This document shows, one piece after another, positions 1 to 64,000 of a DNA stretch of 64,000 nt. The notes under the pieces are model-generated. The model made no database searches. It was not told the origin of the DNA and saw nothing but the letters and a program-made list of their open reading frames with translations. Position 1 is the stretch's first letter. The number at the start of each line of letters is the position of its first letter. Position numbers and translations under genes: made by a program. The stretch is from assembly GCA_024679065.1 (NCBI GenBank), contig JAGIQG010000006.1:124124001-124188000 (forward strand), given 5' to 3'. The DNA comes from Sphyrna mokarran. Its lineage: Eukaryota.

Positions 1-84
1 CTATTATCAGAAATCTGTTAACAGAAATAAGCTGATATAAAGGTAACTCCACACAGAAAGTACAGCAGAAGTACAGCAATTCAA

Positions 85-785
85 ACACACTTTGCCGAGC
101 ACCTTTGGTCTGTGTGCAATCAGAACCTTGACCTTCCCATTATGTGCCATTTTAACATGATCCTGCTCCCATGACCATATCTGTCTTTGGCCTGCTGCAA
201 TGTTCCAGCGAAACTCAATGCAAACTGGAGGAAAAGCATCTCCATCTTCCGGCTAGTTTCAACAACTTGATGTTGCTTTCAACATCAAATTCAACAACTT
301 CAGATGATTTGCTCTACCTCACCTCAGCCCCCTTTGTTTTCATTCTATTTTATTTAATTATTTTTACTGTTCTCTACCTTTTTATTTCTTTACTGCCTTT
401 CTTAATTTTCTTTCCCCTTCCTACTCTTTTCCCCTACTTTATCCCCCTTCCCTTACCTTTCCTCCCCCTTTGCTTCTCCTTTCCTAAATCTTACTCTGTC
501 CCATCCATTTTCCACCACACCCTCCCCCAATATCTTCAATTCAGCTTCTCTGCCGTTTGGTCATTCACACCCTTTATTCTCTTTGTGAACATGACAGCTA
601 TTAGCAGTCTTTTCCCCTGGTTTCTGTGACTCTGACTCTTCTTTCCTTCCCTCCCCCGCAGTATAAATATCTCCCACTTTCTGTGCCTTTTAGATTTGGC
701 AAAGGGTCACTCGAAACGTCAGCTCTTTTGTCTCCTTACAGATGCTGCCAGACTTGCTGAGATTTTCCAGCGTTTTCTCTTTTGA
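85..785 (+). mobile_element. Penelope-like retroelement 3' relic (C-terminal GIY-YIG endonuclease remnant, pyrimidine-rich tract, pLTR end)
   Basis: Frameshifted FAEHL..DLP..CHFN..SVFGLLQCSSETQCKLEEKHL resembles PLE endonuclease C-termini; ends with degenerate hammerhead-like motif (693-723) and the AGATGCTGCCAGAC.TGCTGAG block seen elsewhere in the window. Confidence 0.7.
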
Positions 786-867
786 ATTCAACTCATCTAT
801 GTGTTGCCATTCTAATCAATAATTTATAAACTGTCTGTGCTGATATGTGTGCTATTGGAGACCAGAA

Positions 868-966
868 CACCTCATTTGCCTGACGAAAGACATAGAGCTG
901 AAAAGCTTATGAGTTTACTATCAAATAAATTGGTTGGATTTAAAACTGATGTTGCCAGACTTCTTT
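868..966 (+). mobile_element. Solo degenerate copy of the hammerhead-bearing PLE-type terminal repeat
   Basis: CCTGACGAAAG..GAAAAGCT..AAATAAATTGGTTGGATTTAAAACTGATGTTG aligns by eye with the arms at 9378-9461. Confidence 0.6.
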
Positions 967-969
967 CTT

Positions 970-1830
970 AGCTTTTTTAAAACAGCTATCCAATTAGTCC
1001 TATGTGTCTGCTCTTTCCCTATAATCTTTCATAGAGAAAGCTTCTGCAATTATCCAATTTCTTTTGGAGAGTAATTCACAAATCTATTTCTACCAAAATC
1101 TCGGTTGGACTTCATCCAGATCATACATCAGCAAAAATACATTTCCTCATCTTGCTTCTGATTCTTTATCCACTTAGCATAAATCCGGTTAACTTTTAGT
1201 CAGTTTCTCCTCATCTACTCTCAAAAACCCTTCATGATTTTGAACAACTTTATTAACCTTTTCTTAATCTTCACTGTTCTAAGCATGATCCCAGCCTTTC
1301 TGTAACTGAAGTTTGCATGCCTGGTAAATCCCCTCTATGTTGTTTTAAAGCCCTTGATGTCCTTCCCAAAGTGTAATATCCAGAACTGGATTCCAGTTGA
1401 TATCTAACCAGTGATTTATAAAGGTTTAGCACGACATTCCTGCTTTTCTAATCTGTGCCTCTCTTTACAAAGATCCGGTATATTTTTTCTAAAAAGAACA
1501 ATCTGTTCAATTTGTCCTGGCACTATTAAAGATTTGTGTACATATATCCCAGCTCTCTCCTCTTTACAACTGTACTATTACACTATCTCTTCTTATTCTT
1601 TCTACAAAATGAAACACTTCATCCTTTTCTGTGCTGAAGTGCATTTACCATGTCTGCCCATTTCACTGATTTGTTTCACCCCTGCTGAACTCTATTACCG
1701 TTCTCGTGTTTGGTAGAATTTCCAAGTCTTGAATCATCTGCAAACTTGGCAATGATGCCCGGTATTCCAAAGTTCAGGTTATTAAAATAGGATCAGTGCT
1801 CTGCCTGACGTATCACCTATCTTGGTGGTG
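970..1830 (-). mobile_element. Old degraded CR1 LINE fragment
   Basis: Reverse complement resembles the RT C-terminus and 3' region of the CR1 at 3441-5433. Confidence 0.55.
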
Positions 1831-2022
1831 GTGGTGGGTTGAGAATGGAGCAGATACCCACTACATAAGCCCCTCCATTCTGAAATGCACCCCTATTCTC
1901 AGCTCGCTGTCTGTTAGGCAACTTCTTTTGAGTCTGCCCCATCTCCATTCTTGCAATCCCAAAGTTTTGAAACAAGTTTGTCATGTGGTATTTATAAAAC
2001 ACCTTTTCAAAATCTAGATATA

Positions 2023-2318
2023 CACGTTGGCACAGTGGCATTGCTGCCTCACAGCGTCTCTTTCCGGCTTGGGTTACTGTCTGTGTGGAGTCTGCACGAT
2101 CTTCCCATGTCTGCATGGGTTTCTTTTGGGTGCCCCAGTTTCCTCCCATAGTCCAAAGATGTGCTGGTTGGATGGACTGGTCGTGTTAAATTGCTCCGTA
2201 GTGCCGGGGGACTAGCTAGAGTAAATATATGGGGTTATAAGGATAGGGCATGGGTGGGATTGTGGTCGGCGCAGACTTGATGGGCTGAATGGCTTCTTTC
2301 TGCGCCGTAAGGTTCTAC
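2023..2318 (+). mobile_element. HE1-like tRNA/V-SINE, tail A (CR1-type)
   Basis: V-domain GTGTGGAG..GGGTTTC..CCAAAGATGTG..AAATTGC plus CR1-like tail. Confidence 0.8.
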
Positions 2319-2900
2319 AAGAACTCTCTCCATTACATTATGCACCATAGCTACAAGTCCTTTCTCGTGGGTTTTTTTAAACCAACTGCTTTTTGCAGCT
2401 TGGCTCCAACTAGCAACCACTCTGTTACTAAGTGATGCTTCACTGATTTCAACAGATATTAATGGTGAAGGTCAACCATAAAATGAGTGAATGCAACAAA
2501 GCCATCATCAGTACTGCTGACCCACTTCTGTAGAATTTCATACACTGAATTACATGTCGTTTTAAACACAAATCTACAGCTGAGATTTTCCTTCTAATTA
2601 TTACAATGGCTTTTCACATATTAAAAACAAATCAAGTTCCACCTCCTCGCCTAATATTTAACCCAAATATAAACACTGAAAGCAAGTATTTCAGTATCCT
2701 CGTTAATTACTGGTTATAATCTAATAGTTCAATATTTTTCCCTCAGGTTTTCAATCTCACGTTTAGCAATTTATGATCTAGTTGTGTAAATGTTAATATT
2801 CATTGAGTATTTATTTAGATTTGTTCTTCATATTGTCTCCCACACATATCCTGTGTTTTTATTCTACCTGTGAGTCTCCTTTCAACCTCTTTCCTTCAAA

Positions 2901-3224
2901 GAATAGAATCATAGAACCCTACAGTGTAGGAGGCCGTTCAGCCCTTTGAGTTAGCACCAACTACAATCCCATCCAGGCGATATCCCCATAACCTCATGCA
3001 TTTATCCTAGCTAGTTCCCCTGACACTAAGGGGGAATTTAGCATGGCCAATCTACCTAACCTACACTTCTTTGGACTGCAAGAGGTAACCAAAGCACCCA
3101 GAGGAAATCCATGCAGACACAGAGAAAACGTGCGAATTCCACATAGACAGTGACTCAAGCTGAAAACTAACCTGGGTTCCTGGCACTATGGAGTAGCAGT
3201 GCTAACCACTGTGCCATTGTACCC
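2901..3224 (-). mobile_element. HE1-like SINE, tail A
   Basis: Reverse complement of the same consensus. Confidence 0.85.
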
Positions 3225-3440
3225 TTGTTAAGCACTTTGCAAAACTGAAGTAGATTATTAAAAACTGCTATATCTTTATTCTACTCATTTGCAATCTGCT
3301 TCTGGCGAGGTGCGAATGCACACTTTTGGCTCTCTTTCTGCTGTTCCCCATTGAGATATTTATTTTCCAAGGATAATGTGTCCTCCCTATTTTTCCTAAC
3401 TGAATGTGCTACTTCACATTTATTGACGTTAAATAAAACT

Positions 3441-5433
3441 TTGGAACCTTGGTGTACGAAAAAAGTTAATTCGCTGGTTAAAAGGAAGAAGGAGGCTTAT
3501 GTCAGGATGAGGCTTGAAGGCTCGGTTAGTGCAATGGATAGCTATAAATTAGCCAGGAGGGAGCTAAAGAGTGAGTTGAGGAGAGCTAAGAGGGGACATG
3601 AGAAGACTCTGGCTGATTAGGATTAAGGAGAATCCTAAAGCTTTCTTTAGATATGTTAAGAATAGAAGATTGGTTAGGGCAAGATTAGGGCCTGTCACAG
3701 ACAGCAGTGGGAAGTTGTGCGTGGAGCCTGAAGAGATTGGAGAGGCACTGAACAAATATTTCTCTTCGGTATTCATGCAGGGAGATGTAAATGTAGTTGT
3801 GGAGAACACTGGGATACAGGATTGCAAACTGGAAAGTATTGAAGTAGATAAGGAGGATGTGCTAGATATTCTTGAGGGTTTGAAGTTAGATAAGTCCCCT
3901 GGGTCGGACGGGATTTACCCTAGGATTCTCTGGGAGGCAAGAGAGGCGATTGCAGAGCCTCTGGCTCTGACCTTCAGGTCGTCGTTGGTTACGGGTGTGG
4001 TTCCGGAGGACTGGAGGATAGCGAATGTGGTCCCATTGTTCAAGAAGGGGAAGAGAGACGTTCCAGGGAATTATAGGCCAGTGAGTCTTACTTCTGTTGT
4101 GGGCAAAGTATTGGAGAGAATTATTAGGGATAGGATTTATAGTTATTTAGAGAGAAATGAATTGATTGGGGATAGTCAGCATGGATTTGTGAAGGGTAGG
4201 TCGTGCCTTACTAACCTCATTGAGTTTTTTGAAAAAGTGACTAAAGAGGTGGATGGGGGGTAAGGCGGTTGATGTGGTATATATGGACTTTAGTAAGGCG
4301 TTTGATAAGGTGGCCCATGGAAGACTTCTGCAGAAAGTGCAGATGTATGGGATAGAGGGTGATTTAGCTAATTGGATTAGGAATTGGCTAGCAGATAGAA
4401 GACAGAGGGTGGTGGTTGATGGGAGATATTCATCGTGGAGGTCGGTTACAAGTGGTGTACCTCAGGGGTCTGTTTTGGGGCCCCTGCTGTTTGTAATTTT
4501 TATAAATGATCTGGATGAGGGTATTGAAGGATGGATTAGTAAATTTGTGGATGACACTAAAGTCGGTGGAGTGGTAGATAGTGAAGAGGGGTGTTCTAGT
4601 TTGCAGAGAGACTTGGACAAGTTGCAGAGCTGGGCCGAGAGGTGGCAAATGGAGTTTTAATGTGGAAAAGTGTGAGGTAATTCACTTTGGCAGGAATAAC
4701 AAATGTGTAGAGTATAGGGCTAATGGTAGGACTCTTAATAGTGTTGATGAACAGCGGGATCTTGGTGTATGTGTGCATAGATCCCTGAAAGTTGGCAATC
4801 AAGTCGATAAGGTTGTTAAGAAGGCATACGGAGTCTTAGCTTTTATTGGTAGGGGGATTGAATTTCGGAGCCGAAACGTCATGTTGCAACTGTACAAAAC
4901 TCTAGTGCGGCTGCACTTGGAGTATTGTGTGCAGTTCTGGTCCCCACATTATAAGAAAGATGTGGAGGCATTGGAGAGGGTACAGAGGAGGTTTACCAGG
5001 ATGTTGCCGGGTATGGAGGGCAGGTCTTATGAAGAGAGGCTGAGGGATTTGAGGTTGTTTTCGTTAGAAAGGAGGCGGCTAAGAGGGGACCTTATCGAAA
5101 CATATGATTAGAGGTTTAGATAGGGTGGACAGTGATAGCCTTTTTCCTAGGATGGAGAAAGCTAGCACGAGGGGACACAGCTTTAACTTAAGGGGTGATA
5201 GTTATAGGACGGATATCAGAGGTAGGTTCTTTACCAGAGGGTGGTTAGGGAGTGGAATGCCCTGCCTGCGGCAGTTGTCGATGCGCCAAGTTTGGTGGCG
5301 TTTAAGAGGTTAGTTGATAAGTTCATGGAAGAGAAGGGAATGGTTTAGTTTGGAGGGTCATTGCTTTTTTCATAATTGGTCGGTGCAACATCGAAGGCCG
5401 AAGGGCCTGTTCTGCGCTGTAATGTTCTATGTT
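3441..5433 (+). mobile_element. 5'-truncated CR1-clade LINE (ORF2 reverse transcriptase, frameshifted)
   Basis: [83 protein letters not shown] over four overlapping ORFs; CR1-type 3' end TGTTCTATGTT. Confidence 0.95.
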
Positions 5434-5659
5434 AAAGTTTGTTTGTCATTTATATATCCATTTAGTAACTTTTATTTTATTGCAGCCTTCCTATTAAAAT
5501 ACATCTCACTTCCAATCCCAGACAAGTGCTATCAGTATCTATGGCTGAAAAATCTGATAAAAGATGAGGGACTCAAAATGGGATACTCCTACAAGAGTGC
5601 AACTGGGTAGCAACAAAAGCTATTAACAATTACCTGGATATAGATATAATTTACATTAG

Positions 5660-5983
5660 GGGACGGTACAGTAGCACAGTAGGTTAGCACTGCTGTCCCA
5701 CAGTGCTGGGGATCCGGGTTCAATTTCAACCTTGGGTGACTGTGTCTGTGTGGAGTTTGCACGTTCTCCCTACGTCTGTGTGGGTTTTATCCGGATGTTC
5801 GGTTTCCTCCCACACTCCAAAGATGTGCAGGTTAGGTGGATTGGCCATGCTAAATTGCCCGCTAGTGTCAGGGGGATTAGCAGGATAAATACATGGAGTT
5901 ACAGGGACAGGGCCTAGTGGGATAGTTGTTGGTGCAGACTCGATGGGCTGAATGCTTCCTCCTGCACTGCATGAATCTCCATG
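5660..5983 (+). mobile_element. HE1-like SINE, tail A
   Basis: A/B boxes, V-domain, tail A. Confidence 0.85.
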
Positions 5984-6034
5984 AAGAATGTCAACAGGTG
6001 ATAGGACATGTTGAATTTGATATAGAGAGATATT

Positions 6035-6894
6035 GGGGGTGATTCTCTCACCCTGCTGCACTGACTATTTTTTTAGCACAGCGGGCCTGGAGACTCAAGC
6101 ACTGGCTGACTAGTATAATTCACGCGGGGCGTCCGGGCCTGAGCAGGGCTCCCACAGCTGCACTTTTGATGCATCAGTTCTGCATTGGAAACTGGTGCAG
6201 AGCTGGATTATATATTCAAACCCTGCTTTTAATGTGATTTTAATATAATTAGTAGGCTCCGAATTGAAGTCTCTGCTTCTGCTAGCTTCTCCCCATCCAC
6301 TAGTAGTAGTTCCTTATTTCCCTCGCTGTAGCTCTCCACTGATGGGTGGTTGGTGGCCTGACCCCACTGGAGTGAAGGGAGTGGGAGTGAGAGAGGAGGT
6401 AATTGGGGCTGCCCAGAATATCAGGTGTTTGAGGGGGTAGAGAGTGCACACTGGACATTGTCACTATGGCTGCTGGCACTGCCCAAAGGCAAAGTGGCAA
6501 TGCTTAAGGTGCACACTGGCACTTCCCATCAAGCATGGGAGAGCGCCAAGGAAGCTTGGGGGTTCTGCTGCCAGCGCTTTTTGTCCAGACGTGGGTGGGC
6601 CTCAGAGGGCCAGCGATCGGAAGGCTGACAGACAGGAGCCATAGCACATCCGTCGAAGTCAGCACTGACAGATTAGTGCATGCACATTGGCTCGCTCAGA
6701 GCTATACTGCTGGCCTTTCCAGCAGGAATACGCCACACCGTCCCCACTTCTCCCACTGATTTCTGGAGCGATTCATAGTAATGCCCTCAGCAAAGCACAG
6801 AGTGGGAGTCTGTTTTTGAGACTCCCACTGAAAAAAAGTGCGATTTACTCCAGTTTTCACTAAATTCGACACTGAATTTTTTTGCGAGAATCGC
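6035..6894. mobile_element. Non-autonomous TIR DNA element (Harbinger-like), copy 1
   Basis: GC-rich block with termini GGGGGTGATTCTC / GAGAATCGC and ATT on both flanks; homologous in inverse orientation to 43126-43889. Confidence 0.6.
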
Positions 6895-7023
6895 ATTGTC
6901 TTAACTACCTTCTGAAATGATTTGACAAAACATTCAGTTCAACACTATTTCTAATGACTAATAAATGCTGGCCTTGTTAGCGGCACCCACATTCCATGAG
7001 AATAAATAGAGAAAAAAAATTAC

Positions 7024-7090
7024 CATCTTTTTCGAGATACCAGGTGTTGAGTTTTTGAAATAACTTCTCACTGCTACTGGTTCGTGCTGT
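7024..7090 (-). CDS. ECPAS: ECPAS exon 36 of window
   Basis: acag|ACA..G|gtaatt; TARTSSSEKLFQKLNTWYLEKD. Confidence 0.93.
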
Positions 7091-7631
7091 CTGTAAGACA
7101 ATAGTTCAGTTTTAGATTATTACAAGGTTCAAGAAATACAAACATACAAAATTAACAGGGGGGAGATGACTAATTGGTCTATTCGACCTGCCCCAGAGAA
7201 CGCCAAGTGTGTCATGATTAAATCACCTCCTCCACACGCACACCATCTACCTGTCATCATCAATTCTGCAACCTCCCCAAACAGGCAGAAAAAACCTCCC
7301 AAAGTTAATCAGGACAAAGAAAACTATCTAGGATAATCTCTCACAGGAAATCGAATGAGTCCACAGGACCACACAAGCCAACGTCCATTCACCTGGTATT
7401 TTATCTATATTTTATTATATGTGATCAGGTTTCCAGTCAGGAAGTGAACCATACACGCAGGGTGTCTGTGCTCACTGTCTAAACTAGTGTTTTTCTTTTG
7501 TTGTTTATGATTTTTGGGCTTCCTATATCCACTTAGCTAGCCTGGTTATGAGGAACACTATCAAATCTTTTAACATATTTACACGCTGTTATTAAATTAT
7601 CCCCAATTCTACATATTTCTAAAGGGAAAAG

Positions 7632-7972
7632 GCTGGCACGATAGCACAGTGGTTAGCACTGCTGCCACACAGCTCCAGGGACCGGGGTTCAATCACCTGC
7701 TTGGGTCACTATCCATATGGAGTTTGCACATTCTCCCCATGTCTGCATGGGTTTCTTCCAGTGCTCCGGTTTCCTCCCACACTCTAAAGACGTACAGTTC
7801 AGGTTGACTGACCGTGCTAAATTGCCCTCAGTGTCCCGGAATGTGTAGGTTAGAAAGCTTAGCAGGGTATATATGTGAGATTACGGGATAGGGCATGGGT
7901 GGATTACTGTTGATGCAGACTTGGTGTGCTGAATGGCCTCCTTCTGCACTGTAGGGATTCTACGATTCTATT
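7632..7972 (+). mobile_element. HE1-like SINE, tail A
   Basis: Full-length consensus match. Confidence 0.85.
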
Positions 7973-8079
7973 GAACTCTTAAATCTTTCTGAATGACTCA
8001 GATTTTTTAAGCTGGATTTCATCAATGGGGATCAGTTTTTGGATTTTGCTTCCATATCATCCAACATATGAGCGGACCA

Positions 8080-8240
8080 ATGGAATCAGAGAATCTTTAC
8101 AGTACAAGAAGAAGCCATTCGGTCCATCGAATCTGCACCGACAACAATCATATCCAGAACCTATTTCCGTAACTCCACATATTTAACCTGCTAGTCCTCC
8201 TGACACTAGGGTCAATTTAGCATGGCCAATCAACCTAATT
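8080..8240 (-). mobile_element. HE1-like SINE, tail A (5'-truncated)
   Basis: Tail only. Confidence 0.75.
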
Positions 8241-9045
8241 TGGATACTGGATACAGTTTTCCAAATTTGATGCATTGGTCATGTATAAAGACAAGTTGCT
8301 GAGCTATTTTAAATTGGATGGTTCGATTACCTAATGCTCTATTTGCTTTAGCAAATAAACCTCTGCTTATCACCATTAGTGTCACACATCAGGCAACTGA
8401 GCCGGATGCAAGGAATACAATATTTGCACGCTGTTCTCAAATCATCCCAACCCCATTTCTACAAGAAATACAAGTCTTTGAGTTTTTTTGAATGACTCAG
8501 TTTTTAAATTTAGAAAGTTAACAGCAACAGTGTCAAAATCCCTTTCTCTCTCAACTGATTTTAATTCTGCATGATATAACATGTTTAAACATTAAGGGGA
8601 GTGTGGGGGGAAGATTGAGGAAGGGAAGCAGAGTTGAGGTCACAATCGAATCAGTTATGTTTTTACTGAATGGTGGGGCAGGCTCACAGAGCCAAGTGAC
8701 TCATCATGCTCCTGTTTTTTAGGTTAAGAATGACCATTAGGAGAAATGCATGATGCAGCAATAAAAACTGCCATGAATTTGACTCGGAGACACAGGTTTA
8801 AATACAGCTCAGTCCATCTGAATGAGAGGGCCTGATTTTGCATTAATTGAGATTCTCATCCAGAATTCAGGGTAGCTGTTTCCAAAAAGGGAGAAACAAA
8901 AACTGCACTGCTACAACGAGGCTTTGAAATAAGCAGTTAGGCTTACCCTTTGAGGCAAAGATGTGGAGATTCTTGTGTTGGACTAGGATGGGCATAGTAA
9001 GAACTTTTACAACACCAGGTTAAAGTCCAACAGGCTTATTTGGAA

Positions 9046-9082
9046 TCACGAGCTTTCAGAGCACTGCTCCTTCATCAGGTGA
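9046..9082 (-). ncRNA. Minimal type-I hammerhead ribozyme motif
   Basis: UCAC-CUGAUGA-A-GGAGC-AGU-GCUCU-GAAAGCU-C-GUGA: intact core, helices I and II, palindromic AGCU in place of helix III. Confidence 0.7.
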
Positions 9083-9377
9083 GTGGAAAAGTACGTTTCA
9101 CAAACACAGCATATATAGACAAAGGCACAATTGCAAGATAATGGCTGGAAAACAAGTCTTTACAGTAATCAAATCTTCACAGATACAGACAGTACGAGTG
9201 GAAAGAGGGATAATCGCAGGTTAAAGAAGTGCGAATTGTCTCAAGGCAGGAAAGTTAATAAGATTTTGCAAGCCTAGGTCAAATAGTGGAGGTTACATGT
9301 AGTCACACATTCCAAATATTATCTTGCAATTGTATCTCTGTCGATATATGTCATATTTGTGAAGCCTACTTCTCCAC

Positions 9378-9413
9378 TCACCTGATGAAGAACAGTGCTC
9401 CGAAAGCTCGTGA
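9378..9413 (+). ncRNA. Minimal hammerhead ribozyme motif (helix II damaged)
   Basis: UCAC-CUGAUGA-AGAACAGUGCUCC-GAAAGCU-C-GUGA. Confidence 0.55.
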
Positions 9414-9624
9414 TTCCAAATAAACCTCTTGGGCTTTAACCTTGTGTTGTGAGGCTTCTTGCTTTGAGGCAAGTAAAAGCAATCTCAGTCTGCATCTCTT
9501 AGATGCAACAATTTTTGCATGCTAACAACAGATTCCAAAGGTACTCAAGAATTGTGCCTTGCCTTTCACAATACAGAGATCCATCCAAATGTCTCTCTTT
9601 CCCTTCATTTCCCAGCTTCATAAT

Positions 9625-9780
9625 ACTGAAAGCTGTGCTGGTTAGGTGGATTGGCCATGCTAAATTCTCCCTCAGTGTATCCAAACAGGCACAGGAGGGT
9701 GGCGACTGGGGGATTTTCGCAATAAATTCATTGCAGTGTTAATGCAAGCCTACTTGTGACAATAATAAAATAAATAAAAG
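9625..9780 (+). mobile_element. HE1-like SINE, tail B (5'-truncated)
   Basis: Ends TTGCAGTGTTAATGCAAGCCTACTTGTGACAATAATAAA. Confidence 0.8.
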
Positions 9781-9816
9781 TCATGTCACAGCTAAGATGC
9801 AGATAAGGATACTCAC

Positions 9817-9908
9817 CCGAACCAAATGACCCAATGCCACTGCGTATGCTTTTCGTATGACACTACTCCGATCGTTTAAACCAGACAGGAGGGCACTCAT
9901 CAATTTAC
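9817..9908 (-). CDS. ECPAS: ECPAS exon 35 of window
   Basis: gcag|GT..CGG|gtgagt; [30 protein letters not shown]. Confidence 0.95.
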
Positions 9909-10433
9909 CTGCCAGCAACAAGAGAGCAATGTTACAACAGAATCAGCCAATGCCGGTGCTTATCCCTTTCAGCCCTTACTCTTTCAGTTTTCATTCAAGG
10001 TATTGGCCATATTTTCTTGCCCAGTGCTGTAATGGGTTGTTTTCAACTTAACTTTTATTAATGTTTCTTAAAGGTAACAGCAAATGCAGTCACTTGACTT
10101 TGGGATGACACTTCATACAATTTGGAATTCACTGGGCCTGTGAAAGTGGATCCAATAGAAACATTAAAAAAAGGAATTTGTTGAAAACTTGAAGGGAAAA
10201 ACTTTGTTGGGGTAATGCAGAAAGAACAGGGGGGCGGGGAATGGGGGTTAATCGAATTACTCTTTCAAAAAGAGCTGGCACAGGTGCAATGGGCCAAATT
10301 GCCTCCCATCTGTGCTTTTTAAAATTTAAGCTAAAAAACAGGCATCACAGTGAAATTGCGTGTGATAGTAAGCTTTTTACAGCAGTCCCCTAAAGTGAAA
10401 TAGACAGTTTCAAGAATAAGTCCGTATACTAAC

Positions 10434-10500
10434 CTGCATAAGGATTTAAATCCTGTTGACATTTGGTTGTCAAAAAAACTACTACATGGGCACAGCCTCC
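10434..10500 (-). CDS. ECPAS: ECPAS exon 34 of window
   Basis: acag|GGA..G|gttagt; GGCAHVVVFLTTKCQQDLNPYA. Confidence 0.94.
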
Positions 10501-10737
10501 CTGTAAATTAGAGCAGCATATTAACCAGTTGCATTTGCATTTTGATCATCATCACTGAAGGCAATAAACCGATGGTTTTAGTTAACTAAACAATGATATT
10601 GAAAAGTATCATAGGGATATAACTTTGAAAGCAATACTTTCAAAGTTATTTTTGGGAATAGGCAAATTAATTTAGCAGGTTATTAATATTTCTCATGTTC
10701 CTTCATTTCCCTCATTCTCAATTTGAAAATGTTAACT

Positions 10738-10875
10738 TAGAATCATAAATCCCTATTATGAAGGAGGACATTGGCCCATTGAGTCTGTACTGACCACAAT
10801 CCCAGCCTGGCCTTATTCCTGTAATCTCTCCTATCTACCCTGCTGAGCCCCTGACACTAAGGTCCATTTGGCATG
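10738..10875 (-). mobile_element. HE1-like SINE, tail A (5'-truncated)
   Basis: Tail only. Confidence 0.7.
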
Positions 10876-11034
10876 AGAGAGATGTGTGGGGTTATGGGGG
10901 GGGGGGGGTCAGGTGGTATTACATATTTCCCAGCAGGGATTTCAGGCTTATCGAATTACGAGGAAACTGGAGGCAATCACAGTGCTCCTAACAACATCGA
11001 GTCAACTGAAACCAGCAAATGCAACAAAGACCAA

Positions 11035-11137
11035 GGCTAGAATTCTCCAATCGTGTCCGCGACTGGGATTTTTCAGTCCTGCGACTGGGAATGAAGATTC
11101 GGCTGACTGGGTGTACATCATTAGAGAATTCCAGCCC
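11035..11137. mobile_element. About 100-bp MITE
   Basis: GGCTAGAATTCTCCAAT versus ATTAGAGAATTCCAGCC (15/17 inverted match); CAA on both flanks. Confidence 0.55.
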
Positions 11138-11144
11138 CAAAAAT

Positions 11145-11632
11145 TATTGAACTGTGTTCAATTCTGGGCATCATGCTTTACGATGGACGTGAAGACACTG
11201 GAAACTGTCCAGAAAGGGCATCTGTTAGAAGAATAGGTTGGAGAAGGTGGGGCTGTTCTCTTTAGACAAGGACAAGAGAAGATTTGAAAGAAGTGTTCAA
11301 AATCAAGAGGTGTCTAGACAGAGGAGAAAAGGAGAAACCTTGCCCACTGATCAGAGAGTTGAGAAATAGAGAACACCGATTTAAAGTGAATGGCAAAAGA
11401 AACAATGACAATGCGAGTAATTTTCTTTTTCACACAGCATTCTGTTACTCCTCCTGTCCGTGTGACAGAGGAACTCTCTGTTGTGGCTTTCAAAAGAGAT
11501 TTGGAGAATTATCTGACGAGAAAAATATTGTGGGGTTATAGGGCAAAAACAAAGGCATGGGAATGGTGTAGCTCCTATAGAGAGCCAGCACAAACACAAT
11601 GGGTTGAAGGGCCTCCTTCTGTGATTCTATGA
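11145..11632 (+). mobile_element. Degraded CR1 3' fragment
   Basis: CVQFWAS..DVKTLETVQK; DLKEVFKI. Confidence 0.6.
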
Positions 11633-11956
11633 TCCTAATCAAAGTTAAAAATGATTGGTTTATGATTAGGTTTCATAAAGGTTTTGGTGGTTGACCAAAG
11701 GGGCTATATTACATTAAATTACTCAGTAAATACTTTGTCATTTCACAGCTAAAATGCTGACAGTCCCATCACAAAGAGCAACTGACCTCACAATTTGACA
11801 CAATAGATCATTAAATAGCAGGTTATCTGTTTCTGAGCTGTGCTTATATTTTAATTTATGAGAGAAACCTTCAATAGTGTAAAAGTAAAAGTTTAAGGTG
11901 AACATACAAGTACAATCAGGCTGCTTATACGTCTTTTGTGATATTTTACGACTCAC

Positions 11957-12046
11957 TTTGGTTCCAAGGCCTACTCCACTCTTGAGTAGCTCACACAACT
12001 TTGGAATTAGATCTCCCAGAACAGAGGCATCTAGATGTTGGAGACA
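11957..12046 (-). CDS. ECPAS: ECPAS exon 33 of window
   Basis: atag|TGT..AAA|gtgagt; [30 protein letters not shown]. Confidence 0.95.
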
Positions 12047-12317
12047 CTATCGATTTAGACAAGAAAGAAAACATACAAATTACTACTTACAATCGTAAAT
12101 GCTTAACTATTAACCATAAGGAGTGCTACTCTAATATTGTCAAAGAACACATACTTGCCATCAACAGAAAGGGGTTAGACTTGTAAAAGGGGTCATTTTA
12201 AAACCAGGTTAGTAATAGATAGGTGCTGGAAGGTAACATTACCTCACTTCCCAGCGAGATATTCCTTTTGGTTTTCAGACTAAAACTCCAGTTATTTGCT
12301 TCCTCTTTTGCACTTAC

Positions 12318-12383
12318 CATGTTGATGGTCTCCATCATTGGGGAAGATTTAGCTGCACTAAGTCTGGCATTGTCCATGGTGGC
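12318..12383 (-). CDS. ECPAS: ECPAS exon 32 of window
   Basis: ctag|GCC..ATG|gtaagt; ATMDNARLSAAKSSPMMETINM. Confidence 0.95.
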
Positions 12384-12469
12384 CTAGTATTTACAGAAAA
12401 AAAATCAACACAATTAATTAATTACAAAACAGATGGGATAACACAAGCACATTAGACATCATACTTCAC

Positions 12470-12620
12470 CTTCTCTTGTTCTGTGGCACGTAGACTCAAA
12501 TAATTGAGGACCTGTGGCTCGAGAACGCTTAGTGATTCCAACAAGGTGGGGATAAGTCTTGCTGCATGTGGCTTTAACAGTGTTCCTGCACTTTTGCTAA
12601 TTTTCACAAGGGTGTTGATG
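12470..12620 (-). CDS. ECPAS: ECPAS exon 31 of window
   Basis: atag|C..AAG|gtgaag; [50 protein letters not shown]. Confidence 0.96.
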
Positions 12621-13524
12621 CTATGTAAAGAAATTTATTACAAATTAAAATCACATCCTAATAAAACTCAAATATCTGTGAAAAACCACAATTACTTGAT
12701 GTGGTTACACCACATTTTTCATAATTCCCCTTAAGGGATTTTCACAAATGATGAAAGATGCCCTGATTGAGGCCAATTGTCAGGCCAAGTTTGCAAATAA
12801 GATAATGCTAGCTACATACCAATGCAAAGCAAAACGAAAATCAAACCAAACAGCAATCTAGTTCAATGAATAGTGCAGGACGGCATGTCAGAGCAGCAGC
12901 AGGCAAACCTAAAAATGAGTGATCAATTTGAGGAAGATATAACACAGGATACTCACATATGACAAATAGCAAAAGCAGCATGCCATTGACAGAGCTGAGC
13001 AAGTGCACAATTTGGTTTGGCAAAAATCAAACAATCTGCAAAACACACCAGCACAATACAGACTGGCTTGCAGAATGGACTGAAGGGAGATATTTCTACT
13101 GGGACAGAGAAAACCAAGAGGGATTTCATCAAGTTTTTGTTTTGGTTATGAAGATTTTTGTTGCACAGGGAAAAATGATTGAACCTGACTGGGTAGTCGA
13201 GGAATCATGAATTGGTAATTGTTACTGAGCGAGAGAAAAAGCATTAGGTGAGAAGGAATTAGTCAAACCCTTCTAGAGCTCTGTCAGATCTTTCAGAAGC
13301 AATTTATTTTCTTAAATAACATTTAGTTATTTTAATAATGGCATATTCTTCCAGTTCCAATTATGTTTTTATTTGAAAATATTAACAAAATGCTTACTTA
13401 ATATCATTTTGATAGGAAGAAGCTATTAAACATTTAGTTAAAATCGCAATCTCCACCTCCATTTTATTCCTTTTCTTTCTGCTGGTTTTGGTTCCTTCCC
13501 TTTCAGTTGGTGAAATCTGTTACA

Positions 13525-13785
13525 TCAGTGGTAGCACTGCTGCCTCTTAGCGCCAAGGACTTGGGTTCAATTCCTGCCTTGGGTGACCGTTTCGAATCTG
13601 CACATTCTCCCCATGTCTGTGTGGCTTCCTCTGGATACTCTCACAGTCCAAAGACATGAGGGTTAGGTGGATTGGCCACGCTAAGTATCAGGGGGATTAG
13701 CAGAGTACATACATGGGGAGAGGGCCTAATTGGGATTGTTGTTGATGCAGGCTCAATGGGCTGAATGGCCTGTAAGGATTCTATC
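13525..13785 (+). mobile_element. HE1-like SINE, tail A
   Basis: Consensus match. Confidence 0.8.
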
Positions 13786-13789
13786 TCTA

Positions 13790-13880
13790 CCCAGTCCTGA
13801 GGAAAAATTGCAGACCTGAAATGTTAGCTCTGATACTGCCTGAAATGTGAGTATCTCTCACATTTTCTGTTCTGATTTCA
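13790..13880 (+). mobile_element. PLE-type terminal fragment with degenerate hammerhead motif
   Basis: CTGAGGAA..GACCTGAAATGTTAGCTC followed by GATACTGCCTGA block like 693-780. Confidence 0.5.
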
Positions 13881-14139
13881 TTTTCAAAAAGTGCTGTCCT
13901 CACAGAAGCTAGAATTCAACAATGTCAGAACGATGTGTTAAAAAAGAATAAATAATGCTTTTATAGGACACATTTGTTAAAGCAATGATGATATCCTCCT
14001 TCAATTGTTTCAGAATTTTAAATATTTAATTCAATACATAACTAATATGTTAGGTTTATTTAAGATTTAGGTAAGCGATTGAAGATTTTGGATCTCTTTT
14101 TCCTTCTCTACAATGGTTTCATGATTCATAAATATGTAC

Positions 14140-14261
14140 CTTAGAGATTGAACTTCTGCTACAGGGCTCATAATGCCCTTGTCCAATAAGCAAGGTAAGA
14201 GCACAGCAATAACTTGCTGACCAGCAGCACCATTGGCAGGATCACACGTACGTATACACAC
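14140..14261 (-). CDS. ECPAS: ECPAS exon 30 of window
   Basis: gtag|GTG..AG|gtacat; [40 protein letters not shown]. Confidence 0.95.
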
Positions 14262-14449
14262 CTACAAAAAAAAACAAACTTTGACAAAGCCAGCATGTTA
14301 ACATTGACATATCTTCTCCCTTAGTTGAGTCTGAATGGCTGAAAACCCCAATATTTGAGCAGACACATTGCTGTAATGATCTGAAGTTTTAGCTGGTTGA
14401 CATTAGTGAGATTAGTAAAAACTTAAATGCTCATCTCATTGTCTTAAAT

Positions 14450-14655
14450 ATCCTGCTGCCATCAGACGTTTGAGTGGACCTATCTTGCATTAAACTGATC
14501 TTTCTTTACACCCTAGCTATGACTGTAACACTACATTCTGCAGTCTCTCCTTTCCTTCCCTATATGGTATATTTTGTCTGCATAGCGGACAAGAAACAAT
14601 ACTTTTCACTATACACTATAGATGTGACAATAATAAATCACATCAAATCAAATCA
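14450..14655 (+). mobile_element. Rex1/Babar-like LINE 3' tail
   Basis: Aligns with 48285-48488. Confidence 0.75.
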
Positions 14656-14733
14656 TTTAATAGCATGTCGTTTATAACATAAACTAAATGAAACTCTATT
14701 CCTACGTATTCAATACGTAAGCAACATCCTTAC

Positions 14734-14781
14734 CTTACTCAAGGTCTTAAGTGCAGAGTCTGCAGCCTTACGAACAGACTC
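14734..14781 (-). CDS. ECPAS: ECPAS exon 29 of window
   Basis: acag|GAG..AAG|gtaagg; ESVRKAADSALKTLSK. Confidence 0.94.
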
Positions 14782-14804
14782 CTGTTAAACAAACAAAATT
14801 GCTT

Positions 14805-15140
14805 AGTTCAAGAGACAAAGTTCTATACAATTCCAGCATGACTTCCCTGCTTTTGCAATTTATGCCTCAATTGATAAAGGAAAGTGTTCCATATGTCCTT
14901 TTCACCACTCTATTAACATGCTCTTCCATCTTCAGAGATCTATAGACAAATATGTGAAGGTCTTTTTGTTGCATAGAACTTCCTAGTGTCATGCCATTCA
15001 TTGATGGTCTGGAATATGCTGCCTGGGAGGATGGAGGGATGCCTTACATCTTTAAAGAGTACGTGCATGAGCACTTGGTTTGTCGTAACACTCAATGCTG
15101 TGGGCCAACTGCTGGTAAATGGGATTAGATGGGAGGTCAG
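14805..15140. mobile_element. CR1 fragment with inverted 5' part (14805-15005 minus, 15005-15140 plus)
   Basis: Minus part encodes RSLK..VVKRTYGTLSFI..SREVMLELYRTL; plus part resembles a CR1 3' end. Confidence 0.5.
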
Positions 15141-15495
15141 GAGATGAGTCTCCCAGCCCACTGTGTTGCCTGAGAGACAAACACTGGCTGTATAGTGGGC
15201 TTCCCACTAGGTGCCAGAGTCTCTGGGCCTCTATGGTGCCAAAACCGGCATTGACAGTTCCATGCCAGAAATCAGCATGGAACTGATTACATTATTTAAA
15301 TTTGAATTTAAATTAGAGTAGCGGACCTGGGACTGGAGTCTCCGGGCCTGCTAGTCTCTGCCCCCTCTGCTAGGAGAGGTTTATAACAGGTCCCCACTTA
15401 CAGGGTACTGGCGGCTTAACCCCCACTGGAGTAAAGGGGGGGGGGGGGGGGGGGGGCGGTGGAGAGAGAGCGGAGCACGGAGCTGTCCAGACTGA
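15140..15495. mobile_element. Internal fragment of the same TIR element family
   Basis: Shares CCCCACTGGAGT.AAGGG and the ATTATTTAAAT block with 6035-6894; G21 run at 15436-15456. Confidence 0.55.
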
Positions 15496-15681
15496 TACAT
15501 CTAAAAGGGAATACTGCTCATGCACGGTATTTTCCCCGTGTGGCACATTTCTAGTTGCTGACCCAAACAGTTTAGACAGAACAATGGATGGGATCCTCAA
15601 AATGTCAAACTTAGCTAAATGACAGTACAATTTCAGTAAAAACCCTTCTTAGAAAGAATGCCTGTATTTAAATGGTTGTAC

Positions 15682-15787
15682 CTTGATATCGTCACGCACT
15701 CTGAAGAGAGTCTCCCACATTTCTGTAAGCCGATCAATGATGTCATTCACTTGTCTGCTCTGCAGTAGATCACTAATTGCTAAACAA
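15682..15787 (-). CDS. ECPAS: ECPAS exon 28 of window
   Basis: atag|T..AAG|gtacaa; [35 protein letters not shown]. Confidence 0.95.
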
Positions 15788-16234
15788 CTATAAAACAATA
15801 GACATGTGAATGAAAATAGTTGGAAAAACCCACATTCTTTGTTTTTTATAGAACAATAGCAGGCACTTGTATACAAATAAGTGGATATAATTCTCAATAG
15901 CAAGGAATTATGACAGGTGTATAGCATGTATTTCCAGAATGTTAAAAGGGGCAAGTTTACTTAAATGCCTTGAATTATCAGGATGCAACAGGAACAAATC
16001 TAATAAATTTGATCAAAAAACGGCAGGTGCTATTCTCAAACAGGATGGGAAAATTAAAAATTAATTTTAGATTCATTTTGCTCATATAAACATCACATTG
16101 CAAACAAAATATAGTTGATACAATGATGGAATGCCATTTACATTTGGTATTCAGAGTGCATCAGAAAATGGAAGAGTTACACTGAAATAAATATCTCAGG
16201 GCAAGGTGAAGTCTTTTGTCAGCCTTTCTATATG

Positions 16235-16920
16235 GCTCAATAGTAACAGTTCCTCCCAAAGTCAGAAAATTGTGTATTACGCCCTGCTTCAGAGACCCAA
16301 GCACATTTCCGTTGACATGCCCAGTGCTGGGCTGTCAAAGATATGATGTTTGAGTGAGATGTTAAACTAAGGCTCCATCCACTGTCTCAGGTGGAATAAA
16401 AGACCCCACACTCTTATTTGAAGAGTGGGGGATTTCAGCTGTGGCTAATATTTATCCCTTCCCACACATCAGAAAATCAGATTATCTGGTCATCATCATC
16501 TTGCTGTTGACTGAACCCTGTTGAGTGCAAACTATGACCTTTTCTACATTTCAACAGTGACTATATTTTATCATAGGGTTTAGCTGGTTAATCATAGAGT
16601 CCTAAAGTGCAGAAGGTGACCATTTGGCCGTTTGAGTCTGCACCGATCACAATCCTACCCAGGTCCTATCCCCATAACCCCATGCATTTACCCTAGTTAG
16701 TCTCCCCCTGACACTACGGGGCAATGTAGCACGACCAACCACCTAACCAGGACGCCTTTCGGACTGTGGGAGGAAACGGGAACACCTGGAAGAAACCCAT
16801 GCAGTTACAGGGAAAACGTGCAAACTCCACATAGTGATTCAGTTTAAAAAGTATTTCACTGGTTGTTAAGAGTTTTAGGATACGTCGAGCTTGTGCAAGG
16901 GCAAATCTACATTTTCTTTT
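16235..16920 (+). mobile_element. Deu-domain SINE (SacSINE1/AmnSINE1-like), split by an HE1 insertion
   Basis: GAGATGTTAAAC..CTCAGGTGGA.TAAAAGA..AATATTTATCCCT..CAGATTATCTGGTCAT resembles the recalled Deu domain; tail resumes at about 16845. Confidence 0.65.
16590..16840 (-). mobile_element. HE1-like SINE, tail A, nested in Deu-SINE
   Basis: Consensus match. Confidence 0.8.
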
Positions 16921-17687
16921 GATTATGCTAGCTTTATAAATAAAAAAAGTAATCACATTCCTACATTTGCTTCACTATTGGAGATTCCCACTGGCGTCAT
17001 CCCATGCTGGTGGGAAATCTGTGGGGTGGGGGCTGCAGAATCACTCTGGAGTGAATGGCTAGAGAATTCTGGCCTTGGTTATTCTGGCCTTGGTTTTTCT
17101 ATCCAAAACCTTTATTAGGAATATAATCTACTGATAGTTCACTGCCAATCTGTATGACGAGTAGAATGTCATCCTAAAAAACTGATTTACTCTAACACTA
17201 ATTAAGTTATTCAGCTCTCTATAAATACTGGCATTCTGATCCATCAGAAATGTATCTTCCTCATTTAGGGTGCCTCCTATCCTCCTCAACAAATGTCATC
17301 TTCAAGACCATAAGTTTTCTCAAATCACCAATCATGCACAAGAATACTTACTGCTCACCTCACCTCAATACAAAAACCTTTCGACTACTGTCAATACCTA
17401 CAGTTAAACAATGTGAAAATTGACTGCCCTGTGTACAGCAATACAAATGATTCAAATTGCTGTGAACTAGTACTTTATTACTGCTTAGAGTTCAATACCC
17501 CTTTTGAAAAAGATGACAGCTATATTCCAGGAAATTACAATTGGACATTAATTCATTTATTCCACTTGCTCTCTTGCTTTTAGACTCTAATCTCACATGA
17601 CACAGCAATATTACTAAATACTGGATATTACATAAGTATTTTTCACTCCCAACCAATCTCCTTTATCCTGTCAGATAATGATTGCTC

Positions 17688-18855
17688 CTGACATCAAAGC
17701 AACATTTAACTAAGCATGGCATCAAGGAGCCATGGCAAAACTGGAGTCAATGGGAATCAGAGTGAAACTCCTCTGATTGGAGTCATATTAACATAAAGGA
17801 ACATGATTGTGATTCTTGGAGGTGAATCTAAAGTTTAAAGTTTATTTATTAGTCACAAATAAGGCTTACATTAACTCTGCAATGAAGTTACTGTGAAATT
17901 CCCCTAGTTATCACACTCCAGCGCCTATTTGGGTCAATGCACCTAACCAGCACATCATTTATGGGAGGAAACTGGAGCACCCAGAGGAATCTCCACACAG
18001 ACACGGAGAACATCCAGACTCTGTTTACACAGTGACCCAAGCTGGGAAATGAACCCGGGCTCCCTGATGCAGTGTAGCAGCAGTGCTAACCCCACTGTGC
18101 CGCAAATCATTGCAATCCTGGGAAATCACTGCAGGAGTTCCTCAGGGGAGAATCCTTCGTCCAATCATCTTCAGCTATTCATCAATGACCTTCCCTCCAT
18201 CAAAAGGTCAGAAGTTGGGATGTTTACGAATTACCACTGAACTAGACCCGCCATATAAATACTGAGGCTACAATAGCACGTCAGACATAGGGAATTGCAT
18301 GTGAGTAACTCACTTCTTGACTCCCCAGAGCTTGTTCATCCCTACATGGCCCAAGTCAGGAGTGTGATGGAATACTCTCCACTTGCTTGGATGAATGCAG
18401 TTCCAACAACACTCAAAAAGCTTGACACTATTTGCTTCATACTCCATCCACAAACATTCGATCTCTCCACTGCTGATGCACAGGAGAGCAAGATGCACTA
18501 TCTACAAGCTGCACTGCAATAAATCAACAAGGCTTCTTTAACCACCATCATCTTCCAAACTCATGAGCTCTACCATTTGGAAGGCCAAGGGTAAATATAT
18601 GGGATTGCTATCACCAGCGAGTTTCCCTCCAAGTCATATACTATCCTGACTTGGAAATATATCACTGTTCCTTCACTGTTGCTGGGTCAAAATCCTGGAA
18701 CTCCCTTCCTAATAGCACGGTGGAGATTCCTACAACAAATAAGCTGCAACGGTTCAAGAAGGTGGCTCACCAACACCTTCTCAAAGGCAATTGAGGATGG
18801 GCAATAAATGCTGGCTTAGCCAGTGATGCCTACATCCCATGAATGAATAAAAAAC
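17688..18855 (+). mobile_element. Degraded CR1/L2-group LINE 3' part, interrupted by a SINE
   Basis: DIKA.F..WHQGA, AGVPQG, FINDLPS..SEVGMF, YMAQVRSVMEYSPLAW; tail GGGCAATAAATGCTGGC..CATCCCATGAATGAATAAAA. Confidence 0.75.
17829..18103 (-). mobile_element. HE1-like SINE, tail B, nested in LINE
   Basis: Consensus match. Confidence 0.85.
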
Positions 18856-19087
18856 TGCCTATGACCATTCTGTGATATCAGTGATTCCTTGACAGAATAC
18901 AGTTTAGTGGTCACCTAAACACTAGCCTAGCTTTTTAAGACAGGTGCAAGCAAGGGCATGAAACCAGTCCAATTTCCACCTCTCTAATCTCAGAAGGCTG
19001 AGGACATCTGTAACACAAATAAAGACTTGTCTTACTGTGAATCAGTTACAAAAGGCCAAACCAGACTTGCAAAACAGCAGTATGTAC

Positions 19088-19167
19088 CTGGATTCACGAA
19101 CCCGCCAAAGATTGCTGGTTAAATTGTTTATTAAATCTTGAAGAATCTCCTTTAAGTACGTATCTGT
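19088..19167 (-). CDS. ECPAS: ECPAS exon 27 of window
   Basis: acag|ACA..AG|gtacat; [26 protein letters not shown]. Confidence 0.94.
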
Positions 19168-19694
19168 CTGTTAAAAGAAACATACAATTAAGTAATCCTT
19201 TCGAAAATTAATGAAATGGATAAACTATGAAACAGATTAGAGTACATCCTCTGTAAAAAGGAGAAGCTGGTGCATGGAACAATGCGAAAATCATGCATTT
19301 CAGAAAAAATGTCCATGTGATTCAAATAGTTGATGTATCCACTGGATATGTTAATCAGCTTCCCCGTCGCTAAATTTTAAATTCCTTAATTTCACCTCCT
19401 ACACTGAGAAGGCTAAGTACATATTAGCTATGAACTATTCCCAACAGGATGGGATGTGGAGGAGTAGAGCAATGACATACTATTAAGTGCATAATGAACA
19501 TCTCCATAGAAAAGGTAAAGTAATCTTGCACAGATGGTATGCTTAAACAGGGCAAAGAAAAAGTGCAGGATGAATCATCGGAACATCAACAATGGGAGGG
19601 CTGATCCATAAAGGGATATTATCCTTATGGTTTTTCCCTCATGAAATATGGAAGTAGCTTTAAATAAAATTAATTTTTTCCTGTGTAAATGTAT

Positions 19695-19998
19695 AATGCC
19701 TACAGTGTAGAAGGAGGCCATTCAGCCCATCGGGCCTGTATTGACAATCCCACCCAGGCCCTATCCTCTTAACTCCATGCACTTATCCTGTAAGGCCTCC
19801 TAACACTAAGGGGCAATTTAGTATGACCAATCCACCTAACCTGCACATCTTTGGAGTCTGGAAGGAAATCAGAGGAAACCCACGCAGACACGGGGGAGAA
19901 CGTGCAGTCGCCACAGACAGTGACCTAAAGGTAGAATTGAACCGGGGACTCTGGCGCTGAGAGGCAGCAGTGCTAACCATTCTGCCGCCATGCTGCCC
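19695..19998 (-). mobile_element. HE1-like SINE, tail A
   Basis: Consensus match. Confidence 0.85.
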
Positions 19999-20142
19999 CT
20001 AACTAAAGTAACCAGACCCAGTAACAGCAAACAGAAAAGCCAATGACAGTGGAGGCGACATGGCTCCAAATTGTTACTTAAATTGCTCAAGCTCAAATCA
20101 AAACTAATCACATCTTGGATCCAAGTGTAAGGCTGCACTTAC

Positions 20143-20310
20143 AGCATTTTTATCAGTGACAAGAGCGTTCCAAATACTGGTCATTGCCTGCCGGATCCCA
20201 GAATTCGGATCAAATCGATATCGATAAAGTCGCGGGATAAGTTGAGCTAAATAAGGAGCCAGCTGCTCTTCAGCCTTCGTCGCTATGATGTTAAAGCCAA
20301 AAGCAGCACC
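20143..20310 (-). CDS. ECPAS: ECPAS exon 26 of window
   Basis: gcag|GGT..GCT|gtaagt; [21 protein letters not shown]...[18 protein letters not shown]. Confidence 0.96.
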
Positions 20311-20464
20311 CTGCAGAGACAAGCACCAGTCATTCCGTAATAGTATTACCACCGCACATTCTTATAGCTAATACAATAGGATCTATAGGAGCTTTCTACT
20401 TTCCAGGAATTCCATTAAATCCCATTTGCGTACAATGTAAATAGTTCCTTGAAATGACATTTAC

Positions 20465-20582
20465 CTTTCGAGAATTCCACATGGCATGGTGGTTGGCCAG
20501 GTTCATGAATTTGTAAACAAGGTCAGGTTGATTAAGGTCACTGGCAAGACTGCAAAGTTCTTTGTAAGTTGACAGTCCCTGT
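20465..20582 (-). CDS. ECPAS: ECPAS exon 25 of window
   Basis: ccag|A..AAG|gtaaat; [39 protein letters not shown]. Confidence 0.96.
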
Positions 20583-20952
20583 CTGGTGAAGGTTGAAAAC
20601 AAAAGTTAACAGGGTACTGTGAATTGCATTCACTAGTTTTAGTACAAAGAGTTTAATACAAAATAATTATTCACCATATGGAATTGCTGATAGGAGAGTC
20701 TAGTTCCTGCCAGAAATTTCGGTAAAACAACATAGATTATCATTGCCCTTTAAAAAAAGAACTGCAGGTTCTCAAATAAAACCAGAAAATGCCACTCAAA
20801 GTCTTTCTTTCCCACTGCCCACTCGTGACCTGTCCAAGTGCTCTGGTCTCTCAACATTTGAAAAAAAATCCATGCCTTGTTTCGCACGATCTTGGCAACT
20901 TTTTCCAGCTTTATATTTCCTCTGCACGGAGCTGTAGTGAAGTTAGCTGGTT

Positions 20953-21220
20953 AATCACAGAATCCTTCAGTGCAAGAGGAGGCCATTCTGCACCAAATCT
21001 GCACTGACCACAAGCCCACCCAGGCCCTACCCCTAGCTAGTCCCCGGATACTAATAGGCAATTTATCATGGCCAATCCACCCAACCCACACATCTTTGGA
21101 CTGTGGGAGGAAATCGGAGCAGCCGAAGGAAACCCATGCTGACATAGGGAGAACTTGCAGATTCCATACATACAGTAACCGAAGCCGTGAATTGAACCCA
21201 GGTCCCTGGTGCTAGCCACT
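20953..21220 (-). mobile_element. HE1-like SINE, tail A
   Basis: Consensus match. Confidence 0.85.
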
Positions 21221-21454
21221 GTAAGAAATCTCACAGGTTAAAGTCCAACGGGTTTATTTGGTAGTAAACGCCACTAGCTTTCGAAGCGCTGTTCCTTCGT
21301 CAGGTGAGTGGGGAGTTCTGATCACAAGCAGGTCCCTCCTCATCTAACGAAGGAACAGCACTCCAAAAGCTAGTGGTGTTTACTATCAAATGAACCTGTT
21401 GGACTTTAACCTGGTGTTGTGAGACTTCTTACTGTGTTTACCCCAGTCCACATC
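21221..21454. mobile_element. Fold-back Penelope-derived element, copy 2
   Basis: Inverted arms approx. 21221-21310 and 21338-21433; no TSD visible. Confidence 0.75.
21271..21307 (-). ncRNA. Minimal hammerhead ribozyme motif
   Basis: UCAC-CUGACGA-A-GGAAC-AGC-GCUUC-GAAAGCU-A-GUGG. Confidence 0.62.
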
Positions 21455-22139
21455 ATGGCTTCCTATCAATTTATCCTTTTCATATTTGTGATACTTTCAA
21501 AAGTTTGCTTCATTTCTTTCTTGACAAGATTTGTACATTATCAAGCATTTGTAACTTTAATTTCTTAAACCTTATCAGATCCAGAAATTGCCTGCACCAC
21601 TAATCCTTATTTTTGAGTCATAACCTCTGTTTAAGTACATCTTGTTAATGCAGCACATTTCTCAACTGAGTTCCAACACTTCCACTCAATGCTAATCTCT
21701 GCACTTTTCAGCCTTTGGCAGTCTCACTTTGTATGCTCTTTATTGTTTGGTTTGTATTTTAGTCCATTTTTCAAATCTTTCAAGGAATAAACGAATGAAC
21801 TCAGGAGGCATCATATCTTTATACATTATCCTCCTATTGTCCTGGTTCACTCGCCTTCTTCAGTCATCGCGTAGTGTTTTACTTTTGTGGGATAATTCCT
21901 CTAGAAACAGTCCAGCTAAAGTTGGACCTTAAAGTGTCTAAGTAATCAGGGAAGCAAACCTGCTTATCTTTTCAAAGTAGTTTTCTAGAGTAAATCTAGA
22001 AGTTTTGAAACTGGTGTAATATGATCTGGCATTTCAGAATCCTAGCAGATGATTTTGGAAAATGAATTCTATAATTACTAGATGATGCACTGATTGCAGG
22101 ACAGTTATTCAATGGCTTTGGAAATAATTAAGATTATTT

Positions 22140-22443
22140 TGACACAGTGGTTAATACTGCTGTCTCGCAGCGCCACGGACCTGAGTTCACTTCCCAGCTT
22201 GGATCACTTGTCTTTATGGATTCTGCACGTTATGCTTGTGTCTGCGTGTGTTTGCTCCTGTTTGCTCCCACAGTCCGAAAGACGCACAGGTTAGACTGAC
22301 TGGCTGTGCAGAACTGCCCCTAAGTGTCATGGGGACGAGCAGGCTGAATAAGTGGGATTACAGGGATAGGGGCTGGGTGAATTTTTGTCGGTGCAGGCTT
22401 GATGGGCCAAATGGTCTCCTACACTGAAGGATTCTATGATTCA
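22140..22443 (+). mobile_element. HE1-like SINE, tail A
   Basis: Consensus match. Confidence 0.8.
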
Positions 22444-22811
22444 ATGTTGTTCCTACCTGCAGGAGAGACTAAAATCTTGGGAGCCATCAATACGAGGTGG
22501 TCACCAATAAATCTAAAAGGAAATTCAGGACAATGCTCTTTACCCAGCGGGTGGTTGTCTTAGAAGGAAAGGTTGAGTGAGTTAGACCTAAACTCTTAAG
22601 ATCTTACAAGAATGGGACATAAGAGATTCTAAGGGGAGTGGACAGATTGGATGGCTCTCTTTGTGGTCTTGTCTGGAACCAGAAACCACCATTCAAAAAT
22701 AAGGGGTCACCCATTTAAAACGAAAATGAGGATTTTTTTCTCTTAGAGGGAAAGACTTTGAAATTCTCAGACAGCAGTTTGAGTCTGGATCATTAAATAC
22801 ATTCAAAGAAA

Positions 22812-23110
22812 GTAAAATTTATTTATCAATGCCACAAGTAGGCTTACATTCACACTGCAATGAAGTTACTGTGAAAATCTCCTAGTCACCACACTCAGGC
22901 ACCTGTTCAGGTACTCTGAGGGAAAATTTGACATGGCCAATCCATCTAACCAGCACAGCTCTGGAGGATGGAGGGAAACTGGAGCACCTGGAGGACACCC
23001 ACACAGACACAGGGAGAACATGAAAACTTCACACAGACTGTAACCTAAACCAGGAATCAAACTCAGGTCCCTGTCACTGTGAGACAGCACTGATAATCAC
23101 TGTGCCTCCC
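22812..23110 (-). mobile_element. HE1-like SINE, tail B
   Basis: Consensus match. Confidence 0.85.
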
Positions 23111-23697
23111 ATTCAAAACCGATTTAGACAGATAATTGGTAAGCAAGACAGACAAGGATTATTGGACAGGGTGGGGGTGAGAGAGAATGTAGAAAAGCGG
23201 AGTTAAAGCTATAGTCAGATGATCTTATTGAATAGCATAGAAAGCTCAAAGGGCCGAGTGGCCTATTCCTTATGTTCTTATGAAACTATTACCATGAGTA
23301 GTTAAGCAAACACCTTGAATGTTATTCAGGGGAAGCTAGATAATTACATGACGGAGAAAGGAATGGAAGAAAATTTTGACAGAATAAGGGCTATAAAAGA
23401 TTCAGTGTCCGAAAGGCCTCCTTTCTATGTTGTAAATGACTCTTGAGGGGGGCTGGGAAAAGGATAATCTACGGCAGAAACACTGGCATTGACTAGTTCG
23501 GCCAAATTCTGTGCTGCAAATTCTACGTAATGTATTTTACCAACGACCATCAAAATCTGATTCAAATCTGAATTACACATTCAAATTGGCTTCAATACTT
23601 TGCTCTCCTAATGCAACACCAGCAATAACACAAAATTTCATGAATATTCATTCTATTTAATGCGCCTTCCAGAACATTCTGAAGTCAGGATTCTCAC

Positions 23698-23766
23698 CCA
23701 TCAGGGGTTTTGCCGATTGCATTTCCTTGAAACAATTCAGTGTCTTCTGACAGATCCTGTTTAACT
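23698..23766 (-). CDS. ECPAS: ECPAS exon 24 of window
   Basis: gcag|A..GG|gtgaga; VKQDLSEDTELFQGNAIGKTPD. Confidence 0.94.
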
Positions 23767-24054
23767 CTGCAAGGGAATTGAAGCTTTTCAGTAAATCAAT
23801 CCAAATCAACAACACTAACCAGTGGCCATAATATATTCTAAATAGGTTACATATGCCAAAATAATTATCTGAAAATGAAAACTAACTTCAGATTTCAAAT
23901 GTTGCAAAAGGAACAATCATTGAAGTAAAACATATTTTGAAACAAAATACCCAATTCATGAATTGTTGTTGGTCCGGGATCTATGAATATGATTGTAAGA
24001 CTCTTGCATTCAGAACTCACTTCCTCTAATTACTGTTAACATGTTCCCCTCTAG

Positions 24055-24350
24055 CTTCAAGACACAGCTACAGGATAAAAGGACTGGTCATTTAAAACTG
24101 AGATGTGTAGAAATTTCTTCTCGCATAAGGTAGTGAATCTCTTGGAGTTCTTTGTCCCAAAAGGTGATGGAGGTTGGATCATTAGAAGTATTTAAAGTAA
24201 AGGTGTATAAGTATTTGATTGATCGAGGAATAGAGGGAAGGAACACAGGAAAGGAATTGAGACCGGCACAGATCAACCATATCGTATTGAATGGTGGGGC
24301 AGGCTTGCAGGGCCTGGTGGCCCACTCCTGCTTCTATTTCTTGTGTTCTA
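24055..24350 (+). mobile_element. CR1 3' fragment
   Basis: MEVGSLEVFKVKVYKYL followed by CR1-type 3' UTR. Confidence 0.6.
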
Positions 24351-24604
24351 ACAATCAAAGAAGCAAATCTGTGCATACACTCTCTGCCCTGGGTGAGCAT
24401 ACTGATGTATAAAAAAATAGCATTCAGAAAGACAAAAGATTTGATAAATCTAATTAATACAATTAATTTTTTGGTTTAACCATTTAAATAAACACAGATT
24501 TTGATGGCTACGGGAAAGGATTTTTTTTTTGTTTAACTCTTTGGTATTAAGTATAGATTAAATAGCCTCTTAAAATTACTGTCAACTGATAAACGGACAC
24601 TTAC

Positions 24605-24719
24605 CGTTTCCCCGTCATTAATGTTTCCACAAGGATTGAAACCAGCTCCTGTTGGTCTTGTTCACTGCCCAGTTCATACACCAACCCAAGCCCTTTAGAT
24701 GCCACATCCTGACTAAGTT
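24605..24719 (-). CDS. ECPAS: ECPAS exon 23 of window
   Basis: atag|AA..CG|gtaagt; [37 protein letters not shown]. Confidence 0.95.
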
Positions 24720-25171
24720 CTATAATGTTAAGCAAAAAAAAAGATAAATCAGTCTGCACAGACATCTATTAAACAATTAGTTAACTCAAATGATTCACAT
24801 ACAGAATACAATAGCTTCCCGAGTGATAATCTCCAAACTACTAGATTTTTTCACTGGACGATATGATTGAGCTGCCATTTCTTTATATAATATCAGGTAC
24901 ACTGACTGGTAACTATCCTGGCAAACAAAATATACTTATAATCCAAGACCACTTTTTTGTCCTCATCAGAATGTGACATACTCAAGTGTTTCAATCACTT
25001 GTGGATAATATTAATGAATTTGATTTCAAAAAAATTGACAATTATTCATGACTTCAAAAATTTTAATGACAAATAAATGGCTTTCTATATCCTGCACTGC
25101 TGAACCTCAGAACTTTACAGTACGTATATGACTTGCAGGTGCAGGCAGAGGTACAAACTGGACATATTTAA

Positions 25172-25736
25172 TACAGTACAGCACAGCACAGCACAGGAAC
25201 AGGCCCTTCAGCCCTCCAAGCCTGCACCAATCATGATGCCTGCCTAAACTAAAGCCGTATGCATTTAGAGTCCATATCCTTCCATTCCCATCCTATTCAT
25301 GTATTCGTCAAGTTGCCCCTTAAATGCCACAATCATACCTAGTCCCACCACCTCCCCAGACAGCATGTTCCAGTTCACTTACCACCCTCTGTAAAAAAAA
25401 AAACTTGCCTCACACATCTCCTCTAAACTTATCCCCATGCACCCTAAATTTACGTCCCCTAGTACTTAACCTTTCTATCCTAGGAAAGAGCATCTGACTA
25501 TTCACTCTGTCCAAGCCACTCAATCTTGTAGACTATCAGGTTGCCCATGAACCTCCATCGTTCCAGTGAGAACAAACTGAGTTTATCTAATTTCCCCTCT
25601 CAGATATCTTCCAGGCCAGACAACAACCTGGTAAACCTCTTCTGTACCCTCTCCAAAGCATCCACATTCTTTTGGTAGCATGGTAAGCAGAACTGTACAC
25701 AATATTCTAAATGCGGCCCAACTAAGGTTCTGTACA
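25172..25736 (-). mobile_element. CR1 LINE 3' fragment
   Basis: Reverse complement encodes LEYCVQFC..KECGCFGEGTEEV; (CACAG)n terminus. Confidence 0.75.
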
Positions 25737-25935
25737 AAACCTGTACGTTGCTGGTGTGAATGTTAATGAGTAACAGACATCAGAAGACTTGAACTCCTTC
25801 AACATAACTCATTCTAAACCACCACATGCCAGAGTGAAAAGTAGGTTAACTTTTCTAACTGATGCTTTTGCATATCTTTAAATCCATCATTTTTAACCAG
25901 TGAGAGAATTGCAGTACATTTAAAATTGAACTTAC

Positions 25936-25990
25936 CGTCATTCTCAGATAAAATCGAAATGAATGCACTCTGAATTTCCTTTAAATGAGA
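25936..25990 (-). CDS. ECPAS: ECPAS exon 22 of window
   Basis: acag|TCT..G|gtaag; SHLKEIQSAFISILSEND. Confidence 0.95.
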
Positions 25991-26353
25991 CTGTAAAGAA
26001 AGAAAATCACATGTAAAACCCAACAAACTGCAATATTTCTACAAACTGAATTCTAAATTAAATCAATTCCTTACACTTTAAAAAAATTATCAAAGAAAAT
26101 TTTCCCATTTTGTCATTTGGAAATATGATTTCCAAACATCTTTTAATGAATACACTCAGGAAAAACTTTTTTTTAAAAAGAAAAAGCAAACAAAGTACAT
26201 TCTGATAATTCCTATCCTCTTAATTCAGAGGATTGTCTGTATCCCAGCATTATGTTAAAAATGTCACAACATGAATAATGAATCTCCACAACTATTCAAT
26301 AATTGTGGATTTTGTTTTAAAACAACATTGCAAAGCAACAGTAATGTTTTCAC

Positions 26354-26499
26354 CTTGATCTCCTTGTGTTGGCTTAGTTTCTTCACCAGTGACAAAAGCC
26401 AGATGCAGGAAGCCTGACGGACATGGGGATTGGAACTAATGATGTATTTCTTTAGGATTTCATCCAGGACCCACGGAACAACATCATTTACTTTAACAG
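26354..26499 (-). CDS. ECPAS: ECPAS exon 21 of window
   Basis: tcag|CT..AAG|gtgaaa; [48 protein letters not shown]. Confidence 0.95.
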
Positions 26500-27429
26500 C
26501 TGAGAATTTAAAACAAGAAGGGCATTGAAATTTGCAGGTGAGCACACAAACTACATGAATACATTCTTCTTTAAAGGAAGCAGGTAGGGGAGTAGCTGAA
26601 TGGTCTCCTTCTCTGCTGTAACAATTTGTGATTATGTGGTATTCAGATGAATAATAAGTTTCCAGCCAGAATGTTAATGGATGGACAAAATTTGACAGCT
26701 GTAACAAGTGTAACTGAAGCAGATCACATTTGCAATATTTCAGGAAACAAGTTCAACTGAGTTGTGACAAATATGTTGCCAGTGATAGCAAAAATCAGTA
26801 ACAAGCTCCCTTTTCTTATTGCAACACTAAACACTCTCAAGTGCTATCTCACATTTCCTACTGCCATTTTCGAAATATCATTCCAGGTATGCGTCACCAC
26901 AAATGTGGTTTCTGCATTACAACCACAGTCCAAACATTCTGCAATACTGGTATTAAAGGTCAACTAGTAATTCGTGCATTGAATTTCTAAGTGCACTTTC
27001 TTGTGACAGAATTTAGCCTGAGCATCTATTGATGTTAGAAGTCTGGTGACAGTGTGATATTGCACCAACTGTTTACTAGTCAATGTTAAATGTGACACTT
27101 CAATAAGGATGGTAGGCTGGCAGGAAATCAACTCACTTCTGGTACTGGTCTCCCCTCTTTCACAGAACTGCTTTGAGTGCTCTATCTATATGCTTTTGCC
27201 CCATAGGCCCATCAAGAGGTAACCTGTGCCATTCCTCCCACAGATATTATGCTCCCACTATTACTTGTAGAATATAAGTTTTTGTTATTTATGCTGATTG
27301 ATTGAACTAGGCAAGGAGATGAATTGGAAGAAGAGGTCAACACTTATCTTATAACAGAACACAGGAGTTAGCTCCTCAGGTAAAACAACTGCTGGTTTTG
27401 TTTCTTCCAACTATCTCATCACTTGTAAC

Positions 27430-27760
27430 TTATAGAATCCTGACTACAGAAGGAGGCTGCTTGACTCATTGAGCCTGCACTAGCTCTCTGATGGAGCATC
27501 TTTCCCAGGGTCTATTCCTCTAACCCCACACATTTACCCCGCTAATTTCTCTAGCCTACACATCTTGGGATAGCAAAGGGCAATTTAGCACGGTCAATCC
27601 ATCTAACCCACACATCTCTGGAATGTGGGAGGAAACTGGGGTATCCGGAGGAAATCCACGCAGGGAGAATTTACAAACTCTACATGGACAGTAACCCAAG
27701 ATCAGAATTGAAACCGGGTCTCTAGTGCTGTGAGCCAACAGTGGGTCACCTTGCCGCCCC
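27430..27760 (-). mobile_element. HE1-like SINE, tail A variant
   Basis: Consensus match. Confidence 0.8.
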
Positions 27761-28074
27761 ATCCCTTTAGCCTCCTTCCCTGTTTACAGCATGGGGAAAA
27801 TAAACTATTTTTAAAAATATGTTTAAAATTGGAAGCAGAATAAAACGTTTCTGTGTACTGTACTGTGAACATCCCTGCAACATTGAACAATGAAGTACAG
27901 AAAAAGGAAAAATTCTATTGCCCATCAAATTGCTTTACAACTTGAAATAAAAGTGTCCGATTAATGTGGGGGTTGTGCTAGCGGGTGGCATTCGTAATGC
28001 TTTCCATAACTAACAACAAAATGCAAGTTTTATTGTAATTTCCAAATTGGGTGCTCTTACAATATTTACTGACA

Positions 28075-28165
28075 AACATAGGTTAGATGAGCTTTAGAAT
28101 GGTTTCACAGGTTGGCGCAACATTGAGGGCCGAAGGGCTTTGTACCGCGCTGTAATGTTCTGTTT
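28075..28165 (+). mobile_element. CR1 3' tail
   Basis: Matches 5375-5431. Confidence 0.65.
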
Positions 28166-28424
28166 CGTACAAATGCAACCTCATCCAATTCTACACTTAA
28201 ATCAGTTATCGTGTTTGTACTATTCTCAAAATATACAACACGCTTCAAATTACACAAAGCTTTTCATTTCAAATCCATCTCTTACTAAAGCATCTTGTGT
28301 AAAACCTCCAACATCACCATTTGGTATTGTCCACTCAGGAATGACTAGAATTTGCCGCAGAGAGATAATATTTTGAGTTTGCATGTGTTAACAGCTGAAA
28401 ACACACATACCGTCTGCAACTTAC

Positions 28425-28548
28425 CAACCGGAGGGGTGTACTCCTCCTCAGCAACCATCCACAGATCGCGAGCTGCCAGCGAACTTGTTCCTAGTGCTGC
28501 ACTGGTGATCGCTTCTCCGACTGTGAACTGCAGCTCTATTTGTTTTGC
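28425..28548 (-). CDS. ECPAS: ECPAS exon 20 of window
   Basis: ccag|GCA..G|gtaagt; [41 protein letters not shown]. Confidence 0.95.
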
Positions 28549-28699
28549 CTGGGGAAAAGGATTACGTTTTGAACTATTACTTGTGATTTTGATTGCCAAG
28601 TCTAACCCAAAACCCATAAGGTTGGAAGTTTCTAACTATTTTTTTTGATCCTTCCTGTTGGAAAAAACAAACTCATCAGTAGGTAACTCTATAGCTTCA

Positions 28700-28980
28700 A
28701 AAGTTAAAGTTTATTTATTAGTCACAAATAATACTTACATTAACACTGCAATGAAGTTATTGTGAAATTCCCTGAGTCGCCATACTCTGGCACCTGTTTG
28801 GGTCAATGCACCGAACCAGCATATCTTTCAGATTGTGAGAGGAACCCAAAGCATCCAGAGGAAACCCATGTGGAGACAGGGAGAATGTGCAGACTCCACA
28901 CAGTGATCCAAGCTGGAACAGAACCCAGGTCCCTGGTAGTGAGAGACAGCAGCGCTAACTACTGTGCTACCTTGATGTCC
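28700..28980 (-). mobile_element. HE1-like SINE, tail B
   Basis: Consensus match. Confidence 0.85.
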
Positions 28981-29092
28981 TCCCATACGCTTGTGACAGA
29001 TAGCACCCTCTGTACTGGTTAGTAGGTAAACACTAAAGAGGTCCAAACTTACCTACTACGATCCTTTCCGCAGTTCAAAAGACACAGAATCG

Positions 29093-29408
29093 AGGGCGGC
29101 ATAGTGGTTATCACTGCTGCCTCACAGCGCCAGGGATCCGGGTTCAGTTTGGGCCTTGGGCCACTGTCCGTGTGGAGTTTGCACTTTCTCCCTGCACCCA
29201 CATGAATTTCCTCCGGGTGCTCCGGTTTTCTCCCACAGTCCAAAGACCTGCAGGTTAGGTTGACTGGCCATGCTAAGATGCCTCTTAGTGTCAGGGGGAG
29301 TAGCAGAGTAAATACACTGATTACGGGGATTGGGCCTGGGTGGAATTGATGTTGGTGCAGGCTCGATGGGCCAAACAGCCTCCTTCTGCACTGTCGGGAT
29401 CCTATGAC
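29093..29408 (+). mobile_element. HE1-like SINE, tail A
   Basis: Full-length, close to consensus. Confidence 0.88.
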
Positions 29409-29695
29409 CAAAACAGACAGATCTGCACTTTAATGGCGCCTTTTCCAGAAAGAGAATTTTCTGGTGTGCAGTCACTGTTGTATTGCAAGCACGGCAGTTA
29501 TGTTTGCTCCCACAATCAACGATATGATAATCACCAAATCACTTGTTTTAATTGTGCTAAGTACTGGCCAGGACACCGGGGCAGACATAGGGATTTTGAT
29601 GCCCATATCCCAAGCAGTGACTTTTCATCTCTACTCCCTAATCTCACAGCAATATGTGAGGACCTTCACTACATAAATTGTAGTGCTTCAACAGA

Positions 29696-29978
29696 AGGCA
29701 TGGTGGCACACTGGTTAGCACGGCTGCTCCACAGCGCCAGAGGCCTGGGTTTGATTCCTGACTTGGGTCACCGTTTGTGTGGAGTTTGTATGTTCTCCTC
29801 ATGTCTGCGTGGGGCTCCTCTGAGTGCTCCAGTTTCCCCTCTCAGTGTGGAAGATGTGCTGGCTAGCTGCATTGACCCGAACAGGTTCCGGACTGTGGCG
29901 ACTAGATGGATTTTGCAGTAATTTCGTTGCAGTGTTCATGCAAGCCTTACTTGTGGCCAATAAATAAACTTTAAACTT
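29696..29978 (+). mobile_element. HE1-like SINE, tail B
   Basis: Consensus match. Confidence 0.85.
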
Positions 29979-30124
29979 TGCCATCACATGAGTTACTACA
30001 GTTTGGCAACACTGCCACGTGTCTCTCAAGAGTGAATACAAACATAAATTTGCAACTATATTCGCAAGGTACAATTCTGAGTTCTGAAAATTGCTTTTCA
30101 ATGTATGTTTAGAGCAACGTTTAC

Positions 30125-30226
30125 CTCAACAGAGTTCATCAATCCTTGGAGGAGTTTCTTCTGATGAGGAAAATCACCATCTCCAACAGGCAAATAACCT
30201 AGTGTCTGCACTGCTCGCTCCTTCAT
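30125..30226 (-). CDS. ECPAS: ECPAS exon 19 of window
   Basis: atag|ATG..GAG|gtaaac; [34 protein letters not shown]. Confidence 0.95.
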
Positions 30227-31044
30227 CTATAGAAACAGTGAGGTAACACAGTCAATAATTACATGGCGGTTTTAATTAATAACTAGATTTGATTAATGCA
30301 AGGACTGGCAGTTAGGGATGATATCCCCCGTATCCCATCTATTGACCAGGAAGCATGTCCTGACCAGAGTTGGAGGTGGTGTTAAGGAGATTAAAATTCT
30401 TTTCCATATTTTCTCACAAGGCAGATCCCTATTCTCTGCATGTCTTGAATCTTTATGCACTAGTTTATGTTGGCTCAATGGTCTCCTTCTGTTCTGTATT
30501 ATGCTTTGGATTTCATATGGTAGTGCAGTCAGCTGCAAAATTTTAATTTTCATTACTTGGTGGGCTAACTAGATTATAATATATTGTTTTACATTATGTA
30601 ATAATTTGGGGTGGGATTTAAAACATTAATTTCAAAAAACTAAAATCAAATTGTGCATTTTCTCATTAAAAACTTAGCCCATTAAGCTGCAAAATTACAC
30701 TAACATTTAACACCTTTGTATGAATTCCCATCTAAACAGACATTAACCAGATGATTAACACTTTGCTTACTACAACAAAGAACACATTTAACTGCTGAGA
30801 TCATGTTATGCAATCTCAAAGCCATAGTGTCTCAGTGCTATCAGATTAGGAAAATTTATTTACAAATGTGCTTGGTTCCCTATCTACCCCTCCATGATAA
30901 GGAAAGCTGCACCATCAGAAGTTGATTACAGGGCAATGATGTTCTGTTTGCTATAATTCCTGACAGTAGCAATCTGTAAGGATGACTGTGTTCAAACTAA
31001 AGGCAGCACATGGGGAGAGATAAAAAGACTTAAGAATTGAACTT

Positions 31045-31372
31045 TGGGGTGATATGGCAGCATCGTGGTTAGCACTGCTGCTTCATAGCACCTGGGACCC
31101 GGGTTCAATTAAAGTTTGGGTCACTGTCTGCATGGAGTTTGCACATTTTCCCCGTGTCTGCATGGGTTTTTCCCAGGATCTTCCCACAGTACAAAGATGT
31201 GCAGGTTAGGCTGACTGACCACATTAAATTGCCCCTTGGTGTCCCAAGCAGATGAGAGGATGAGTGACATAAATATGTGGAGTTACAGGGTAAGGGGTGG
31301 GCTGGGTGAGAGGCTCAGTTGGACAATGGTGCAGACTCAATGGGCTGAATGGCCTCTTTCTATGATTCTAAG
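31045..31372 (+). mobile_element. HE1-like SINE, tail A
   Basis: Consensus match. Confidence 0.8.
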
Positions 31373-31399
31373 ACATATTAAATTTCAAGGAAACTAGTA

Positions 31400-31800
31400 C
31401 AGAATAGAATTCCTACCGTGTAGAAAGCCATTCGGCCCATCAAGCCTACAGTGACAACAATCCTACTCAGACTCTTATCTCTATAACCCTGCATATTTAC
31501 CCAAAAGTTTATTTATTAGTGTCACAAGTAGGCTTACATTAACACTGCAATGAAGTTATTGTGAAAATTCCTGGTCGCCACACTCCGTATTACAGAGTTA
31601 CTCTGTTCGGATATGCTGAGGGAGAATTTAGCATGGCCAGTGCACCTAACCAGTACGTCTTTCAGACTATGGGAGGAAATGGAGCACTCAGGGAAAACCC
31701 ACACAGACATGGGAAGAATGTGCAGACTCCATCCAGACAGTGGGAGTCGGAACTGGGAATCGAACTCAGGTCCCTGGCACTGTGAGGCTGCCCTGCTAAT
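31400..31800 (-). mobile_element. HE1-like SINE with tail B followed directly by a tail A piece
   Basis: Tail-B copy 31504-31800 abuts a tail A fragment 31400-31503 on the same strand. Confidence 0.8.
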
Positions 31801-32233
31801 ACACTTAACTCTAGAGTCAGAGGTTTACAGCATGGAAACAGGCCCTTTGGTCCAACTTGCCATGCCACCCTTTTTTTTAAAACCACAAAGCTAGTTCCAA
31901 TTACTTGCAATTAGCTCACATCCGTCTACAAATAAATCCAAATCCTTCTACAAACTAAGGGGCATAGATAAGAAACACCACAAATTATTGAAATAATTAA
32001 CATTACAAAGTAAAAATAAAGACCTAATATCTACATATTTGGTATTTTTAAGTTCAGTGTATTAAGTTCCGTCTGTTTTAAATTCTTCCCATGCAGAAAT
32101 TAACCATGTTCCTAACGGGGAAGATACAATGAATGTCCGATGAATGTGCCATTGATAGAAGCGATGTTCAAGTGTTCCTGCTCCAGATCAAAAGCCAATA
32201 TCAGGACTTTTAGTATAAAGGATTGATCCTCAC

Positions 32234-32406
32234 CTTGTTACTCTCTTTGCTTGAACGGATTTTAGCGAGTAAGCTCTCCACCAACTGCAGTTTTGTGAAC
32301 CCAGGGCCTTCATTTGCGATGGGCAAAGCGCCGTTCCTCCCAATTTCTCCGACTGCTACACAAGCAGCCATGGCCAGAGATGGGGATGCATCACCTAAAA
32401 ATGAAG
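32234..32406 (-). CDS. ECPAS: ECPAS exon 18 of window
   Basis: tcag|CT..AAG|gtgagg; [28 protein letters not shown]...SSKESNK. Confidence 0.95.
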
Positions 32407-32819
32407 CTGAAATATTTTTGTTTAGAACAGTGTACATATGCACACACACGCATACATAAAACATATTTAACAAATATATTCTATACTTAAAAGGAAAGAA
32501 TAAAACTATCAGAGAACAAATATTACAATAAATGTACTGTGTGTGACGATTTAGAAAAATGCAGCATTCACATATAGATCAGGGGACAACCTGTGGGGGG
32601 GGTTACAGGGATGGGATGCTTTGTTAATGAATTGATGCTGACTTGATGGCTCTGCTTTAATTGGAAATTCAGCGGCAAATGTTACATCGAGGATTGCACG
32701 TGTCCTTTAACAGCTGCACTCTCTTCAGTGAAGCTGCTTCATGTCCAACCTGGAGGACAACTTGCAAAAGACTGCAAAAAACAACCCTTATCAACACGGT
32801 TCTTTGAATACCCTGGTAT

Positions 32820-33130
32820 AGCAGCATAGTGGCTCGGCACCAGGGACTTGGGTTTAATTCCAGCCTTGGGCGATTGTCTGCGCGGAACGTGCACGTTCTC
32901 CCTGTGTGGGTTTCCTCTGGGTGCTCCGGTTTCCTTCCAGAGTCTGACAGACATTTAGCTTAGGTTGATTGGCCATGCTATACTGCCTCTTAGTGCCCCA
33001 AGATGTGTTAGTTAGGGGAATTAGTAGAGTAAATCCTTGGTGTTATGGGGATGGAGTCTGGATGCGATGCTCGATCGGTGAGTTGGTGCAGACTCGATGA
33101 GCTGAATGCACTGTAGGAATTCTATGAATA
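32820..33130 (+). mobile_element. HE1-like SINE, tail A
   Basis: Consensus match. Confidence 0.8.
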
Positions 33131-33659
33131 CAAATTTGCAGCACAAATTCATTTTTTGAGCTGTCAATTCATGTTAAGCTCAAAGTTGGGGTCTGTGATA
33201 TGCCTACTGAAGCTGGGAAGGTAAAGGCCAACAGGTTACACATGTTCGGCCAATACTGCTTGCAGGTCTGCAAACTGAGACATCTCTCACCAATGCTAAA
33301 AGCAACTGCAGAAGTCTGGTCAGTATATTCTGAGGGTTTCGCAGCCACCACCACGGGGTAATTGCACCAGAAGTGGGAGAATTAGGAGTAGAAGGCTCCT
33401 ATGACTTACAACCAGATCTGTGCAAATCACCCATGTCAGAAGCCCCTCTGGTTTTATTCGTTTAGAAGATTAATTTTACATTGTGTTTTCCAGACAAGGC
33501 TTCAAGTAGCAACCACTGGAATTGGGAAGTGAGTGTTAGGTATTTTGAAACAATTTTGGTTAAGTGCCCAAAAGCACTGCCAAATAATGCCATAATTAAG
33601 AACTTCTCCAATCAGGTGGAAATCCAGGCCTCCTCAATCTACCAAAAATATACTAATTA

Positions 33660-33885
33660 TTATAGAATCCCTATAGTGCAGGAGGAGGCCATTCGGCCCA
33701 TCTAGTATGCAGCGGCCACAATCACAACCGGGCCCTATTCCTGCAACCTCACACATTTACTCTGCTAATCCCCTTGACACGAGGGCTAATCAACCTAACC
33801 CCAAGCAGACACAGGGAGAATACAAACTCCACACAGTGATCCAGGCTGTGAGGGAGAAGTGTTAATCATTGTGCCACCATGCCGC
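33660..33885 (-). mobile_element. HE1-like SINE, tail A (internal deletions)
   Basis: Consensus match. Confidence 0.75.
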
Positions 33886-34035
33886 TCAAAAAGTAACTAA
33901 AATGGTACCCGAAGCAGCTAAAAAAAATTCAGAGATAGTAAAGTTCAAAACTAGAAAAGTCGTTTACTAGCTGGATCAGATGAGTTCATCAAAACCATGA
34001 AAACATAACGCAAAGTTATATTTCAAATTAATTAC

Positions 34036-34198
34036 TAATTGTTTCTGTGGTAGGTTGGATTAGCTGGCTTTCCAGTGACTCTTCCGTATCCGACTGTTCC
34101 ATATCTTGGATATCTAAATCTGTTCTTTTCTTTCTGGCAAGGTACCGTCCTATCACATATCCTAAAGCCAGTAACGCTCCGTGCTGTGTTTCGAGGCT
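34036..34198 (-). CDS. ECPAS: ECPAS exon 17 of window
   Basis: gcag|AGC..A|gtaatt (weak donor); SLETQHGALLALGYVIGRYLARKK...QLIQPTTETI. Confidence 0.9.
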
Positions 34199-34269
34199 CT
34201 GCAGAGAGAAGAGTGCGAAAGGTTTGTTATTCTAATTGTTTTATTTTCTCATTAGGCTCAATCACATGT

Positions 34270-35490
34270 AAGATCAAGGAATGACATTATCAAAAGCACT
34301 TGGGACGTAGCAAAGACTACGGGGTCCAATGACATCCCGGCTGTAGTGAAGAATCAGCCTCACCCGTTGCAAAGATATTCCAGTATAGTTACAATATTGG
34401 CACCTGCCCAACAAGATGGGAAATTTCCCCAAGGATTTCATATCCCCCAAACGCAGGATAATTGCAACCAAGTCAAGTAACACCCATTAACCTACTCCCA
34501 GCCATCAGCAAAGTGATGGAAGAAGCCATCAACAAAGTATCAAGTGGCAATTACTCACCAGTCACCTTCTTGGTGACGTCCAGTTTGGGTTCAATAGGAC
34601 CAGGATTCCAGGCCTGAGATAAAATGTGGGCATAAGATCTGAATGCCACTGACTATGCAGTCTGTGCCTACACTCAGGAAGTCCTGGACAATATCCAGAC
34701 TTGGGCCAATACATGATAAAAAACATTTGGATTACAAATGTTTCAGGCAATGACTACCTCTACCAACAGAAAGTCTAACTAACTCCCCATGATAGTCAGT
34801 GATTCACTAAGTCCCTCCTCATCAATATTACTATTCACCAGAGACATAACGAGACCAGCCAAATAAACATTGAGCAATTGCAGCAGATCAGATGCTGGGT
34901 TTTGTGTGATGAATGGGTCAACCCAGATGTCAAAGGCATGACGGAAAACTCTTGATGTTTGAGGATGGTTGAAGCCACAAAATCCGAGTTTGACACCATT
35001 CAGGATAAAACAGACTACTTGATTGGCAGCCCCCATCAATTTGCTTAAAGATCCATTCACACCAACAAACGATGGTTGCAATAAGTATTAGAAGATGCAG
35101 TACAGCAACATGCAAGATTTTTGAGCAACATACACCCCAGAGCTGTGACATCCAATATCCAGAAGGACTAGGAGGGCAGGTGCATGGGAACACCATCACC
35201 CCAAGTCACATGACATGCAGACATGGGGATGGTGTAGCTGGTTAAAGGGGATAAAAGGCTGGGAACTGGCAATCTTTTAAACAAAAAGGGCAGCATGATC
35301 ACACAGTGGTTAGCACTGCTGCCTCACAGCTCCAGAGACCCAGGTTCGATTTCCCACTTGACCTTCCTACTTAACAGCACAGACTGAGATTTTTCACTAC
35401 ACGGACTGCAAAGGTTTGAGGTAGTTTCATCACCCCCACCTTCTCAACTAAGTATGGACAATAAATGTTGGACTTGAAAACACAAATAGC
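34270..35490 (+). mobile_element. Highly degraded copy of the 17688-type LINE
   Basis: Patchy RT motifs and the CACCTTCTCAA..CAATAAATG tail. Confidence 0.5.
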
Positions 35491-35891
35491 TCAAAGAATT
35501 ACTAAAAGAGAAATGCATTTATTCCCCGACTTGAAAAAAAAATTGAGTCAAAGTCACTGAGAAGGCAGGTCTATAATTGGGTCTCTAAAACAACAAAAAG
35601 AGTTTAATCCAGAAAATGCTGGATAAGCTCAGCAGGTCTGGCTACATCTGTGCAGAGAAAGAGAGTAATGCTTTGAGTCTAAATGATAGATGCTGAGTCT
35701 ATCTGGCATTTTGTGCTTCCATTTAAGATTTTATTGTAAGGAAGCAATCCATTTGGATTTGTCTACTGGGATGTGTAGTCTGAGGGAACAAGGAGGAGTG
35801 AAAAAGGAAAGATTAATTAATATACAAGGTTAATTGACAACACGCACCAACAGTAATTTAATTAGTTTAACCAATTAAAATAAGCACTTAC

Positions 35892-36023
35892 ACCATCTTT
35901 AGTGCTCTTAATGAGATTCTGGACAGCCAAGTGCAGGTCATTCCCAGACATAGTAGACAACACCACTGCATAAAGCTCTGCAGCCAGCTCACGGATCTCA
36001 TCTTTGTTTGTACTCATAAGACC
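35892..36023 (-). CDS. ECPAS: ECPAS exon 16 of window
   Basis: aaag|GGT..GGT|gtaagt; GLMSTNKDEIRELAAELYAVVLSTMSGNDLHLAVQNLIKSTKDG. Confidence 0.92.
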
Positions 36024-36399
36024 CTTTTTGAAAGAAGGGGAAATGGGGAAGAGATAGGAGGAACATTTATCCATCATAATTCTCTTATTTCAAAAAAAAA
36101 GTTCATTCGAGAATATTTATAAAGACAATTGTTAAAACTTCAAAATCAAGTCACTGCTCAAGAAAGTGACCGTGGAAATAATATAATCAGCTTAGTTTCT
36201 GGATAACAATTGTCACTGGGGAAAAATAATCAACTTTTGTTTTCATCCAAATTCAATGATATTTGACACTTGTTTCTAGATTTGCAGCGGATACATTTTA
36301 TATTAATTAAAATGAAAGAAGTTTTGTCCCAAAAAGGAGTTTAATTCTTTTTATGTGCATTTTTTGGAAATATCTCGAACTGTGATCATTGGAGAAATG

Positions 36400-36655
36400 C
36401 AGCAACCCAATTTTTGAGTAACAACATCTCATCAACAGTGATGGCATAACTGACCAAATAATCTGCTTTTGATTAGCTAACGGGAAAGATATTGGCCAGG
36501 AGAACGCAATGGTTTTCCGTAAACAGTTCCACAGTACCTTTAACACCCACCTAAATTAGGGCAAATAGGAACTAAATTTAATGTCTCAACAAAAGATGGC
36601 AATCTACAACAGTGCATCCAAAAGCAACAAAGCTACCAACTGAGCCAAGCTGGCT
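36400..36655 (-). mobile_element. Degraded Deu-SINE
   Basis: TGACCAAATAATCTG..ATATTGGCCAGGA..TTTAATGTCTCA is the reverse complement of the Deu core. Confidence 0.5.
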
Positions 36656-36780
36656 CAATCAATTTTTTGTTTATGATGCAGAAAAAAGTATACAAACTCA
36701 ACAGTTATAATGCTCAAATAACAGTAGTCAGTACATCCATTTAATTTTCTTCAACAAAAGGATCTGCTGTTTAAGCATAC

Positions 36781-36872
36781 CTTAATCCAATCTATTTTGT
36801 CTGTGAACTGTGCAGCCAATTTCTGTGGATAGATCGAGACTACTTCCAATAGACAGTACATCACAGGCATCC
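36781..36872 (-). CDS. ECPAS: ECPAS exon 15 of window
   Basis: ttag|GG..AAG|gtatgc; [30 protein letters not shown]. Confidence 0.95.
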
Positions 36873-37545
36873 CTAACATTTCCAAAGAGGACAGAAAGGG
36901 AGAGGAACAGAATTAAAGCAGAAGAATTAATTGGAATATCTGGTCTCACAAGGCATGATAGTTTTTCCAGCAGTTAGCAAATTCAATCCCAAATCAAAGT
37001 TGTTACTTCTCAGCCCGTTGCAGTTGGACTGGTTCTGCTATTTGTAACACAGAAACATTATTGTGCTGTCACCCAGTTAGCACCTTTTGTCTTAATTACA
37101 ATCGTATTCAGGGCTTCCATGGATCCTCCAGTTCACAAATTCAGGGCAAGCTTTGAACACAAAAAAGGCACAATCATGTACCGATTTTGTATATGCTTCA
37201 ACTCAAGGGTCAAGATCAAAAATAACTGCAGACGCATTTCTGTGTCAGGAATTTCACGGTTAACCTCACTGCCTCATTCAAAAAATGAATTCCAAAATTA
37301 AACTCTAAAATCCAGAATTATGTTGACAAACTACAGGTGTGGTGAAACATGCAAGTTACATCCTTTAGGCTTTATATTTTATGAAGTAAGTTTTAAGTGT
37401 TTACTTCAAATAGATTTGTTATTTTGAATAAATCCCAAACTTCTTAATTCTGAGCATTTTATTTATAACCCAAGAACACATTTAGCCCAAACTGTGAATG
37501 AGAAAAACAGACAGTTCATCTGTGAGGCAGATGCATTTTCCAAAT

Positions 37546-37650
37546 GGGACAGCACGGTGGCACAGTGGTTAGCACTGCTGCCTCGTAGTGCCAGGGACTC
37601 CGGTTTGATTCTGGCCTTGGGTGACCATGCGGAGTTTGTACGTCTGCATG
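37546..37650 (+). mobile_element. HE1-like SINE head
   Basis: CAGCACGGTGGCACAGTGGTTAGCACTGCTGCCTC. Confidence 0.75.
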
Positions 37651-37806
37651 AGTTTCCAGGAAAACTGAACACGGTCATGAAACTGTTATGTACTGGTATG
37701 TAAACTGGCCCCCCCATATACGCTGGTTCATGTTTGAAAGGCCAGCATTGCATTAAATTAACAATCTGATAGTCATGTTCCATTTATATTGTTGAAATGG
37801 TTTTAC

Positions 37807-38026
37807 CTCCTATGGCTGAGAGTAGCCGCTCGAGAAGATCAATGTACACTTGCACTGGATTCATTTCTCCATTCTTTGAAGATGACTGTGAAATGAAAGT
37901 GTCAGAAGCCAGACTTCTGACGTAACGACCGATGGCTGGAGCTTGGTCCTGCATGTCAACGAAACTGTGCGAGATGGGGACCACACCTGCGCTGTGCGCT
38001 AGACACATTCTCAGATACAGAACGAT
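37807..38026 (-). CDS. ECPAS: ECPAS exon 14 of window
   Basis: gcag|ATC..G|gtaaaa; [17 protein letters not shown]...[18 protein letters not shown]. Confidence 0.95.
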
Positions 38027-39034
38027 CTGCGGATACAACCAAATTACTGATTTATTATTTTTTCAACCAAAAGAATGATTTGCCTTTTTAAAGTTTGAAG
38101 TGAGGGGAGATGGGTGGACTGCCTGAGATGCCATCAAATCCCCAGCTCTGGGATTCAACTCACTGTTGCAGGTAACACCTTTCTCACTGTTCTAATTTCT
38201 CTCTTTACGTATGGTCTCTCAAAGATGACAAATCAAGCTGAAATATAGCTTTGAGTTATACCATTTAGTTTGGCATTTGCTGTATTCTTGTGTTGGCAAA
38301 TATTTCAAAGTTCTGTTCTATTCTGCAGGAAATGGATTCAGAGGCAAAGTATAGTGTTAGATAGTAACTGTAAAATACTGCATTTAAACAATGTCACAGT
38401 ATTAACTATCAAATACATTGCTCCATTTAAAGCACCTAACTCAATTTAGTTTCCTCTATGTTAATTAAATGCCAACTTTTATCTTCGGTAATACATATTC
38501 AATAATTATAAATATGATTTAAACACATTAATAGGAGTTGTGTAATTGTGTAAAATTATAAAACACACCTATGTCACATAAAGGACAAAGAATGTTTCAT
38601 TACTGTGGCAGTCTAATTGAATGCAGTTACCAAGTAGTCTTACAGACAGATTTAAGAATTAATGCTCTACACTCCATTGTGTTAAGAAGTTCCATTTCCT
38701 TGCCTTCTATTCCCAAATTCCAAAGAGACATTACAGAATAACCTAAGGACTCCCCCTTAAAGGATTCAGTGGGAAAACATCCTGCATGATATGATCTAGT
38801 TTGGATCCTGTCAGTGGTGAATAATCTGATCATCATTTGCAAAGGTCAAAGCATGGGCAAGTGCTCAGTGTACCTTGCCTGGAGGAGAGAAGGTAAAATG
38901 AGCTAACACCCCCATTAACAATCTCTATTTAGCAACCATCGTATGAGGAAGTATTGTCAGTTGAGATAAGAATAAGATTGATAGCAGCTAACTCGATCTT
39001 CAGTCAAACAAAATACAGAAAATCTGAAACCTGC

Positions 39035-39125
39035 CCCCCAGAAAATGTTGGAAATACTCAGCAGGTCAGACTGGAAGAGGAACAGAGTTAATGTTTCAGG
39101 TTGATGACCTTCTGTCAGAACAAGA
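39035..39125 (-). mobile_element. PLE-type terminal fragment with degenerate hammerhead motif
   Basis: Reverse complement GTT-CTGACAGA-AGGT-CATCA-ACCT-GAAACAT-T-AAC, then GACCTGCTGAGTATTTCCA. Confidence 0.55.
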
Positions 39126-39309
39126 TCTGGGAAAAATAAACCATGTCCCACTTGAACAGAATCCATTGCCTACGCATTTGTATTTCAGCTTGATTTGACA
39201 CATTTAGGAGATGATGCGTAAAGAGAGAAGTTAAAAAAGTTGCACCTTCTACCTCAATGACAAGCATGCTTCTGAGTAATTACTGCAAACTCAAATTTAA
39301 TTTGAAAAA

Positions 39310-39690
39310 ACTTGCTTCAATATAGCACCTTTCATGACCTTGCAGTACTTTTAAAGTTTAGACCTTGATGTAAAATAGAACATGCCACTGCAATATTGCA
39401 CACAGCATGCCCCTATCAAATATAGATGAAAGGATGACCAGATAGTATGTTCAGGGACATTCATTTCAAGGACAAATATTAACCAGGAACAAAATACAAC
39501 TTCTCTGCTTGTCTTTGAAGTGAGATCTCATATATCCAACTTGAGAGCAGAAAGGCCTCGATTTAAAGTCTCATCTGAAAGATAGTACCCCCTCTGTACT
39601 GTACTGGAACATTGGCTCAGGGTTGTTATACACAAGTCCCTGGAATATACCCAAAACCAGTGACTCAGACACAAGGGTGCTTGGTTTAAG
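39310..39690 (-). mobile_element. Degraded Deu-SINE
   Basis: Reverse complement of tail and core (TGACCAGATA..AAATATTAACCAGGA..TTTAAAGTCTCATCTGAAAG). Confidence 0.5.
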
Positions 39691-39844
39691 TGCACCTAAT
39701 TTTGAAGTAGTCTTGATAAATTAGAGGAGTGTTAAATACCAGTATAGTGGGAGTCTGTGTTTCAGCCAAGCAGAATCCTACTTGGAAACTGTAGGACTTG
39801 GCGTGCCATTTTGTTCTCAAGTGTTCTACATGCAGGTAAAATAA

Positions 39845-40110
39845 ACATTTATTTATTAGTCACAAGTAAGGCTTACTGCAATGGAAGTTGAAATTCCCCA
39901 AATCGCCACACTCCAGCACCTGTTTGGGTCAATGCATCTAACCAGCACGTCTTTCAGATTAAGAGGGGAAACTGAAGCATCAGAGGAAACCCAAACAGAC
40001 AATGGGAGAATGCACAAACACCACACAGACAGTAACCCAAACTGGGAATCAAACCCAGGTCCCTGGTGCTCTGAGACAGCATGGCTAACCACGATGCCAC
40101 CTTGCTACCC
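39845..40110 (-). mobile_element. HE1-like SINE, tail B
   Basis: Consensus match. Confidence 0.85.
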
Positions 40111-41592
40111 ATTTGAATATTTGAAAAGGTGCATGGACAAACTGTTTCTTACAGCTGGTAATGGGAGGAGGAGAACCTCTGCTCTTTTAGCATTTAAATT
40201 AGAGATTATGATCTCTGTGCAGGCCAGTAACTTTTCAGAAGGTATTCAAACTGCTAGTGGTTAACTGAAAGAATTACACCTCAAGATTTCACAAAAATAA
40301 ACAAAAAAATCTTTACTGTGCACAAGGCAAATACTACTAACTTACTACTACATTTTGGACACTCGTGCTTTAAACATAAAAATCTCAACAGAACACTTCT
40401 GCTCTGATTTTACTTCCATCCAGGATTCCCCTAACTTTACAGGATGGTAAGGGTTGTTCTGTTCCCATGGAACCAAACCAAGGGATGTCACAGCTCTCAG
40501 GAAGTCACTGATTCTATTCTATTCCTGCTATTTGTTGAGATATGAGATTTCTCAGGATCCCAGCATCTGGCTAGGCGACTCTTCAGATCTGACATCACAC
40601 TATCAATCCAATGTAAAATGAGATTAACCCCTTGCAAGACATCTCAGTCTGGTACACCTGGGAGGCAGGCCAGGCCAGGCCAGGCTCCACATTTGCACTA
40701 CAACTTTACATTGGTGTGGCACAGAAAGCTGCACTCTAGTCTGCTAGAATGATGTAATCTCAGAGAAGGTATTCACCATACGTTTTGCAAACCATTACCT
40801 TAAGAACTTATTGAACAAAGCTGGCTGAAATAAAAAACAAACGCTGGCTAGAATTTTTGATTATCTAAAGGAGAATTTTGCATGAACTTGATATGGACAG
40901 AAGAGTTATGGTTTAATTTAGAAAGAAATTAAAATCATCTTTCAACCTGAAGATTAATATGATCAAACATTCTCTAAGAAATCAATGGGTTTCAAATAAA
41001 GCCAACACAACAAATTGAAGCACTCTCCTGAAAGTTTTCCAAATTGTGGAAATCACTGTGACATTGGGTACACTTACTCTTGCAATAAATAATTACATCA
41101 ACTTTCAGCTTAATGGTACAATTGCTATTCCTCTCTAGATCATGAAAATAATTCTCACGTGAGATCCCATCATAAATGATAAAAGCCTCAGTTTAAACTC
41201 TATGGCATTCGCAGCAACACAATCCCCAATGCACAAGATCAATTAATCTTGCATTACACATACGTGTGATGTGAATTAAATTAGATAAATCAGCTAATGA
41301 GTAGATAATGCTTCAATTCCATGTTACATGTATTGTCAAAACCTCTGTCGGCAACTGAATTTTCATTTGGAAATTCTGAACGGTCATTCAGGTTCGTGTA
41401 TTCTTCTTATATCAGTTATTACACCAACTAAACCTTTCTGCTTTCACTAATCAATTTGAATCACCCTTGAATTTATTATTTTCATTTTACATGCCTAAAT
41501 TAGGGGACAATATTGCAAGTAATCTGAATGTCCCAGCAATCTATTTTGGGTATCAAATAAATTTCTACACCATCTGATCTCTCTCATCTTAC

Positions 41593-41673
41593 CTCGTTGT
41601 ATGTAGCAGGATTAAATGGCAGAATGTATGTTCCAACAGTGTATTTTGCTGATGTTTTTATCCTCTGAGATGC
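41593..41673 (-). CDS. ECPAS: ECPAS exon 13 of window
   Basis: acag|GCA..GAG|gtaaga; ASQRIKTSAKYTVGTYILPFNPATYNE. Confidence 0.94.
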
Positions 41674-41984
41674 CTGTTGAGAAGGAAAATAAAAATAAGG
41701 ATACCCGTTTTCTTGTTAACTAAAGGATGGAATGGGATAGTTGAATTTTTTTTTAGGGGTTGGTGAACGAAACCACTATGCTAATATTTTACGTTCTCAT
41801 TTTGGGTACGAAATTAAGCGGGTTAGTCATGATCTTAGTGAATGGCAAAGTAGGTTCAAGGGACCAAAGACCTAATCCAGATCGTATTTCATGTTGTCAA
41901 GCCTTGACTGTAACAATGAAAATGTAAAGACCAATCCTATTATGCAGGTTAACCTCATTAAAGACATCTTTAAGCAGAGTATGG

Positions 41985-42292
41985 TTTAAGTTTACTTATT
42001 ATTGACATAAGTAGGCTTACATTCACACTGCAATGAAGTTACGGTAAAAATCACCTAGTTGCCACATTTCGCTGCCTGTTCAGGTACATTGAGGGAGAAT
42101 TTAGCATGGCCAATGCACCTAACCAGCACGTCTTTTGGACTGTGGGAGGAAATCAGAGCATGTTCCCAGAGGAAACATACGCAGAGGAAACAAGGAGAAC
42201 GTGCAGATTCTATGCAGACAGTGACTCAAGCTAGGAATTGAATCTGATCTCTGGCTCTCTGATGCAGCAGTGCTCACTACTGTGCCATTGTG
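41985..42292 (-). mobile_element. HE1-like SINE, tail B
   Basis: Consensus match. Confidence 0.85.
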
Positions 42293-42660
42293 TATGGATT
42301 ATTGTGGATTAGTTTTCTAGTCACTTTTTAACATGTTTTGCCCCAACAATTAATTGAATGATTTTCATAAAACATTTGTGTTTGTAACAAAGGATGAGAC
42401 TTGTATAAAAAGCCACGTGTAAAAAATAAACTTTTTCAGAATCAAAATGAACCAACATTGGTGTAAACTGTAAGCTGATTCAACTTTTATAATTAATTTC
42501 AATTGAGCAACTTTGCACCACGGAGTGGAGTTATTGGAATGGTAGCATATCATACATTCTTAACTCCTTAACATTCTTAACTTGTTTTCTTTGGCAAAAG
42601 TGGCAAGCTGGAATCATAGTGGAGCCTCATAGCAAAACTATTGAGAAGAAAAAATATTAC

Positions 42661-42787
42661 CTTATCCTGAATGTAATGGACCATTTCAGGAAAGGATGGC
42701 ATGACCTTAGGAGTGCTTTCCTTCTCTGTCGTTTGATTGGGTAGAGCCCTCAGAACATGTCGTGCTTCGCCGTATACTTCCTCTCTC
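42661..42787 (-). CDS. ECPAS: ECPAS exon 12 of window
   Basis: ttag|G..AAG|gtaata; [16 protein letters not shown]...[14 protein letters not shown]. Confidence 0.95.
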
Positions 42788-43125
42788 CTAATAGGAAACA
42801 GAGAGCTTGATAGCCAAACTTAGCGTTCTTTGCTGTTTGTTTCATAATGTTTAGATTTAGTGCCAATTTAACAAACGTGCAAGTTGACTATGACTGCTTC
42901 TTTTGCTCTTACTCAATTAAATAGTCCCCGTTATACAATGGGAACAAATGGTGAATAGAAGTAAATGTTTAAAATTAAACTGTTCTGACAAGAGGTTAAG
43001 CAGTATACTTATTTCCTCAATGTATTTAATCTCCCCATATCCGAAACTAATGTCTGGATCCTAACTGCACCAATCTCCCCTCGCATTTGCTGACCTAATT
43101 GTTCCTCTTGGTTATGTGATATATT

Positions 43126-43889
43126 GGTATTCTCCCAAAGAAGTGTCGCACTCGCGTGAAAATTCACGCTATTCACACTATTTCACACTATTTTCCTCAG
43201 TGGGAGGTCAGAGAAAAATCTCTCAAACTCTGTGCACTACAGGGTGCATTAGCGTGAATATTAAATATGGGTGTGTGGGGCCCTATTCCCACTGGAAAGG
43301 CTGGCAGCATAGCCAGCCCAGTGATCCCTGCATTACCGGCTCTCAGAACCACCCCCCGCCATGGTCTGATTGCTGGACCCCAGATCATTTCCAGGCCAAC
43401 CCTGAAACCACCTATTCCTTGCCTGGCCCGATCTCCAGCCACCCCCCCCCCCCCCCCCCCGCCCCTGTGACCTCCCTCCTTCCTCCACCAATCCTGTCTG
43501 CAGAGTGGCAGCGGAACCGCTCACCACTACTGACTGACCTACCAGGCACTGCCCCCTTGACACTGCCCAAGGAGCACCTTTCCTCCCGACCCTCTGAGGG
43601 GTTCTGTTTGCCGCCCTCTTCACTCCAGTGAGGGGATTGTGCTGCTAGCTTCCCACAGACTTCAGTCCTAGCCCCGCTAATTATATTTAAAGTATATTAA
43701 AATGACCATTTAAAGGGTCTTGGCACCTCCTGTTGATTTTCAGCATGGAGCTGACAATGCCAGAAATCTGGCGCTAGGAGATACTAAAGGGGCAGGAACG
43801 CCAGCGCGAATCCCGTGAATGGGCCACGCGAGAATCTCCCAGCCTGCTGCACTACAAAATTAGCTCAGTGGGATGGGAGAATTTCCCCC
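43126..43889. mobile_element. Non-autonomous TIR DNA element (Harbinger-like), copy 2
   Basis: Termini GGTATTCTCCC / GGGAGAATTTCCCCC, ATT on both flanks, internal C19 run. Confidence 0.6.
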
Positions 43890-44435
43890 ATTGATTTTAA
43901 AATTTGCACTCTTGTTTTCACATTCCTCCACTCTTACAACTCCACAATTCCCAAGCTCTCGAGAGAAGGAATTGGCCCAGCAATTGGTGCAATCTGAACT
44001 TTTAAAAAAAATACCCGAATTTAAGAATTTACTGATAATCACGAATCTACTGTCGATTGTCGGAAAAACCCATCTGGTTCATTAATGTCCTTTAGGGGAG
44101 GAAATCTGCTGTCCTTACCTGGTCTGGCCCATGTCACCCCAGAGCTACAGAAATGAGGTTGATTCTCAACTGCCCTCCAAGGGGGATTAAGGAGGGTAAT
44201 AAATGTTGGCCAACTAGCGGTGCCCATATACAATAAGTGAGCAAAAAAAAATTCAACGTTCCTCCAATTCTGCTCTCTTGGCAATTCTCATTGCTCCACC
44301 ATTGGATACTATGGCTTCAGCTGTCTGGGCCCTAAGCTTTGAAACAAACCTCTCCACCCCTCTCCTCCTAAAGTGTATCTCTTTGACCTACAATATAAGG
44401 ATGTCGTACTCTACTGTTTTTATGAGAAAACTTAC

Positions 44436-44539
44436 GGGTCTCCCGCAGCAAGTAACAGCATGTATCTGGATGGAATATGGTCTGAGGCAAACACTTTGCT
44501 GGCAAACTTCACGGCAACTTGCCGCACTTGCACTTCAGG
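44436..44539 (-). CDS. ECPAS: ECPAS exon 11 of window
   Basis: acag|CCT..CC|gtaag; [34 protein letters not shown]. Confidence 0.95.
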
Positions 44540-45235
44540 CTGTAAAAAGAACAAGAAAATACAATTCAGATATTCTATATATATACACAGTAAAAATAAA
44601 TTTGTGTTGCTCTTCCTCTCTGCTTTTACATCTCATTTTAGAGCAGTGATTTGACTTTGGGAATTTCCAAACCCAAACTGGAAAGTCAATGTACTACCTT
44701 CAGTGTAGTTGTTAGTACTCAGTTTTCTACAACACTACGTTGTATTTGCAGAAAAACTTAACTGCAAATAGTAAAACAACAAAACTTGAGGTTTGCTCCT
44801 ACACTATAAACCATTGCTACAGGCATTAATTGTAGATGTAATGCTTCTTTTTTTTGAGTCAGAAGAGAGGAGCCATAAATGCCAATCCTTTCATAACTTA
44901 ACATTTCAAATTATATCCTGAATTGTCTGCACTTGTTATCATAGAATGCCATAATGCATTAAGTTAGTGCAACAGACACCGCAATGAACATTGAAAATTC
45001 TTTAATTCTCGCCACATATCCCTCAATGAAAAATATAACCATTTTTACAGTGAAGCATTCTGTTCTATCAAATCTTCTTCCATGTTTTGTTGTTAAACAT
45101 GGTTTGATGACACTTGCAAAATGCTTGTATTATTACATTAAAGATGCTACATAGAGGCTGTTGTTTAAAATGGTCATGCATGAAAGATATTCTTTGTATC
45201 AGTCTAATAGCATTCAGTTATAAATTTGGACATAC

Positions 45236-45358
45236 CTTCTCCAGATATGCAGAAACCAGAGCTTCCATGAGTGTAAGAGAAGCTCCTTGCAAGGAACAAT
45301 AGGCGCCTACCATCATAGCCAAAGCTTCCTGAATGGAAAGCCTGATGTCAGGGCCTTC
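45236..45358 (-). CDS. ECPAS: ECPAS exon 10 of window
   Basis: atag|GAA..AAG|gtatgt; [41 protein letters not shown]. Confidence 0.95.
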
Positions 45359-45451
45359 CTATTAACAAAACAGATTTTAAAAATCCATTGTTAGAAACAC
45401 AATCAGACATTATAACATAAAAGGAAAATTTGTGAGAGATATTTCACATAC

Positions 45452-45518
45452 CTTGCACATGGCTTCAAAAAACTGTTGCACAAGTGCTAAATCTTTCGTG
45501 AAAAGTTGTGGTAAACGG
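45452..45518 (-). CDS. ECPAS: ECPAS exon 9 of window
   Basis: ttag|C..AAG|gtatgt; RLPQLFTKDLALVQQFFEAMCK. Confidence 0.95.
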
Positions 45519-46724
45519 CTAAATGTGAGGGTAGAAAAACATATTTCATTGATAACATAATAGTTACACAATATGTACAGATATCTAAGTCTTTCATGTT
45601 TATGGTATTGGAAGGCTTGCATGGTTAATAAATTAAGGTTTTATTATTAATTCTGAACGTGGACAATCTTTCACTTGGTGAGAGAGACATCCACAATGTT
45701 TTTGTTTGTTTAAACTGTTTGTACTAATTCTTTCCCCACTTAAGCCTCCCTTGTACACATAGTTCCCCATCTTTGGTATGGTGCAGATAAGAACATAACA
45801 GGAGTACAGCCACATGGCTCCTCTAGACTGCTCTGCCTTCAATAAGATCTTGAGCAGATACAGCCAGTTAAATAGGTAAGCGTTTGGAATTTGACCACGA
45901 TGGCTGCCAAGTTAGAGAAATGGTTCTGTGCCAGCACCAAGCATGTCATATTTCCAACAGCCTAGTCTCTACTTTAGAAAATCTAGTTCAGCAAGTGATG
46001 GCAAACTATGCATGTTGATTTCTGCATACAAAACAACGAAGGAGCTCAAAATTTGCTCGTAAAATACTTCATATGTTGGAAATGCAAAGTATCCCTGCTA
46101 CAGATTAGAAAATATATTCTCCAATGACTCAGGAAGATAAGTGCAAGATAACTTTTTTCTTAAGCAGTTAAGATTTCTAATTCCAATTTACTTTCTTATT
46201 ACTCAATTAATTTTCAATTTTCTTCAACTGTGCATGTTTAATTGTTAAATGTATTATGAACATATATGGTTGTACTTATCATAAAGTCATAACACCCTGG
46301 GAGGAAACCGTTCAGCCCGCTGTGCCTCTTTTGAAGAATTATTCAATTAGTGTCACTCCCACTGTATATTCCCTGCAAATGTTTTCCCTCCCAGTATTTG
46401 TCCAATTCTCTTCTGAGAGGGCTCTGCGAGATCTGCTTCCATCAGGCAATGCAGTCCAGATTATTAAGCACTGCCCATAATTAAAAGCCCACTACCCCAC
46501 CTCTGGCTCTTTTGCCAATTACCTTGAACTCTTGTCCTCTGGTTACCAACTTTCCTGCCAACGGAAACAATTTCTATCAAAACCCTTTGTCAATTTTGCC
46601 TTAAGAGATGTTGGTTGAACAATGTTAAGCATGATATTTTGCAATTGGAGATAGCATACGTTGCTGCAAACAAGCATTTTCCCAGATTCAGAAGACCCAT
46701 TTTGGAAAAAAAAAGCCCAAAATG

Positions 46725-47085
46725 TAGAAACCATACAGTGCAGAAGGAGCCTATTTGAATCTTAACTGACTCTCTGCCAGAGAATCGTACCCAGATTCTG
46801 TCATCGTAGTCACACATATTTATCCCACTAATCACCCTAATCTATCTATCTTGGGACACTATAGGTTAATTCAGCATGGTCAATCAATCTAATTTGCACA
46901 TCTTTGGACTGTTGGAGGAAACTGGAACACCTGGAGGAAACCCATGTAGACACAGGGAGAACATGCAAACTTCACAAAGACTCCACGGGAAAAATGTGCA
47001 AACTCCAGTGGGAGGCTGGAATTGAACCCAACTCCCTGGAGCTGTGAAGCAGCAGGGCTAACCACTGTGCCATCATGCTACCCTA
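46725..47085 (-). mobile_element. HE1-like SINE, tail A
   Basis: Consensus match with a short internal duplication. Confidence 0.8.
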
Positions 47086-47243
47086 TAAGATAATCATCGA
47101 GCTATTTGTTAAAAAAAAACACACCATATGATGCACCAACCATCATTCAAAAAAGATGCACATCATCACAATTGTATGCAATTAGAATTAAAATTAGAAT
47201 TCACAGAATTAGAAAAAAAACAAATAAAATAAGAAATATTCAC

Positions 47244-47293
47244 CTGGATAATTTCCCAACTGCTGAATATGCCATGGAAAGGGCTTTTGGATC
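47244..47293 (-). CDS. ECPAS: ECPAS exon 8 of window
   Basis: caag|GAT..AG|gtgaat; DPKALSMAYSAVGKLS. Confidence 0.93.
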
Positions 47294-47804
47294 CTTGGAT
47301 AAGATAAAACAAGAACAATTAACGTAAGATGCAATATCTTACAGATTCTGGAGGCAGGAAACTGTGACTAAGATGTTGAATAGTTTTGCAGATCCAATAT
47401 CAGAAAAATGCGAGTAGGATGAAAGAAAAAACAAAATCAACTCGCTCACAATGCACTAAAGGTAATTCCATCTTCTTGAGTACATCTGTATATGCCTACA
47501 AACGCCAGGTACTGAGTACTTCAGCCATACAGAGGAGGAAGGCTCCACATGCAATCTCAGTTCTGTGCTCAGTTAGTGGTACATGTGCTACGACTAGGTT
47601 CAATTGTCCTTAGGGAGTCAAAATTAGCTGCATTAGCAGACAGCCAGTTAGCATTTCCTAATGGAACTGCATTTGCACAATCTGGGTAGGGATAGAATTA
47701 GCTATGATAGCAGTGCATAGAGGTGATTGGTGACTGACTTGACACTAAGACTGATGAGAAAGATTACAGGAACGAGAGAGCCCACTTGGTGAACTTGTGC
47801 GGCA

Positions 47805-48488
47805 GCAATAACAAATGAAATTGTCATCGACTTCAGAAAGCATAAAGAGAATATGCTTCTATCTACATCAATGGGAATGAAGTAGAAAGGGTTGAGAGCT
47901 TCAAGTTTTTAGGTGTCCAGGTTATCAACATCCGCCATGCTGGCACTATATTTAAGAAACACCATCACTTTCTCAGAAGACTGAAGAAATTTGACATGTC
48001 AGCGACAACTTTCACAGATGCATCATAGAAAGCATTCTGTTTCTATTACAGCGTGGTATGGCTCCTACTCTGCCCAAGGAACTACATAAGATTGTGATGT
48101 AGCCCAATCCATCACGCAAACAGCCTCCCATCCATTGACTCTGTCTACACTTCCCGCTGCCTTGGCAAAGCAGCCAGCATAATTAAGGACCCCACGCACC
48201 CCGAACATTCTCTCTTCCACCTTCTTCCATCAGGAAAGATACAAAAGTCTGAGGTCATGTACCAACTGACTCGAGAACAGCTTCTTCCTTGCTGCTATCA
48301 GACTTTTGAATGGACTTATCCTGCAATAAGTTGATCTTTCTGTACACCCTAGGTATGACTGTAACACTACATTATGCGCTCTATCTTTTCCCTTTCTATG
48401 AGCGGTATGCTTTGTCTGCAAAGCACGCAAAAAATCAATACTTTTCACTGTATGTTAATACATATGACAATAATAAATCAAATCAAAT
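47805..48488 (+). mobile_element. Rex1/Babar-like LINE 3' fragment
   Basis: IVIDFRK..YINGNEVERVESFKFLGV, SIIKDPTHPEHSLFHLLPSG..LENSFF motifs; tail TGACAATAATAAATCAAATCAAAT. Confidence 0.8.
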
Positions 48489-48962
48489 ATTTACATTACA
48501 GAAGAGTAATAATTTGACTGAGGTGGCAGAGGACACTCCTCTGGTATGGAATGAGTCTGAGATTGTGGAGAAAATAGAAAGCTCAAAACAAACTCCAAAT
48601 ACCAGATTTGATCCTTGCTCTTAATGGAAAAGGGTTCTTAGTTGTACAAGTGATACAACATGCATCAATGCTCTGGCTGAAGTTTCTACTCCAATTGTTG
48701 CGGTGTTACCTCTAGGTGAAGACAGGAATTGACATTGTTGCAATGATGCCCACAGATTAATAGTTCCTGACAAAGCATCGTCTATCACATTAAAGATGGT
48801 TACTTGGGCAGGTACGAGGGACTGTTGGCAATTGGGGAACCTCAACCCTATTTAAGTTGCAGCATTTTCATAATTGGAAAAGACGAGAGAATAGGAGAGA
48901 GCAAAATACAGGCACCAAAACAGGTACACAGCTGTGCATCAAAAAGATTTCAAAGGTCTTAC

Positions 48963-49041
48963 CTCTTTATATTCGTTGATCAATTTAGTAAGGCCATTTA
49001 GAAGCATTGGCCCCAAAGGTTTAATTTTATTATCAGGGCAA
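48963..49041 (-). CDS. ECPAS: ECPAS exon 7 of window
   Basis: acag|T..GAG|gtaaga; [26 protein letters not shown]. Confidence 0.95.
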
Positions 49042-49179
49042 CTGTAAACAAAAAGGAAGATTACAATTATTAGAGAATGTTTTTGAAATGGTCGACTTAA
49101 CATGCCTCAAAAATTAAATTGACAAGCAAAGCAGTGAATGACTTTTTAAAAACTATCTACATTGAAAATGCTCCACTAC

Positions 49180-49480
49180 AGGGTGACATGATGGCACAGC
49201 AGTTAGCATTGCTGCTTCACAGCGCCAGGGACCAGAGTCAATTACCGGTTGGGTCACTGTCTGCGTGGAGTCTGCACGTTCTCCCTGTGCCTGTGTGGGT
49301 TTCCAAGGGGTGCTGCAGTCTCCTTCCTCACTGTGCAATGACGTATAGCTTAAATAGACTGGCCATGCTAAACTCTTCTTCAGTGTACCCACATATGTGC
49401 CACAGTGTGACAACTAAATTTTCACAGTAACTTCACTGCAGTGTTAATGTAAGCCTATTTGTGACTAATAAATAAACTTT
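49180..49480 (+). mobile_element. HE1-like SINE, tail B
   Basis: Consensus match. Confidence 0.85.
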
Positions 49481-49664
49481 TATTTGTGTTCAATAAATAT
49501 GCACTTAAGAGTTTCTGCCTGCTTTGGTGCAATACTGGTTGAAGTCTTGAATGCTGACTCAAAAAAACTTCCAAAAGTGCTGGTACATATCTGTAAATTC
49601 TGCCAATTGAAGTCCTTGCTTTGATATTTACAGCATTGCTATTTTTTAAATGCAGAAGATAAAT

Positions 49665-49962
49665 TTTATTTATTATTGTCACAAGTAGGCTTACATTAAC
49701 ATCTCGATGAAGTTATTGTGAAAATTCCCTAGTCGTCACACTCTGGCGCCTGTTCAGATACACTGAGGGAGAATTTAGCACGGCCAATGCACCCAACCAG
49801 CACGTCTTTTGAACTGTGAGAAGAAACTGAAGCACAAGGAGAAAACCCACACAGACTCGAGGAGAATATGCCGACTCTGTATAGTGACCCAAGCTGGAAA
49901 TCAAACTCGGATCTCTGGCTCTGTGAGGCAGCAGTGCTAACCACTGTGCCACCATGCTGCCC
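49665..49962 (-). mobile_element. HE1-like SINE, tail B
   Basis: Full-length, close to consensus. Confidence 0.88.
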
Positions 49963-50924
49963 ATTTATCATTTATGCCTTTTATTTCAAATAAAGAGGAA
50001 ATCAAACACTTTTGTAGTTGATTTTTGGACCAAAAATTGACAACCCCACTGGTTGGGTAAATCTAACTAGACACCCACGTAAATCATATAAAAATAATTT
50101 GGATGAATGATGCCAGCTGTCTTTTGTTTTAAGAGTGCATCAGCAACCTCTCATGGCAGGAACTCAGTACTGCAATTGATTTCCCCCAAAATCATGGACA
50201 GTATTTATTTTAGCCATGTTGATTAATTCAGGTCAACTCTGGAAGTACTGAATCTGGCATTGTTGTCAAGCCCTGCAGCACGCAATGCTGCAAGTAAATT
50301 AAAACTTGGTTAAAAAAAACAAACCTTTATTTACGAACTGAATCATAGCAGATTAGGCAGTCACTTAAAGAATCCGTTCAAATCAAGAGCAGCTCAAATA
50401 TTTTAAACAGTCATATTTATTGTGTCACTCCCCCTCGTTTCAAGTTATCCTCCTTTGGGCTGACTTGATTTGTTTTCCCACTCATTTCCTAGCATTCAAT
50501 CACGCTGTACTTGAAGCCACTGATTTTGGCATTAATTTCTCCCTCGCTGTGCTTATCGCCGCCTCCTCCTCCCACTCCTCTCCTGATGGACCAATGTGCC
50601 CTATAATTTTTGTATTTAATGTCTGGGTGATATGTTTACGTGTGTGCTCTCTAAAATTTTCTCTTTTTTTGCCTGGCCGTGTGTGGGAACTATAGGGCTG
50701 CTGTGTGGCCTAGAAGAAAGAATGTGAGGGGCTAGTAAAGATTCACTGCATAGGAAATCATGGACCTTAACCCTCATCTTTGCACTCGAGTATTTTGTAT
50801 TCCATCGACAGGTTTACTCAGTTTTCTGACTTGTAAAACACTTGTGCATTGATCCATCTGGCAGTAGGATTGCAGTTAAACTGCGTTTCACACAAGAGGT
50901 ACTTTGAAGAGGGTACCATGGTCA

Positions 50925-51060
50925 AAGGCTGTGACAAAAGGTCACCTGGACTCAAAACGTCAGCTCTTTTCTCTTCTTACAGATGCTGCCATATCTGCTG
51001 AGATTTTCCAACAATTTTATCTTTTGGTTTCAGATTCCAGCATCAATGTTTTGCTTATTT
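50925..51060 (+). mobile_element. PLE-type terminal fragment
   Basis: Near-identical to 693-785 (AAACGTCAGCTCTTTT..ACAGATGCTGCC..GCTGAGATTTTCCA). Confidence 0.6.
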
Positions 51061-51154
51061 TACCCCTAATGATTCATTAAAAATATGTGCGCACATATTA
51101 TACGCACAGATGTCTATAAATGCACACTTATATAAAATCTACATTAGAACTTAC

Positions 51155-51240
51155 ACTAAGCAGATGTGATGAACAAACTGCAAGGCAAGTCCTCTCAATT
51201 TTGCATTTGTATTGGCACCAAACAGTCCATCATACACCAC
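51155..51240 (-). CDS. ECPAS: ECPAS exon 6 of window
   Basis: acag|GTG..GT|gtaagt; [28 protein letters not shown]. Confidence 0.95.
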
Positions 51241-51519
51241 CTGTGAAAACAAGCCTGTGAATCAGCACTATTTTAAATAGATCTACATCCTCACACGAAC
51301 AATTAACTGTTCGGATTACTTACAAGTCAAATTAAACTCCCAGTTAGACAACATTTACTTTGGTTTGAACAGTTTACAAAGCTAAAGTGTAATTTCTACA
51401 TTTGCACTGTTACCAAGGATCCTCACAGTCTAGCTATGAACTCTGGAATATTAGGAGGTGTGCTGTACAGTAATAAGAATGAAAAAAATAGGCATTGGGT
51501 CGATAAATTCCCAGAAATA

Positions 51520-51856
51520 CCATAAAATCATAGAACCCTGCAGTGCAGAAAAGAGGCCCTTCGACCCATCGAGTCTGCATCGACCACAATCCCACCCAGG
51601 CCCTACCCCCGTGGGATACAGGGGTAGGCCCTGCTAATCCCTTTAACCTACACATCTCAGGACAGTAAGGGGCAATTTTTAGCATGGCCAATCAACCTAA
51701 CCCTCACATATTTGGACTGTGGGAGGAAACCGGAGTACCCAGAAGACATGAAGAGAATGTGCAAACTCTACACACACAGTGACCTGAGCCGGGAATCAAA
51801 CCCAGGTCCCTGGAGCTGTGAAGCAGCAATGCTAACCACTGTGCTACCGTGCCGTC
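51520..51856 (-). mobile_element. HE1-like SINE, tail A
   Basis: Consensus match. Confidence 0.85.
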
Positions 51857-52124
51857 ATGCTGCAGGTTTCAAACAAACATTCAAAGATGTTAACTCAAAG
51901 GTCTAATGAATAATACTCACACAGGGCTTCAATACTTCCAATTTTTTAAATAAATATTTTAGGGTTTGTCAATGTAGCCCTGTTCATGGTTATGAGTATG
52001 GAGTCATTACATCTTACAATGCAAATCACTTCACAGTCCAAAGTCACTGTCTTGGGTTGCCTGCATTTAGTTTTGTTCCTCCTCACTCCCAGCTCCATTC
52101 CCCTCACTAATCATCAAAATTTTA

Positions 52125-52293
52125 AAGATTATAGAGTACTACAATGCAAAAAGAGGCCATCCCACTCAGGCCTTATTCCCGCAATCCCACACATTTACCT
52201 TGCTAATCCCCTGTCACTAGGGTCAATTTAGAGGTCAGAATTGAACCTAGGACGTTGGTGCTGTGAGGCAGCAGTGCTAACTGCCGTGCCACC
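52125..52293 (-). mobile_element. HE1-like SINE, tail A (V-domain deleted)
   Basis: Head joined directly to tail. Confidence 0.7.
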
Positions 52294-52504
52294 CCAAGCG
52301 TTCAAAGATTAAATGAGCGATTCTTGGTAAACAGGCAACAACATCAATAAGAACAATTTCAATATATTTGCTGCAAAGGATTTCCCTACTCTGAAGTACA
52401 TAGAACTCCACCGAAGAATTCTGCATATAAGAAATAGGAAGCAGGAGATTAGACCATTTGACCCATCAATTTTGAAAATGGAGAATCTTCCCTCACATCA
52501 GTGT

Positions 52505-52782
52505 GGGCAGCATGGTGGCACAATGATTAGCACTGCTGCCTCACAGCATCAGGGAACCAGTTCGATTCATAGCTTAGATCACCATCTGCATGGAGTCTGC
52601 ACATTCTCCCTGCGTCTGTGTGGCTTTCCTCCAGGTGCTCTGGTTCCTTGCAGTCTGAAAGATGTGCTGGTCAGGTGCATTGACCTGAACAGGCGCCAAA
52701 GTGTGGCGACTAGGGGAATTTCACTTCATTGCAGTGTTAATGTAAGCCTTACTTGTGACTCATAAATAAACTTTAACTTTAT
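52505..52782 (+). mobile_element. HE1-like SINE, tail B
   Basis: Consensus match. Confidence 0.85.
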
Positions 52783-53007
52783 TTGTATGTTGTAAGAAAG
52801 TTAATTCACTCAAATGCTTTTTCCCTTCATAGTTTCATATGAATCTTGTTGCTCTGTTGGAGGGGATGGAATTCTCTGTTTAAATTGGGGGAGGGGGTAT
52901 CCAACAAAACAGATCAATTGTAAATGCCCTTTAAAAAGTCTCACAAAAGAAAATGTAAATGCTTGGGTGGCACTAAATCAATTTAAATATAAAATAGCAA
53001 TCATAAA

Positions 53008-53335
53008 TGGCAGCACAGTGACTAGCATTGCTGTCTCATAGCACCAGGGATCCAGATTCAATTTCGGTTTGGGGAGGGGGGGAGGGGGTGGTGGTGGTGG
53101 TGGTGATGATGGTGTGGCAGCGGCACACTGCTTGGAGTTTGCATGTTTTCCCCATGTCTACGGGGGTTTCCTCTTTCCAGTTTCCTCCCACAGTCTAAAG
53201 CTATGCAGCTTCGGTGGAGTAGCCATGGCAAACGTGCAGGCTTACAAGGGGAGGGCCTGAGTAGGCTGCTCTTTCAGAGAGTTGATGTAGACTCAACGGA
53301 CTGAATGGCCTCTTTCTGCACTGTAAAGATTCTGG
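53008..53335 (+). mobile_element. HE1-like SINE, tail A, with internal G/(GGT)n expansion
   Basis: Consensus match interrupted by a G-rich tract at 53070-53115. Confidence 0.75.
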
Positions 53336-53496
53336 GGTACTATAAATAATGAATCTGGAAAAATTCATGTTTGGATTCAGTTGTATTATAATTCAACACA
53401 TGTCCAAGACTGAACTTAAACATTCATAAAGAAGAGTTGTAGTTTGTATGGAAGTTGTCCAATTTGATAATAGTGATAATAGTAATTAGTCCTTAC

Positions 53497-53616
53497 CTGT
53501 ATGCTGGCTGGGAATGTCTCTGCAGCTTGTTTAGACCGTAATAAGTGAGGGAGAATTTTCAGTTTAACCCTGGTGCTAACTGGCTCCCGTTTTAGTTCAG
53601 GTTTCAGCGCTGCTCC
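53497..53616 (-). CDS. ECPAS: ECPAS exon 5 of window
   Basis: gcag|GGA..CAG|gtaagg; [40 protein letters not shown]. Confidence 0.95.
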
Positions 53617-53674
53617 CTGCAAAAGATTAGCATGCATCTCTATTAAAGTAACTAGAACTGTAAAATCAAACAAG

Positions 53675-53912
53675 ACATGGAGATGCCGGTGTTGGTCAAG
53701 GGTAAACACAGTAAGTCTCACAACATCAGGTTAAAGTCCTACAGGTTTATTTGGTAGCAAACACCACCAGCTTTTGGAGCGCTTGCTGCTCCTTCTACGT
53801 ATGCTCCTACTATGTCTTCATCACTCACCTGACGAAAGAGCAGCAAAAGGTCTGAAAGCTAGTGGTATTTGCTACCAAATAAACCAGTTGGACTTTAACC
53901 TGGTATTGTAAG
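53675..53912. mobile_element. Fold-back Penelope-derived element, copy 3, 12-bp TSD
   Basis: Inverted arms; AAATCAAACAAG at 53663-53674 and 53913-53924; hammerhead core at 53825-53865 (+). Confidence 0.8.
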
Positions 53913-54445
53913 AAATCAAACAAGCACAGGCAAGTCTTGTAACGGGAGAAACGCAGCTTCCATAAATAAGTTTTAATGATTATACTGTCATCTGAGCCCT
54001 GAAACAAGAGATTTCTTACGAAATGTTGGATATATATCTTAACAGCACAGAAGGTCAGAGATAAGTTAACTGATCTGAGCTTGGGTGGCAGAAGATGGGA
54101 CTTTTTTTTTTAAACAAGAATTCCTATCCTCTGCTTGGATGCTGATATATAATTCTCCCTTCCAATGATTTGCCAATCCGTGTTTGTGTCCTGAACTCAA
54201 GATTTACAAACATAATTTCTGACAAATGGGCCATTCGTCAGTGACCAAGATCTGGAATCCAGATTGCTTACGTCTTCTTGAAAACAACTGTGGGATCCCT
54301 TCTGCCATCCAAGCTTAATTTAGGGCAGACCAAACCAAAATGATACATCTCAAAAATTTGCATTTATGTTCTGATCCAGTGGAAAAGGTGCACTGGGGGT
54401 GCTTGGGATTCAGGAAAAATAAAGCAGTCAACTAAACAAATGTAC

Positions 54446-54527
54446 CTCTTTTGTTTTCAGTGGTATGTCTCCCAGGTAAATCTTGTAGAGCTTATTGACA
54501 ATAATAGGATTGTTCCAGTCAATTATA
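54446..54527 (-). CDS. ECPAS: ECPAS exon 4 of window
   Basis: acag|T..GAG|gtac; [27 protein letters not shown]. Confidence 0.95.
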
Positions 54528-54984
54528 CTGTGAAAACATTAAAGAGTTATTTTTCATTCTGCACAAACTATTTTTCAGCAATTTCTAACACGGCATTAAA
54601 AAAAATCATGGTAAGTTCAACCAGACGTCAGTGCAGAACTTGAAAGAACTGAAATAAAATTATCTCTGGCTGTGTGGATTAATGCATTAACTGCAGTGAA
54701 CACAAAAGTATGCTTTGATATTATTAAACAAACTATGCTTTCCCTCTTAAAATAATTTAATAAAAAGGGTTACTTGCAGTTAAAGAAAGTAATGGCAGAA
54801 AACTAAACAACATTAAGACCGTGATGTAGTTAACTTCTCAGCTGCAGTTTATATTGCTGCACACAGCTGACACATTTGTAAATTGTTTGCATGAGTTCAC
54901 AGCAATGTGACACACTGCCTCACAGAGCAACAAATTGAAAGACGGTTCTCCACATGTTGAATGACTGAACTCAACGTTTTTGAC

Positions 54985-55280
54985 ACTCATTCTGACCTGC
55001 TGAACATCTCTGATTTCCATCTCTCCACCACTGATAGTCATGCCTCGGGTTATCTAGGGCCTGACCTCTGGAATCTCCTTCATAAATCTCTCTGCCTCTC
55101 CACATCTCTCCTCCTTCAAAACACTCCTTTAACCGCTCTCTTTGATCAAGCTTTTGGTCACTCATCTTCATATCTCCTTATATAACTCAGTGTCAAAATT
55201 GTGTTTGATAACATGCCTGCAAAGTATGAACCCTTGAATGGTTTTGCTATATTGAAGGTGATATACAAACACAAGCTGTT
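54985..55280 (+). mobile_element. L2-like LINE 3' end
   Basis: CTCTGGAATCTCCTTCATAAATCTCTCTGCCTCTCC..TTCAAAACACTCCTTAA..TTTGATCAAGCTTTTGG, typical of L2 3' ends. Confidence 0.5.
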
Positions 55281-55374
55281 TTGTTTGCAAAAGCCAAGAG
55301 AGGACTACATGGCTTCCCAGAGACAGGTCAAAATTGGGACAGAGTGTATAATAAGCCACAGTAGTGCCGCAGGT

Positions 55375-55655
55375 GAACACTAGCACAGTGATTAGCATTG
55401 CTGCTTCACAGCTCTGGGTTCAATTCTCGAGTTGGGTCACTGTCATATACTGAGTCCACATGTTCTTTCCGTGTCTACATCGGTTTCCTCCTACAGTCTG
55501 GAAGACGTGCTGGTTAAGTGCATTGGCTGTGTTAAATTCTCCCTCAGTGTACCTGACCAGGCGTCAGAGTGTAGCGACTAGGGGATTTTCACAGTAACTT
55601 AATTGCAGTGTTAATGTAAGCCTACTTGAGACGATTATAAATAAACTTTAAACTT
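55375..55655 (+). mobile_element. HE1-like SINE, tail B
   Basis: Consensus match. Confidence 0.85.
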
Positions 55656-56274
55656 GAAGCACAAATTTCCTATCACTGCTTCATGTTCCATTGGAAGGAG
55701 CTTCTTCAAATGCAGTTAATGAAAATATAAAACTTATTCCAAGTTATAAATAAAGATAGAGTTTAATAAAGAAAAATCATTACTCTCACCCTAGGCAACT
55801 CCAAGCTCTCCACAATTCCAAAGTGGTTCTTAAATTATAGTGGGTCAGCTGACTATTACATCACTCTGTAACTGGTTCCATGGTTTATGGATCAACTGAC
55901 CCTTATATCTATTCCCATTGGTTACATTACATCCAATACAAAGTTGTCACCGGTTACTTTCTAACACTTCAGACAGATTGATCCACTAAGAAGCTTTTAT
56001 TAAAACAAGTATTTATTTAAAAGAATCTTTATTTAAGAACACAGTAAGACTATAGCAAAAAAAAGTATAATTTTTACCAATTAAAATACTTAAACATAAC
56101 AAAGTATAATTCTTAACAGCTATCCATATCTATAGTTTCAATTTAAGCAATATCCCCACGGGCTTACATCCTTCAGAACCAATTAGCACCAAAAGTGCTC
56201 ATGTGTTAGAATTTTAATAGTTTCAATTAGATCCCCTCTTATTTTTCTGAATTAGTGGATATGGACCTATTTAA

Positions 56275-56572
56275 TTATTTATTTATTATCCCAAATAGGC
56301 TTACATTAACACTGCAATGAAGTTACTGTAAAAATTCCTTAGTCACCACACTCTGGTGCCTGTTCAGGTACACTGAGCAGAATTTAGCATGGCCAATGCA
56401 CCCTAGTCAGTATGCCTTTCGGTCTCTGGGAAGAAACTAGAGCACCTGGAGGAAACCAAACTAACAGGAGGCGGATGTGCAGACTCTGCTGAGACAGTGA
56501 TTCAAGCCAGGAATCAAACCTAGGTCCCTGGTGCTGTGAGGTAGCGGTGCTAACCACTGTGCCACCATGCTA
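56275..56572 (-). mobile_element. HE1-like SINE, tail B
   Basis: Consensus match. Confidence 0.85.
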
Positions 56573-56801
56573 GTCAGCCCGATCAATATTAATACGATAA
56601 TGCACCATCCCAGGAATAAATCTGGCAAACCCTAATTTGCAACACATTATAAAATAACATACATGATCTTCATAAGATTTGGAGCAGAATTAAACCATTT
56701 GGTCCTTCAGTCTTAATTAAAATCTTTCATTACTATCAAAATAAGTTACGTAAACATGAAGTCCGCAAATTGGCTGATAGTAAGTATAGTCTAATTCTTA
56801 C

Positions 56802-56941
56802 CTTTGCATACTTTTCACCTCCATATCAGCAGCAGTTGCCACGCTGTGCCGAGTGTCACTCGATGCTACCACCAGGTGAACAATTGCTTCATTTTCCGGT
56901 ATATGCTCCGCTTCAATGAATTTCACAATTCCTAATTTGCA
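56802..56941 (-). CDS. ECPAS: ECPAS exon 3 of window
   Basis: acag|TGC..AG|gtaaga; [46 protein letters not shown]. Confidence 0.95.
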
Positions 56942-57664
56942 CTGTTTTCAGATATTAATTATGATCAATATGCAAGCTAGTTTTCTTCCCATCCCCAAAA
57001 TAACCATTAAAATTACCAGGGTATCAATTTTATCAGCAAGTGTTGACATACTGGGCTGATTATAAAACGATGTTTCACATCCATAATCAACATTACACAA
57101 TTAAGATGCTATTCTCAACTTGCAGCATTCTGATGTGCAGAATCTGAACCTTTTCAGATTCCTTCTTTTCGTTCAGGTGGGCTTAATTACGAAAATTATT
57201 TTAATTTCACACATTATAATTTTAAATACGTTTATGCACCCGCCATCCCTCTCAAACTTGAACCTGCTCCCACCCCATGAAAAGGTCAAAAATAAATCTG
57301 ATTCCTGTCTGTTCACTACCCACTCCTGGGACCTGCCCTCAGGCTCAATAATTGAAATAATTAAATAAACATACGTATATAATGTGGTGAAAGCCCGTAC
57401 ATATTTTAAAATAACATTGTAATATAACATTAAAAGTTTGAAGCCTCAGAAACTTCCTATCCGTAATACTGAAGTTATTCCTGTCACGCTTGGTGTCAAT
57501 ATCCTACCCCTTCATTTCCATCATTATAATGACTATAATGACTGTGTCAGATATAATCACATCTACTTCTACCTATAATTACATTGTGATATAATCATAT
57601 TCTGTGAAACTCTATGTGTTCATGAATTATTCTAAATTTATAAATGAATATTCAATAACACAGA

Positions 57665-58080
57665 ACTAAGATACTGTGGACGCTGGAAATCTTAAATATA
57701 AACAGAAAATGCTGGATAAACTCAGCAGATCTGGCGGCATTATGAAGGGAGAAACACAGTTAACGTTTTGAGTTTGTATGACCCTACTACAGAACTGTGA
57801 TAGAAATGTGATACATTATGTATTTGAAAGGGGAGTGGCCAGAGTGGAAAGTCAGGAATAGATCGGAGTTAAGGAGAAACTGATAAAGATGTCATGAACA
57901 TGAGACAAAGGGAATGTTAATGATGCCATTAGGGACTGAAGAGCATTAATAGGAGAACAAAGGTCAGTGCAAACAAAACTAAATAACAAGGGACAGTGGC
58001 CCTGTGGGGAAGGGGTGTTGGGACTAGCCAGGAGAACAGAGTAACAGAAAACAAAAGTGGCGAGGGCAAAAAAGGGAAAG
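57665..58080 (-). mobile_element. PLE-type 3' region relic
   Basis: Reverse complement is a pyrimidine-rich tract followed by the same terminal block (AAACGTTAACTGTG..GCCAGATCTGCTGAG). Confidence 0.55.
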
Positions 58081-58118
58081 TTCTTACAGCAAGACTCATA
58101 GCAATAGGCCATTTGTAG

Positions 58119-58545
58119 TTGTGGTGGTTTAGTGGGGATGCTACTGGACTCATCATCCAGAAGCCTGGACTAATGATCTGGAAGCATGAGTTCAAATCCC
58201 ATGATGGCAGTTGGGGAATTTATATTCAATTAATGAAAAAATTACATCTGGTATCAAAAGTTAACATTGATAACAATCACAATGTTATTACTGTACTGTT
58301 ACAAAACCCATTCGATTCACTAATGTCCTTTGGGGAAGGAAATCTGCTGCCCTTACAAAGTCTGACTGATAGTAATTCCATTCCAAAAATAATGTGTCTT
58401 AACTGCCCTCTATAAAGGCCCAACAAGCCACTCAGTTGAATTCAAGAAGGCGACTCACTACTACCTTCCTGAGAGCAACTAACGGTGGGCAATAAATACT
58501 AGCCTCAATAATGACACCCATCATCCTACGAATGCATTTTTAAAA
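58119..58545 (+). mobile_element. tRNA-headed SINE sharing its tail with the 17688-type LINE (further fragments 6900-7015, 44035-44252)
   Basis: A-box-like TGGTTTAGTGG and B-box GAGTTCAAATC; tail GGGCAATAAATACTAGCC. Confidence 0.6.
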
Positions 58546-59574
58546 AGATGAATAGGGCCAGCAGTGTATATAATATTTCAGTGGTTGGTGGGGTAAATAC
58601 AACCTTCCATTGACGACATGGGAGTTTAAAAGGTTGCCTGGTATATGGTTGCTGTGTCACTCGTCATAAGTGTTAGCAGCAGCAGTGAAGTAATTTGAAG
58701 CTGGTTGCAAGTTATCCCGTCTGTAAGAGACCAGAAATGTCCTTTCTACAATTGCCAGATTTCACAAACCTATCCCCAACATGGTGGGAGGTAAGTGGCC
58801 AGACTGGCACAGCTGCAAGGTTTATATCTGAGCTTTCAGCTTTGGAACTAACTTTTACAAATATCATGCCTGTGCATTTATCTATTGTTGTGCAATATAA
58901 CGCTAAACAGTTCTGCAATTGAAATAGGGCTGAGAAAAGATGTGGATGTGTCGGGTTTGAAGAATGGCCACACTGAGTCAAAAGTCTCTTTTCAAAGGGA
59001 AAGGTGAGAAAAAAACCTTTTCTTGATTCCACTATCTAAACTTTTATTACACAAAATAAAAATGTAAATAGTCTGGAAGCAATTTTTAAACTTATCTCAC
59101 ATTTTTGTGTGCTTGGTCTCTTTTGAAATCATATATAAGTTTTAGAACTTTTCATTTATATTGAGCAGTTCCTGGAGATAGTTTTGATCAGAGCCTGACA
59201 CTGCACTGCAAGCAGGTTGCTCTAGTTAATGAATGTGTATCAGGAAGAAAAGGACAAAGAAAGAGTAACAAAGCCAGTATAGTTCCAGCAATGCTTACTT
59301 CATCAATCAGTTGCTCAATAGCACAGTTTGTAAACGCTTCTAGCAAGGACAAGCCACACGATGACAAGTGGAGGCATTATTTTGCTTTGGCAGAGCGAGC
59401 AGTTTTAGAGTGGGGTATGTAATTGATTTGTTTTCCAATTATAGCTCATATTACCTAATTTCGAATCATTCATCAACAATGTTGAAAGATTGGTTGCAAC
59501 GTGTTAATGAATGCCCTTTCATATTTCCAGAAGCCGATTCAATCTGTGCGCCGTCACTAATACAATTTCTGTAC

Positions 59575-59722
59575 CTGTTCCAGCTGTTCTGGTGTCCATG
59601 GGTTATCACCAACAACACGCTTGGCTGCATACGAACTCATACCCGGTGGTGGCTGACCACCACTGCTGACCCCTTGCTGTGGACTCTGGCTTGGACGATT
59701 TTGGGGCTCACTCAACACAAAC
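59575..59722 (-). CDS. ECPAS: ECPAS exon 2 of window
   Basis: ttag|G..CAG|gtac; [12 protein letters not shown]...[27 protein letters not shown]. Confidence 0.95.
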
Positions 59723-60609
59723 CTAAAACGAGAACCAGTTGTAAGATGCAACAAAAACTTACTTATTTTTTGCATGTTTGTTATAATATTTCTGGCTGAA
59801 AACCTAGGGAGGCCATGGCAACCCATTTAGATTCAGCAAGCCACCAGGCCACTTTACAGGATGCAAGGGCATTTATTGATTGCAAAAAGACAAATAATTT
59901 TTACCAACAGATTTCAAAGCTTGATTTTTCTAAAGCTTTTGCCTTATATCAGCACACACCTTGATTAATATTAGTGAAATAGCCTAACAAATTCAAATAA
60001 AGCTTGATTGTTTATTAAAGAAATCCCTCTAAGTCCCCCATCATATGCTGCGCAAAGTATGACTTTCACAGCACAAGTAAATCTACAATGTTTTGTGGGA
60101 GAAGGAGGAGATGTCTGATGACAGGCCAATTTTGAGAGAAATTGATCCCTTTAAAGGGTTCCGGCTCTGCAACACTCAGCATTAAAAGTATGTAATCCTC
60201 CTGCAGCAGAATTCTAACAATTGAGAGCATGTTTTTACATTGCTTTTTTCAATGGAACTGTATTGATAGAACTGAGAGACAATGATAGACATGTTCAAAA
60301 GTGGGATTAGTGCTCAGACTGTTCTATCTTGTTTCATGAATGAACTGGCTCCATGGACCAGTTGGGCCTGTTTCTGTGTTGCAAATTTGATGTGATTTCA
60401 ATTAAATCACTAGAATTGCTCGAATATTTAAGAGATGCAGGTTAAAGTATTTTTGTGGAAACTAAATGGGAAAGATAAATTGCATGGAGTAGAATGCTTG
60501 GTATTCTGGCTGTATCAGCATTATATTAACAAACTGGTACCTCTTCTAAATAATCTCCAGTTGGTAAACACATTTCAATTGGATGAAGGGAGAGCCTTTA
60601 TATACGTAC

Positions 60610-60759
60610 CCATAAGGCATCAACAGAACATCCAACATAAAGTCCAACAACTGCTGAACAATCTTTGGTTTCTCTCCCAAGTTGAAAATAGATATTCCTT
60701 TGGTTTTTTCTGGTGGATATTTCACATGATACAATGCTGGAATTAGCAACTGCATGAGG
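60610..60759 (-). CDS. ECPAS: ECPAS exon 1 of window
   Basis: ccag|C..GG|gtacgt; [18 protein letters not shown]...[14 protein letters not shown]. Confidence 0.95.
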
Positions 60760-61584
60760 CTGGAAGACAGAGCAAGGTTTTCATTTGATTTGCAAGTACA
60801 CAAAAGATACTTACTAAATTTTCCTTTCAAAGTGTAGCAAATTTGTTTAAAATTATATACTCAATGCAAAACCATTCAAAACTATTTTAAAAGTCTCTTT
60901 GAAAAATGTCAAAGATCTGGCAATACTGTTTAAAAGCTGCTTAAAATCTTGGAAAACTTGTAAATTGCCTGTTGTAATGCTAATAAACTATAACCTGGGT
61001 CACATTGATAAGCAGAGATTTTGAATTAATATGCAAAATTATAGAACTGCGAAAGTAAAAGCACTTTTAAAAAAAAAAATAAAATTGCAGGGAATCATGC
61101 CTGTACCTTATGACGCAAAGACTGCATCAGACACCACATTGTTCTAATGTCTAAGTAAATGACAGTTCAGAAGAGACATTAGGGAGTTGATATTTTGGAA
61201 TTTTGTAAACTTTTGGCTCTGGTAAAACTAATCTTATTAATGCACAAATGACAAACACAAATTTAGCTTGTGATAAATTAAGACAAACTATGTTTATAAT
61301 ATTGGACATCTATTAATATTCTGGTCTCCATACTATAAAAAGAACGTAGAGGCATTCGCAAAAGTGCAAAGCTGAGGGGCATGGATGACAGCAGAAATGA
61401 GATGTGACAACTATCAGGAAAAACTGAACAAGTTAAAACTTCTTTCTTTGTAAAACGGAAGATTTAGAATAGAGGTCTTTAAAAGTATGAATGGGTTGGA
61501 TAATTCAATATGGAGAATATATTCCCACTTATGTTGAATCCAAAGCAGAGGGAGATAAATACAAGTACAAATTACTGTGAATGC

Positions 61585-61700
61585 TGGGTTTCTGATGAAA
61601 GGTGATCAACATTTCATCATAACTCTTGTTTTTCTCGTCACAGACATTGCTGCCACCATAGACCTGCTGATTATTTTCAGCATTTTCTGTTTTTATTTCA
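61585..61700 (+). mobile_element. PLE-type terminal fragment
   Basis: TTCTGATGAAAGGTGATCAAC..GACCTGCTGATTATTTTCAGCATTTTCTGTTTTTATTTCAG. Confidence 0.5.
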
Positions 61701-62489
61701 GGTCATTAACACAAGATAGTTACTAATATGTCAAATATGGAAATGCAGAGAAATTCCTTGACTGAGTGAGTGGTTAGAATATGAAATTTGTTACTTCTGA
61801 AACTAGTTGAGGAAAATAGCTTTCAAAAGGAAACAAGACAAAAAAAAGGAGCAGAAGGAATAGTAGCTGAAATGAGTTAGACTGAACAGGAGGAAAATTG
61901 AATAGAGAACTAACACCAGTATAGACTAATTGTGTTTGATAGTCTCTATCTATACAATTCAATGTAGTTCTACGGAATACCATTATCTTTACATCGTGAG
62001 GTCTGCAGGGAGATCAAAATTGGCATTAATAAATATTATATATTTGCATTTAACCTTGTACAACATTTTTATAAACCATTGTGCACAATCATCTACCATT
62101 CAACAGAACACGTGAGTTGAGAAAGAAACTACAAATAATAAATTAAAGCATTTATAATAATGAACAACAGCAACGGTTAGTCCGCATTTTATTTATTTAC
62201 AGCAAAAAGGAAAAACGAAAAGGCAGCATTTATGCAGCGCCCTACAGAGCCTGCAAAGTCCAAGAGCACTTTACATCTGATGAGTTACTTATGAACTGCA
62301 GATATAGTATGCAGGCAAATATAGAAACTAATTTTGTGCAGGGCAGCTATCACACACTGAAAATCAGAATCAGTATGTGGTGTTAAATGAGGGAGGATTT
62401 TGTGCAGTTTATCTGCGATTTTTTGAATAATGCAATAGGGTTTGTTACCTCTACCTAAACAGAGGAACGAGAACTATATTTTTAAAAAA

Positions 62490-62980
62490 ATCTATTCAAG
62501 GGATGGGAGCTTTGCTGACTAGGCCAGCATTTATTACACATCCCTAACTGCTCTTGAGAAGGTGGTGGTGAGCTGCCTTCTTAAAACGCTGCAGCTCATG
62601 TTCTTAAGTACATCCATAGTGCTGTTAGGGAAAGACCCAGCAACAGTGAAGGAATGGCAAATATCTGCAAGTCCAGACGGTGAATAGCTTGGAAGGGAAC
62701 TTCCATGTATCTGCTGCCCACACCCTTCTGGAAGACAGTGGTCTTAGGCTTGCAAGATGCTGCGTTTGTCAGTTTCTGCAGCACATCAAGGATGATATCA
62801 AGCTTCTTGAGTGCTGTTGAAGCTGCACTCCTCCAGGCAGGTGGAGAGTATTTCATCACCTTGTTGACAGGTTTTGGGAAGTCAGAAGTGAGTTAATTGC
62901 TTCAGGATTCCAAATCTCTGGTCCTCTCTTGTAGCCACCGTTCAGTTGTCCAGTTCAGTTTCTGGTAACCTCCAGTCTCT
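62490..62980 (-). mobile_element. 3' fragment of the 17688-type LINE
   Basis: ORF MMKYSPPAWRSAASTALKKLD matches VMEYSPLAWMNAVPTTLKKLD at 18361; same tail. Confidence 0.7.
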
Positions 62981-64000
62981 TTATGAGCAATACGTACTCA
63001 GATGGGCAGCATCACTGACAGTGCAGCATTCCTCAGTATTGCACACGGTGTGAGCCATGATTAGAGGAACCAGTTATAACAAAACACAAGTACTATCAAT
63101 AACTTCTTTCTTATGAATGATGTAGATTTACAGCAACAACTATAATTTTACATTTAGCCGGTGAGGCCGGATAATTACTCCAGCATTAGCAAGTGTATCA
63201 CTGTGATGCCTCTTTCACAAGTGTGATTTGGGCAATTGTTAATTCCATGGTCTGTTCTGGGTGACCACGATCACATGCCGGAGAGGTTTTAATTTTATAA
63301 TTTATTAAACCAAGCTGACATTTTGAAGGGCTTTTTGGATAAAATTTAAATAGAGTTAAAAAAAACATACATTGATAGATGATGTAAAAGAATTCTACCT
63401 ATTTAGTGGCTAAGGGTGCAGAGTTAGTAAATCTGAAAACTCTGTTAAAAATGGGCTTTAAAAAGCTATTTCCTGTAGGCAGAAAGGTAATTGTGAAGAA
63501 ATTTTTTTTTACATAAAACTTCACACAATTTTTGTGATCCAAAACACTGTGCATTCTCTCACAATTTTCTTGTTAACTAAAAGATGAAGATTCGCCAGCA
63601 ATGTGCAGCACATTACAGGAATTGGATTTTCAACCATTTAGATAAAAGATTTTATTTAATATTTGGTTCAGATACAAAGACCTTGTCCTTTATCATCTTT
63701 TCATCTTCCCTCTTAAACCAATCTGATACTGAGAAGCAGCAGCATAGCCAGAAATCAGGAGATGCTGAAGAATACAGCCTGAGGATTAAGGTAAGAACAG
63801 AAGACAGGAATTGGAAAGGTCAGGAGCAGGAGAAGATGGGCTGAGGGTGATGACAGGAGCACTAAGGGGAATGTCATGAGAACACACAGTCAATAGAAGA
63901 GGAAAACAAAGTCTGTGGCAGTTGATATTAAAGGGAAACTGACAACAACAAATATACTGACATTACTTTAACAATGTTCAACCGAAACAGCATTAAGTGA

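Follow-up and report, generated by a model that had tools for sequence, protein, structure and literature searches.

Genomic setting and layout of the insertion

The window, i.e. the whole 64-kb stretch of DNA that was analysed, carries exons of the ECM29 (ECPAS) gene on the minus strand, which were matched by Pfam at about 60.6, 32.3, 11.9, 10.4 and 9.8-9.9 kb, two of them below the curated cut-off. A further stretch near 7.0 kb gave no Pfam match and is, by its likeness, presumably the next exon. Exons of this proteasome adapter gene are spread across approximately 7000-60900 (minus strand). The insertion at 8948-9472 likely lies in an intron of ECM29/ECPAS and comprises the following features:

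8948-8958, no strand: left copy of the 11-bp target-site duplication (exact match)
8959-8997, minus strand: 3' tail of 38-39 nt, on the left arm only (alignment of the arms); runs on in other copies
8998-9152, minus strand: left arm, portion duplicated in the right arm (arm alignment)
9046-9082, minus strand: minimal type I hammerhead motif, near intact (core pattern and folding)
9153-9307, minus strand: unpaired centre, upstream portion of the same repeat, belonging to the left arm only (repeat-level depth in public runs, contigs)
9308-9461, plus strand: right arm, inverted, shorter at both ends, without tail (arm alignment)
9378-9413, plus strand: further hammerhead motif with an intact core and a damaged helix II (core pattern and folding)
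9462-9472, no strand: right copy of the target-site duplication (exact match)

The duplication CTTTGAGGCAA is exact, does not extend further on either side and occurs only twice in the whole window, its two copies bracketing the insertion as claimed in the first-pass annotation. In a sliding edge test, which required a shared 11-mer at most 5 nt from both of two edges 503 nt apart, this locus was the sole match among 63,200 positions.

The 503 bp between the duplications consist of two inverted arms with their 3' ends pointing outwards. The local alignment of 9009-9150 with 9310-9451 gave 121 identities in 142 positions, and the end-to-end alignment of 8998-9150 with 9310-9461 gave 127 in 153 columns, the differences being 19 transitions, six transversions and one gap; the imperfect inverted arms reported earlier are hence 83-85% alike. 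Read on the minus strand, left arm and centre extend from about 9307 down to 8959. The right arm, read on the plus strand, begins at 9308-9310 and ends at 9461; its letters at 9308-9313 agree with the majority letters of the repeat at 9147-9152. A tail on one arm had been described correctly, whereas the shortfall of the other arm is 38-39 nt and not about 35 nt, a figure obtained only if the alignment is continued into the duplication.

In other copies, as seen in public runs, the tail sequence continues behind 9460. The tail also holds the 3' strand (8984-8976) of a 9-bp stem; the partner strand, 9032-9024, is located upstream of the point at which the tail-less arm ends. The two arm end points flank this 3' strand, one on each side.

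The copy at 8948-9472 contains no ORF and at most the last codons of one. The first 85 nt of the centre look, in our estimation, like the end of an RT+GIY-YIG ORF. A 30-residue peptide from the centre (9313-9224, with X at a stop) had no match in Pfam, and its single match elsewhere, a repetitive unrelated protein, was rejected as a chance hit.

Hammerhead motifs

Both arms contain the succession UCAC-CUGAUGA-A-helix II-GAAA-GC-UC-GUGA, i.e. the core elements and the UCAC/GUGA helix I that had been claimed for each of them. CUGANGA, GAAA, NUH, the extra base after A9 and the palindromic 15.2-16.2 positions are all present in both arms. The window has four complete cores that include a helix I, and each of them falls within the repeat family of this insertion. 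The left motif has a helix I of 4 bp and a helix II of 5 bp with a G.U at its base, followed by GAAA-GC-UC, and its cut is predicted to fall between 9050 and 9049. Folded alone, it forms helix I and the 5-bp helix II; the right motif has lost one G in helix II and gave no hammerhead fold. The G10.1-C11.1 pair is a G.U in the left arm and disrupted by the lost G in the right arm. In other copies the place 9058 (position 11.1) is a C in 37% (public run X1) and 72% (X2) of the depth.

Since the folding energies of the single arms were no better than those of shuffles (z -1.8 to +0.85), folding alone provides no evidence of a ribozyme. The match to a hammerhead covariance model that had been proposed as a check failed to appear: Rfam gave no match at the gathering cut-off over the whole window, and four weak matches, none of them a hammerhead, over 8900-9520 at E values up to 10. 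Helix cells were paired in 83% of cases on six decayed arms compared with 27-40% in slid controls. The covariation score, calculated from these six decayed arms only, was 0.296 (shuffled 0.277 +/- 0.028), a value that 122 of 500 shuffles also reached.

The hammerheads are likely passengers of the terminal repeat. Since they are located on opposite strands, they could not form the tandem dimer required by minimal hammerheads. The left, better motif would lie in the sense of the host transcript; no effect on the host is expected because a minimal hammerhead on its own showed no activity in the test published in PMC4209133.

Abundance and insertion status in public runs

Four of the 21 listed public runs were compared over 8640-9660, leaving out the 17 with small word shares. 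In X1 the arm reached a depth of 3.4 million compared with 18 in the flank, an approximately 1e5-fold excess that does not represent a true copy number. The centre was likewise found at repeat-level depth in all four runs, and contigs of other copies extend from the arm into it (e.g. X1 record 4, 9032-9225), so that the centre is upstream sequence of the same element. Its 155 nt do not represent a neutral loop, since other copies have them colinear with the left arm.

All of the 15 joints listed of 638 connect 9075-9087 to 9390-9403, at many different positions, and represent short fold-backs with variable centres. The centre junction at 9300-9320 is spanned by the locus's own contig alone among the 32 pieces listed of more than 135,000. 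Taken with the abundance of the repeat, the variable centres argue for independent truncated insertions and against one fixed non-autonomous family or a MITE.

Private changes relative to the family majority were detected in each arm among the 40 of 186 places listed (e.g. 9035 in the left and 9428 in the right arm). Due to the many private changes in the tail of this copy, the depth step between 8955-8989 and 8990-9024 is unusable as a measure of tail frequency.

A second organism has the same insertion, since contigs of run X10 cover the left junction (8640-9022, 41 differences, depth 2) and the right junction (9434-9625, depth 2, with 28 letters only within the arm). X2, which reaches 12 letters into the insert, probably carries it as well. 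An empty site was not seen: none of the 15 joints listed of 638 skips across the insert, and X12 has no flank cover. As an old and decayed insertion the single locus matters little.

Further copies in the window

A profile built from six arms detected three fold-backs and one decayed single arm in the window. Besides the insertion at 8948-9472 these are:

832-968, plus strand: decayed single arm of the same family, without detected partner (profile search, E 1.7e-14)
21222-21455, no strand: second fold-back, other subfamily, tail on the right arm (ends approximate)
53663-53924, no strand: third fold-back of 238 bp with an exact 12-bp duplication (duplication search and profile)

Head-to-head inverted arms thus occur at three of the four loci of the family. 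The second and third fold-backs have one complete hammerhead core each and belong to a subfamily distinct from that of 8948-9472: the variable core base and the base at the cut site are changed, and helix I contains a wobble. Both arms share one subfamily at all three fold-backs, and the 11- and 12-bp duplications at the first and third loci are unrelated sequences. The earlier statement that the same architecture recurs three times in 64 kb is true of the fold-back shape only: no duplication was found around the second fold-back, and the other two loci represent a different subfamily with a single complete core each.

The left end of the second fold-back adjoins a broken repeat, which we label SINE-like by assumption, and seems to have been lost by deletion into this repeat (21200-21225/21440-21460). 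Its tail shows a 15-nt internal deletion and continues into ATG GCT, possibly the start of a putative ORF.

In the third fold-back (53675-53912) the tail is present on the left arm only. This arm lacks the CUGACG box, whereas the tail-less arm has it. The centre consists of about 28 nt of filler (53797-53825) holding a 7-nt local repeat; these 7 nt also stand at the end of the adjacent arm, so that the filler may resemble templated end-joining.

Probable affiliation with Penelope-like elements

The insertion at 8948-9472 is very probably a truncated insertion of the Penelope-like element (PLE) type, most likely an ordinary dead copy with a layout already described for PLEs. It has the hammerhead-bearing terminal repeat, the inverted 5'-truncated neighbour copy and a tail of 38-39 nt at one end; a one-end tail is also found at the third locus. 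The duplications are near 10 bp and variable, with 11 and 12 bp at two of the three fold-backs and none at the remaining one. The PLE reading of the first-pass annotation fits every structural feature testable here, but no RT+GIY-YIG ORF was tied to the repeat. A search with a 23-26-nt arm pattern found no loci in metagenome, prokaryote and viral contigs and provided no link to RT or GIY-YIG.

Fold-back layouts of this kind are already on record for PLEs (PMC8557442, in the text and the legend of Fig. 2; PMC3846280; PMC4209133). PMC8557442 describes PLE copies as 5'-truncated, with an adjacent inverted truncated copy and often a 30-40-bp tail at one end. In PMC3846280 inverted pLTRs are bracketed by duplications of 8, 9 and 10 bp, with an optional 31-bp tail, and the pLTR carries a TATA motif together with an initiator-like one. 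PMC8969392 counts inverted pLTRs and short extensions among the routine features of PLEs, and new PLE insertions have a median length of 128 bp (PMC9977147). Compared with the EN+ PLE unit of PMC8557442 and PMC3846280, the present copy shares the head-to-head arrangement of a truncated and a shorter inverted copy, the one-end tail, the duplication of about 10 bp and the TATA and initiator-like motifs, but lacks an ORF.

The motifs also resemble the metazoan PLE hammerheads of PMC4209133, where the minimal hammerhead is defined, in the type I core, the extra base between 9 and 10.1, the 4-bp helix I, the palindromic 15.2-16.2, the lack of helix III and the occurrence as pairs on opposite strands 100-700 bp apart. 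Here, helix II has 5 bp with a G.U at the base (left) or a deletion (right).

For the anole PLE enzyme, cutting of both strands and extension from both were shown in vitro; the tail lies between two internal start sites of the RT, and insertion proceeds without need for hammerhead cleavage (PMC11167929). As in Anolis Poseidon PAc (PMC11167929), two end points close to an AC-rich stem delimit the tail. In our copy about 110 nt separate the hammerhead from the distal end downstream of it (9070 to 8959), and in PAc an RT start lies 111-118 nt after the start of stem II. However, the PAc ORF starts at helix II, whereas the ATG in the core of our copy meets a stop after nine codons and is missing from the other subfamily.

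Non-LTR retrozymes (bioRxiv 10.64898/2026.07.22.740005) are similarly non-coding, hammerhead-bearing and PLE-related. This identity was rejected since retrozymes are head-to-tail tandem units, whereas the arms here are inverted and on opposite strands. A literature search outside the repeat databases and most subscription journals found no description of the repeat family at 8948-9472 or its 5' end cluster.

Repeat annotation may easily misfile such PLE stubs as MITEs or unknown repeats. Furthermore, for the inverted ends of PLEs self-priming has been proposed (PMC3846280), and the cutting and extension of two strands has been seen in vitro (PMC11167929); a family so abundant, with duplication-bounded fold-backs, could settle their origin by tabulation.

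Origin of the fold-back arrangement

We consider two-ended priming the probable, though by no means certain, route to the fold-back. The element's enzyme would nick both strands 11 bp apart, and a separate cDNA would be primed from each nick. The first cDNA would start at the distal internal site, include the tail and reach a length of about 350 nt, the second would start 38-39 nt further upstream, lack the tail and have a length of about 153 nt. Host repair may then join the two truncated cDNA ends head to head, and gap filling would yield the 11-bp duplication. In LINE-1 twin priming, both target strands likewise prime cDNA, and an inversion arises inside one duplication; there, however, the inverted sequence stems from another stretch of the RNA, whereas here both arms contain one and the same 152 nt. 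Two-ended priming is already implied by PMC11167929 (both strands cut and extended, two start sites).

The strongest competitor, which we regard as unlikely but deserving attention, assumes the same PLE and a single priming, after which the cDNA would snap back at a short microhomology and copy itself, leaving the centre as uncopied loop. It fits the first locus exactly, where the tailed arm is longer and the right arm is nested within it; due to this nesting the first locus alone cannot separate the two routes. The shared subfamily of both arms at all three loci also counts for snap-back, and PMC3846280 favours self-priming for such junctions. At the third locus, however, the distribution of tail and CUGACG box implies that neither arm is a plain copy of the other, and since each arm has unique sequence inside an intact 12-bp duplication, this locus favours two primings. 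The centre of the third fold-back could nevertheless have been lost after insertion, as with palindromes. The arm that bears the tail at the second locus is at the same time the shorter one upstream, which speaks against snap-back although the left end of this locus looks deleted.

Besides two-ended priming, the first-pass annotation had offered a non-autonomous ribozyme-bearing family mobilised by a PLE enzyme. Such a dedicated fold-back family would be transcribed as one unit, with the PLE enzyme acting in trans. Short forms are indeed very abundant, the depth upstream of 9088 being about 1-5% of that at 9063; the second and third fold-backs are similar in length (about 234 and 238 bp), and non-autonomous PLE derivatives are known (PMC8557442, PMC9977147). 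Nevertheless, such a family seems improbable. Arm lengths and centres are unlike one another at all three fold-backs, and the centres vary among the 15 joints listed of 638 as well. The spanning of the 9300-9320 junction by the locus's own contig alone, among the pieces listed, and the same fold-back shape in two subfamilies point in the same direction, and a transcribed perfect hairpin would presumably be a poor template. The family is also unsupported because a single transcript can hardly have yielded both arms of a locus, and because the centre consists of ordinary sequence from the upstream part of the element. Of the two suggestions, two-ended priming is retained as the preferred, putative mechanism.

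Two unrelated events, i.e. a single truncated copy followed by an inverted duplication or a neighbouring second insertion, could account for the arm divergence of about 17% but are very improbable, since a single exact 11-bp duplication brackets both arms, the private changes in each arm are as expected of decay since a common origin, and the fold-back shape recurs. A MITE of DNA transposon origin, with long terminal inverted repeats that resemble hammerheads by chance, would be short, high-copy and flanked by a duplication with inverted arms as here, yet is hardly credible: the fixed ends and fixed duplication of transposon TIRs were not seen (ends unequal by 38-39 nt, duplications of 11 and 12 bp), the centres vary, a single arm exists at 832-968 and none of the hammerhead core positions is missing.

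A possible RNA start in the left arm

A further feature was located in the left arm:

9082-9117, minus strand: putative promoter and RNA start with TATA-like box and initiator-like TCCACT, assigned by position

The TATA-like box TATATATG is located at 9117-9110 and TCCACT at 9087-9082, with its A at 9084; we take TCCACT to match the initiator consensus. In the public runs, loose ends and fold-back joints cluster at 9075-9087. Among the 24 loose-end rows listed of 1,958, nine end behind 9082-9087, in three of the four runs and mostly with low agreement, but none of the six listed for X2. The first loose letter behind 9084 is a C in all three rows concerned, which would correspond to the additional G left when an RNA cap is copied. 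The depth at 9088 amounts to about 1% of the depth at 9063.

These ends are hints that most copies are complete run-offs at the RNA 5' end instead of random truncations. Tentatively, and with the odds somewhat against it, reverse transcription may begin at two internal sites, one 87 nt and the other 125 nt downstream of 9084, and proceed to the capped 5' end, once per nicked strand, and thereby mass-produce ribozyme fold-backs of 210-240 bp. Run-offs 87 and 125 nt long would give fold-backs of about 210-240 bp, like the second and third loci. Against this reading, three private mismatches of this copy at 9088-9094 can break alignments, the subfamilies differ upstream, a G as first loose letter was impossible by construction, and only two of the seven arms in the window start near 9084. 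The TATA-less promoter of the Drosophila element (PMC2377424) was also counted against it. If the run-off reading were true, fold-backs would be made from only the first 125 nt of the element's transcript, and approximately 1e5 copies would provide a natural data set on two-ended priming versus self-priming in PLEs.

Other repeats in the window

A second Penelope-like family seems to have left its 3' end, now decayed, at 60-800, with coding pieces in three frames (67-305) whose likeness to an endonuclease is our assumption. Pfam, Atlas and homologue searches with these pieces gave no match, and the decayed repeat at 156-275 led to no PLE proteins. Three more copies of the downstream repeat in 60-800 are located near 35.6, 51.0 and 57.7 kb. 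Furthermore, a fairly intact LINE fragment with RVT_1 matches in overlapping frames was detected at 3250-5110 (plus strand), and the many SINE-like repeats in both orientations account for most other inverted pairs in the window.
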